From positions 99,326,001-99,390,000 of the forward strand of contig NC_086097.1 of the NCBI RefSeq assembly GCF_963921235.1: a stretch of 64,000 nucleotides of DNA, written 5' to 3'. The stretch is from Mobula hypostoma (lineage: Eukaryota). Positions 1-64,000 of the stretch are shown here, one piece after another (position 1 is the first letter of the stretch; every line of letters starts with the position of its first letter). A program made the position numbers and the translations under genes. The notes below the pieces were generated by a model. That model saw only the letters and a program-made list of their open reading frames with translations, was not told the DNA's origin and did no database searches.

Positions 1-208
1 CTGGATAAAAACTGCCCAAGTTTATACCACGCTACAAGCTTACAGTCAGCAGGAAAGTGTCTGTTCAAGACTACAACACTAACCCTTGGTGGAAGCATAG
101 CTTTTTTCAATCTCGTACACAATACTGCTTTAACTTGTAGTTAAATATTTTGTTATCTTATCATTTTGAACAGTTTTACAAGTTCATCCATAGAACAGTC
201 ATACATAC

Positions 209-385
209 CTGTTTAAGAAAGCATTTCCAAAAGAATTCAGTTTTCGGAAGGGTTTTTTGGGATCCACAACAAGTGCATTGCCAGGAATGATGCCTTCTTC
301 TTTTCCATACATCACAGCAATGAAGGAATCAGTTGTTGGTTCAGGTCCAATTCTCATCCCTGGAAAATCCTGTTCCAGGAGGTAT
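209..385 (-). CDS. EHD3: EHD-family ATPase, coding exon 2 (177 nt)
   Basis: Translates YLLEQDFPGMRIGPEPTTDSFIAVMYGKEEGIIPGNALVVDPKKPFRKLNSFGNAFLNR, the EHD G-domain. Acceptor AG at 387-386, donor GTATGT from 208. Phase matches exon 1 (AG|A = Arg). Family is certain; the paralogue call (EHD3 vs EHD1/4) is by recalled similarity only. Confidence 0.93.
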
Positions 386-804
386 CTATGGTATAACAAC
401 ACGTTAATCAGACCTTAGATATTACAACACTCTGCAGCACACTAGAAAAAATGTCATCTGATTAACTTTAGAATACAAACTCAAAGATATTTTAAAAAAT
501 AATTCTGTTGCACAATTCTTTTCCTGAAAATTCCTCATTCTGATGAGGATATAGACCTGTAATAGTTGAAGCAACAAGATTATATTAAAGTACAAGGTAT
601 AATAAATTATTTTAAAGATTACTAAAAAAAAGCTACAAAGAGTTAGTGATATAAATTACAATTTGATAGCAAGAGTAGATTACTTAGTTCTTTAAATTTG
701 CTGTCATTTAATAGGGTCATGGCGAATCTAATTATACCCTTAGTTACACACTACCATCTTGCCCCAATGATCATTTACTCCTTTATTTATATATTTTTAT
801 TCAG

Positions 805-1046
805 AAGTACTGTACAGCACAGTAACAGGCCCTTCCAGCTCATCAAGTCCGCACTGTCCAAATACACGCACACGACCAATTAACCTACTAATTCAAGTGT
901 GTTTGCACTGTGGAAGGAAACCGGAGCACTCAGAGAAAACCCATGTGGTCACGAGGAGAATGTACAAACTCCTTGCATACAGCGGAACGGAATTCAACCT
1001 GGTTTGCTGGCGCTGTAATAGCATTACACTAACCACTATGCTACCT
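805..1046 (-). mobile_element. tRNA-derived V-SINE (HE1-like)
   Basis: V-domain-like core (ggaaggaaaccggagcac...gaaaacccatgtggtcac...gtacaaactcc), degenerate tRNA head at the right end, CR1-like tail at the left end. Confidence 0.7.
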
Positions 1047-1278
1047 TGCCACCCCTTACTTATCAAGATTCAAAAGCTGAATCATGCTTTGAGGAAGATG
1101 TTCTCTAAAACTCTTTGGGAGAAAATGTTCATCATAGGCAACTCTTCATTTTAAACAATGATCATTAGTTCTGAATTATCTCACAAGAAGAAACATCCTC
1201 TCCACATCTCCCCTCAGGATCTTGCATATTTCAATCAAATTTCTTCTTAGCCTCAGCAGATACAGGCCTAAAAAGAAG

Positions 1279-2122
1279 GCAGGGAGAAGTTAAGATGGCA
1301 CTAAACGGCAACTCCTTTGCTTGCATCTCTGTAAACAACTTTATTTCTATCTTTGCTATCTCTTTTTTCCTTTTCAGGGTGTGGGGGGTTCTTTTGAAGA
1401 CCCTGATCTGGAGTTACACTCTGACTTCGGTTCATTATGGGAATGGGACCTGCTCTTAGGGCCTCAAGTCCAGCTGCTTTCTGATATCCCAAGGACGCAG
1501 CCTGGAAGATGAGCGCGCCTTCAGGGTTCCGGGATTTCATGGCTCTGGAGACATGCTGATTCTAGGCCGGTGCCCCTGACTGAAGTGTTATGGGAGAACA
1601 CGTAACATCAGGAGCAGTGGGTTAGCTGCTGGGGGTAGTCTGCCCAGAGAGCTGCGCCTTTTTGGTGCCAACTCTCTGGGTGCAGAGCTCGTAAAATGTG
1701 ACACAACGGACTCTTAACATAGTAAATCAGTGAGTTTTTTGTTATGTCTCTCCTCTTGCTGTGAAACAGGGATACCTCTTTTTCCCTTATTAGGGAGACA
1801 GAGAGAGCCTGTGATATGTCGAATTATCAGGTGAGTGATTAGTCTTTGGGGTACTGCACCTGTGTCTTTACTGATGCTTTGTTGCATGCTTGAGTGCTCG
1901 GTAGAGGGTGCTGATGCTTTTTTTGCCAGTGGGGTGGGGAGGGTTCGTTGCCTTGCTGCTGCTTGTGCTCGGGAGGGGGGAGCGGGGGGCTTTGGGATTC
2001 TAACGTTTTAACTGTCATTCATTCTTTGGGACACTCCTCTGTTTTCGTGGATGTCTGCAAAGAAAAAGAATTTCAGGATGTACATTGTATACATTTCTTT
2101 GACATTAAATGCACCTATTGAA
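1279..2122 (+). mobile_element. Unclassified non-coding interspersed repeat (probable non-autonomous LINE derivative)
   Basis: Begins aagatggc and ends with a LINE-like 3' end (tttcaggatgtacattgtatacatt...attaaa). No recognisable ORF. Confidence 0.35.
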
Positions 2123-2311
2123 CCTGTCAAACCTTGCCTCAAGGCAACCAACTTATTCTAGATAATAGTCTAGGAAATCTTTTGCTTCTAATGCATTAAT
2201 ATCTTTCCTGAATTAGAGAAAACAAAATTGCAGGCAGTATTCCTGATGTGATCTCAATAATGCCCTTTATAATGAAGCATACTTTATACTTTATTGTCTC
2301 CAAACAATTGA

Positions 2312-2822
2312 TACTAGAACGTACAATCATCACAGCGATATTTGATTCTGCACTTCTCACTCCCTGGATTACAAATCGATAGTAAATATTAAAAATTTAA
2401 ATTATAAATCATAAATAGAAAATAGAAAAATGGAAAGTAAGGTAGTGCAAAAAAAAAAGAGATGCAGATCCAGATATTTGGAGGGTACGGCCCAGATCCG
2501 GGTCAGGATCCGTTCAGCAGTCTTATCACAGTTGGAAAGAAGCTGTTCCCAAATCTGGCCTTACGAGTCTTCAAGCTCCTGAGCCTTCTCTCAGAGGGAA
2601 GAGGAACGAAAAGTGTGTTGGCTGGGTGGGTCGTGTCCTTGATTATCCTGGCAGCACTGCTCCGACAGCATGCGGTGTAAAGTAAGTCCAAGGACAGAAG
2701 ATTGGTTTGTGTGATGTGCTGTGCCGTGTTCACGATCTTTTGCAACTTCTTCCAGTCTTGGACAGGACAACTTCCATACCAGGTTGTGAGGCACCCTAGA
2801 AGAATGCTTTCTACAGTGCATA
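2312..2822 (-). mobile_element. Rex1/Babar-type LINE 3' fragment
   Basis: ORF 2503-2844 has CTVESIL..C.T.WYG, IIKD.THP...LF..LPS.RR.RS and NSFFP.VIRLLN, typical of the Rex1/Babar C-terminus. Confidence 0.8.
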
Positions 2823-2961
2823 ACCTCTCTAATTCTGTATTCAACTTCTACACAAGATACTGTATTCTATCATCCCCAATTATTTGCTGGAGCTCATCAT
2901 TCCCTCACCATTTAGACCAGATGCTGCTATTTTATTTTTTGAATTTCCAGAATGAAAAATG

Positions 2962-3183
2962 TCAGATTCTCGTCACTATCAGTAAGGAGTTTCTACGTTC
3001 TCCCTCTGACCACGTGGGTTTCCTTCAGTTGTTTCAGCTTCCTCTCACAGTCCAAAGATGTATCAGTTGGTAGGTTAATTGGTCATTGTAAACTGTCCCG
3101 TAATTAGGCCAGGATTAAATCAGGAGATTGCAGGGCAGCGTAGCTTGAAGGATTGTTCCATACTGTATCTCTAAATAAATAAA
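2962..3183 (+). mobile_element. V-SINE (HE1-like), degraded
   Basis: V-domain-like core gaccacgtgggtttcc...cacagtccaaaga...ggtaggttaattgg and a taaataaataaa tail. Confidence 0.6.
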
Positions 3184-4454
3184 GCAGTAAATTTTCCCAT
3201 TTGCTGGTTCTTGGCCCCTTTATTTAACCTATCACTATCCCATTGTAGTCTCCTCACATCCTCTACACAAGTTACTTTCCTATTTACCATTGCGTCATCA
3301 GTAAATTTAGCAACCCCACCCTTAGTGCCTTCATCCAAGAAATTCCCACTCAGACCATACAGTTCTTTATACATGAATCAAGTCACTATCTTCAGCTCAG
3401 ATCCACTGCTGCTCTGCAGCTTGACTAATAGCTTGAATTGGTCTCGAGGGCTAGGGTGAATCATGGAAAAAACAAAGCCGAGGACATTGGTAACTGCTCA
3501 GATCTACAAGTGGTCAAATCCTATTACCTAGAAGTGCAAAGAATATGGTTTCCTGGTTACAGCCAAGATAAAGCAGAAACTAGGAACATAGAAATGGCTC
3601 TATATTGAACATGAGAAAGATCTTGCTCATCAGGTGTGAAATGATCCCGATGTTAGGGTCCTCTTGCCATTGCACACAGAAGGGCTGTATTCTCTGTACA
3701 ACTGATGTGTGGGAAAGAAAAATTGATGCCATGCTGCTATAATGTAAATCTAATAAGCAAATTTAAGGATATGCTAGGTACAGTAAACACAGATGCACAT
3801 ACTGCATACATGCAGATAGTATTAAGAGCAATCAAAACTATGGGTGGATCTTCATATAGAAATTCACAGGTACAAGAAGAAAAAAAAAGGCTAATAAAAA
3901 ATTAGTAAATATGCCCAGACCAACCCTCAAAGTGGGAGTAGGAACTGCATGTTAGAGCAACGTACAATTGAAAATAAATTTATTATCAAAGGTCACTTAT
4001 ATTACTATATACTACCTTGTGATTCATTTTCTTGCAGGTATTTACAGGGAAAAACACCGTCTGCGTTAGATGATCAGTCGATCGGGACTTTGAGACTTTT
4101 TTTTACCGTGCCCATGGTCTGCTCTTTATCAAATTATGGTATTGCTTTGCATTGTTGTAACTATATGTTATAATTATGTGTGGTTTTGTCAGTTTTAGTC
4201 CTGGTTTGTCCTGTGTTTTTTTGTGATATCATTCTGGAGGAACATTGTATCATTTTTTAATGTATGCATTTCTAAATGACAATAAACAAGGACTGAGTGT
4301 CCTCATAATCTAATCTAAAATAAATAAAATAAAATTTTACAAGAAAACTACACATAGAAAGACAAAGGCTAACACCATTGTGCAAAAGACAAACTGTGCA
4401 AATAAAAATAATACTAAGAACATGAGCTCTAAAGAGTGCTTGAAAGTAAGCCTC

Positions 4455-5535
4455 TTTCACCATTATAAAGTAAGAAATGCAATCATTCTATGGGCTGAAG
4501 GAGAAAAATTACTGGAAATTTTAGGTAATCCAAAGATAGCAGTAATAGGATGAGGAGAGATATCTATATTCATTACCTTTGAGATAATATTAAAAATGTC
4601 TCTCCAGAAAGTTTCCAGAGTAGGACAAGACCAAAACATATGAGTTAAAGAGGCTATCTGCCCCGGACATCTATCACAAAAAGGATTAATATGAGAATAA
4701 AAACAAGCTAATTTATCTTTGGACATATGTGTTCTATGAACAACTTTAAATTGAATTAGGGAATGTTTAGCACAGATAGAGGAAGTATTGACTAATTGTA
4801 AAATCGGCCCCCAGTCATCCACGGAAATGATAGAACCCAATTCCTGTTCCAATCTGACCTGATCTTATCAAATGGAGCTTTCCTAAGTTTCATAATAATA
4901 TTATAAATAATAGCCGTTGCACCTTTCTGACATGGATTAAGGTTAATTATAGTATCTAAAATATATGTAGGAGGGAGCATTGGAAAGGAAGAAACATTGG
5001 AAAGAGCCTAATGCTCCAACTACCTTTTTTTGGTTTTCCCAGACGATATTATGCTTAAATTTGGAGAAAATTAGAAGTAATCTTTATGATTCCCCACTTA
5101 AATTTGAACAGACCTGGAGATCTTTTATTCAATATTTTCATTTAATGTAATCTTTTTTTTCCTCTTTTGCTCCATATTTATATTCCCTTCTTGTGTTTTT
5201 TTTAAACTGTTTTTAATGGAGGTCGGGTTTGAGGACGTGATTTTAAGTTCTTTAACTCTACCTGTTTCCAAGTTAGCCCATTGCTTTGCTTTGCTTTTAG
5301 TTTAGTTGCACGGTGGGTTTTTTTGGGGGGTTTTTTTTTTCCTTTTCTCTATTGATATATATATAAATTAGTATACCATTATTTTTCCTTATTATTTTAT
5401 GTTTAAATTGCACTGTTTGTATCAATTTTTTTCTGTATTAATATCTCCTGTAATTTTATTATATTCTAACAGTGTACTAGTGCCTATATGGTTTACTTTT
5501 TGTATACTTATTCAATAAAAAGATTTAAAAAGAAA
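4455..5535 (+). mobile_element. 5'-truncated L1-clade LINE with 5' inversion
   Basis: 4455-4994 is inverted and encodes the L1 ORF2 CCHC region (CDRC...HMFWSC). 4995-5535 is sense: HWKEPNAP...FIQYFHLM*, 3' UTR, AATAAA, A-rich tail. 13-bp TSD gaaagtaagcctc at 4442-4454 and 5536-5548. Confidence 0.85.
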
Positions 5536-5549
5536 GAAAGTAAGCCTCA

Positions 5550-8205
5550 TAGAATCAGAACAGTGGTGAATTAAGTTAACCATGTTGGCCCAGGAACCTG
5601 ATGGTTGTAGGGTAATAACTGTTCCTGAACCTACCAGTAAGGCACTCTGTCTGTGGTGGAGTGGGCTGTATCCACCACTTTATATAGCCCTTTTTGTTCC
5701 AGGGCATTGGTGTTTCCATACCACTCCATGATGCAACCAGGTAGGATACTCTCCACTACGCATCTATAGAAGTCTGTCCAAGTTCCTAGTGATATGCTGA
5801 ATCTACGCAGCTTTTATGTCTTCTTTGTGATGGTACTTGTGTTGGTCCCAGAAGAAATTTAAAATTACTGACACTCCCCACCTCCAGTCCCCTAATAAAG
5901 ACTGGCTCATGGATCTCAGGCTTCTTCCTTCTGTAGTCAATAATCAGCTCTTTGGCTTTGCTGATATTGCTTGTAAGGTTGTTATTGCAGCACCAGATTT
6001 TCAATCAGCCTCCTATATGCCAATTCATCACTACCTTTGGTTCAGCCAAGAACAATGGTGCCATCAGCAAACATAAATACAGCATTGAATCTGTACTCAG
6101 CCACACTATCATAATGTTGCCAACCTGTACCATGTGTGGTTTACAGGTGAGAAAATCAAGGACCCATTTGCACAGGGTGGTACTGAGACCCAGGTCTTAG
6201 AGCTTGATGATAAGTTTCAAGGGGATGAGGGTTCTGAATGCTGAGCTATAGTAAATGAAGAGCATTATAAATTATGCATCTTCATTTACTCTGGTGTTCC
6301 AGAGTTGAGTAAAGAGCCAACGAAATGGCATTTGCTGTTGACCTGTTATGATGGTAGGGAAATTAGACCGGACCCACTTCATTCTTCCGGCACGGGTTAA
6401 TATGCTTCATGGTCAACTTCCCAAAGCATGTCATCATGGTAGATGTAAGTGCTATTGGACAAGGTTACCCTTTCTTCTTAGGTGCCAGTATGATTGAAGC
6501 AGGTACCCAAGACTGCCAAAGCAAGGGATTGAAGATATCCATAAATACTCATGCCAGTTGAGTAGCACAGCTCTGTAGTGCTCGGCCCTATAAACTGTCT
6601 AAGCCAGATGTCTTCTGTGGTTTGACTCTAATGAAGGATATTCTCACAATAGCCTCAAAGACTGAGATCACAGGGTCATTGTGGGCTGTGGGAGTTCGTG
6701 AAGCTGCTTTCATGTTCTGTCACAATCAAGAGCAAGTCTGCAGATGCTGGATATCCAAGCAACACACACAAAATGCTGGAGCAACCCAGACCAGGCAGCA
6801 TCTATAGAAAAAAGTAGGGTCAACATTTCGGGCCAAGATCCTTCAGCAGGACTGGAGAAAAAAAGATGAGGAGTAGATTTAGAAGGTGGGGGAAAGGGAG
6901 AGAGAAACACAAGGTGATAGGTGAAACTAGGAGGGGCTATCTCCCTCCAGGCACCTAATCTTGCAAGCAGAGCAAATGCTACATCTGCCCCTACACCTCC
7001 TCCCTCCCTACCATTCAGGGCCCCAAACAGTCCTTCCAGGTGAGGCAACACTTCACCTGTGAGTCTGTTGAGGTCATATACTGTGTCCAGTGCTCCCAGT
7101 GTGGCCTCCCGTACATCAGTGAAACCTGATGTAGATTGGGAGACCATTTTGCCGAGCGCCTATGCTCTATCCGCCAGAAGAAGCAGGATCTCCCAGTGGC
7201 CACTCATTTTAATTCTACTTCCCATTCCCATTCTGACATGTCAATCTATGGCCTCCTCTACTGTAGTGATGAGGTTACTCTCAAGTTGGAGGAGCAACAC
7301 CTTAAATTCTGTCTTGGTCGCCTCCAACCTGATGGTATGAACATCGATTTCTCTAACTTCTGGTAATGGCCCCCCACCCCTTCACCATTCCCCATCCCTT
7401 CTTTTTCTCTTTCACCTTATCTCCTTGCCTGCCCATCACCTCCCTCTGGTGCTCATCCCCCCTTTTCTTTCTTCCATGGCCTTCTGTTCTCTCCTATCAG
7501 ACTCCACCTTCTCTTTCACCAATCAACTTTCCAGCTCTTTACTTCATCTCTTCCCCTCCCGGTTTCATCTATCACCTTGTGTTTCTCTCTTCCCTCCCCC
7601 ACCTTTTAAATCTACTCCTCGTCTTTTTCTCTCCAGTCCCGCCAAAGGTTCTCAGCCCAAAATGTGAACACTACTTTTTCCATAGATGCTGCCTGGCCTG
7701 CTGAGTTCCTCCAGCATTTGGTGTATGCTTCATAAAAGGCATTGTGCTTATCTGAGAGCAAAACGTTGTTGCCATTTATGGTGCTTGGTTTTGCTTGGTA
7801 GGAGGTGATGGCATTCAAGCACTTCCACAGTTATCAAACATCTCTCTATGATTCAAGTTTAGTCTGTAATTGCCACTTTGCATGTGAGATGGCCTTCTGA
7901 AGGTCATTCTCGGACCTCTTGTACTTTCTCTGATTGCCAGTCCTACATACCTCCAATCTAGGCCTCAGCAGGTTGTGAATTTCTTAGTTCATACAGGACT
8001 TCTGGTTGCGGAAGACTGATTTTGTGGGGACAGACCATTCCACACATTTTTATATAGTCTGTAACGACCGTGTATTCATTCAGGTCCCTTGATGAGTCCT
8101 CGAACATGACCCATGCCACCAATTTGAAGCTGCTTGCCTGCTTCCCGTAATCCCCTCTTGGTTGTCCTTATCTCTAGTGTCTTGCTCTTTAGTCTCTGTT
8201 TATAC
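5550..8205 (-). mobile_element. Degraded Rex1/Babar-type LINE interrupted by a Penelope insertion
   Basis: Remnant peptides such as WC.NNNL..NISKAKELIIDYRR and NFKFL; many frame disruptions. Boundaries approximate. Confidence 0.6.
6724..7730. mobile_element. Penelope-like fragment: inverted pseudo-LTR (about 6724-6935, -) joined to a GIY-YIG 3' end plus pseudo-LTR (about 6937-7730, +)
   Basis: Peptide GDHFAERLCSIRQKKQDLPVATHFNS...LQPDGMNIDFSNF is homologous to the 40124-43260 copy. Degenerate hammerhead motifs occur in both arms. Confidence 0.8.
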
Positions 8206-8212
8206 AGTATGT

Positions 8213-10645
8213 AGGGCAGTGAGTAGGTCAGATATACAGAATTGTAGTTGTGAGATGGAATGGTAGGTATTTGGACAGGGCAGAGTTTGTTAAGTCTGTC
8301 CAGGACAGATGCCTGTCACAGTATGTTGACAGGCCGACTCGGGGGAATGCCATACTAGATATAATACTAGGTAATGAACCGGATCGCGTCACAGATCTCT
8401 CAGTGGGCGAGCATCTGGGGGACAGTGACCACCACTCCCTGACCTTCAGTATTATCATGGAAAAGGATAGAATCAGAGAGGACAGGAAAATTTTTAATTG
8501 GGGAAGGGCAAATTACGAGGCAATAAGGCTAGAACTTGCGGGTGTGAATTGGGATGATGTTTTTGCAGGGAAGTGTACTATGGACATGTGGTCGATGTTT
8601 AGAGATCTCTTGCAGGATGTTAGGGATAAATTTGTCCTGGTGAAGAAGATACAGAATGGTAGGGTGAAGGAACCATGGGTGACAAGTGAGGTGGAAAATC
8701 TAGTCAGGTGGAAGAAGGCAGCATACATGAGGTTTAGGAAGCAAGGATCAGATGGGTCTATTGAGGAATATAGGGAAGCAAGAAAGGAGCTTAAAAAGGG
8801 GCTGAGAAGAGCAAGAAGGGGGCATGAGAAGGCCTTGGCGAGTGGGGTAAAGGAAAACTCCAAGGCATTCTTCAATTATGTGAAGAACAAAAGGATGACA
8901 GGAGTGAAGGTAGGACCGATTAGAGATAAAGATGGGAAGATGTGCCTGGAGGCTGTGGAAGTGAGCAAGGACCTCAATGAATACTTCTCTTCGGTATTCA
9001 CCAATGGGAGGGAACTTGATGACGGTGAGGACAATATGAGTGAGGTTGATGTTCTGGATCATGTTGATATTAAGGGAGAAGAGGTGTTGGAGTTGTTAAA
9101 ATACATTAGGACGGATAAGTCTCCAGGGCCTGATGGAATTTTCCCCAGGCTGCTCCACGAGGCGAGGGAAGAGATTGCTGAGCCTCTGGCTAGGATCTTT
9201 ATGTCCTCATTGTCCACGGGAATGGTACCGGAGGATTGGAGGGAGGCGAATGTTGCCCCCTTGTTCAAAAAAGGTAGTAGGAATAGACCGGATAATTATA
9301 GACCAGTGAGCCTTAACGTCTGTGGTGGGAAATCTGTTGGAAAAGATTCTTATAGGATCTATGGGCATTTAGAGAATCATGGTCTGATCAGGGACAGTCA
9401 GCATGGCTTTGTGAAGGGCAGATCGTGTCTAACAAGCCTGATAGAGTTTTTTGAGGAGGTGACCAGGCATATAGATGAGGGTAGTGCAGTGGATGTGATC
9501 TATATGGATTTTAGTAAGGCATTTGACAAAGTTCTACATGGTAGGCTTATTCAGAAAGTCAGAAGGCATGGGATCCAAGGAAGTTTGGCCAGGTGGATTC
9601 AGAACTGGCTTGCCTGCAGAAGGCAGAGGGTGCTAGTGGAGGGAGTACATTCAGATTGGAGGATTGTGACTAGTGGTGTCCCACAAGGATCTGTTCTGGG
9701 ACCTCTACTTTTCGTGATTTTTATTAACGACCTGGATGCGGGGATAGAAGGGTGAGTTGGCAAGTTTGCAGACAACACAAAGATTGGTGGTGTTGTAGAT
9801 AGTGTAGAGGATTGTCAAAGATTGCAGAGAGACATTGATAGGTTGCAGAAGTGGGCTGAGAAGTGGCAGATGGAGTTCAACCCGGAAAAGTGTGAGTGGT
9901 ACACTTTGGAAGGACAAGCTCCAAGGCAGAGTACAAAGTAAACGGCAAGATACTTGGTAGTGTGGAGGAGCAGAGGGATCTCGGGGTACATGTCCACAGA
10001 TCCCTGAAAGTTGCCTCACAGGTGGATAGGGTAGTTAAGAAAGCTTATGGGGTGTTAGCTTTCATAAGTCGAGGGATAGAGTTTAAGAGTCGCGAGATAA
10101 TGATGCAGCTCTATAAGACTCTGGTTAGGTCACACTTGGAGTACTGTGTCCAGATCTGGTTGCCTCACTATAGGAAGGACGTGGAAGCATTGGAAAGGGT
10201 ACAGAAGAGACTTACCAGGATGCTGCCTGTTTTAGAGCGTATGGATTATGATCAGAGATTAAGAGAGCTCGGGCTTTACTCTTTGGAGAGAAGGAGGATG
10301 AGAGGAGACATGATAGAGGTATGCAAGATATTAAGCGGAATAGCTAAGTGGATAGCCAGCACCTCTTTCCCAGGGCACCACTGCTCAATACAAGGGGACA
10401 TGGCTTTCAGGGAAGGGGTGGGAAGTTCAAGGGGGATATTAGAGGAAGGTTTTTTACTCAGAGAGTGGTTAGTTCGTAGAATACAGTGCCTGAGTCAGTG
10501 GTGGAGGCAGATACACTAGTGAAATTTAGACAGGTATATGGAGGAATTTAAGTTGGGGGGGGTTATATGGGAGGCAGGGTTTGAGGGTCGACACAACAAT
10601 GTGGGCCAAAGGGCCTGTACTGTGCTGTACTATTCTATGTTCTAT
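8213..10645 (+). mobile_element. CR1 LINE, 5'-truncated ORF2 (EN C-terminus plus RT), disrupted
   Basis: ORFs 8250-9755 and 9896-10519 contain [30 protein letters not shown] and [12 protein letters not shown]1 tail ttctatgttctat. Confidence 0.92.
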
Positions 10646-11480
10646 ATATTCTTAATGGTAGCATAGATGTGGTTAAGAGGATTGGGCCTTCAGGTGATAT
10701 GTTGGTGATACTTGGCAGAGATTTCTTCATGCTAGTCTGATTGAAGTCCCCAGCAAGGATGTGAAAGGTCAGGCTGTTCCTTGTTTGCAAATATATATAT
10801 CTAGCAGTGAGCTGCCCACTGAACATTGTCATCTATCGCCAGTGCCATTTTTTCCCTTAAACACCACATAGATTAGAGCACTCAATTCTAGCTACTCGAG
10901 AAGGGCAATAACAAATACAAAAAACACAAGAATGATACTGAGATTGTGGTTAAATTATGAAGACACACTGCATTGATTTGGTTCTGATAAAAGGTATTTG
11001 CCTGAAATATCAATGGTTCATTTCCCTCCATAGATGCTGCCAGACTGCTGAGTTCCTCCAGCATTTTGTCTGTGGTTCTTCATATTTTTAATATCTGCAG
11101 TCCCTCATGCTGTATTTTGTCATTATTGCATCACTATGGTTGGCCCAGGGTAGATCCTCTGAGATGTTGATGCCCAGGAGATCGAAACTGCTCACCCTTT
11201 CCATCGTTGATCCCCCCAATGATTAGTGTCTGTTCTCCCCAACTTCCCATTCTGAAATTCCACAATTAGTCCCCTGGTCTTGCTGACGTTGAGTGCAAGG
11301 TTGTTGAGACACCACACAATCATCCTATCTGTTTTGCTCCTGGGCGCCATCTAAGATTCTGTTAACATCAGTGATCTCATTGCCTAATGTATACATGGTA
11401 TTTGAGCTGTGCCTAGTCACAGTCATGAGTATAACTAGAGTAGAGCATGCCAGGTATTTCTACAATTTTTTTTTGTTTCA

Positions 11481-12193
11481 TTCTTTCCCTTTCAAAAACA
11501 AGAGGAAATCTGAAGATGTTGGAAATCCAAGCAACACACAAAATGCTGGAGGAACTCAGCTGGCCAAGCAGCATCTATGAGGGAAAAAAAAAGTATAGTT
11601 GCTGATTTGGGCTGAGACCCTTCGGCGGGACTTATACTATTCAGCTGCTCATGGTCTCCAGCCCACTGTATTCAGTCCCTTTGTTCTCTTCACATTGCCA
11701 CTTCATCTAAAATTAAAATATGCATTTTTTTTAATTTCCCCATTTATGATATAACATTATTGATCTACAACCTTAACTGTTTCTTTACCCACAGATGCTG
11801 TCCGACACAAATATAAAATATCCAAGTCTCAATAAAAAATTTAAATACAGATTTATCATCAGACACCAAACAATGGTGCAACTGTAACGAAAACCAATTT
11901 CCCCCGGGATCAATAAAGTATGACTATGACTAGGTCTAAAAATCAAAAATAAAACTGCAGATGCCTGGAAATCTAAAGTAAAAACAAAAACAAAAATACC
12001 ACCAACAAACAGCAGGTCAGGCTGTATCTGTGGAAAGGGAGTCCTGCCGAAGGGTCTCAGCCCAAATCAGCAACTATACTTTTTTTTTCCCTCATAGATG
12101 CCGCTTGGCCAGCTGAGTTCCTCCAGCATTTTGTGTGTGTTGCTTGGATTTCCAACATCTTCAGATTTCCTCTTGTTTTTGAAAGGGAAAGAA
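11481..12193. repeat. Inverted pair of short Penelope pseudo-LTR ends (arms about 11481-11632 and 12040-12193)
   Basis: The arms are near-identical reverse complements, including flanking ttctttccctttc. Confidence 0.8.
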
Positions 12194-12334
12194 TTAATTT
12201 TTTTTAAAGTCTGGGACCAATCATCAGAACTGAAAACCCTTCATTACACTCGCTTCTTAACTTTGAGGGCAGTCCATTAAATAGATTCCTAAATTTAATC
12301 TAAAGTAATCTGAAAACTTATCAAAATATTACAA

Positions 12335-12762
12335 ACAGAGCAACGCACACAAAATGCTAGAGGAACTCAGCATGTCAGGAAGCAACTCTGGAGGGGAATA
12401 AAGTGTCTATGTTTTAAGCCAAGATCCTTCATTGGGACTGAAAAGGAAGGGAGAAGAAGCCTAAATAAGGTGGTGGTGGAGGGGAAGAATTGCAAACTGG
12501 CAGGTGATAGGTGAAATCGGAATGTGGGGGTGGGGGTGGGGGTGGAAGGGGGGTGAAGTGAGAAGCTTTGAGGCAAAAGGTGGAAAAAATAAAGGGCTGA
12601 AGAAGTTATTTGATAAGAGAGTAGAGTGGACCATGGGTGAAAGGGAAAAGGAGGAAACAACAGAGGGATGTGCAGGTGAGGAGAAGGGGTAAGAGGGGAG
12701 CCTGAATGGGGAAAGAGAAAGGAGAGAGGATGGAGGGGAGAGAAACTACAGGAAGTTAGAGA
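12335..12762 (-). mobile_element. Penelope pseudo-LTR / 3' end, degraded
   Basis: caacgcacacaaaatgctagaggaactcagc, a purine-rich tract and ggaagttagagaa, as in the other Penelope copies. Confidence 0.65.
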
Positions 12763-12924
12763 ACCAAACCCTATTCTTGTATAAATGAAATAAATCAAAA
12801 TTGCAATTCAGTTTTTCCACTACATGCTCCCATTATTAATAAGCACTAATATAATGTTCTCCAGTTAAAGATGAACGAGGAGAAGTATATATATGTATTC
12901 ATTTCTACAATATGGCAACGTGGG

Positions 12925-14982
12925 ATTCAGGATAGGTTTGTCCTATTGAGACAGAGAAGAATAGTAGGGTGAAGCAGCCATGATTGACAAGAGCTATGGA
13001 ATATCTAGTCAAGAGGAAGATAGAAGCTTACTTAAAGTTTAGGAAGCAAGGGTCAGACAGGGCACTAGAGAACTACAAGGTATCCAGGCAGGAGCTGAAG
13101 AATGGATTTGGGAGAGCTAGAAGGGGACATGAGAATGCCTTAGCAAGCAGGATTAAGAAAATCCCAAGGTATTGTTCGTGTATGTGAAGAACAGGAGGAT
13201 GACAAAAGTGAAGGCGAGACCTATCAGACATAGAACAGCAAACATGTCCTTGGAGTCAGAGAAGGTAGGGGAGGTCCTTAATCAATACTTTGCTTCAGTA
13301 TTGACCAGTGAGAGGGTCTGTGACATTTGTGAGTTCAGCATAAAACAGGCCAATATGCTAGAATATCCTCCAAAAGGACCATAACCTTGTTGTAGGGTCT
13401 GGAGGCCCGCATGCCTCAATGACCCGGAGGGCTATGTTGGCTGGAGTTAAGACCTTGTGCTTTGGCTCTTGGTAAAGTCACCCACAACAAACAGGTCAAA
13501 GGGTAGAGGCCAGACTAAGAGTGGTCCACTGGTCCTCCAGGTTTGGGTGTTCAGCTCAGGGCTAACAACCCTGAATGGTCAAAAGACAATTGTTACAAAT
13601 ACAACAATGAAGAATCCTTCTATACAGAGATGGAGGACCTTCATTGCTATCCCAAATGCCAGTGGCGTAACAGGCAATAAGTAGTAATGCTAGAACACGT
13701 TGATATTGAAAAAGAGCATGTACTAGAACTTTTGAAAAACATTAGGATAATGTAAGCTCCCAGGGCCAGATGAGATACCCCAGGTCACTACAGGAAGTGA
13801 GGGAAGAGACTGTTGCAGCAATGGCAATGATCTTTGCATCTTCACTGGCCACAGGAGTAGTACCAGATGATTGGTGGGTGGCAAATATGTACAGGAAAGG
13901 AATCAAAGATATCCCTGTGAATTATAGACCAGTAAAGTCTTACTTCAGTGGTGGGCATGATATTGGAGAAGATTCTTTGAGACAGGATTTACAAATACTT
14001 TGAGGAGCGTAGTCTGATCAGAGATAATCAGCTTGGCTTTGTCAGGGGCAGGTCATGCCACATGAGCCTGAATGAATTCTTTGAGGATATGACAAAGCAC
14101 ATTGATGAAGGTAGAGCAGTGGATGTGGTGTATATAGATTTTAGTAAAGTACTTGATAAGTTTGCCCATAGTAGGTTCATTCAGAAGATCAGGATGCACA
14201 GTTGAGCTGAGAAGTGGCAGATGCAGTTAAACCCAGAAGAGTGTGAAGTATTTAATTTTGGAAGGTTGAATTTGAAGGCAGAATACAGGGTTAATGGCAA
14301 GGTTCTTAGCAGTGTAGATGAACAGAGGGGTTTTAGGATGCATGACCCTAGATCCCTCAAAGTTGCCACGCAAGTTGATAGGGTTGTTAAGAAGGCATAT
14401 GGTGTAGTGGTCTTCTTTCTTCGGGGGACTGAGTTCAAGAACCGTGAGGTAATGTTGCAGCTTTATAAAACCCTGGTTAGACCACACTTGGAATATTGTG
14501 CTCAGTTCTGGTTGCCTCATTATAGGAGGGGCATGGAAGCTTTAGAAAGGATGCAGAGTGGAAACACCAGGATGCTACCTTGATTAACAACTATGTGTTA
14601 GGAGTAAGTCAGAGCTTTTCTGTTTGGAGGGAAGGAACATGAAAGGTTACTTCATAGAGGTATACAAGATAAGAGGCAAAGATCAAATGGGTGGCCAGAG
14701 ACTTTTTCCCAGGACAGAAGTGGCTAATACAATGGGTCAAAATGTTAAGGTGATTAGAGGAAAGTATAGAGGGATGCACAGAGAATGATAAGTGCCAGAG
14801 TTGGTGATAGAGCTATATATATTAGAGGAATTTAAGGAACTCTTAGATAAGTACATGGGTGATGGAAAAATGGAGGGCTATGTAGGAGGAAAGGGTTAGA
14901 TTGATCTTAGAGTAGGTTATGAGGCTGACACAACATCGTGGGCCAAAAGGCTATGCACCATGTTGGACTGCTCTGTGTTCTA
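12925..14982 (+). mobile_element. CR1 LINE, degraded and internally deleted, interrupted at 13364-13686
   Basis: Peptide remnants RARRGHE.ALA, NYRPV and LYKTLVRPHLEYC.QFW.PHY; CR1-type 3' end. Confidence 0.85.
13364..13686 (+). mobile_element. Short non-autonomous RTE-related element
   Basis: 9-bp TSD atgctagaa (13355-13363, 13687-13695). RTE-like 5' sequence (aacaggtcaaagggtagaggccagactaagagtggtccac; gggctaacaaccc) and a taagtagta tail. Confidence 0.65.
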
Positions 14983-15069
14983 AAATCTGATACTTTTTCT
15001 TCTTTCTATCCATCAATCAAAAGATATACATCTCGTGCAACTCTTTCTCATTAATTTCTTTTTTGACTA

Positions 15070-15365
15070 TCCCACTGGACTTGCTTCTGAGGTAGCTAAA
15101 AAGGCCAATGCAGGACCCACAAATTCTGCAGAACTTCTTTACAGGACAGGCCAGAGTTTGGAGAGCTGCATTCCTTCCATCATCAACACCATGCACCCAT
15201 TTTTTTCTGACGAAAAGAGATTGTTTGTAGTACTGTCCCAAATGCTCCTTTGGCATTTTGAGCTGGGGAAGTTACAATGTTCAAGAAGACTTCTGAGGTT
15301 GCCGTCTGACAGCCTTTTGCCACGACCAGCTCAGAACTGTGTTTAGAGAATCGGCTGACTGACAT
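15070..15365 (-). mobile_element. RTE LINE 3' remnant
   Basis: CRICGSCIGLFSYLRS resembles the RTE C-terminal zinc finger seen intact at about 36535-36600 (CPTCNRDCGSRIGLYSHQRSH). Confidence 0.5.
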
Positions 15366-15519
15366 GCAAACAAATTGGCTAGCCCATTGAAATTGACTGC
15401 ATTTAGAGTCACAATGCTTGGGAAGAGGATACTGACATTGATTTGCTTATTTTGTCAAATGATATGGAGGATTTTGAGGAGACGGTGAGGAGCAGGCACT
15501 CTGTCTGGCCACAGCTAAT

Positions 15520-16985
15520 ATAAGGACGACAATAGCCAAGGTCAACCCACACAAAGATGAGGAGCCTGATAACATATCTAGTCAGGTGCTGAGAGACTGT
15601 GCAGCCCAGTTAACAGGGGTTCTGGTAGTTATGATCAACATCTCTCTCGAACAGTCCAGTCTTCGCAGGATTCAAGGCAGCCACCATCACCCTAGTACCC
15701 AAGAATGCGACAGTACACTGCTTTAATGACTACTGTGCAGTGGTACTGACCTCAACAATAATAAGTGCTTTGAATCACATTAAATCCCATCTTCCTGTTA
15801 CATTGGATCTTTTCAAGTTCGCTTATCACTCAAATCGATTCACTATTGATCCGCACTCCATCCCATCCTGTCCCACTTGGAAAATGGTGCTTCATATGCC
15901 AAAATGCTATTTATTGACTTCAGTTCATTGTTTAATATGATCATCCTTCAGAAGCTGGTATTAAACTGTCCTCGTTTAGGCTCAACACCTCTCTCTGTAA
16001 ATAGACCTTGGACTTTTTGACAGAAAGACAACATTCAGTCTCAAGCTCCTTCATGCTGAGACCAGCAACCCAGAGGGGTGCATGCTCAGTTGCTTCTCTC
16101 CAGTTGAGACTTTGAGTAGGATGAGATTGAGGATGAGAGCAGAGGACGGGCAGGTGTTCGGTGCCGCCTGCCTGCATTTGACAGGTCTTCCTCTTGCTAG
16201 CTGCTGTCAGAGGGAAGTGCAGGAGTCTTCGGATCCACATTGCCAGGATTGATCAGTTTGGGGTGAATTTGAGATTCATGTTGCATATGTTCCTGGATTC
16301 TGGTTACTCTTTTTTTTGCTGTTTTTGAGTAGTTTGATAGGAGCGGACTATGCAGACTGGGTGCTTCGGCGAAGAACGGCCCTGCGGTCTGCATTGGCTA
16401 GTGGCACAGCACTGAACTGAACTGAACTGAACTAAACTGAATACTACTGGTTTGATGTTTGATATTCAATGCGTTGTTCGCTCGCATTTTGTTGTTTATA
16501 CAATTTGTTCTTTTCTTCGCGTATTGGGTGTTTGATGTTTTCTCGAACTGGTTCTATGATGTTTCTTTCCTTCCTGGTTGCCTGCAGGAGGACGAATTTC
16601 AGAGTTGTACTGTGTACACTTACTTTGAATTGAATCAAGTTCACAGATGATACAACAGAGAACAATGGTGTAAGCTCAACAACTTGAGTCTCAGTATGGG
16701 CAAGACTACAGAGATCGTGAACTTTAGGAAGGTACAGGCTGACCACTCCTCATCACACATAAATGACTACTCCATGGAGATAGCTAGAGGCTCCAAGTTT
16801 CTGGGAGTGTATATAATGGACAACCTCATCTGCTCCCTCAACACCACCTCTTAAGTCAATAAGGCACAGCAGTGTCTCCATTTCCTGAGGAGACTGAGGT
16901 GAACGAAGCTCTTCCTCCACACCATTCTAACCAGTTTTTTTTAACAGGAGCACCACAGAGAGTGTACAGACCAGCTGCATTACCT
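15520..16985 (+). mobile_element. Degraded Rex1/Babar-type LINE with a nested non-coding repeat (about 16055-16635)
   Basis: Remnants GPD, LNDY..V.LTS, LD...FAY..NR and LFIDFS.FN. Confidence 0.55.
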
Positions 16986-17929
16986 TATTATTTGTTAATT
17001 TATTTGTGGTAATATTACTTTATGTGTTGTGTGTGCTATATGTACTGTGATGTGCACCTTGTTACAGAGAACGTTGTTTCGTTTGGCAGTATATATGTAT
17101 ACAGTTGAAGTGACAATAAACTTGAACTTGACGGGGAGTTCCAAACATTATGGCTCCATAGAGTCTTACCCCCTCCCCATTATCCTTGTCTCCCCAATCT
17201 CTCTTCATTGAATAGATCCCAGAAATCAACCCACTGCACAATTATGGAATTTTGATGGGCTCCTTGATGCTGCACTTGATGAAATGCAGAAGTAGGCATT
17301 TTAAACATTAAATAATTTCTTTAGACAGTACATATTGGGGACATTACCAAGGTTAGCAGAACACAATTAGAAGTGAGATTTTTTTAACATTTGTAATTAA
17401 TTTGTAATAACATTTGAAAATGAAACAGTCACTGCTGTGGTACAGTTAATATTAATTACTGTACTTAAACAAATTGTCTGCCATCAAACCTTAACTATTC
17501 AAGAATCATGGAAGCAGAGAAACTAAGACAAAAGTCAAGAGCAAGGAAGGGAGAAGTCAAAAGCTTGAATTGTAAATAAAGTGCTAGTATTTTTGCGGAT
17601 CATCTAGACTGGGAGATAAGAGGAGACATGCAAAGTAGTAGGTGGGGGAACATATTTGGTAAATAATCACTTGCCAAACATTAACCAGACACTTAGGTGG
17701 GACTGACCAAGTTGCATATGGACAGTAAACATCCACATAGAAGGTCAATGTATCAATTAAAAAAAATACAAGGCATACACAATGTCTGTATTACCTCAAG
17801 GGCAATTAAGAATGGGCGATACAGCCGCTAATTTTCTTATTACTTGCCAAGTACATATTTAAATGGAAATTGAGTAAACATCATGCAGTAATTGCACCTT
17901 CTGCTAGTCCATAACAACAGTATTATCAC

Positions 17930-18433
17930 TAGAGAATATAGACCATAAAACAGTACAGCACAGGAACAGATCCTTCGGTCCACAATGTTTGCCAAACCAG
18001 CTAAAAGGTAAATTAAAAACACCAAAAAAAAGTAATCCTTCGCTACCTACACAATGTCTATATTGCTCCATTTTCCTAACAACTATGTGCTTTCTATATG
18101 TCTCTTAAAAGTCTCGATTGTATCTGCTCTATCAGGCAGCACATTCCAGGCATCCACGACTCTGAGAAAAAAAACTTATCCCTCACTTCTCCTTCGAACT
18201 GCCCCCCCTTACCTTCAATGCATGCCCTCTGGTATTAGATATTTCAACCTTGGGAAACAGATACTCCCTGTCTACTCTGTCTATGCCTCTCATAATCTTA
18301 TAAACTTCTATAAGATTTCTCCTCAAGTCTCCACCACTCCAGAGAAAACAACTCAAATTTTTTCAACCTTTCATGATAACAAATGCCCTCAAAACCAGGC
18401 AGCATCCTGATAAACCTCTTCTGCACCTTCTCT
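17930..18433 (-). mobile_element. CR1 3' fragment (target of the LTR element)
   Basis: Reverse-complement CR1 3' end (accataaaacagtacagcacaggaacag...; atcctgataaacctcttctgcacc). Confidence 0.65.
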
Positions 18434-18439
18434 TGTTAC

Positions 18440-19318
18440 TGTTACGAGAATACACATAAAATTAAGATGTTTGCTGGCCTGGGCTAGCATCAGTGGCATC
18501 AGCAGTTGGTCTGCCACCTGCCCTCAGGGGAAGGAGAGATAAGGAACAATGGAGCAGCGTCTGGAGATGTGTAATGAAGGGATGTGGGAGGAAGAGCTGT
18601 CTGGAGCGGCTCCCCCCTTTGAACCCTGAACTGTTTGAAGTGATGGACAGGCGATACCCCAGCAGGGGGATAAAAAGGGACAGGTTCGCTAAGACAGACA
18701 CACGCCACCCGAGGTAACGAGACCCTGGAAGCGGTGCGCTTCTCACGAGTGGGTGAGAAGTCCCAGACAACGACAAGGGTGGAAAGGTACGATCAGCGGG
18801 AACCCGGTGTGTGTCCGCCCTTGCCTGGGTGCCGGGTTCACTGCAGAGGATCGACCGCATCTGGAGGAGGGGTCACAGTCGGTGACCTCAGGTGACATCA
18901 CCAAGGACCCGCCCAAAAAGCTGTTTGTGAGCCATCTCGCTGGTCTGTGAGCCATCTTGCTGGTCTGTGAGTGAAGCCGTTCTGAATGATGAGTTGTTCC
19001 TATTCTATCTCTCTCTTCCCCCACATTGTCCACCGCCATGGCAACGATTACTGCGAACTGAACTACTAAACTGGACTGAACTTTGAGTCATTTTGAAATT
19101 GGTCATTTACCCCTAGACAACGATAGAGCTTGATTGATGCTGTTATCTTAATTCTGTGCACATGTGCGTTTATCATCGCTGAACTGTTGCATTTATTATC
19201 CTTTCGATTAATGTGTTGCTTGTTTCTTTAATAAAACTTTCTTAGTTCTAGTACTCCAGACTCCAACTGAGTGATCCATTTCTGCTGGTTTGGCAACCCA
19301 GTTACGGGGTACGTAACA
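18440..19318 (+). mobile_element. Solo LTR of a related family
   Basis: TGTTAC...GTAACA termini, 4-bp TSD TTAC (18436-18439, 19319-19322), AATAAA at about 19230, homologous to the element A LTRs. 20-bp internal tandem duplication at about 18927-18970. Confidence 0.88.
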
Positions 19319-19607
19319 TTACGTACCCCATAACTGGGTTGCCAAACCAGCAGAAATGGACCACTAGTTGGAGTCTGGATTACTGGAAACTAATAAAGTT
19401 TTATTAAAGAAATAAGTAACACAGTACTCTAATCATAAGGTTATAAATGCAACAGGTTAGCAATGATAAAACACACATGTACACAGAACTAGGGTAATAG
19501 GAATCAACCAAGCTCTATCGCAGTCTAGGGGTAAAATGATCAGTCCTAAGTGACGCAGAGTTCAGTTCAGCTTAGTACAGTTCGCAGTGATCGCTGTTGT
19601 GCCGTTG

Positions 19608-19639
<32 letters not shown>

Positions 19640-20252
19640 TTGATTCAAGCAGATCTTTGATGTTCTTCGCAGTTGGCTTTCGGGCGGACCCTTTTATGTC
19701 TTCTATCCCGCTGTGGTCACCGACTGTGACCCCTCCGTTCTGGATTGTGACCGTTCTTCCGCGGTGAACCCGGCACCCAGGCAAGGGCGGACACACACAC
19801 CAGGTTCCCGCCGATCGTACCTTTTCACCCTGTGAGTCTATGGTCGGTTCCCTCGAACCAGACCTCCAAACTCCCACCAATTTGTGGGGGCACACCGCTC
19901 TTCCAGGGTCTCGTTATCTCATGGTGTCGTGGTGTGTGTGGTGCCTTAGCGAATCTGTTCTTTTTATCCCCCTGCTGGGGTATCGCCTGTCCATCAGACT
20001 TCAAACAGTTCAGGTTCAAAGCAACCGGTCTGTCAATATCTGAATTGTGTTTCTTCCTCGTTAATCTCTCTTATTAGCATTGTCTCCTTTATCTCTCTCT
20101 CATTAGCATCAATCTTCTGATAACTTGGTTTGTCATCACACCCCTATCCTTCAAAGGATTTTTACTGGGGTAAAAATTATAAATACATTATTAGATCCAC
20201 ACTAATATACAGGGTTATCAGCTATTCGGCGAATACAGAGAACTTTAACTTT

Positions 20253-21464
20253 TCAACACCTTGACAGACAGTCAGCAATCACATCGTCTGTTCCTTTTAT
20301 ATGTATTATTTTAATACCAAATTCCTGTAAGACCAGGCTCCAACTTAGCAACCTTTTGTTTTTATCCTTCATAGTGGCCAAAAACACTAATGGGTTGTGA
20401 TCAGTGTAAATTATCAGTGGTTTCCGTGCCAGACAAATATAACAAAGGTCGTCCCTCACAAACTTCACATTCTTTGGCAAGAGCTTAGTAAGCGGGAGGG
20501 TAATATCCGCAAAGTTTTTGCAAAACTTCTGATAGTACCCCACCATCCCCAAGAACCTTCTCAGGGCTCTCTTGTCTGTCGGGGTGGGGACTTCAGAGAT
20601 AGCCCACACCTTAGCCTGCATCGGAGCCAGCTGCCCCTGTCCAACCACAAATCCCATATAAGTGACCTTCGTGTGGCCGAATTCACTTTTTGCGAGGTTC
20701 ACTGTCAGGCTGGCTTCAAACAGCTGTTTAAACATTTCCACAATGTGCTCCTCCCACGTGTCACTCCAGACCACTAAATTGTCAATATACGCTTCTGCGT
20801 TCTTTAGCCCTTTTGTCACTGAATTAATCATCCTGTAGGAGTGTTGCTTACTAGGCTGACCTGATGTGACAACACCATGTACCGTCTCTTTGCATTGCCC
20901 CAGGACATCCGAACATATGCCTGCGTGCCGGTTAGTTAGCTTTATCAGCGGCTCGCTCTGTTCAGGGGTTAAGTGAGAGAACTCATCAGCAAAGTTGGCC
21001 AAAACAATAGAGTTCTCCCATTGGGTCGGCACCATACTTATCTTTTCAAAATGGGTTTTCCCCCTATCAGGTGGCACCCTAGCCTCATTAATTTTTGTGA
21101 TAACACCGACTAGGTCTGCTCGCTTATCGTGCCAAGTTGTTAACATATCAATAGGCTGTGTTGGCTCACGTCTACAATACTCAATAATATCCTCCCTCAT
21201 GCTCGGCCAGTAAAACTCTTTCATAATTCTATTGACTGTCTTCCTTACCCCAAAATGTCCACCGAGGGGTATCTTGTGGGCCAGGTTAAAAATCTCATCC
21301 CCATAAATTTTCAGCACTACCACCTGGTGCACCACCCCCCATTCCTCATCTGCGGGCACGGTACTTGGTCTCCATTTCCTCCTGAGTACTCCCTCCTTCA
21401 CATAATAGCCCACTGGCTCACTTTTTAATTCTGCTTCAGAGAGAGCTGTCTCCGTCAAAACCAT
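20253..21464 (-). pseudogene. Deleted pol of element A (integrase Zn-binding remnant, RT C-terminal half, RNase H tail)
   Basis: AHKIPLGGHFGVRKT...FYWP (IN HHCC region) precedes YIDNLVV, NLAKSEF, LRRFLGMVGYY, YTDHNPL and IADCLSR. Integrase core, RT N-terminal half and most of RNase H are absent. Confidence 0.85.
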
Positions 21465-21960
21465 CAGCTCCTCATCTCGTTCCTGTTCCTGTAAATTCTT
21501 TCCTCGCTAATGATAAATCTACCTCAACTCCCTCACTTCCTTCCGCTCTACTATGCTCCTTCTTCTCACTTTCTAACCCCTCCTGGTACAAGGCTGGTAA
21601 AAACATCTCAGCTAAATCTACATTCGCTTCGGCAGCCTTTCTGGACATGCGCCGAGTCACTGCGCAGACAGGATAAACCTGTGAGTCTATGGGCGGGGCC
21701 TCAATCCGGTAGGCTGGTTTGTCAGTTTTACTGCTGAGAACACATTTCCGCCGGTGAAGTCATTACCGAGTAAGACCACCACGATCCATCGGTAATTCGG
21801 GCCTCACCCCTATCGTGACCGGTCCGGAGACCAAGTCAGTTTTTAAGTGTATCTGGTGCAAAGGTACTGCTTCAGTCCCTTTCCCAATGCCCTTTATCAC
21901 ACTGACCTCCCCAGTCTCGGTCTCTGAACTAAAGTCTAAAACACTCCTTAAGATCAGTGA

Positions 21961-23298
21961 CTAACAAGCCTCAGTGTCTCTCCAGATCTGTACGGGAACC
22001 GGGCTTAACCCCTCCTTCATCGACACCAATCTGGCCGAAATAAACTTCTCACGCCCTTCCTGAACTTTATCAGACCTCTCCTCCCCTAGTGGTTTGTTTG
22101 CCAGCTCAATACAACCAGTCGGAATCGTTGTTTTTCCTTTTCCTGTCTCCTTCTTTGGGGCAAAGCACCTGGACGCAAAGTGACCGGCTTTCCCACAATT
22201 ATAGCATACGACCCCAGGAGACTTCCTACCAAACTGCTCCCGGTCATCCTTATCCTTCTCACTAGTCTCCGGCTTACTTTCTGGCTTTTCTGGTGGACTC
22301 TCTCCGCCCTCTTGACTACTCTTCTGATAGCTTTTACTCGGGGTAAACTTTGCTTTGTGTGTCAACGCGTACTCATCTGCTAACTTAGCAGTTGCGGCTA
22401 AGGTTTCTGCCTCTTTCTCATCTAGGTAGGGCCTCATACCTTCAGGGACACAACCTTTAAACTGCTCAATCAGTATTAGCTGTAGCAGTCTGTCATAATC
22501 TCCACTGACCCCTTTCAAGGCGCACCAACGCTCACAATACATCTGCATTTCACGGGCAAACTCTAAATACGTGCGGCCCCACTGCTTCCTCACATTCCGG
22601 AACCTCTGCCGGTATGCCTCCGGGACCAACTCATAAATCCTGAGTATCGCCTCTTTCACCACATCATACCTCTGGGCATCTTCTGCGGACAATGCCGAGT
22701 AAGCTTGCTGAGCTTTTTCTTTAAGTACGCTCTGAAGCAAAACAGCCCACTTATCCCTCGGCCAGTCCTGACTTGCAGTGACTTTTTCAAAATGTAGAAA
22801 GTACTGATCAACATCGGCCTCCTCAAATGGGGGAACCAGCCTAACCTCCTGGGTCACCCTGAACCCTCCACCTTGGTTCGGCATGGGGCCCTGCGCTAGC
22901 GTCATCCTTAACTTCTCCAGCTTAAATTCCCTTTCCCTCTGTTTCTCTCCCTCTTCTCGTTCTAACTGCCTGTCCCTCTCTTCTTGTTCCAGCTGCTTTA
23001 TTCTCTCTTCTCGTTCTAACTGCCTTACCCGGAACTCGTGCTCGAGTCTCAATTTTTCTATCTGCAGCTGCACCACCTCTCCACCAGGTTTGCTCATAGA
23101 TACCACCTCCAGCTCCCCTTGGGGAAACACACCTTCAGATACATAATGCTCAATGATAGCTCTGTGCATCTCCGCTCTCCTCATTGTCGGCTTCCCCTTA
23201 AAAAGATTCAACCGTTTGGCAACAGTTGCCAATTCAGATTTCCTGGCATCCTCTAATACCTCCAAGGTTGGCGGCTTTAGAAATTCCTCAATCTTCAT
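21961..23298 (-). CDS. Gag of element A (coiled coil, capsid-like region, CCHC knuckle), open for 445 aa
   Basis: LVPPFEE.DVD.YF.HFEK...W, LILIEQFK and CYNCGKAGHFASRC. Runs into a degenerate protease motif (IWRDTEA) followed by a stop. Confidence 0.85.
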   Translation of the reverse strand: MKIEEFLKPPTLEVLEDARKSELATVAKRLNLFKGKPTMRRAEMHRAIIEHYVSEGVFPQGELEVVSMSKPGGEVVQLQIEKLRLEHEFRVRQLEREERIKQLEQEERDRQLEREEGEKQREREFKLEKLRMTLAQGPMPNQGGGFRVTQEVRLVPPFEEADVDQYFLHFEKVTASQDWPRDKWAVLLQSVLKEKAQQAYSALSAEDAQRYDVVKEAILRIYELVPEAYRQRFRNVRKQWGRTYLEFAREMQMYCERWCALKGVSGDYDRLLQLILIEQFKGCVPEGMRPYLDEKEAETLAATAKLADEYALTHKAKFTPSKSYQKSSQEGGESPPEKPESKPETSEKDKDDREQFGRKSPGVVCYNCGKAGHFASRCFAPKKETGKGKTTIPTGCIELANKPLGEERSDKVQEGREKFISARLVSMKEGLSPVPVQIWRDTEAC

Positions 23299-23374
23299 TT
23301 CTGCTGTTTTCCCTTTCTTTCTTTCAGGAATTTTAACCCAATCAATTTACCCAGTCCCAAATTTGGCGTTCAAA

Positions 23375-23392
23375 GTCCTGGACGAGCCCCCA
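23375..23392 (-). promoter_or_regulatory. Primer-binding site, tRNA-Pro type
   Basis: TGGGGGCTCGTCCAGGAC lies 4 nt after the 5' LTR and matches the canonical tRNA-Pro PBS TGGGGGCTCGTCCGGGAT at 16/18. Confidence 0.8.
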
Positions 23393-24554
23393 CTTATGTT
23401 ATGTACCCCATAATTGGGTTGCCAAACCAGCAGAAATGGACCACTAGTTGGAGTCTGGATTACTGGAAACTAATAAAGTTTTATTAAAGAAATAAGTAAC
23501 ACAGTACTCTAATCGTAAGGATATAAATGCAACAGGTTAGCAATGATAAAACACACATGTACTCAGAACTAGAGTAATAGGAATCAACCAAGCTCTATCG
23601 CAATCTAGGGGTAAAATGATCAGTCTTAAGTGACACAGAGTTCAGTTCAGCTTAGTGCAGTTCGCAGTAATCGTTGGGGGGGGGGAAGAGAGAGAGAGAG
23701 AGACAGAGAGACAGAGAGACAGACAGACAAATTTTGATTCAAGCAGACCTTTGATGTTCTTCGCAGTTGGCTTTCGGGCGGACCCCTTTATGTCTTCTAT
23801 CCCACTGTGGTCACCGACTGTGCCCCCTCTGTTCCGGATACGACTGTTCTTCTGTGGTGAACCCGGCACCCAGGCAAGGGCGGACACACACACCAGGTTC
23901 CCGCCGATCGTACCTTTTCACCCTGTGAGTCTATGGTCGGTTCCCTCGAACCAGACCTCCAAACTCCCACCAATTTGTGGGAGCACACCGCTCTTCCAGG
24001 GTCTCGTTATCTCGTGGTGTCGTGGTGTGTGTGGTGCCTTAGTGAACCTGTTCTTTTTATCCCCCTGCTGGGGCATTGCCTGTCCATCAGACTTCAAACA
24101 GTTCAGGTTCAAAGCAACCAGTCTGTCTATATCTGAATTGTGTTTCTTCCTCGTTAATCTCTCTCTTCTCTCTTATTAGCATTTTGAATGTTTCTCCATT
24201 GTCTCCCTTATCTCTCTCTCATTAGCATCAATCTTCTGATAACTTGGTTTGCCGTCACACTCAATAACATGTATACTTTCCATTATCTACTTACACATTT
24301 AAGTATGTAGGTCTAAACAGACTATCCTTTAGCTTGAGAAAGTGACAACATCTTCTCACTGTCCTGTCAAAGCCTCTAAATATTTTGAATGTGTCAACAG
24401 AGAATAGTGGCCAACCTCAAATGACAGATCTACCATCCCAAGGACCAGTCTGGTGAAGTATACTGCTTTCTTTTTATACTAAGTATGTCCCTCTTTAGGT
24501 TTGGAGACTAATATTGTACACAATGCTCTAGATGTAGTCTCATCAGGACTCATG

Positions 24555-25245
24555 ATTAGATTAGATTAGATTAGATTATGAGGACACTCAGTCCTCGTTT
24601 ATTGTCATTTAGAAATGCATGTATTAAAAAATGATACAATGTTCCTCTAGAAAGATATCACAGAAACACAAGACAAACCAAGACTAAAACTGACAAAACC
24701 ACATAATTATAACATATAGTTACAACAGTGCAAAGCAATATCGTAATTTCATAAAGAGCAGACCATGGGCATGGTAAAAGGAGTCTCAGGTCCCAATAGC
24801 CCCATCATCTCACGCAGACGGTAGAAAGGAGAAACTCTCCCTGCCATGAATTCCTAGCGCCACAAACTTGCTGATGCATCAGAAGCACCCGACCGCAGCC
24901 GACTCTGAGTCTGTCCGAAAACTTCAAGCCTCTGACCAGCCCTCCGACACTGAGCACCGAGCACCATCTCTTCCAAGCGCTTCGACACCGCCCTGGCCAC
25001 CGCGCATAACGCAACGCCGAGGACTCGGGACCTTCCCCTCCAGAGATTCTAGATCACACAGTAGCAGAGGCAGCGAAGCAGGCATTTCAGAAGTTTCACA
25101 GATGTTTCTCCGTGCTCTCACGTCTGTCTCCATCAAATCAGGATTGTGCACCGCACCCTACTTGACAGATATGATAACAGATATCATTCACCGGAGTGGC
25201 TGCTGCAAGCTGCGTCGTGCCGCCACTTTCTCCTCCCTCTATCTT
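24555..25245 (-). mobile_element. Non-coding LINE-derived repeat with (TCTAA)n tail
   Basis: Its 3' end is the near-identical reverse complement of about 4095-4316 and ends in an attag microsatellite tail. Family not assigned. Confidence 0.55.
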
Positions 25246-25726
25246 CAAATGATAACAGAATTGCACTGCTACCCTTGTATTCAAATCCTCTGACAATGAA
25301 GACCAACATACTGCTTCCCTACACAACTACATGCAGAACCTGTTTGCTAGTTTTCAATGCCTTGTGTACAAGTCCTTTTAAAACATCAACTAGTCTTTCA
25401 CCATTTAAAATACACAAGATTTCTGCCATTTGTACTTCACATTGTCCATATTGCATACTTGTCATATTATTTCCATTTAACTTGTTTCTGTCCTCCTGAA
25501 GCCCCTTGTGTCATCATTACTCACATCCCCTTAAGTTCATGACTTCAGGAAGCCTGAAAATGCTACATTTAATCCGCTCACTCAAATCACTGATACAAGT
25601 ATTTGTGACTCAAGCATTTTTGCAATAAACCATGAATCGCTACCTGCCAATCTAAGAAGATTGATTATTTCTATTCTTTTTCTCCTCCCATTTTATTACA
25701 CAACTCTCAAAACACACTATGTATTC

Positions 25727-25857
25727 AAACAACAAGAATTCTGCAGATGCTGGAAATTCAAGCAACACAGATCAAAGTTGCTGGTGAACGCAGCAGGCCA
25801 GGCAGCATCTCCAGGAAGAGGTACAGTCGACCTTTCAGGCCAAGACCCTTTGTCAGG
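25727..25857 (-). mobile_element. 131-bp Penelope 3' end beginning at the hammerhead
   Basis: Matches 43131-43262. Flanked by acactatgtattc and acactacatattc (13-bp TSD, 2 mismatches). Confidence 0.85.
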
Positions 25858-27136
25858 ACACTACATATTCCATGTGCTAACCTGTGGAACAGTATCAAAA
25901 GCCATCTGGCAATTCAAATAACTGCACCTACTAATTTCTTCTAATCTACTGTATTCAATACAGTATATCCTCAAAGAACTTCAAAAGGTTAGTCAAATAC
26001 ATCTTTATAGTCACCTCTTTGTAAACATTGAAATGAAGATCATCAGACCCTTGAGATTTATCAGACCTAGCTTATTTCACAACATTTAAATCAAACTATA
26101 TCCAGATGTACATAAATAATGGCAGCCATACAAGTGAAGCCCTGCATGGCCTCTAAGGCAGCTGTCAGAAAAACAGCACTCCTGCCAGTCCTGTATGGCT
26201 TTAATATTGCACTGAAATGCCTACCTAGACCATGTGAGATTTCAATCCACATCATTCTATGTACACATGATGCCCTACTTAAAACTGATGCCAAAGAGTC
26301 AAAATATTAAGAGTCAAGATCAACACCAAAAGCAGATAAAATTAAGCTAAATAAATTCTGTAAGGCTTCCCCCAACTATCCAGCATGATAGACCTGCCAA
26401 GGCATTCAATGTCTCCAGGTGATAATGCCACCTACTATAATGAATTACCTTATTTATCTGCAAGATCCAGGATGACTTACTTCCACCCTAGTTTTGTGGA
26501 ATATGAGATGGTTGATGTTGCCAATGTGGCAACCGCACACTGTTCTGAAACGCAGTTAGTGCCAATAGGATAGTTTGTGAGCTGCCTGCTCCCTCTACTA
26601 CTTACTCTGGAACTCTTCTTGCTCCTAATGTGTAACTTTGAGTTTTTCAGCATTCCCTCAAAAGTTCCTTCTCAACTTTGAATAGTTATGTGTCACAGGA
26701 GTTAATGAAGATGCTATATTTCTTCAAAGGCCTTAAGCAAATCTTTGAAGCTTTTCCTCTACGCATCTGCTAATCCCTTCTAATGAAACCGAATATCTTT
26801 TTGAATGACTGCCAGTGGAGTGGCATCTATGCTCCACTGCAAAAACTGCTAAAGAAATGACAGGTATCTTTTTCTGAAGAACAATTCTTTTTTTTAAATC
26901 ATAATAAGCCAATAGGTTTCACGAAGTGCATTTTTAACCACGGGGCAAATACTCTCTGTGAACAAGGTTAAAAACTTGTTTTTCAGACACTCCTGGGCCC
27001 CGAAACAAGTATTTTTGAAACATCATCATAGTTGAAAATATTTGGCATAGCTGCCTTGCTATTTCAAGAATTCCTGGGTTATCTGTCAGAAACCAGAGTT
27101 TCGCTCATTCCTTTTGCTCATAGCCCTGGTGATTAC

Positions 27137-27363
27137 CTGATGAAGGTGGTCTTGCCGGTTGAGTATTGCCCAATAAGCAATACCATGGGCTTATTCTCGA
27201 AGTCAGCCTGCTCCAGAGCGGGCGAGTGGAACTGATGGAACTGGTAGTAATCCTCCAGGGGCTGCAGCCTCTTGTGGTACAGGGACCGCAGTCCATCGGA
27301 CACCGTCTCAAACACCATCGAGTCCTTCCCAGAGGCCTCAGAACCAGACAGCCAGCTGAACAT
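27137..27363 (-). CDS. EHD3: EHD-family ATPase, coding exon 1 (227 nt)
   Basis: MFSWL...FHSPALE.ADF.NKPMVLLIGQYSTGKTTFIR: EHD N-terminus and P-loop. ATG in gtaccATG context; donor AG|GTAATC at 27136. Confidence 0.95.
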
Positions 27364-27538
27364 GGTACCCTGTCGGGACTCCGGATCACCGTCACTGGCA
27401 AGCCCTCACCCTCTGTGACTCTGCTCTTGGTCCCTCAGACTCCAGCTCCCGGACCCAGTCCGAGCTTCAAACGCCGACACACTCTGGATACCTGTCCACT
27501 CCCTCCCCTCGGGACTCCGGGTCACTCACTGCCTCCTT

Positions 27539-27575
<37 letters not shown>

Positions 27576-27960
27576 TTGGCTACCCTCTCTTCCTCCTTAT
27601 CGCACTCCCTCCCTCACTCCCTCACACTATCTCTCTCAACCTCCGGGACCCCCTCACTCCCCCTCTCACACTTTGAATGCCCCTCTTTTACACACTCGGG
27701 ATCCCCCTCACTCTCTCTCTCTCACCCCGGGTTCCCTTCACACTCACTCACTCTCTCTCTCTCCGGCTCCCCTCAGCCTCGGCACTGAGGACCGGCAATT
27801 GCTCGCTCGCGCTCTGAGACCAAACGTTCCGCGCGAGCTTCCGCCTTCCCGTCCGCCGGAAGCGACCGCCTGCGCCGCCACTTCCCGCCCTTCCGAGCGC
27901 GGGCGCTTCGCCGACTCCGGCTGCTGGTAAAGGTTACGGCGAAAGAAGGGCTGGGCGTAA
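27364..27960. promoter_or_regulatory. CpG-rich 5' UTR / promoter region of the EHD gene
   Basis: CpG-dense non-repeat segment at about 27780-27960 upstream of the ATG, with clustered ETS-type CCGGAAG/CTTCCG motifs and a (CT)n tract at 27543-27571. Confidence 0.7.
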
Positions 27961-28099
27961 TGATTGTGGCTTCAGTTCCAAGTCTTGCTTTAGATGAAAT
28001 GCCATGGGGCAGGAGGAGTGAGTGAGGGGTTGAGAAGCCTATGCAGAGGAGACAGCCCCTCCGGCGGAGGCTGTTGCTTCTCACACATTAGCCTTAACA

Positions 28100-28390
28100 C
28101 GGTGTCTCAAGCCTCAGCAGTTGTGTGGGCTACTTTTTCCGCGCTAGGGAATATGGATTTTCTTGAGAACTTACTTTCTCTGCTACTGATGGCTTTCTTA
28201 TACTTAGCCAGAGCAAAGCCTCTGGCAGGCGATCTCCAACTGGTCCAGTCTTTCTGGTTAATTGCTTGTCTTGCTGATGCATTGATCCTAAATTGTAAAA
28301 GTGATCCCAAAATTGCGAAGGCGGAAGATGTTCAGTCTCTGCTTTTGATGATGTATGACCCACAGAGTTTCTCCAGCAGCTTGTGACATG
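28100..28390 (-). mobile_element. Old RTE-like RT remnant
   Basis: DHFYNLGS and ARGFA.L resemble the F.YLGS and AS.AFG.L motifs of the RTE at 35784 onward. Confidence 0.4.
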
Positions 28391-29550
28391 CACTAAAGCC
28401 AAATAATTTGTTACTTTATTATTGAGGGATGTTGTCACCCTGTGACATGAATTAAAAATATGTTCATAATTTCAGAATTGGAATAAGATTTATAAGCACT
28501 GACCTATGTCATGGAATTTGTTGTTTTGTAACAGCAGTAAAGTGCAAAAGGGGGAATGCTATATGTTACAATAAAAAATAAATAGTGCAAAAGTGGAATA
28601 GAGTTCATGAGTTCAGGGACTGTTCAGAAGTCTGATGGCGGAAGAGAAGAGGCTGCTACTAAATGTTGACTCTGCATCTTCAGGCTCCTGTACCTCCTGC
28701 CTTATGGTGGTAATGAGAAGAGGGCCTGTCTAAGATGGTGTAAGTCCTCAATGTTGGATGCCACCTTTCTGAAGCATCACCGTTTGAAGATGTCCTTGAT
28801 GGTGCGGAGGTTTGTGCCTGAGATGGATCTGGCTGAGTCTACAAGCCTCTGCAGCCTCTTTCAATCCTCTGCATTGGAGCCTCCAGCCCAGACAGAGATG
28901 CGACCAGTCAAAATGCTCTCCATGCTACATCTGTAGAAACTAGGTAGTATCTTTGGTGGCATGCCAATTCTCTTCAAACTCCCAATGAAATACAGCTGCT
29001 GGCATGCCTTCTTTGTGATTGCCTCAATATGTTGTGCCCAGGATTGATCCTCTGAGATGTTGTTGCCCAGGAACTTACAGCTGCTAACCCTTTCCGCTAC
29101 TCACCGCTCAGTGAGGAGGACGTGTTTTCACAACTTCCCCTTTCTGAAATCCACAATTAAGTTTCTTGGTTTTGCTGACGTTGAGTTATTGTTGCAACAC
29201 CACTCAACCTACCAGTCTATCTGACCCCATATGCCTCCTCATCACCATCTCAGAATCAGAATCGGGTTTATTATCACTGGCATGTGACGTGAAATTTGTT
29301 AACTTAGCAGCAGCAGTTCAATGCAATACATAATATAGCAGAGAGAAAAAATGTAACAATAAATAAACAAGTAAATCAATTACATATATTGAATAGATTT
29401 TTTTAAAACGTGCTAAAACAGAAATACTGTATTTTTTTTAAAAGTGAGGTAGTGTCCAAAGCTTCAATGTCCATTTAGGAATCAGATGGCAGAAGGGAAG
29501 AAGCTGTTCCTGAATTGCTGAGTGTGTGCCTTCAGGTTTCTGTACCTCCT

Positions 29551-29823
29551 GTGTGTGGGTGGGAGTACTTGCTCACAGGGTTAGGGTGAAGCGTCTAGTG
29601 CAGTAGTGCTTGTAGTTAGTGCATGCTGTATGCCACATAATGCTCTCTGCTTGCAGCTATTGCCGCTGGCTAACCTGCTTAATAGAGGGTGAAAAGAGGG
29701 GCCTAGTGTGTAAGCCTCCTCCTGCCAGTACAGAGCCTCTCCACCACCAAGACTCCTGCAGTGCCTCCTCGGGGCCACACATGGAAACTGGGTATCTTAT
29801 GGTCCCAGGCTAAACTACAGGGG
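29551..29823 (+). ncRNA. HDV-like self-cleaving ribozyme (predicted)
   Basis: P1 GUGUGUG 29551-57 / CACACAU 29776-82 with G1.U wobble. P2 CCUGCAGU 29755-62 / ACUACAGG 29814-21 (7/8). P3 GCC/GGC with L3 UCCUCGG. P1.1 CC/GG (29783-84). P4 CUGGG/CCCAG. J4/2 GCUAA with candidate catalytic C29810. Confidence 0.8.
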
Positions 29824-31346
29824 ATCTCGGAGGAGCAGTGCCTGGTGCCCGTCAACCGCTGTCCAAGCTATGGGCAAATAGCCCCCCTGCATTGTGGTAT
29901 GTCTGTTGAGACAAGGCTAAGCGAGCACACCCTGACAGAAAAGCAATGCGCTGGCGGCGTGTAGTAGGCGGACCTCAACAGACCAAGGACCTGGCAGCCT
30001 CCTGCAGCCAAGATGTGGGACCGGTTGTCCTGGGATCACCCTTTCCACCGGGATTTACCTCATCATGGTGAAGATAGTGCTACTGGGGATGGCGCACTTT
30101 AAAATCTTTCTTGTGCAGGTCTCCACCTCTGAATCAGGAGGCTCCACGCAACCACCAAACTTCATAGGGAGCGGGTTCTGGAGCTGCAGTATGCAGACGA
30201 CTGTGCTCTTGTGACCCATACTCCGGAGGATCTTCAGTTTGGCCTTGCTGTGACGGTGAGAGCGCACAGCAGGCTGGGGCTGACTGTCAATACCACTGTG
30301 AGGGGATCCAGGAATGTCCCTATTAACTGTTTGAAGAGAGACAGAGAGAGGGTTATTTACCACCGATATGTTGCTTTTGAAAAGAGAGAGAGACGAAGAT
30401 TAACGGTTGGACTGTCACTTTAAGGCATTGGAAGTAACTTTGGATTTTTACTGAGTTTGGAGTTGGAGACAGCACCGAGCAGCTCGTAAGTTGCTATGGT
30501 GACCGACAGCAGGTTGTTGATGTTACTTCCAAGGACTGGTTGCCTGCTTGTGCATTTCTTCACAGACAAAGGAAGGAGGGACTCTTTGAATGACAGGTGA
30601 TGCTCAGCCTGGTGAAATAAATGGGAGGTCAGATGATACAGACCTCAGACACATGATCTGGACACTGAATGAGCAGTGTTGTGCCCGCAGAGAAAGTGGG
30701 TTTTGGAGGATCGATTAGGCGGATCAATCCAAATTGCTATTCCAGCGGTGATGAAGGGGTTGACTGGTGGGGAGTTGTCTATGTGTCCACCCTTGCCGGG
30801 GTGATAGCTCCACCACAGGAAAACCGGTCCCCCTGGTTAAAGTCACAGTCAGTGACTTGTAAAGGATTTCAGAGGACGACGAGAAGATCGACGGCAACAG
30901 CTCACCTGAAGACTCAACTCTCTCTCTCTCTCTCTCTCCCCATCACTATTTAACTCAATACCACGAACTGAACTTTACTCAACATCGTAAGACTGTATCT
31001 TTTTACCCCTAGACTTAAACAAGCTTGGTTATCATACATACATTTCCACACTTACTGATTTACGTACTTTTATATATATTCATTGTTAACCTGTGTGATT
31101 TATTTACATTGATATTACTGTATTGCGTAGTTACTAATAAATATTATTAGTAGTTTATAGCAATACGAGACTCCAAAGTGGTTTCTATTTCTGCTGGTTT
31201 CTTTATCCCCGTCACGGGGTACGTGACATTAATTGGGGCCTGCGTCCGCGATATGAACAAATTGGTCGGGAGGCTGGTTTGAATTGATTGGGGGAAAATC
31301 CCTTTTGATTTGGACTTTGAATTGGTTGTGTGGAAAAACAGCAAAA

Positions 31347-32465
31347 ATGGATGTTAGGGACTTTCTGAAATCACCAGACCTGATGACTTTGAAGTTAACT
31401 AAAAAGTATGAGTTGCGGGACATTGCTAAGAAATTGAAAATTGAGGTAAAGAAGGGTATGACTAAGGTAGAAATTCAAAGAAAAATAGCTGAATGTTATA
31501 TAGATAAGGGAACATTTGATGAGGAGGTGTTAGAGTTGTTCGTGGAAGGTGAACCTACTGAGGATGAGCTTCAGCTTCTGTTGGAAGTATTAAAGAGGGA
31601 GCATGAATTGAAATTAAAACAGCTGGAGAGAGAGGCTGAAGGAGCAGAAAGGAGGAGGGTCTGTGAGGCTAGAGAGGCAGAGAAACAGAGAGAGGAGGCA
31701 GAAAGAAAGAGACAGCTCGAGAGGGAGAAATGGCAACGTAAAGATCACGTGGCAGAAAGGCAGAGACAGTTTAAAAGGGAGAGGTTGCAGCAAAGAGGTT
31801 TAGTGTCAGACCCTGATCATTTTTACAGCTTGGAGGAGCTAGTTTTGTGTGATGAATTGAAAAGTTGTGTTCCTGATGAGGTCGGGGCATACCCAGTGGC
31901 AGAGGATGCCCCTACCCTGCAGGGGTCTGTTGAGAAAGCAGACAAAGAAGTTTTAAACCACGAGGTTGAGTTTACTCCAGAAAAGAGTTTGCCAGAGGGT
32001 AGCTGGGAGGTTCGAGATGACCTTGAATTTCAAACTGGGACAAGTGATGACAGCCCAGAAAAGGCAGTTGTCCTGATTGAATGTGTTCAGGTTGTTGAAT
32101 TACCTGTGGGTTCACAGGATTCTGAACCTTATGTTGAGACTCAGTTGAAGTCTGAGGTGCCTGACTTGGTTGGAGAGGAATACAGTTTTTGTGTGTCAGA
32201 TGGGCTTGGTTCAGTGAGTAAGGGGTTAACCTTGGTACCAGTGGAACGTGAGGATTCTCAGTCATTTGTAGTAGACCGTGTTTTAAAAGCTGGTGAGGTC
32301 AATGTTGCTGGAAGTAATGGCAAAAGTGCTGTTCCTGGACTTTTGGATAAAGTGATGGAAAAGGTTGGATTGATTGCGCAACCTTTGACCCTGCTTGCAG
32401 GACAAAGGCCTGCTGAGACAGGATGCGCTAGTTTGTTGGATTTTGTTTGGACGTTTGGAAGTTAA
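31347..32465 (+). CDS. Gag-derived ORF of element C, internally deleted
   Basis: N-terminus MDVRDFLKSP..LKLTKKYELRDIAKKL and the coiled coil are homologous to element A gag. Most of the capsid-like region and the CCHC knuckle are missing. Confidence 0.65.
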   Translation: MDVRDFLKSPDLMTLKLTKKYELRDIAKKLKIEVKKGMTKVEIQRKIAECYIDKGTFDEEVLELFVEGEPTEDELQLLLEVLKREHELKLKQLEREAEGAERRRVCEAREAEKQREEAERKRQLEREKWQRKDHVAERQRQFKRERLQQRGLVSDPDHFYSLEELVLCDELKSCVPDEVGAYPVAEDAPTLQGSVEKADKEVLNHEVEFTPEKSLPEGSWEVRDDLEFQTGTSDDSPEKAVVLIECVQVVELPVGSQDSEPYVETQLKSEVPDLVGEEYSFCVSDGLGSVSKGLTLVPVEREDSQSFVVDRVLKAGEVNVAGSNGKSAVPGLLDKVMEKVGLIAQPLTLLAGQRPAETGCASLLDFVWTFGS

Positions 32466-32769
32466 GCACCTGCAAAGTCATGCTGTTATTCAGAGTGATG
32501 TTATGGAGAGGAAGAAGAATTGTTGTGGTTTTGGAGTGGAAGTTGCTATGGATACAAGTCGAAGTATAGGTCATAATCAGATGGGTAGTTTATTTGGTCT
32601 CTTTCATAATGTATACCTGATTCTGATCAGCTTGATGATGGTACTGAGTTTGATAAACAATGGAGGCATGTTGACAGCTCTCCAAGGTAAGAGTGTTTCA
32701 GCAATTCAGCTGATGAGCAAAGTTGCTATTGAGACTTGTGATAGAAAAACCAAAGGTTTAAATTATTAT

Positions 32770-34720
32770 GATGTGTCACAGACTTTTCTACCTTCCAGAT
32801 TTCATCAGGACTTAAAGGGTAGTACAATTGATAAGGGTAAGGTGTATAAGAAAGGTTTGTCTTTATTGAGGAAGGATTTTAAAGAGGAACAGAAGCGAGA
32901 TTCTGGAATGGTGACTTTAAGGGAGATAGCTCTCACAGGAGAGGAGGTTCAGAGAGAGTCAGTGGGACGTTACCTTAAAGATGGGATGTTGATGAGGAAA
33001 TGGAGACCAGCCACAATGCCTGCAAGTCACGTGGTGGTTCCGAAAGGTTACAGGGCTGAAATTTTAAACATGGCTTACAGTATGCCTTTAGGTGGACATC
33101 ATTGTGTGAGAAATGAGGAAAATGGGAACGAGGGGGTTCCCCTCCTTTTATTTATTGTTGGAGATTCGATTCAGAAGGCAGTGAAGGGTAACTTGTTGGA
33201 ACCTGAGCAGTTACAGGCCAAAAGGACCTTTGACCCTACTCAGAGAACTCTGGAAGGAATTTAGGAAGCTCTGTGTCCTTGCTAAGGAAAGTTTGCAAAA
33301 TGGTCGAGTCAAAATACGGCACTTGTTTACCAGAATTGCAGCTGGGAGAATGGTTATAGGACAAAATGGAGTCGTGAAATCTGATAATGGAATGGAAAGG
33401 CATGTTTGCCCACTGAATCTAGATGCATCCAGATGTCAGAATTCCATTGTTTTGGAAAATATTACTGATAAGGTCCACCAGTTGGATCCAAAGCCAAAAA
33501 AACAAGTAAAAGGACTAATTGGTGTTTTGAAATGGTGCACAGGTGCAGTGCATCACATCATTATGAATTTAGCCCAGCCTATGAAATGGTATCTTCACAG
33601 AGTGAGCTTTGAGGAAAGTAAAAGGGTTGAACAAGGAATTAGAAACAGGAAAGAACAAAGAAAGAGAATGGATGACTGTATTGACAGAGTGGGGAAGGCT
33701 AAATACCTTATTAAGATTGACTTGTTAAAAGGTTAACGGGGTGTTCATTTAACAGAGAGGGCTAAAGAGATATCAGCATTTGTGACACCGTCTAGACTGT
33801 ATGAGTGCAATATTTTACACTTCGGGATGAAGAATGCTCTAGAAACATTTCAAAGAGTGATCAATTCTGTGATTGGAGGGTTAGGAAGCACAGGAGTTCA
33901 TATGAATGATTTAGTGGTCTGGAATGACACGTGGGAAGAGCATATTGCAGCTGTAGGAAAACAGTTTGACAGACCTCCCAAGGCCACTCTTACTGTGAAC
34001 CTCGCTAAAAGTGAATTTGGCCATGCCACAGTTACATATCTGGGTTATGTGGTGGGCCAAAGCCAACTGGCTTCTGTACAGGCCAAGGTTCAAGCTATTG
34101 CTGAAGTTCCTGTTCTGACCGACAAGAAAGCTTTGAGAAGGGTTTTAGGGATGGTTGGGTATTATCATAGGTTATGTAAGAACTTTGCTGACATCACTCT
34201 TCCCCTAACAAAGCTCCCAGGGGAAAGTGAAAGATTTGAATGGAGTGACCTTTGCCAGGAGGCATTTAAACGTCTGGAAACCATCCTGTGTTATCATCCT
34301 GTGCCCAAAGCACCGGATTTCTCAAAACCATTCTCAATCGCAACAGGTATTAGTGACGAAGCTGCTGGGGCAGTACTGTTACAGAAGGGAGTGGATGACA
34401 TTGAACATCCAGTAGCTTACTTCTCAAAGAGCTTTAATGTACACCAGAAAAATTATTCAACTGTTGAAAAGGAATTACTAGCACTTATTCTGGCTTTACA
34501 ACATTTTGAGGCCTATGATCAGAGACCTCAAAACCTTTCTGTTGCTCAGAGACCACTTGTGGTCTACAAGGGTTATAATCTGTTGATGTTTCTAACTAAG
34601 ATGAAGGATAAGAATAGGAGGTTGTTAAATTGGAGTCTAGTATTGCAGGAAGGTGACTTAAAAATCAACTATGTGAAAGGTACGGACAATATCATAGCTG
34701 ATTGCTCATCCCGATGTTAA
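32770..34720 (+). pseudogene. Degenerate pol of element C (IN remnant, RT, RNase H)
   Basis: LMRKWRP...AYSMPLGGH precedes KIDLLKG*, FGMKNA, HMNDLVV (YIDD lost), HPVAYFSK, YSTVEKELLA and IADC.SRC. Confidence 0.85.
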
Positions 34721-36964
34721 GTTGGAAACTGCAACCATTTTTGCCTTGTCATCTGATGGTTTTTTTCCCTGTATTGTTTAAAACCCTGTGATGGATATTT
34801 TTTTAAAAATCGTCTTCGACAACTTTTTTTCCCTGAGGAAGGGGTGTGTGAGGGGATCCAGGAGTGTCCCTATTAACTGTTTGAAGAGAGAGAGAGGGTT
34901 ATTTACCACCGATATGTTGCTTTTGAAAAGAGAGAGAGACGAAGATTAACGGTTGGACTGTCACTTTAAGGCATTGGAAGTAACTTTGGATTTTTACTGA
35001 GTTTGGAGTTGGAGACAGCACCAAGCAGCTCGTAAGTTGCTACAGTGACCGACAGCAGGTTGTTGATGTTACTTCCAAGGACTGGTTGCCTGCTTGTGCA
35101 TTTCTTCACAGACAAAGGAAGGAGGGACTCTTTGAATGACAGGTGATGCTCAGCCTGGTGAAATAAATGGGAGGTCAGATGATACAGACCTCAGACACAT
35201 GATCTGGACACTGAATGAGCATTGTTGTGCCCGCAGAGAAAGTGGGTTTTGGAGGATCGATCAGGCGGATCGATCCAAATTGCTATTCCAGCGGTGATGA
35301 AGGGGTTGACTGGTGGGGAGTTGTCTATGTGTCCACCCTTGCCGGGGTGATAGCTCCACCACAGGAAAACCGGTCCCCCTGGTTAAAGTCACAGTCGGTG
35401 ACTTGTAAAGGATTTCAGAGGATGACGAGAAGATCGACGGCAACAGCTCTCCTGAAGATTCAACTCTCTCTCTCTCCATCACTATTCAACTAAATACCAC
35501 GAACTGAACTGAACTTTACTCAACATCGTAAGACTGTATCTTTTTACCCCTAGACTTAAAGAAGCCTGGTTATCATACATACATTTCCACACTTACTGAT
35601 TTACGTACTTTTATATATATTTATTGCTAACCTGTGTAATTTATTTACATTGATATTACTGTATTGCATAGTTACTAATAAATATTAGTAGTAGTTTATA
35701 GCAATACGAGACTCCAAAGTGGTTTCTATTTCTGCTGGTTTCTTTATCCCCGTCACGGGGTACGTGACACCACCAAGACAGAAGTGGTTTGCCAGTGGAG
35801 TACCAGTGTCCCACCCACTCTACCTGCCTTCACTGTTGGTGATGAAAAGCTGTCAGTAGTGCCATCTTTCAAATATCTTGGGAGCATTCTGTCTGAGGAT
35901 AGTGGCATTGACAACAACACCCAGAGCCACATTAAAGAGGCATCAGCTGCCTTTGGGAGACTTCAATGTAGAGTCTTTCAGAACAGGAGCCTTCGTCCCT
36001 CCACAAAGGTCGTCGTAAACCAAGTGGTCTGTGTCACCACCCTCCTTTACAGCTGTGAAGCTTGGGTAACCTACAGCCGTCACGTCAAGTCCTTGGAGCG
36101 CTTCCAGATAAGCTGCCTCCAGCGCATCCTGGGAATCACCTGGCGTGAGCTGGTGCCTCACACTGAAATACTTGTAAAGACCAACTGCAGAAGTATTGAG
36201 GCCATGATCACCCAGCGTCAGCTGCAGTGGCTGGGGCATGTGATAAGGATGCCCCCGTGTCGGCTACCCCGCAGAGTGTTATACGGACAGCTACATCATG
36301 GTCAAGGCTCAGCTGGGGGGGCCGAAGAAGCACTATAAGGATCAGATGAAGAATGCTTTAAGGAAGTGCAAGATTAGATCCAAGGGCCTGGAGGAGGTTG
36401 CTGCTGACCGTACCATTTGACAACAGCTGTGTAGGGACGGGGTTCGTATTCTGGAGATGGAAAGAACAACCAGAAGACAGCAGAAGAGAGCCAGGAGAAA
36501 TGTAGCCATGGGTTGCCACTACTACCACATATACATGTCCCACCTGCAATAGAGATTGTGGGTCCAGGATAGGACTGTATAGTCATCAAAGATCTCACTA
36601 TTAAAGGAGTGGACATCGTCATCGGATTTTGATGGACAACCAAAGAAGAACCTCCTACCTGATGGTAACGGTGAGAAAAGGGCATGCCCTGGGTGCTGGA
36701 GGCCCTTAATAATGGACGCTGCCTTTTTAAGGCACCGCTCCCTAAAGATATCCTTGATACTTTGTAGGCTAGTGCCCAAGATGGAGCTGACTAGATTTAC
36801 AACCTTCTGCATCTCCTTTCGGCAGAATCTGAAATTCTGCCAGTAACAGTAGTGTCATCAGCAGATTTGCAGATATCATTTGAGTTGTGCCTCATGACAC
36901 AGTCAGTGTAGCAAGAGTAGAGCAGTGGGCTAAGCATACATTTTTGAGCTGCACCCATATCTAC

Positions 36965-38072
36965 ATGGGCTTTAGCAAGGCATTTGACAAGGTCCTGCAT
37001 GGGTGGTTAGTCAAGAAGGTTTAGTTGCTTGGCATTCAAGATGAGGTAGTAAATTGGATTAGACATTGGCTTTGTGGGAGAAGCCAGAGAGTGGTAGTAG
37101 ATGGTTGCCTCTCTGACTGGAGGCCTGTGACTAGTGGAATGCCACAAGGATCGGTACTGGGTCTGTTGTTGATTGTCATCTATATATCAATGATCTGGAT
37201 GATAATGTGATTAACTAGATCAGCAAATTTGCGCATGACACAAGGATTGGGGTGTAGTGAATGTTGAGGAAGACTATCAAAGCTTCCAGTGGGATCTGGA
37301 CCAGCTGGAAAAATAGGCTGATAAATGGCAGATGGAAATTAATGCAGACTAGTGTAAAGTGCTGCACTTCAGTAGGACCAACCAGGGTAGATCTTACACA
37401 GTGAAGGAGTGTGGTAGAACAAAGGGATCTGGGAATACCAGTCCATTATTCATTGAAAGTGGCAGCAAAGAAAGCTTTTGGCACATTGGCCTTCATAAAT
37501 CAAAGTATGGAGTACAGAAGATCGGATATTATTGCGATGTTGGTGAGGCCTAATTTGGCATATTGTGTGTAGTTTTGATCACCTACCTACAGGAAAGATG
37601 TAAATAAGGTTGAAAGAGTACAGAGAAAATTTACGAGGATGTTGCCAGGACTGGAGGGCCTGAGTTATAAGGAAAGATTGAATTGGTTAGGACTTTATTC
37701 CTTGAAACATAGGAGAATGAGAGGAGATTTGATAGAGGTATACAAAATTCTGAGAGTTATAGATCAGGTAAATGCAAGCAGGCTTTTTCCACTGAAGTTA
37801 GGTGAGACTACAACTAGAGGTCATGCGTTAAGGGTGAAAGGTGAAATATTTAAGGGGAACATGAGGAGAAACTTCTTCACTCAGAGGGTCGTGAGAGTGT
37901 GGCACAAGCTGCCAGCACAAGTGGTGCACGCAATATTGATTTTTACGTTTAAGAGAAATTTGGATAAGCGTATGGAGGGCTATGGTCTGGGTGCAGGTTG
38001 GTGGGACGAGGCAGTTTAAGTGGTTTCGGTATACACTAGATAGGTGAAGGGCCTGTACTTTTCTATGACTCT
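36965..38072 (+). mobile_element. CR1 3' fragment, degraded
   Basis: [30 protein letters not shown] and FFTQRVVRVW remnants. Confidence 0.85.
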
Positions 38073-38236
38073 GTTGACTAGTTTTGAATTGTTGTTACTA
38101 TTTCATTTTAGAAAAAAGTAGTCATTATACACATAGCAAGATTCCTCAATCAGTATGTGTTAATGAGCAAAATAATTGTTTTTCTAAATGGTGGACATTG
38201 TGGAATAAATATTGACCACAACATCTTGGATAACTT

Positions 38237-39812
38237 AAACAACAGGAATTCTGCAGATGCTGGAAATTCAAGCAACATACATCAAAGTTGCTGGTGAACG
38301 CAGCAGGCCAGGCAGCATCTATAGGAAGAGGCGCAGTCGACGTTTCAGGCCGAGACCCTTCGTCAGGACTAACTGAAGGAAGAGTGAGTAAGGGATTTGA
38401 AAGCTGGAGGGGGAGGGGGAGATGCAAAATGATAGGAGAAGACAGGAGGGGGAGGGATGGAGCCGAGAGCTGGACAGGTGATAGGCAGAAGGGGATACGA
38501 GAGGATCATGGGACAGGAGGTCCGGGAAGAAAGACGGGGGGGGGTGACCCAGAGGATGGGCAAGAGGTATATTCAGAGGGACAGAGGGAGAAAAAGGAGA
38601 GTGAGAGAAAGAATATGTGCATAAAAAAGAGTAACAGATGGGGTACGAGGGGGAGGTGGGGCCTAGCGGAAGTTAGAGAAGTCAATGTTCATGCCATCAG
38701 GTTGGAGGCTACCCATACGGAATATAAGGTGTTGTTCCTCCAACCTGAGTGTGGCTTCATCTTTACAGTAGAGGAGGCCGTGGATAGACATGTCAGAATG
38801 GGAATGGGATGTGGAATTAAAATGTGTGGCCACTGGGAGATCCTGCTTTCTCTGGCGGACAGAGCGTAGATGTTCAGCAAAGCGGTCTCCCAGTCTGCGT
38901 CGGGTCTCACCAATATATAAAAGGCCACCTCGGGAGCACCGGACGCAGTATATCACCCCAGTCGACTCACAGGTGAAGTGATGCCTCACCTGGAAGGACT
39001 GTTTGGGGCCCTGAATGGTGGTAAGGGAGGAAGTGTAAGGGCATGTGTAGCACTTGTTCCGCTTACACGGAAAAGTGCCAGGAGGGAGATCAGTGGGGAG
39101 GGATTGGGGGGACGAATGGACAAGGGAGTTGTGTAGGGAGCGATCCCTGCGGAATGCAGAGAGAGTGGGGGAGGGAAAGATATGCTTAGTGGTGGGATCC
39201 CATTGGAGGTGGCGGAAGTTACGGAGAATAATATGTTGGACCCGGAGGCTGGTGGGGTGGTAGGTGAGGACCAGGGGAACCCTATTCCTAGTGGGGTGGT
39301 GGGAGGATGGAGTGAGAGCAGATGTACGTGAAATGGGGGAGATGCGTTTAAGAGCAGAGTTGATAGTGGAGGAAGGGAAGCCCCTTTCTTTAAAAAATGA
39401 AGACATCTCCCTCGTCCTAGAATGAAAAGCCTCATCCTGAGAGCAGATGCGGCGGAGACGGAGGAATTGCGAGAAGGGGATGGCGTTTTTGCAAGAGACA
39501 GGGTGAGAAGAGGAATAGTCCAGATAGCTGTGAGAGTCAGTAGGCTTATAGTAGACATCAGTGGATAAGCTGTCTCCAGAGACAGAGACAGAAAGATCTA
39601 GAAAGGGGAGGGAGGTGTCGGAAATGGACCAGGTAAACTTGAGGGCAGGGTGAAAGTTGGAGGCAAAGTTAATAAAGTCAACGAGTTCTGCATGTGTGCA
39701 GGAAGCAGCGCCAATGCAGTCGTCGATGTAGCGAAGGAAAAGTGGGGGACAGATACCAGAATAGGCACGGAACATAGATTGTTCCACAAACCCAACAAAA
39801 AGGCAGGCATAG
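38237..39812 (-). mobile_element. Penelope-like element (Neptune type), 5'-truncated
   Basis: Open 374-aa frame with RYIDD (RT), Cys linker CKRNKCYTC and GIY-YIG (VIY...YIGET). 12-bp TSD cttggataactt (38225-36, 39813-24). Confidence 0.93.
38335..38370 (-). ncRNA. Minimal type I hammerhead ribozyme in Penelope pseudo-LTR
   Basis: AGUC-CUGACGA-AGGgucucggCCU-GAAA-C-GUC-GACU on the minus strand. Confidence 0.75.
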
Positions 39813-40123
39813 CTTGGATAACTTGCTCATCTTCAAAATAGAGCTGTTATCTTTTATGTCCAAGTGCAAAGACATACAGGACTTTAATTGAATGCTTTAT
39901 TTCAACATTTCCCTATTAGGCAATCTAGTGCTAACTCTGCACCACATTCAACAGTGATGCACTGGAGTGTTAGGTTAGATTTAAGTGCTCATTGAAATCC
40001 ACAGCCATTTGAGATTAGCACCAACCCATTTAACCACAGTTTACTTACATCATGGACACAACTCTTACAATTTCCTTTGTTGTCTTCAGCAGGTAATTTC
40101 CCTTGCAGTTAAGTGACTTTTCT

Positions 40124-43100
40124 ATCCCAGACCCTTCCACACCTTCGGAACACTTCCTTCGCCGTCTGTAATGGTCCTACCCGTTATTTCATCCTCCGTC
40201 GGATTCACGCATGCAATCGCCGTTTTTTTGACTTTGTCATGTTAGGCAAAGTTTGCAAGATCCTACATCTATGGACTCCAGAGCCTGCTGGCCATGAAAC
40301 TAGCAGGCATGAACTTCAGATTGCCTCTGCCGTTGATCTCGCTGGCTCCAACACCTCAGGGCATATTCAAAACCCGGACTCCAGCAACGAGCATGGACAC
40401 ATTCAAAGTGATTGCGCAACCACCAACTGCGACTCCAGCCTTGAACTCCAGGCTGGGTCTTTATGTGCTGCTGTTGTGACTCCTGTCTCCCCTTCCCGCA
40501 CCAATACTCTGCAATCCCATCTCCTTCAGATCCCATCATCAGCTCCTGGGCCCTCAGAGGCTCCATCTTCCTCTCACCCCAACCCTCCCTTCTCCATTGA
40601 CACCCTCAGCCTCCCCCCTCCCCCCTCTGATCCCAGCTCTCATCCGTGCCGGGTCTTTACCATCCCCTCTGACCTTCAACTGTCGGAGGCAGAACGCTCT
40701 GTCCTCAGTAAGGGCCTCACCTTTGTCCCCCTTCGCCCACACCTCAGCGAGTTCCGTGTTCGCCACGATGCGGAACTCTTCTTCCGCCGTCTCTGTGCCT
40801 ACTTCTTCGGCAAGGACTCTTCCACCCCCACCGATGACCCCTTCTCCTGTCTTCAACCCTCCTCTTCTTCATGGACACCCCGCTCTGGTCTTCTGCCTGC
40901 TCTGGATCTCTTTATTGCTAACTGCCGACAGGACATCAACCGTCTCGACTTCACCGCACCTTGTCCCCATTCCAACCTCACTCCTTCAGAATGCTCTGCT
41001 CTCCACTCCCTCCGCACTAATCCTAACCTTATTATTAAACCCGCCGATAAGGGGGGTGCTGTTGTAGTCTGGCACACTGACCTCTACCTTGCCGAGGCAT
41101 AGCGACAACTCGCGGATACCTCCTCTTATTTACCCCTCGATCGTGACCCCACTAAGGAGAACCAGGCCATTGTCTCCTACACCATCACCAACTTTATCCG
41201 CTCAGGGGATCTCCCGTCCACTGCTACCATCCTTATAGTTCCCACACCCTGCACTTCCCGTTTCTACCTCCTACCCAAGATCCACAAACCTGCCTGTCCT
41301 GGCCGACTTATTGTCTCAGCTTGCTCCTGCCCCACCGAACTCGTTTCTGCATACCTCGACACGGTTTTATCACCCCTTGTTCAATCCCTTCTGACCTATG
41401 TTCGTGACACTTCTCACGCTCTTAAACTTTTCGATGATTTTAAGTTTCCCGGCCCCCACCGCTTTATTTTCACCATGGATGTCCAGTCCCTATATACTTC
41501 CATCCCCCATCAGGAAGGTCTCAAAGCTCTCCGCTTCTTTTTGGATTCCAGACCTAATTAGTTCCCCTCTACCACCACTCTGCTCCATCTAGCGGAATTA
41601 GTCCTTACTCTTAATAATTTCTCCTTTGGCTCCTCCCACTTCCTCCAAACTAAAGCTGTAGCTATGGGCACCTGTATGGGTCCTAGCTATGCTTGCCTTT
41701 TTGTTGGCTTTGTGGAACAATCTATGTTCCATGCCTATTCTGGTATCTGTCCCCCACTTTTCCTTCGCTACATCGACGACTGCATTGGCGCTGCTTCCTG
41801 CACACATGCAGAGCTCGTCGACTTTATTAACTTTGCCTCCAACTTTCACCCTACCCTCAAGTTTACCTGGTCCATTTCCGACACCTCCCTCCCCTTTCTA
41901 GATCTTTCTGTCTCTGTCTCTGGAGACAGCTTATCCACTGATGTCTACTATAAGCCTACTGACTCTCACAGCTATCTGGACTATTCCTCTTCTCACCCTG
42001 TCTCTTGCAAAAACGCCATCCCCTTCTCGCAATTCCTCCGTCTCCGCCGCATCTGCTCTCAGGGTGAGGCTTTTCATTCTAGGACGAGGGAGATGTCCTC
42101 CTTTTTTAAAGAAAGGGGCTTCCCTTCCTCCACTATCAACTCTGTTCTTAAACGCATCTCCCCCATTTCACGTACATCTGCTCTCACTCCATCCTCCTGC
42201 CACCCCACTAGGAATAGGGTTCCCCTGGTCCTCACCTACCACCCCACCAGCCTCCGGGTCCAACATATTATTCTCCGTAACTTCTGCCACCTCCAACGGG
42301 ATCCCACCACTAAGCACATCTTTCCCTCCCCCACTCTCTCTGCTTTCCGCAGGGATCGCTCCCTACGTGACTCCCTTGTCCATTCGTCCCCCCCATCCCT
42401 CCCCACTGATCTCCCTCCTGGCACTTATCCTTATAAGCGGAACAAGTGCTACACATGCCCTTACACTTCCTCCCTTACCACCATTCAGGGCCCCAAACAG
42501 TCCTTCCAGGTGAGGCGACACTTCACCTGTGAGTCGGCTGGGGTGATATACTGCGTCCGGTGCTCCCGATGTGGCCTTTTATATATTGGCGAGACCCGAC
42601 GCAGACTGGGAGACCGCTTTGCTGAACACCTATGCTCTGTCCGCCAAAGAAAGCAGGATCTCCCAGTGGCCACACATTTTAATTCCACATCCCATTCCCA
42701 TTCTGACATGTCTATCCACGGCCTCCTCTACTGTAAAGATGAAGCCACACTCAGGTTGGAGGAACAACACCTTATATTCTGTCTGGGTAGCCTCCAACCT
42801 GATGGCATGAATATCAACTTCTCTAACTTCCGCTAATGCCCCACCTCCCCCTCGTACCCCATCCGTTATTTATTTTTATACACACATTCTTTCTCTCACT
42901 CTCCTTTTTCTCCCTCTGTCCCTCTGAATATACCCCCTGCCCATCCTCTGGGACCCCCCCCCCTTGTCTTTCTTCCCGGACCTCCTGTCCCATGATCCTC
43001 TCGTATCCCTTTTGCCTATCACCTGTCCAGCTCTTGGCTCCATCCCTCCCCCTCCTGTCTTCTCCTATCATTTTGGATCTCCCCCTCCCCCTCCCACTTT

Positions 43101-43260
43101 CAAATCTCTTACTCACTCTTCCTTCAGTTAGTCCTGACGAAGGGTCTCGGCCTGAAACGTCGACTGTACCTCTTCCTAGAGATGCTGCCTGGCCTGCTGC
43201 GTTCACCAGCAACTTTGATGTGTGTTGCTTGAATTTTCAGCATCTGCAGAATTCCTGTTG
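40124..43260 (+). mobile_element. Penelope-like element (Neptune type), long copy with stops
   Basis: LSKGLTFVP, IIKPADKGGAVVV, MGT.MGPSYA.LF, RYIDD and GIY-YIG; in-frame stops at about 41100 and 41560-41590. ttttct is repeated at both junctions (40118-23, 43261-66). Confidence 0.93.
43130..43165 (+). ncRNA. Minimal type I hammerhead ribozyme in Penelope pseudo-LTR
   Basis: Stem I AGUC/GACU, core CUGACGA 43134-40, stem II AGG/CCU, GAAA 43154-57, palindromic ACGU in place of stem III. Predicted cleavage after GUC at 43161. Confidence 0.78.
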
Positions 43261-44806
43261 TTTTCTGATTGGAGTTTTGTCAACATTTTAGTCCCTTTTT
43301 AGATATTAAGATTGCTGTAATATATTTCCTCTTCCTTAGTAGAGTTGAATATCAACAAAATAATCCCTCATTTGAAATGTTTTGCTGATTCACAGCTCTG
43401 GTAAAGAACAACTTAAATCCCACCATCCTGGCTAGGTCAATGGTAATTAAAGGAGAGCTTCTTTAGCTGATCAGGCTGACAAAATGACCTTTACCAAGTT
43501 TCTTTGTTGCCCACATTAATACATGTTTGCCACTTACTCATTTTATTGTCATGTGCTCTTCATGATTGTAACCTGAATATCATATACCCCTTAAACCACG
43601 ACTCATGCCCCCCCTTACCCACCAACGTCCATCTTATGAACCAAGTAAATCAGTTAGTGCCACACCCCAATCTTCAGCTTAGTGGACTTAATGACTAAAA
43701 ATCTGAGTTCATATTAAATGGGCCCAGTTGAGGCTACAATGGTCAATAAATTTAAAATTTTCATACACACTTGAGTAATAACATTTATTGTCAGAAGCAT
43801 CTACATGTAGGATTCAGTCAAACTCCAAAGAAAATCAACTATATGCTTACAGAGTCACATCAAACAAATTTGAAAGTAAGTGTCTGTTCTATATTCATAG
43901 TCGGTGATGCCATAATATCTGCCCTAGCTTTTGTGTAGTCCAGTTTTTCTAGTAAACATGTTTCTTTAATAAAGATATCTGCCTGCAGGAGTGAACATCA
44001 CAGTCCTATCCTCTTATAATCAGTGGACACTGCCTGCGGTGATCAGTAAATAATTTTTACCTATTTTGTTTGAAAACCTACTCTTCGATCTAGACATGAA
44101 AAATGAAAACACGTTCAGTAAGTGGAAGTGGTTTCATTTATAAGATTTTAAAAACTGATTAAAAAAACCCAAAGTACCTGTGACACCTGCATTCAAGATG
44201 AGTCTCAGAATTTTAGAACACAAAAGGGTGAAGGTTTTTCCTTTACCCTATGCCTTCTCTCCAAAAGAACACTCACCTATTATCCTTTTTTATGCCTTTT
44301 CCTGTTCAGTCCATCATTTGCTTTGACAGACATAGCAGACATTTTTGCCCTAATATCCTAAATTATTTATTTTTAAAATACGTTTTGTAACATCAATAAT
44401 GTAATAAAGCTATGTCTTTATTAATTTGTGTGACATTGCTGTAAGATCTCTAGAATTAAAGGGTAAAAGAAGGACTTAGTTCACCAGGATATGAAGCTGT
44501 TTACCAAATGGTGAAAAAATATGTAAATATTGAAAAGAAATGTTATGAATTGGATAGAATTAGGTCACACTGTTTTCCAACCCTGCATTGAGCTGTATCA
44601 ATCTCTACTGGAACATATATTCCCCAACAAACTGGGTATGCAACCTCTTTAAACTAATACACAAGACTGATGAGCAGGTGCGACGTTGCACCAGTAAAGC
44701 AGACTGAAAACAGCTGCTCAGCTGATCTCCCTGTTAGGCAATCTAGTGCTAACACTGCATACATGAATTATATCTGACCAGATATCATTGAAAGCTCAGT
44801 ATTAAG

Positions 44807-45058
44807 TTATAATAAAGTGACTTCCTGAAGGCCATCCATAGCCTGTTGAGTTAGCCCAGGAACTGGGTCCTCTGTCACCTCGTCAGGCAGTGTGGGTGAC
44901 AATTCGCATACTCTTGTTTCTGTTGGAGTGCACACTGCACCTTCACAATGCAATTTCTCCCGCTCTTGGGTGAACTTAGTATTCAAGATCAGTTCCGATA
45001 TCTCCTGAGGCAAGGCCTTCATTTTTGCTTCATACTCGTTCTGAGCCTCCAGCTGGTA
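44807..45058 (-). CDS. Probable terminal coding exon of an unidentified gene (83 aa plus stop)
   Basis: Branch-like tttaac, polypyrimidine tract and ttag acceptor, then phase-0 YQLEAQNEYEAKMKALPQEISELILNTKFTQEREK...LQEVTLL*. Downstream AATAAA at 44422-44417 and 44371-44366. Not repeat-like. Confidence 0.6.
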   Translation of the reverse strand, partial: YQLEAQNEYEAKMKALPQEISELILNTKFTQEREKLHCEGAVCTPTETRVCELSPTLPDEVTEDPVPGLTQQAMDGLQEVTLL

Positions 45059-45536
45059 CTAAATTTAGAAAACAACAAGAGAGAAACAGTTAAATGGGAT
45101 GCTGAAATGGGATTTTTTTGTACATCATGTTGATTACAGATTGGGTGAAACATTAATTATGCTTAAAGTGAAAGGTCTCTACATGAACTGTTGACTGTTT
45201 ATTCCTCTCCATAGATGCTGCCCGCCCTACTGAGTTCCTCCAGTGTTTTGTGTGTTGCTCTGAGTGGCTGAGCTACCAGAGGAAATAGGCTTTCTGTCTT
45301 ATCTGTAACATACTTTATGTTTAACTCCTCATCTTCTGAACTTAGTGGTCATCTCATATTGGGCAGTGCCGCCCTGCTTTTTATAGGGGGAATGCTCGAT
45401 TATTAAAGATGTTATCTTTCAGATGACATGTGAAATTAAGCCCTTGCCTGCACGCTCATGGATGCATTAGATTCCATAGTCTTACTTAAAGAAGAGAAGA
45501 TATCACATTGTTGGCATAGTCCATATGATCTTTCAG

Positions 45537-48392
45537 AAACATAGAAAATAGGTGCAGGAGTAGGCCATTCAGCCCTTCAAGCCTGCACCGCCATTCAGTA
45601 CGATCATGGCTGATCATCCAACTCAGAACCCTGTACCCGCCTTCCCCCCATACCCTCTGATCCCTTTAGCCACAAGGGCCATATCTAACTCCCTCTTAAA
45701 TATAGCCAATGAACTGGCCTCAACTGTTTCCTGTGGCAGAGAATTCCACAGATTCACCATTCTGTGTGAAGAAGTTTTTCCTAATCTCAGTCCTAAAAGG
45801 CTTCCCCTTTATCCTCAAACTGTGACCCCTCATTCTGGACTTCCCCAACATCGGGAACAATCTTCCTGCATCTAGCCTGTCCAATCCCTTTAGGATTTTA
45901 TACATTTCAATCAGATCCCCCCTCAATCTTCTAAATTCCAACGAGTATAAGCCTAGTTCATCCAGTCTTTCATCATATGGAAGTCCTGCCATCCCAGGAA
46001 TCAATCTGGTGAACCTTCTTTGTACTCCCTCTATGGTAAGGGTGTCTTTCCTCAGATTAGGGGACCAAAACTGCACACAATACTCCAGGTGTGGTCTCAC
46101 CAAGGCTTTTTACAACTGCAGTAGTACCTCCCTGCTCCTGTCCTCGAATCCTCTTGCTATAAATGCCAGCATACCATTCGCCTTTTTCACCGCCTGCTGT
46201 ACCTGCATGCCCACTTCCAATGACTGGTGTATAATGACACCCAGGTGTCTCGTTGCACTTCCCCTTTTCCTAATCGGCCACCATTCAGATAATAATCTGT
46301 TTTCCTATTTTTGCCACCAAAGTGGATAACTTCACATTTATCCACATTAAATTGCATCTGCCATGAATTTGCCCACTCACCCAACCTATCCAAGTCACTC
46401 TGCATCCTCTTAGCATCCTCCTCACAGCTAACACTGCCGCCCAGCTTCGTGTCATCCGCAAACTTGGAGATGCTGCATTTAATTCCCTCATCCAAGTCAT
46501 TAATATATATTGTAAACAACTGAGGTCCCAGCACTGAGCCTTGCGGTACCCCACTAGTCACTGCCTGCCATTCTGAAAAGGTCCCGTTTATTCCCACTCT
46601 TTGCTTCCTGTCTGCCAACCAATTCTCTATCCACATCAATACCTTACACCCAATACCATGTGCTTTAAGTTTGCACACTAATCTCCTGTGTGGGACCTTG
46701 TCAAAAGCCTTTTGAAAATCCAAATATACCACATCCACTGGTTCTCCCCTATCCACTCTACTGGTTACATCCTCAAAAAATTCTATGAGATTCGTCAGAC
46801 ATGATTTTCCTTTCACAAATCCGTGCTAACTTTGTCCGATGATTTCACCGCTTTCCAAATGTGCTGTTATCACATCTTTGATAACTGACTCTAGCAGTTT
46901 CCCCACCACCGATGTTAGGCTAACCAGTCTATAATTCCCTGGTTTTGCTCTCCCTCCTTTTTTAAAAAGTGGGGTTACATTAGCCACCCTCCAATCCTCA
47001 GGAACTAGTCCAGAATCTAAAGAGTTTGAAAAATTATCACTAATGCATCCACTATTTCTTGGGCTACTTCCTTAAGCACTCTGGGATGCAGACCATCTGG
47101 CCCTGGGGATTTATTCGCCTTTAATCCCTTCAATTTACCTAATTGAATTACCACTTCCCTACTAACATGTATTTCCCTCAGTTCCTCCATCTCACTGGAC
47201 CCTCTGTCCCCTACTATTTCCGGAAGATTATTTATGTCCTCCTTAGTGAAGACAGAACCAAAGTAATTATTCAATTGGTCTGCCATGTCCTTGTTCCCCA
47301 TAATCAATTCACCTGTTTCTGTCTGTAGGGGATCTACATTTGTCTTAACCAATCTTTTTCTTTTCACATATCTATAAAAGCTTTTACAGTCAGTTTTTAT
47401 GTTCCCTGCCAGTTTTCTCTCATAATCTTTTTTCCCCTTCCTAATTAAGCCCTTTGTCTTCCTCTGCTGAACTCTGAATTTCTCCCAGTCCTCAGGTGAG
47501 CCACTTTTTCTGGCTAATTTGTATGCTTCTTCTTTGGAATTGATACTATCCCTAATTTCCCTTGTCAGCCACGGGTGCACTACCTTCCTTGATTTATTCT
47601 TTTGCCAAACTGGGATGAACAATTGTTGTAGTTCATCCATGCGATCTTGAAATGCTTGCCATTGCATATCCACCGTCAACCCTTTAAGTGTCATTTGCCA
47701 GTCTATCTTAGCTAATTCACGTCTCATACCTTCAAAGTTACCCTTCTTTAAGTTCAGAACCTTTGTTTCTGAATTAACTATGTCACTCTCCATCTTAATG
47801 AAGAATTCCACCATATTATGGTCACTCTTACCCAAGGGGCCTCTCACGACAAGATTGCTAATTAACCCTTCCTCATTGCTCAATACCCAGTCTAGAATAG
47901 CCTGCTCTCTAGTTGGTTCCTCGACATGTTGGTTCAAAAAACCATCCCGCATACATTCCAAGAAATCCTCTTCCTCAGCACCCATACCAATTTGGTTCAC
48001 CCAATCTACATGTAGATTGAAGTCACCCATTATAACTGCTGTTCCTTTATTGCACACATTTCTAATTTCCTGTTTAATACCATCCCCAACCTCACTACTA
48101 CTGATAGGTGGCCTGTACACAACTCCCACCAGCGTTTTCTGCCCCTTAGTGTTATGCAGCTCTACCCATATCGATTCCACATCCTCCCGGCTTATGTCCT
48201 TCCTTTCTATTGCGTTAATTTCCTCTCTAACCAGCAACGCCACCCCACCTCCTTTTCTTTCATGTCTATCCCTCCTTAATATTAATATCCCTGAATGTTG
48301 AGCTCCCATCCTTGGTCACCCTGGAGCCATGTCTCTGTGATTCCAACTATATCATATTCATTAATAACAATCTGCACTTTTAATTCATCCAC
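45537..48392 (-). mobile_element. Young CR1 LINE, most of ORF2 with frameshifts
   Basis: APE motifs (GGGVAL, VYRPP, MGDFN, SDH), RT motifs ([12 protein letters not shown]) and a ctatgtttct tail. Confidence 0.95.
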
Positions 48393-48967
48393 CAAAGTCT
48401 CCAGAAAAGATTGCAGTACCTAGGAAAGTCATTAGTCAAAACTCTATGGGAGTGGGTACATTGCAAAAGTATTTCATTGACTGTGAACTATTCAGAAATT
48501 AAAGTGTATCCTTGGAAGAAAAGAGATTTTAGAAATCTCAAAGCAGGAGTCTCAAGCTTTCAGTCCTACACTTTCAAGTGTCTGCACAGGCTACCATGAG
48601 ATTTAGGTTAAGTGACTTTTCTAATTGGATTTTTGCCAACATTTTAGTCCCTTTTTAAATATTAAAATTATTGTACTATAATTCCTCTTCCTTAATGGAG
48701 CTGAATATCTAGAAAGTAATTCCTCATTTGAAGCATTTTGCTGATTCACAGTACAGACAAGGAACAACTTAAATCCCACCATCCTTGCTGGGTCAATGGT
48801 AATTAGAGCAGAGCTTCTATAACTGGTCAGGCTGACAAAATGACCTTTACCAAGTTCCTTCGTTGCCCACATCAATACATGCTTGCTACTTATTTGTTTT
48901 ATTGTCACATGTGCTCTTCATGATTGTAACCTAAATATTATATACCCCTGCTGACTCCAATGCTAGC

Positions 48968-49100
48968 AGTCCTGATGAAGGGTCTCAGCCAAGATATCGT
49001 CTTTACTCTTTTTCATAGATGCTGCTTGGCCTGCTGAGTTCCTCCAGCATTTTATGTGTGTTGCTTGGATTTCCAGCATCTGCAGATTTTACTCTTGTCT
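48968..49100 (+). mobile_element. Short Penelope 3' end beginning at a degenerate hammerhead
   Basis: cagtcctgatgaagggtctcagcc...catagatgctgc...ccagcatctgcag. Confidence 0.75.
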
Positions 49101-49104
49101 GAGA

Positions 49105-52100
49105 TATAGGTTACTTAGGGTTTAGGAAGCAAGGATCAGACAGGCCCTAGAGAGTTACAAGTTAGCCAGCAAAGAGTTTAAGAATGGATTTAGGAGGGAT
49201 AGAAGGGTCATGAGATGGTCTTGATGAGAAGGATTAAGAAAAACACTGAGGTATTGTACATGTATGCGAAGAAAAAGATGAATAGAGTGAGGATAGGACT
49301 GACCTAGATTTTCAGGGGTGTGGGAACTGAAGTGAAAATGCAAAGGATGGGGCAGTTGGTGCATAAGTAGTGGCAGCTTTCAGGGAGTTTATGAGGATGG
49401 ATGGGCAGATGATAGAGCAAAGAAACACTCAACCAGATGGTTTGAGATGTTCTATTTTAATGCAAAGGGTATCATAAGCAAGGCGGATGAGCTTAAAGCG
49501 TGGATCAATACACGGAACTATGATGTTGTGGCCATTATAGACACTTGGATGTCTCGGGGGCAGGAATGGCTGTGGGTGGAAATCAGAAACAGGAAGGGTC
49601 AATAACTCCATTGGGTGTTTTTTATAGACCACCTAATAGTAACAGGCACATCAAGGAGCAGGTAGGGAGACAGATTCTGGAAAGGTGTAATAATAACGGG
49701 GTTGTCATGGTGGGAGATTTTAATTTCCCAAAGAATGATTGGCATGTCCCAAGAGCGAAGGGTTTAGATCGGGTGGAGTTTGATAGGTGTGTTCAAGAAG
49801 GTTTCCTGACACAATATGTAGATAAGCCTACAAGAAGAGAGGCTGTACTTGATCTGGTATTGGGAAATTAACCTGGTCAGGTGTCAGATCTCTCAGTGGA
49901 GAGCATTTTGGAGATAATGATCACAACTCTACCTCCGACCTTTACCATAATGCTGGAGAGGGATAGGAGCAGACAATTTGGGAAAATATTTAATTGGGGT
50001 AGGGAGAAATATGATGCTATTAGGCAGGAACTTGGGAACATAAATTGGGAGCAGATGTTCTCAGGGAAATGCACGGCTGAAATGTGGCAAATGTTCAGGG
50101 AACATTTGCATGGAATTCTGCATAGGTATGTTCCATTGAGGCAGGGAAAGGATGGTAGAGTAAAAGAACCATGGTATACATGGATGTAGAAAATCTAGTT
50201 AAGAAGAAAAGAAAAACTTATGAAAAGTTCAAGAAACTAGGTACTGTTAGAGCTCTAGAAAATTACAAGGGTGCCAGGAAGGAGCTCATGAATGAGATTA
50301 GGGGAACTAGAAGGGGCCATGAGAAGGCCTTGGCGAGCAGATTTAAGGAAAACCCCAAGGCATTCTACAAGTATGTGAAGAGCAAGAGGATGAGCCATGT
50401 GAGATTAGGACCACTCAGAAATGAGAGAGGAAACATGTGCATGGAGCCGGAGGAGGTAGCGGAGATACTTAGTGAATACTTTGCTTCAGTATTCACCAGT
50501 GAAAAGGACATTGGTGATTGTGGGGATGACTTACAATGGACTGATATGCTTGAGTGTATAGACATTAAGAAAGAGGATGTGCTGGAGCTTTTGCAAGATA
50601 TTAAGTTAGATAAGTCACTGGGACCAGAGAAGATATACCCCAGGCTACTGTGGAAAGTGAGGGAGGAGATTTTCAGAGGATACTGAAGGTGTGTTTGTTA
50701 GGTGTGTTCAAGAAGGTTTCCTGACACAATATGTAGATAAGCCTACAAGAGGAGAGGCTGTACTTGATCTGGTATTGGGAAATGAACCTGGTCAGGTGTC
50801 AGATCTCTCAGTGGAGAGCATTTTGGAGATAGTGATCACAACTCTACCTCCGACCTTTACCATAATGGATTATGAATTTGAATTATGATTATGAACTTAA
50901 AGAGGGGTAACTTTGAAGGTATGAGACATGAATTAGCTAAGATAGACTGGCAAATGACACTTAAAGGATTGACGGTGGATATGCAATGGCAAGCATTTCA
51001 AGATCGCATGGATGAACTACAACAATTGTTCATCCCAGTTTGGCAAAAGAATAAATCAAGGAAGGTAGTGCACCTGTGGCTGACAAGAGAAATTAGGGAT
51101 AGTATCAATTCCAAAGAAGAAGCATACAAATTAGCCAGAGTAAGTGGCTCACCTGAGGACTGGGAGAAATTCAGAGTTCAGCAGAGGAGGACAAAGGGCT
51201 TAATTAGGAAGGGGAAAAAAAGATTATGAGAGAAAACTGGCAGGGAACATAAAAACTGACTGTAAAAGCTTTTATCGATATGTAAAAAGGAAAAGACTGG
51301 TAAAGACAAATGTAGGTCCCCTACAGACAGAAACAGGTGAATTGATTATGGGGAACAAGGACATGGCAGACCAATTGAATAATTACTTTGGTTCTGTCTT
51401 CACTAAGAAGGACATAAATAATCTTCCAGAAATAGTAAGGGACAGAGGGTCCAGTGAGATGGAGGAACTGAGCGAAATACTTGTTAGTAGGGAAGTGGTG
51501 TAAGGTAAATTGAAGGGATTGAAGGCAGATAAATCCCCAGGGCCAGATGGTCTGCATCCTAGAGTGCTTAAGGAAGTAGCCCAAGAAATAGTGGATGCAT
51601 TAGTGATAATTTTTCAAAACTCATTAGATTCTGGACTAGTTCCTGAGGATTGGAGGGTGGCTAATGTAACCCCACTTTTTAAAAAAGGAGGGAGAGAGAA
51701 GCCGGGGATTTATAGACCGGTTAGCCTAACGTTGGTGGTGGGGAAACTGCTGGAGTCAGTTATCAAAGATGTGATAACAGCACATTTGGAAAGCGGTGAA
51801 ATCATCGGACAAAGTCAGCATGGATTTGTGAAAGGAAAATCATGTCTGACGAATCTCATAGAATTTTTTGAGGATGTAACCAGTAGAGTGGATAGGGGAG
51901 AACCAGTGGATGTGGTATATTTGGATTTTCAAAAGGCTTTTGACAAGGTCCCACACAGGAGATTAGTGTGCAAACTTAAAGCACACGGTATTGGGGGTAA
52001 GGTATTGATGTGGATGGAAAATTGGTTAGCAGACAGGAAGCAAAGAGTGGGAATAAACGGGACCTTTTCAGAATGGCAGGCGGTGACTAGTGGGGTACTG

Positions 52101-53945
52101 CAAGGCTCAGTGCTGGGACCCCAGTTGTTTACAATATATATTAATGACTTGGATGAGGGAATTAAATGCAGCATCTTCAAGTTTGTGGATGACACAAAGC
52201 TGGGTGGCAGTGTTAGCTGTGAGGAGGATGCTAAGAGGATGCAGAGTGACTTGGATAGGTTGGGTGAGTGGGCAAATTCATGGCAGATGCAATTTAATGT
52301 GGATAAATGTGAAGTTATCCACTTTGGTGGCAAAAATAGGAAAACAGATTATTATCTGAATGGTGGCCGATTAGGAAAAGGGGAGGTGCAACGAGACCTG
52401 GGTGTCATTATACACCAGTCATTGAAAGTGGGCATGCAGGTACAGCAGGCGGTGAAAAAGGCTAATGGTATGCTGGCATTTATAGTGAGAGGATTCGAGT
52501 ACAGGAGCAGGGAGGTACTACTGCAGTTGTATAAGGCCTTGGTGAGACCACACCTGGAGTATTGTGTGCAGTTTTGGTCCCCTAATCTGAGGAAAGACAT
52601 CCTTGCCATAGAGGGAGTACGAAGAAGGTTCACCAGATTGATTCCTGGGATGGCAGGACTTTCATATGAAGAAAGACTGGATGAATTGGGCTTGTACTCG
52701 TTGGAATTTAGAAGATTGAGGGGGGATCTGATTGAAACGTATAAAATCCTAAAGGGATTGGACAGGCTAGATGCAGGAAGATTGTTCCCGATGTTGGGGA
52801 AGTCCAGAACAAGGGGTCACAGTTTGAGCATAAAGGGGAAGCCTTTTAAGACTGAGATTAGGAAAAACTTCTTCACACAGAGAGTGGTGAATCTGTGGAA
52901 TTCTCTGCCATAGGAAACAGTTGAGGCCAGTTCATTGGCTATATTTAAGAGGGAGTTAGATATGGCCCTTGTGGCTACAGGGATCAGGGGGTATGGAGAG
53001 AAGGCTGGAGCGGGGTTCTGAGTTGGATGATCAGCCATGATCATAATAAATGGCGGTGCAGGCTCGAAGGGCCGAATGGCCTACTCCTGCACCTATTTTC
53101 TATGTTTCTATGTTTCTATGATACAGTGGGACATTAATAGGACACAGAACTGGACTGAGAAATGGCAGATGGAGCTCAATCCAAATAAATGTGAAGTAGT
53201 TCATTTTGGTAGGTCAAATTTGAAGACAGAATATAATATTAATGGTAAGACTCTTGGCAGTGTGAAGGATCTGAAAGATCTTGAGGTTCATATGCACAGT
53301 ACACTCAAAGCTACTGCGTAGGTTGACAGTGTTGTTAAGAAGGCATATTGTGTTTGTGAGTATCAGCTTGTGAGTTCAAGAGCTGTAATGTTACAGCTAT
53401 ATTAAACCTTAGTTAGACCCCACTTGAAGTACTGTGCTCAGTTCTGGTCACCTCATTACAGGAAGGATGTGGTACTATAGAGAGAGTGCAGAGGAGATTT
53501 ACAAGAATGTTGCCTGGATTGGGGTGCATGTCTTATGAGAATAGGTTGAGTGAACTTGGTCTTTTCTCCTTGGAGCGATGGAGGATAGAGGTGACCTGAT
53601 AGAGGTGTATAAGATGATGAGAGACGTTGATCGTGTAGGTAGTCAGAGGCTTTTTCCCGGGGCTGAAATAGTTAACACAAGAGGGCATAGTTTTAAGGTG
53701 CTTGGAAGTAGATACAAGGGGGATGTCAGAGGTAAGTTTTTGACACAGAGAGTGGTGAGTGTGTGGAATGCATCGCCAGCAGAGACAATAGGGTCGTTTA
53801 AGAGTCTCTTAGGCAGGTACATGGAGCTTAGAAAAACAGAGGGCTATGCGGTAGGGAAATTATAGGCAGTTTCTAGAGAAGGTTACATGGTCAGCACAAC
53901 ATTGTGGGCCGAAGGGCCTGTAATGTGCTGTAAATTTCTATTTTT
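49105..53945 (+). mobile_element. Older, internally deleted CR1 fragments (49105-50683, resuming 53120-53945)
   Basis: FNA..I..KADEL, FYRPP, VGDFNFP and KENPKAFYKYVK, then 3' RT and tail remnants after the younger insertion. Confidence 0.8.
50892..53119 (+). mobile_element. Young CR1 LINE, same subfamily as 45537-48392
   Basis: 467-aa RT ORF 51510-52913 (FVDD, premature stop), near-identical to the minus copy, with a (tttctatg)n tail. Confidence 0.95.
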
Positions 53946-53954
53946 ATATGATCA

Positions 53955-55660
53955 GGGATAAAAGGGGAAATGTGCTAGGAGTCAGAAGATAGGGGATGCC
54001 CTTAATGAATATTTTGCTTCAGAATTCACCTATGAGAGGGATCTTGATGAATGTGAGGACAGTATAAAACAGGCTGATATGCTAGAGCATGTCAAATTTA
54101 TGAAAGAGAATGTGCTGAAACTTAGTCCCTGGGGTTGGATGGGATATAGGCCAGGTTACTTCTGGAAGTGAGGAGAGTTTACTGTACCTCTGGTGATGAT
54201 CTTTGTGTCCTCATTAGTCACAAGAATAGTACCAGAAGGTTGGAGGGTGGCAAGTGTTATTTCTTTATTCAAGTAAGTTTGTTGGGATAACCCTGGGAAT
54301 TATAGACTGGTGAGTCTTTTGTCTGTGGTGGGCAAACTATTGGACAGGATTCTTAGAGACAGGGTTTATGAGTATTTTCAGAAGACTAGACTGATTAGGG
54401 ACTGTTAACATGGCTTTTAAGGAGCAGGTCATGCCTCACAAGCCTGATTAAATTCTTTGAGGAGGTAACAAAACAAATTGATGAAGCTATAGTGTATGTG
54501 GGGTATGTAGATTTTTGGTAAGCTACCTATGATAGGTTCATTCAGAAAATCCAGAGGTATGCGATCCAGGGAAACTTGGTTGCATGGATTCAGAATTGGC
54601 TTGTTCACTGAAGGCAGAGGGTAGAGGTAGATGGAGCATATTCTGCCTGGAGACCGGTGGCCAGTGGTGTTCTGCAGGGATCTGTCCTGGGACCCCTGCT
54701 CTTTGTGTTTTTTTTATAAATGACTTACATGAGGAAGTGGAAGGGTGGGTTAGAAAGTTTGCAGATGACACAAAGGATGGTAGTGGCATAGATAGTGTAG
54801 AATGTTGCCGTGGGTTACAACAGGACATTGACAGGATGCAGAGCTGGGATGAGAAATGGCAGGTGGAGTTCAATCTGGAAAAGTGAAGTGATTCATTTTG
54901 AAATGTCGAACTTCAAGACAGAATACAGCTTTAATGGCAGGATTCTATAGCAGTTTGGTGGAACAGAGGGATTTTTGGGTCAAAGTACATGAATCCCTTA
55001 AAGTTGCCACGCAATTTGGTAGGGTAGTTAAGAATGTGTACGGTGTGTTGGCTTTCATTAGCCGGGGACTGAGTCTGAGAGCCATCAGGTAATGTTGCAG
55101 CTCTATAAAGCTCTAGTTAGACCACACAGAACATTGTGTTTAGTTCTGGCCCCCTAATTATAGGAAGGATGTGGAAGTTTTAGAGAGGGTGCAGAGAAAA
55201 ACTACCAGGAGGCTGCATGGATTAGAGGGCTTGTCTCAGGAGGATAGGTTGAGTGAGCTAGGGCTTTTCTTTCTGGAGGATGAGAGGTGACTTGATAGAA
55301 GTGTATAAGGTGATAAGAGCCATAGATAGAGTGGACAGCCAGTGACTTCCTGGGGTGAAAATTACTGATGCAAGGAATCATAATTTTAAATTGATTAGAG
55401 GAAAGAATAGGGGGGAAGGGAATGTCGGAGTTAGGTTTCTTTATTCACAAAGAGAATGGCAGGTCCATGGAATATGCTGCCGGGGCAATAGCAGAGGTAC
55501 ATAACAATGACATTTAAAAAACTGAGGCGCATACAGTACATGTATAAAAGAAAACCGGAAGGCTATGTGGGAGGGAAGAGTTAGATTGATTTTAGAATAG
55601 GTTATAAGGTTGGCACAACATTGTGAGCCAAAGGTCCTGTATTGTGCTGTACTCTTCTGT
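53955..55660 (+). mobile_element. CR1 RT / 3' fragment, heavily degraded
   Basis: FINDL.EEVEGWVRKFADDTK and WQVEFN.EK; CR1 3' end. Confidence 0.85.
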
Positions 55661-55767
55661 TTAGCTTGAACCCTCATCTTTCTCACTCAGAACCATTAAA
55701 ACTTATTAATCTGAAATATTTTCCACTGGATATTAGGCTGTTGTGAAATCCACCACTTGGATTATGA

Positions 55768-55958
55768 CGCAAACAACAGGAATTCTGCAGATGCTGGAAA
55801 TTCAAGCAACACACATCAAAGTTGCTGGTGAACGCAGCAGGCCAAGCAGCATCTATAGGAAGAGGCGCAGTCGACGTTTCAGGCTGAAACGTCGACTGCG
55901 CCTCTTCCTATAGATGCTGCTTGGCCTGCTGCGTTCACCAGCAACTTTGATGTGTGTT
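55768..55958. repeat. Fold-back Penelope end: perfect 75-bp inverted repeat with 1-nt spacer
   Basis: 55808-55882 is the exact reverse complement of 55884-55958. 13-bp TSD acttggattatga (55755-67, 55959-71). Confidence 0.92.
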
Positions 55959-56194
55959 ACTTGGATTATGATGTAGGTAGATATGGAAGCATTATGCAGT
56001 AATATGAACAGGCCACTCAGCCCATTGAGTCTGTTCCAGCTTTCAATCACTGATTTGATTGTAAACTTAATTCTAGGTTCCTACCAATCCAATAGTGACA
56101 TTTCACATCCTTACTTATCAACAATCTATACACCCCTTTGGCTTAACAATATTCCAAGATCCTGCTTCCTCCAAAGATACCACACTCAGAAAAA

Positions 56195-56326
56195 CAACAG
56201 GAATTCTGCAGATGCTGGAAATTCAAGACCCTTCTAGGGTCTCGGCCTGAAACGTCGACTGCACCTCTTCCTACAGATGCTGCCTGGCCTGCTACCTTCA
56301 CCAGCAACTTTGATGTGTATTGCTTG
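56195..56326. mobile_element. Short Penelope end with internal inversion
   Basis: The terminal about 33 nt are in minus orientation, followed by hammerhead-to-tail sequence in plus orientation. 13-bp TSD acactcagaaaaa (56182-94, 56327-39). Confidence 0.85.
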
Positions 56327-57441
56327 ACACTCAGAAAAATATCATCTCATTGTCACATTAAAGAAAGTGCAACATTTTCTCCACTTCTATCAAGACTCTT
56401 CGGTATCTTACAAGTCTCAATCAAGTTTCCCTTCATTCAAGAACAACATAATGTCAAGCAGGAGAAGGCTAATGAAGACTTCCCCACCATTCATGATGAT
56501 GGCTGATCTGCCCGAGGCTTCAACTCCTCCGTGCAAGATCCCCATAAGTTCTCAACCTCCCAATCTCCCTCCATTTTAAACACTTCCAGGGTGTCAGCCT
56601 CCACAACTCTTTTGAGTAAAGAACTACAGAGATTTATTGCCCTCTGCAAGAAGAAATTTCAGAATTATTGTCACCGGCACAAGTCATGAAATTTGTTATT
56701 TTATGGTGGCAGCAGACAATAAAAAAAGTTACAATAGACATGCAGTAAGCAGTGCAAAGGAGGAATAGTGAGGTAGTGTTCATGGGTTTATGGACCGCTC
56801 AGAAATCTGATGGCAGAGGAGAAGAAATTGTTCCTAAAATACTGAGTGTTGATCTTCAGGCTCCTGTATCTCCTCCATGATGGTAGTAATAAGAAGAGGG
56901 CATGTCCCAGATAGTGAGGGTCCTTCATAATGACTGCTGCCTTCTGAAAATGTCCTCGATGGTGAGAAGGCTTCAAAAAGTGGTATCTCAGTATGTACAG
57001 TATATAGTTTTAAGTGACTAGCCACTCACTAGTAAAAACATCTTGACATTTATCCTGTCATGGTCCCTTGGGATCTTAAATATTTCAACGAGACCATCCC
57101 TCATTCCTGGTTAATGGTAAGAGTTCATAGCATTAAAAAAGGTTGGGAACCTCTGTTTTAAACAAAGACTAGTAACTCACCTGTTTAGCCTCTCTCGAAA
57201 GGATAATCCTCTCGTCCTTCTCCTAAAGGAGCTGACGCAAGTCTAACCTGTTCAAACTTTTCTCATGAGACAACTCACTGATGTGCAGGTATATCTGCTT
57301 TCTTTGAACCACTTCCAACATACTAAAAGCTTTCCTTAAGTAAAAATTAGTTCTGCATGCAATATCCGGATGTGGTCTCACCAATACCAAATGACTCTGA
57401 AGTGTAACCTTCCCAATTTTGTGTTTAATCCACCTAACAAT

Positions 57442-57653
57442 GCTGGCTGGTATAGTGGCAACAGCGCTGGACTTTGGGGCGGGAGTTCCCGAGTTCGAAT
57501 CCAGCCGGCTCCCGTGCATGCTTTGCATCTGTGCTGGGTTGAGCGTCGAGCTAACAACTCAACATTGTAAAAAAGAAATTGCCTGCTACAGAAACATCAA
57601 CAGCAGAAGTTGATGGCCTATGCTCTCTCGTGAGTTGAAAGGCAATTTCTTCT
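57442..57653 (+). mobile_element. tRNA-headed SINE with RTE-related body
   Basis: A box tggtatagtgg, B box gagttcgaatcc, motif gggttgagc...gctaacaactc, (ttc)n tail. 13-bp TSD tccacctaacaat (57429-41, 57654-66). Confidence 0.8.
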
Positions 57654-59714
57654 TCCACCTAACAATAAATGATAATATTGATAGCTTTCCTAATTATTTG
57701 TGGTACTTGCAAACAAGTCTTCTGCAAAGTATGCTCTAAGACACTCACATTCCTTTATATTTCTGAGCTCTAATCGCACCATTAAAATATTATTATTATT
57801 ATTAGTTAAAAATTTCTCCTGCTGCCTCTCAAAGTCCAACCCTATGTCCCCGTGTGAGAGGTGGAAATGAGTAAGGCTAGCCAACAGGGCTCTGGTGAAA
57901 TTGTATAGGCCAATCCCCTGTACAGTGGACACAACGGATGACAGAAACATTGATGAACTCTAGCCATACCATTGACTTTGGACGATGGAGAGGGGAGGAC
58001 GTAAATGGCCTATGCTTCACTGGGAGCTAAGGGCCCAAGAAGAAGAAGAACTTTTCCTGCTAAAATTAATAATTTCACATTTTCCACATTGTACTCTATC
58101 GGCCAGATATTTTGCCCCCTCATTTAACCTCATTTATCTCTTTGTGGTCACTTTATATCCTCCTCAGAAGTTAGTTTCCTATCTACCTTTGTGTCATCAA
58201 CAGTCTCAGAAATTATATCTTGGCACCCACCTTCATCCGAATCATTTACATAAATTGTAAAATGTTGAGGACCCAGTATCTTTCCCTATGGCGCACCACT
58301 TGCTAATCTTGCCAACTGGAAGACAAGAAATTTAAGCCTGTTTTCTGTTTTTCTAGCCCTCTGTCTTTGCCAATACCTTAAATTCTGTTTTCTGCAATAA
58401 CCAAATGTCTTCCAAAAATCAGTGTAGTTCCTGTTTATTCATTACTTACTCAAATAACTCCACTAAGCTGGTCAAACTTAATTTCCTTTCCCAAAACCAT
58501 GTTGACCCTTCTTGATTACTATGAGTTTTTCATTGTGACCTGCTCCATAATAATAGCTTCTGACATTTTCCCTCTGAGTCATTAAGCTAATTGGTCTGTA
58601 GGTCTGTTCCCCTTTTGAAATGGAACAGTCTTCAAATCTAAGGAGTTTAAGGACATTAAAACCAAAGCATTATCTGTCTCAATGGTCGTTTATCTTAACA
58701 ATCCAGAATTGAAGTCCATCAGGAACATGAGACATATTAGCCCATTGCTCCCAATTATTGAGTCCAATTCCAAATTTGTATTTACAGTATCTCTGGAGTA
58801 TTCTTGAATTCTCAAAAATGAAGACTAAGGCAAAAATCTGTTGCTTCATCTGCTTTTTCCTTATTTTCCATTATTAAATATTCATTTTTTGTCAACCCAG
58901 TGCTCATTTTATTACATTTCTTGCTTGCTTTTCCTGTATTCTGTTTTACCTTTCCTTATTCATTTTTTAGATTAGAAGAGAACAGGAGAAGGCCACTCAG
59001 CCCTCAATCCTACTCCACCACGCAATATGATTACGGTTGATCTTTCCTCGCTCTTTAAATATACCTAATCATCTGGACTCCACAACTCTCCAGGGTAAAT
59101 AATTAGAGATTCAGTGCTCAGAGCACTTCAGTTTTAAAATGACTGCCCCAAACTTGTAAATGTGTTCCCTTGTTTGAGATGCTTCCACTGATGGAAACAT
59201 CTTAATATTTACCCTGTCATATTCCATAAGAATCTCAAAAATGTTTTTACAGGAATACCTTTTATACTTCTAAACTCCAAGGAATATAGATTAATTTCTT
59301 AAGCTCCTTGTGTTCAGACAACCTTCTCATCCCAGGAACTAGCCAAATGAAACTTTTTTGGAACTGCTTTCAATGTTGGTATATTTTCTCTTAAGTAATG
59401 GGCTTAAAACTGCGCACAGTAATGTGGGTGTAGCTTCAGCAATATCCTGTACAATCACAACAATACTACTCTATTTCTAAACTTCAGTCTTCCTGCAGTA
59501 AAGGTCAACAGGCCACTTGCTTCAGCTGCTTACTATTTTTTCTTTTGTAATTCACATACAAGAACATGTAGATCCCTCTAAACTTCATTCACTTGCAATA
59601 TTTCTCCATTTAGATGTTAGTCTGCTTTTCAATTCCTCTTACTGATGCACATAACCTTTCACTTTGCCATATTAAATTCCATGTTTCACCTAGTACTTCT
59701 GTATCTAAACAGGT

Positions 59715-61330
59715 CTATGGCAGATACCATCTCCTCGGCCTTACACTCATCTCTGGAGCACTTGAACAGTGAAGACATCTACATCAGGCTATTATCAGGT
59801 TATTGACTAGAGTCTGCTTTCAATACTACTATTCCAAGCAAACTCATCACCAAATCCTGGATCCTGGAAGCGCTGTCACCTTCCTCTGCAACTGGATCTG
59901 TGGAATTCATTGCCATAGGCGGCTGTGGAGGCCAAGTCTTTAGGGCAGAGGTTGATAGATTCTTGATTGGTCAGGGCTTGAAGGGATACAGGGGAAGGCA
60001 GGAAATAGGGCAGAGAGGAAAATTGGATCAGCCATGATGAAATGTGGAATAGACTCGATGGGCCAAATGGCCTACTTCTGTTCCTATAATTTATGATTTT
60101 ATGGACTCTTGACTTTCTGTCCAATAGACCACAATCAATAAGGATAGGCAGCAATACCTCTGCCATGATTTTTCTAATCACTGTTGCTCCACAAGGCTGC
60201 ATCCTCAGCCCCCAGCTCTACTCCCTGTACACTCCGTGGAGAGCATTGTAACTGGCTACATCATCGCCTGGTATGGGGTGGGGCGTGACAGGGGGCTACT
60301 GCGGAGGATGAAAGTAAGCTGCAGAGGGTTGTTATCCAGGCTACCTTCAAGGAGCAGTGCCTCAGAAAGGCAGTGTCCTTCATTAAAAACCCCAACCACC
60401 CAGGACATGCCCTCTTCTCATTGCTACAAACAGGGAGGAGGTACAGAAGCCTAAAGGCACACACTCTACGATTCAGGAACAGCTTTTTCCCCTCTGCTAT
60501 ACGATTTCTAAATGAACATTAAACCCATGAACACTACCTCACCACTCTTTTATTTCCTTTTTTTTTGGCACTACTTATTTAATTTGACAATTTTATATAT
60601 ATATACTTACTGTAATTCAGTTTCTTTTTCTCTCTATCATCATGTATTACATTGAACTGCTGCTGCTGTTAACAAATTTTATGACATGCCAGTGATATTA
60701 AACCTGATTCTCTGACTGTGCTCTAACTATCTCCAAGTTTGCAGTGAGTCGCACATTAAATAATGTAAGTCAGATTACAAGAAGGAGATAGAGAACTTAC
60801 TGGCGTGGTTTCATGACCACAACCTTTCCCTCAATGTCAGCAATGTCATTGAGTTCAGAAAGGAGGTCGGTGTACAACATGCTGTCTACATCAATGGTGT
60901 TGAGGTTGAGAGCTACAAGTTCCTAAGTATGAACATCTCCAATACTCTGTTCTGGTCCAACCACGTTGATGTCATGGCCAAGAAAGCTCACTAATTTCTA
61001 GTTCCTCAGGGGCTAAAGAAATTCCACATGTTTCCATTGACCCTTACCAACTTTTATCAATGCACCATAGAAAGAATTCTGACTTAGTATGGCAACTTGG
61101 TATGACTTGCTCTGCATGTGGCCGTAAGAAACTGCAGAGAGTTCTGGATATCTCTTAACACATCACTGGAACTAGCCTCTGCTCTATGGACTTTGTCTAT
61201 GCTTCTCTCTGCCTCAGTGAAGCAGCCAACATAATCAAAGACCCCACCCAACCCAGGCATTCTCTCTTCTCCCCATTCCATCAAGCAGAATGTATAAAAA
61301 CCTGAAAGCACATACCACCATACCACTAGG
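59715..61330 (+). mobile_element. Degraded Rex1/Babar fragments with a nested CR1 3' end (about 59885-60095)
   Basis: PQGCILSP.LYSLYT, VESI.TG.I.AWYG and HPGHALFSLL..GRRYRSL remnants. Confidence 0.65.
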
Positions 61331-61334
61331 CTTA

Positions 61335-62034
61335 TGTAAGGCCCTGGCAAAGGTTTTACTGCTACTGTGGCAGGGTATTTCATGTAACGGTGTTTCTGTA
61401 GAAGCCGTGTTTGGGTTACTGTTGGAGATAAGGGATGCTTAGGAAAGTGGGCCATCCAATCAGCAGAGTGGAATGGGGAGAACATTCTAGAACACGCTGG
61501 GGGACTGGTTTTGTGAGAGACAACTGGTGGTGGGTCTTTGTTCGGCGGGAGATGAAGAGAGAAAATGCTGAAGAGAACCAGTCATAAGATTCGATCCAGT
61601 GGGAAAACGTGGTTCGATGGAGCCCAGGTGCGGAGGTCTGCTGAGGATCGGTGAGTATGACTTTTGGAAGGTTTGAGCTCCAGCCTGTGCACATTTGACT
61701 GCTTAACTATAATGGGCCCTTTTGTTTTTTTTCTTCACTAACTCTCTGGTTGTTGACGCTCACAAATACACTCCTTTATAGTTGTATGCAGTGTGTGATC
61801 TGTTATTTCATGCTGACTGGCTATTGCAGGGCCGTAAATCACACAACATTCACACAAACCGGCGTCTGGGTGAGCGAGACTTCCCAATGCCATGGATCTG
61901 GCAGGACCAAAGTTGTATACTCCCTCGACATACGAAGCCAGAGAAAGGTGGGTTTCTTGCTGTGGAATCCAGTGGCTGTTAGTGAGGGCCTAATGAGCTG
62001 CATTTCCACAGACGCCCAGTAAAAGGGGGGTTCA
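61335..62034 (+). mobile_element. Solo LTR (700 bp), unrelated family
   Basis: TG...CA termini with exact 4-bp TSD CTTA (61331-34, 62035-38) and a CCAAT box at about 61456. Strand is tentative. Confidence 0.7.
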
Positions 62035-62429
62035 CTTATCCTCTCTCTCACTGCTGTCAGACTCTTGAACATGCACTTTGTGCAATAAGATAGACTCTTG
62101 GCCTCAATATCTACAGTACCTAGGTATGATCTTTATCGTTTACACGCACAGCACTTCTTTTGGTAGCTTTTACACTTTATTCTGCATTGTTATTGTTTTA
62201 CCTTATTTTTAGCTCAATGCACTGTGTAAAGATTTGTTCTGTATGAACAATATGCAAGGCAACCTTTCCACTGTATCTCGGTACATGTGACAATAATAAA
62301 CCAAAACTGATCCCATCCAATTGTCCTTATATCCTCATCACAATATGCCCTCGCACATCTAGATCCTGAGAGTCCAACCTCTCCCGGCCCCCCACACATC
62401 ATTAATATAAATATATAAATCATAATGAA

Positions 62430-64000
62430 TTGAGAGCAGGCATCGGAGGAGTAGAGGGAGACAGAATAGGAAGACTTTGGCTCAACGGGGCTTCAGCGTT
62501 AACAGGTCGAAGTGAGGTAGGTTGCCTGTGTAGAATACAGACAGGAAGTATGTGTGTGAGGCCAATGTTCTGTGCTGGGTGTCAGATGTGGGAAATCTGG
62601 GAGACTCCCAGCCTCCCGGACGACCACATCTGTGCCAGGTGCTTCCAGCTGCAGCTCCTTGGGGACCACATTAGGGAACTGGAGATGCAGCTCGATGACC
62701 TTCGTCTGGTCAGGGAGAGTGAGGGGGTGATAGAGAGGAGCTATAGGCAGGTAGTCACTCCGGTGCCTCAGGAGACAGATAAGTGGGTAACAGTCATGAG
62801 AGGGAAGGGCAGGAGTCAGAGGCTAGAGAGTACCTCAGTGGCTGTACCCCCTTAACAATAAGTGCTCCTGCTTGAGTACTGTTGGGGGAGATGGTCTACC
62901 TGGGGGAAGCAACAGTGGTCGTGCCTCTGGCACAGAGTCTGGCCCCGTGGCTCAGAAGGGTAGGGAAAGGAAAAGGATGGCAGCATTGATAGAGGACTCT
63001 ATAGTTAGACAGTCAGACAGGAAAGTCTGTGGATGCAGAAAAGAAACACAGATGGTAGTTTGCCTCCCAGGTGTCAGGGTCCGGGATGTTTCTGATTGCG
63101 TCCACGATATCATGAAGTGGGAAGGAGAACAGCCAGAGGTCGTGGTACATATTGGTACCAACAACATAGGCAGGAAAAGGGAGGAGGTCCTGAAAGCAGA
63201 CTATAGGGAGTTAGGAAGGAAGATGAGAAGCAGGTCCTCAAAGGTAGTAAACTTGGGATTACTGCCTGTGTCACGTGACAGTGAGTATAGGAATAGAGTG
63301 AGGTGGAGGATAAATGTGTGGCTGAGAGATTGAAGCAGGGGGCAAGGATTCAGATTTCTGGATCATTAGGACCTCTTTTGGAACAGGAGTGACCTGTACA
63401 AAAAGGACTTGTTGCACTTGAATCCCGGGGGACCAATATCCTGGCAGGGAGGTTTGCAAAGGCTACTGGGGAGAGTTTAATCTAGAATTGCTGGGGGGTG
63501 GGAACCAAAGCGAAGAGACTGGGGAAGAGGTGGTTGGCTCACAAATAGAGAAAGCTTGGAGACAGTGCGAGAGGGAGGATAGGCAGGTGATAGAGAAGGG
63601 ACGCACTCAGACCATTGGTTTGAAATGTGTCTATTTTAATGCAAGGAGTATTATGAACAAAGCGGATGAGCTTAGAGCGTGGATCAGTACTTGGAGCTAT
63701 GATGTTGTGGCCATTACAGAGACTTGGATGGCTCAGGGGCAGGAATGGTTACTTCGAGTGCCAGGATTTAAATGTTTCAGAAAGGACAGGGAGGGAGGCA
63801 AAAGAGTTGGGGGCGTGGCACTGTTGATCAGAGATAGTATCCTGGCCGCAGAAAAGGAGGAAGACATGGAGGGATTGTCTACAGAGTCTCTGTGGGTGGA
63901 AATCAGAAACAGGAAGGGTCAATAACTCCACTGGGTGTTTTTTTATAAACCACCTAATAGTAACAGGCACATAGAGGAGCAGACAGGGAGACAGATTCTG
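62430..64000 (+). mobile_element. CR1 5' portion: ORF1 (zinc finger / leucine zipper, SGNH-esterase-like) and start of ORF2 endonuclease, disrupted
   Basis: C..CQMW...HIC.RC, DSIVR, CLPG, HIGTN and NARSIMNKADEL...AITETW. Runs off the window. Confidence 0.9.

Follow-up and report, generated by a model that had tools for sequence, protein, structure and literature searches.

Inspection of the window, the whole stretch of 64,000 nucleotides of Mobula DNA analyzed here, confirmed a candidate HDV-type ribozyme in the first 273 bases of a copy of an RTE retrotransposon on the forward strand. The predicted cleavage-site nucleotide of this fold, G1 (G29551), is at the same time base 1 of the element. 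Very probably, the RNA of the parent element would have been cut free from read-through transcripts immediately before G1; target-primed reverse transcription would then have copied it, with G1 ending up next to the target-site duplication (TSD).

Predicted fold of the 5′ end

The pairings can be read directly from the sequence. The 5′ strand of P1 (GUGUGUG, 29551–29557) faces CACACAU at 29776–29782, which is followed by the two G of P1.1 (the whole block being 29776–29784), and gives a helix of 7 bp with a G1·U pair, within the 6 to 7 bp counted from G1 that characterize HDV-like ribozymes. The order of the nested double pseudoknot is present as well. P2 is formed by 29753–29762 and 29814–29823, and P3 with its loop (29763–29775) consists of 3 bp (GCC 29763–29765 with GGC 29773–29775) and the 7-nt L3 UCCUCGG. 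P1.1 comprises the two pairs of C29767 and C29768 with G29783 and G29784, and the P4 hairpin (29788–29808) is closed by CUGGG (29788–29792) and CCCAG (29804–29808). J4/2 (29809–29813) reads GCUAA, in agreement with the HDV-like consensus GCNAA, and holds at the expected place C29810, the putative catalytic base, a role that we assume from established knowledge of HDV. Every element of the HDV fold claimed in an earlier note on this DNA was found. P2, which had been listed as present, stands as a helix, yet a C29759·A29817 mismatch had been overlooked; the helix also contains one U·G pair, and 9 of its 10 pairs remain. At the mismatched position, 25 of 30 copies of the family have A and five have G.

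A search with a descriptor of the fold, suggested in the earlier note, returned the 29551 site as the unique match in the window, and no match was obtained on either strand of 500 Markov-simulated windows, with or without the P1 requirement. A chance likeness of a GT-rich element start to the HDV fold might be suspected, because P1 is a GU repeat, GTGTGTG recurs within J1/2 of many copies and Rfam gave no ribozyme match for region 29000–30500 or for the core by itself, the site matching neither the curated models RF00094 and RF02682 nor any drz-Agam model. However, seven of eight tested matches to the same core with a short J1/2 reached HDV-type Rfam models at E < 1, all below the gathering score, and the long J1/2 insertion is thus the likely reason for the Rfam miss. 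The empty simulated windows together with the covariation described below led us to reject chance resemblance, which we regard as extremely improbable. Rfam thus overlooks the family, a naturally occurring variant with a long J1/2. Rfam likewise assigned no ribozyme family to the related sequences L137, L141, L133, L075 and L043. In viral contigs the core pattern had no match, and a search of the Mobula genome for versions of the core with an alternative P1 or an alternative L3 yielded one mutated copy and none, respectively.

Insertion boundary and 5′ ends of the family

The insertion boundary of the window copy was observed directly. On the forward strand, the TSD ACCTCCT is found at 29544–29550, within a high-copy host repeat, and again at 36650–36656 after the (GAA)n tail. 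The unbroken target, which occurs 4169 times genome-wide (control pattern: 0), has a single ACCTCCT that was duplicated at insertion, which places the first inserted base exactly at G29551. The position of G1 directly 3′ of the TSD, reported in the earlier note, was borne out by this comparison.

The genome searched comprised 3.48 Gb. The 5′ 791 bases as query gave 1010 candidates, of which 40 were scored, 34 perfect matches to the 30-base core are present, and a query with the 3′ end gave 1288 candidates. Full-length copies measure about 4.2 kb, are 92 to 96% identical to their majority sequence and carry one APE-RT frame of 1082 codons, a (GAA)n tail and TSDs. The Pfam domains of relatives are PF03372/PF14529 and PF00078 only. 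RTE elements have a single ORF with APE and RT but no RNase H, a length of 3 to 4.5 kb, a short 3′ UTR with a tandem-repeat tail, and TSDs. Judged by its build against these features, the element is classed as an RTE-type non-LTR retrotransposon; the RTE identity proposed earlier is supported by the single APE-RT ORF, the (GAA)n tail and the TSDs. The closest named proteins (P0005, P0008 and P0012) come from teleost fishes and are 67 to 75% identical over the RT of the fragment L043. For a cartilaginous fish as host, such an identity would be high, and horizontal transfer is possible.

The 5′ ends of the copies pile up at G1. Among 30 copies found by similarity, the commonest base was shared by 9 to 16 copies across the 10 columns before G1 and by 21 to 30 copies from G1 on. 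The bias of a similarity-found set was avoided by using 24 core-pattern matches outside the loci already collected. Eleven of these start at G1, two of them inside GT repeats and one with its start assigned from the context, over an internal deletion; among the other 13, five start 2 to 4 nt from G1 and eight are truncated at positions 13 to 208. In all, 16 of the 24 begin within 4 nt of G1, which answers in the affirmative the question raised in the earlier note whether other copies start at the same G. In 23 copies from both sets in which the 3′ end was available, a TSD of 10 to 35 bp abuts G1 in eight and is separated from it by one extra base in three; two have 6 to 9 extra bases at the junction and 10 show no clear TSD. 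As a putative ribozyme, the family contributes a vertebrate RTE case in which the predicted cut site is cleanly recorded in the genome.

Every helix and every core base is intact in five of the 30 copies, the window copy among them, and each core base is retained in the majority of copies. So few intact copies are expected, since the copies have decayed, and such decay gives no covariation within the family. In a minor variant (L006, L008 and L013) the P1 strand is identical, and the sequence behind it is reduced by 4 nt. Seven copies (L102, L106, L110, L111, L112, L118 and L044) begin inside or beside GT microsatellites, and in such cases the flank offers alternative P1 5′ strands.

Covariation across lineages

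A scan of metagenome contigs with the core pattern gave 48 matches, 42 of which showed neither a LINE ORF nor a similar UTR and were excluded. The remaining six (L061, L069, L071, L074, L075 and L083) resemble the 5′ UTR of the family and have a LINE ORF downstream. The covariation set consisted of eight sequences from six lineages, including two of the family's own copies, and its statistics ignore relatedness. In this set 93.1% of the cells pair, and two-sided changes were observed in five of 20 pairs, four in P2 and one in P4. The covariation score was 0.229 as compared to 0.138 after shuffling; none of 500 shuffles scored as high, and slid partners reached at most 0.164. Pair 7 of P1 is G-C in the window copy and C-G in L071 and L083. 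The invariance of P3, L3, P1.1 and J4/2 across the lineages is no evidence, because these elements were fixed by the search pattern. P1 of L069, L074 and L075 was left out of the P1 covariation: in L069 the 5′ strand lies 345 nt upstream in unalignable sequence and may be due to chance, L074 has no P1 strand within the 270 nt available, and L075 offers several candidates. The covariation of P1 and P2, named in the earlier note as a check, is thus seen across lineages at P1 pair 7 and in P2, and also in P4.

Many of the contigs without a LINE ORF (L052–L099, minus the six LINE-linked ones) carry compact HDV-like ribozymes with a short J1/2. One of them, L091, carries two together with a weak RAGATH-11 match.

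The J1/2 domain

J1/2 (29558–29752) spans 195 nt and had been called unusually long. Its length stands, but it is not unique, as the ribozyme of silkmoth R2 has a portion of about 250 nt of R2 in J1/2, according to the accessible sections of PMC3774820. A P1.2-like helix next to P1 (29558–29565 with 29737–29745) would close the domain; it was predicted in eight of nine folded copies of the family. A closing helix of different sequence was likewise predicted in L071 and L083, and none in L061. Inside the domain two conserved helices are kept, with two-sided changes in four of 18 pairs. The predicted folding of J1/2 did not differ significantly from shuffled sequences (z of 0.63 for the window copy and −2.5 to +2.4 elsewhere). 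The domain also holds a variable GTAGTG(C/T)A repeat. In a model without pseudoknots and with the copy's own flank, a rival hairpin was predicted in which the flank and the P1 5′ strand pair with 29574–29579; because of this hairpin, the window copy may cut poorly in its own context.

Probable release of the element RNA

By analogy with known HDV-like ribozymes, we infer read-through transcription, cleavage, a catalytic C and a pinching role of J1/2. The RNA of the parent element would be transcribed within whatever host transcript ran through it, would fold into the HDV-type nested double pseudoknot and would cut itself before G1, with C29810 as the presumed catalytic base. The long J1/2 would fold back, the helix adjoining P1 and the extended P2 holding P1 and P2 together. 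Reverse transcription of the cut RNA from its (GAA)n end would then yield full-length copies that begin at G1 directly after the TSD. Release by self-cleavage fits the parent element and not the deleted and interrupted window copy.

The fold may instead be a relic of an ancestor that cleaved, the ribozyme of this family having been weakened and the 5′ end being set by an internal promoter, or the fold may serve as a protective or translation element. A promoter-defined start would likewise give a fixed 5′ end, and the 5′ UTR of about 900 nt has room for a promoter. A weakened ribozyme would also be in line with the P2 mismatch of most copies, whereas the relatives L069 and L075 have C-G, and with the hairpin predicted at the P1 5′ strand. 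However, the 5′ ends fall on exactly the base predicted by the fold, a coincidence not to be expected of a promoter, and the core bases are all retained in most copies, in which P2 keeps nine of its 10 pairs. We consider the relic improbable and favor release of the parent RNA by self-cleavage.

A related head on distant LINEs

With L075, L061, L071, L083 and L074 the family shares a head of about 300 nt that extends from the middle of J1/2 through the core to a conserved UTR domain. The identity of this head to the window family amounts to 87% for L075, 80% for L061, 73% for L071, 62% for L083 and 57% for L074. L075 is a sister with a protein 75% identical to that of the window family. The endonucleases of L061, L071, L083 and L074, each of which is represented by a single metagenome contig, are only 25 to 31% identical to the window lineage and to one another. 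The protein tree holds unnamed relatives only, and the ESM Atlas gave generic APE-RT names alone for L074. Ingi elements are defined by a single ORF with APE, RT and RNase H. The closest full-length relatives of L071 (including P0167, 76% identical) carry PF00075, and the named ones are molluscan; judged by these relatives, as its own contig reaches only the start of the RT, L071 appears Ingi-like.

These identities raise an even chance that the ribozyme and the adjoining 5′-UTR domain form a portable head of about 300 nt that was exchanged between LINE clades, and they suggest such an exchange at least for L061 and L071. The contigs could instead be chimeric: each is a single contig, and the junction in L061 coincides with the UTR motif common to both, a place at which assembly could have fused two elements. 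For L074 and L083, strong selection rather than exchange could account for the heads. Relatives of the L061 protein in the Mobula genome are about 50% identical to it; eight loci were read, four of which reach a common 5′ head that shows no similarity to the head of the window family. A conserved 5′ head of about 400 nt with several hairpins was found upstream of the ORF in L136, L137, L139 and L141, members of an RTE-like family related to the L061 protein; in this head neither an HDV core nor a match to an Rfam ribozyme was detected. A second family in the genome, non-coding and about 700 nt long (L124–L135; 57 exact motif matches, 12 read), carries a homologous HDV-like head that is 70 to 74% identical to L071 and 69 to 72% identical to the window family. 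It has an 8-nt L3, a GCUGA linker, a covaried P2 and an RTE-like 3′ end, and the 5′ strand of its P1 appears mismatched or reduced in length.

Relation to known ribozymes and 5′-UTR domains

That RTE and Baggins elements can begin with an HDV-like ribozyme has been published (Webb 2009; Ruminski 2011; as reported in the accessible sections of PMC6765202 and PMC5786205), and the earlier note was right to treat the occurrence of such ribozymes on RTEs as known. The published ribozymes share with the window family the fold and the place, base 1 of a non-site-specific RTE, as well as a conserved downstream and a varied upstream sequence. The family is an addition to this class and ordinary in kind. 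The portions of the literature searched mention neither this RTE family nor its Mobula host, nor any RTE of a cartilaginous fish with an HDV-like ribozyme, nor the exchange of ribozyme heads between autonomous LINE clades; the lists or supplements of Ruminski 2011 and Webb 2009 may include the family or its sister.

As far as the available text of PMC4908430 describes it, drz-Agam-2-1 of the mosquito also has a large J1/2 closed by a P1.2 helix and an extended P2, a build that speeds the ribozyme. In contrast, J1/2 of the window ribozyme is multibranched and no stabler than its shuffled versions, and drz-Agam models do not match it. R2 ribozymes, in the sections of PMC3774820 cited above, share the HDV fold, a long J1/2 and non-templated bases at some 5′ junctions. 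R2, however, inserts site-specifically by means of a restriction-like endonuclease, and its cut often lies upstream, within the 28S sequence, whereas P1 of the window family is wholly element-encoded and its insertions are dispersed and have TSDs. The twister T-variants on Perere-3 RTEs resemble the window family in their role at the 5′ end and in the TSD beside the cut site but belong to another ribozyme class, and there the TSD forms part of P1 (PMC8501958, in part).

In its accessible sections, Kojima 2018 (PMC5786205) describes a conserved RTE 5′-UTR domain common to SINEs, Ingi-3_AC and R4-1_ADi and proposes a SINE as its source in Ingi-3_AC, without tying the domain to a shared ribozyme. 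The stretch after the window ribozyme resembles the 23-bp motif quoted there, and in both cases the domain is also present on an Ingi-like element, L071 for the window family. In contrast to the SINEs, the block shared by the window family includes the ribozyme and part of J1/2. If heads were indeed swapped, this would explain why the conserved domain recurs in the middle of the 5′ UTR in RTE, Ingi and R4, as it would follow the shared ribozyme, and a LINE could take over from another clade a module for expression independent of a promoter. The UTRs of RTE and Vingi elements also serve as gene-writing templates (PMC13708176), for which a 5′ ribozyme head would matter in practice.

Translation start of the family

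The AUG start of L075 and L069 is absent in 16 of 16 aligned copies of the family, most of which have an out-of-frame UUG with an additional base and a stop behind it, and in none of 15 copies does an in-frame AUG precede the first endonuclease motif. The region of the lost AUG lies about 900 to 1000 nt into the element (L031–L049). Upstream of the first Met, codons 21 to 76 keep 51 of 56 residues relative to L075, with 18 synonymous changes; the selection on these codons may predate the loss of the AUG. The start assigned to P0001, 82% identical over the RT, is this internal Met as well. At the first endonuclease motif there is a CUG in good context. Either a near-cognate start or mobilization in trans would fit the missing AUG, and the ribozyme head may drive a non-AUG start; ribozyme-aided translation has been proposed for the HDV-like class (accessible part of PMC6765202).

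Anatomy of the window copy and its surroundings

Downstream of the ribozyme, all on the forward strand, the remaining 5′ UTR with the conserved RTE 5′-UTR domain (29824–30132) ends at an internal deletion of about 2.5 kb, by which family positions 648–3190 are missing at 30132/30133. A fragment of the RT ORF follows (30133–30296, family positions 3191–3354). The ORF is then interrupted by a later insertion, a Gypsy-like LTR element (30297–35769) with two LTRs of about 930 bp (about 30297–31228 and 34847–35769), a 4-bp TSD (CCAC) and broken ORFs of its own. The 3′ part of the RTE ORF, a short 3′ UTR and the (GAA)n tail occupy 35770–36649. With the internal deletion and the LTR-element insertion, this copy is no longer an active transposon; its ribozyme core ranks among the best preserved.

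At 27133–27405, the minus strand carries the initial coding exon of an EHD gene (Pfam EHD_N). The RTE lies about 2 kb upstream of it on the opposite strand, with the ribozyme-headed element oriented away from the exon. A second Gypsy-like LTR element is present at about 20250–23350 on the minus strand. By their appearance, we take the ORFs at 38663–39826 and 41562–42836 to be Penelope-like (RT/GIY-YIG-type), and several ORFs elsewhere in the window are presumably CR1-like.
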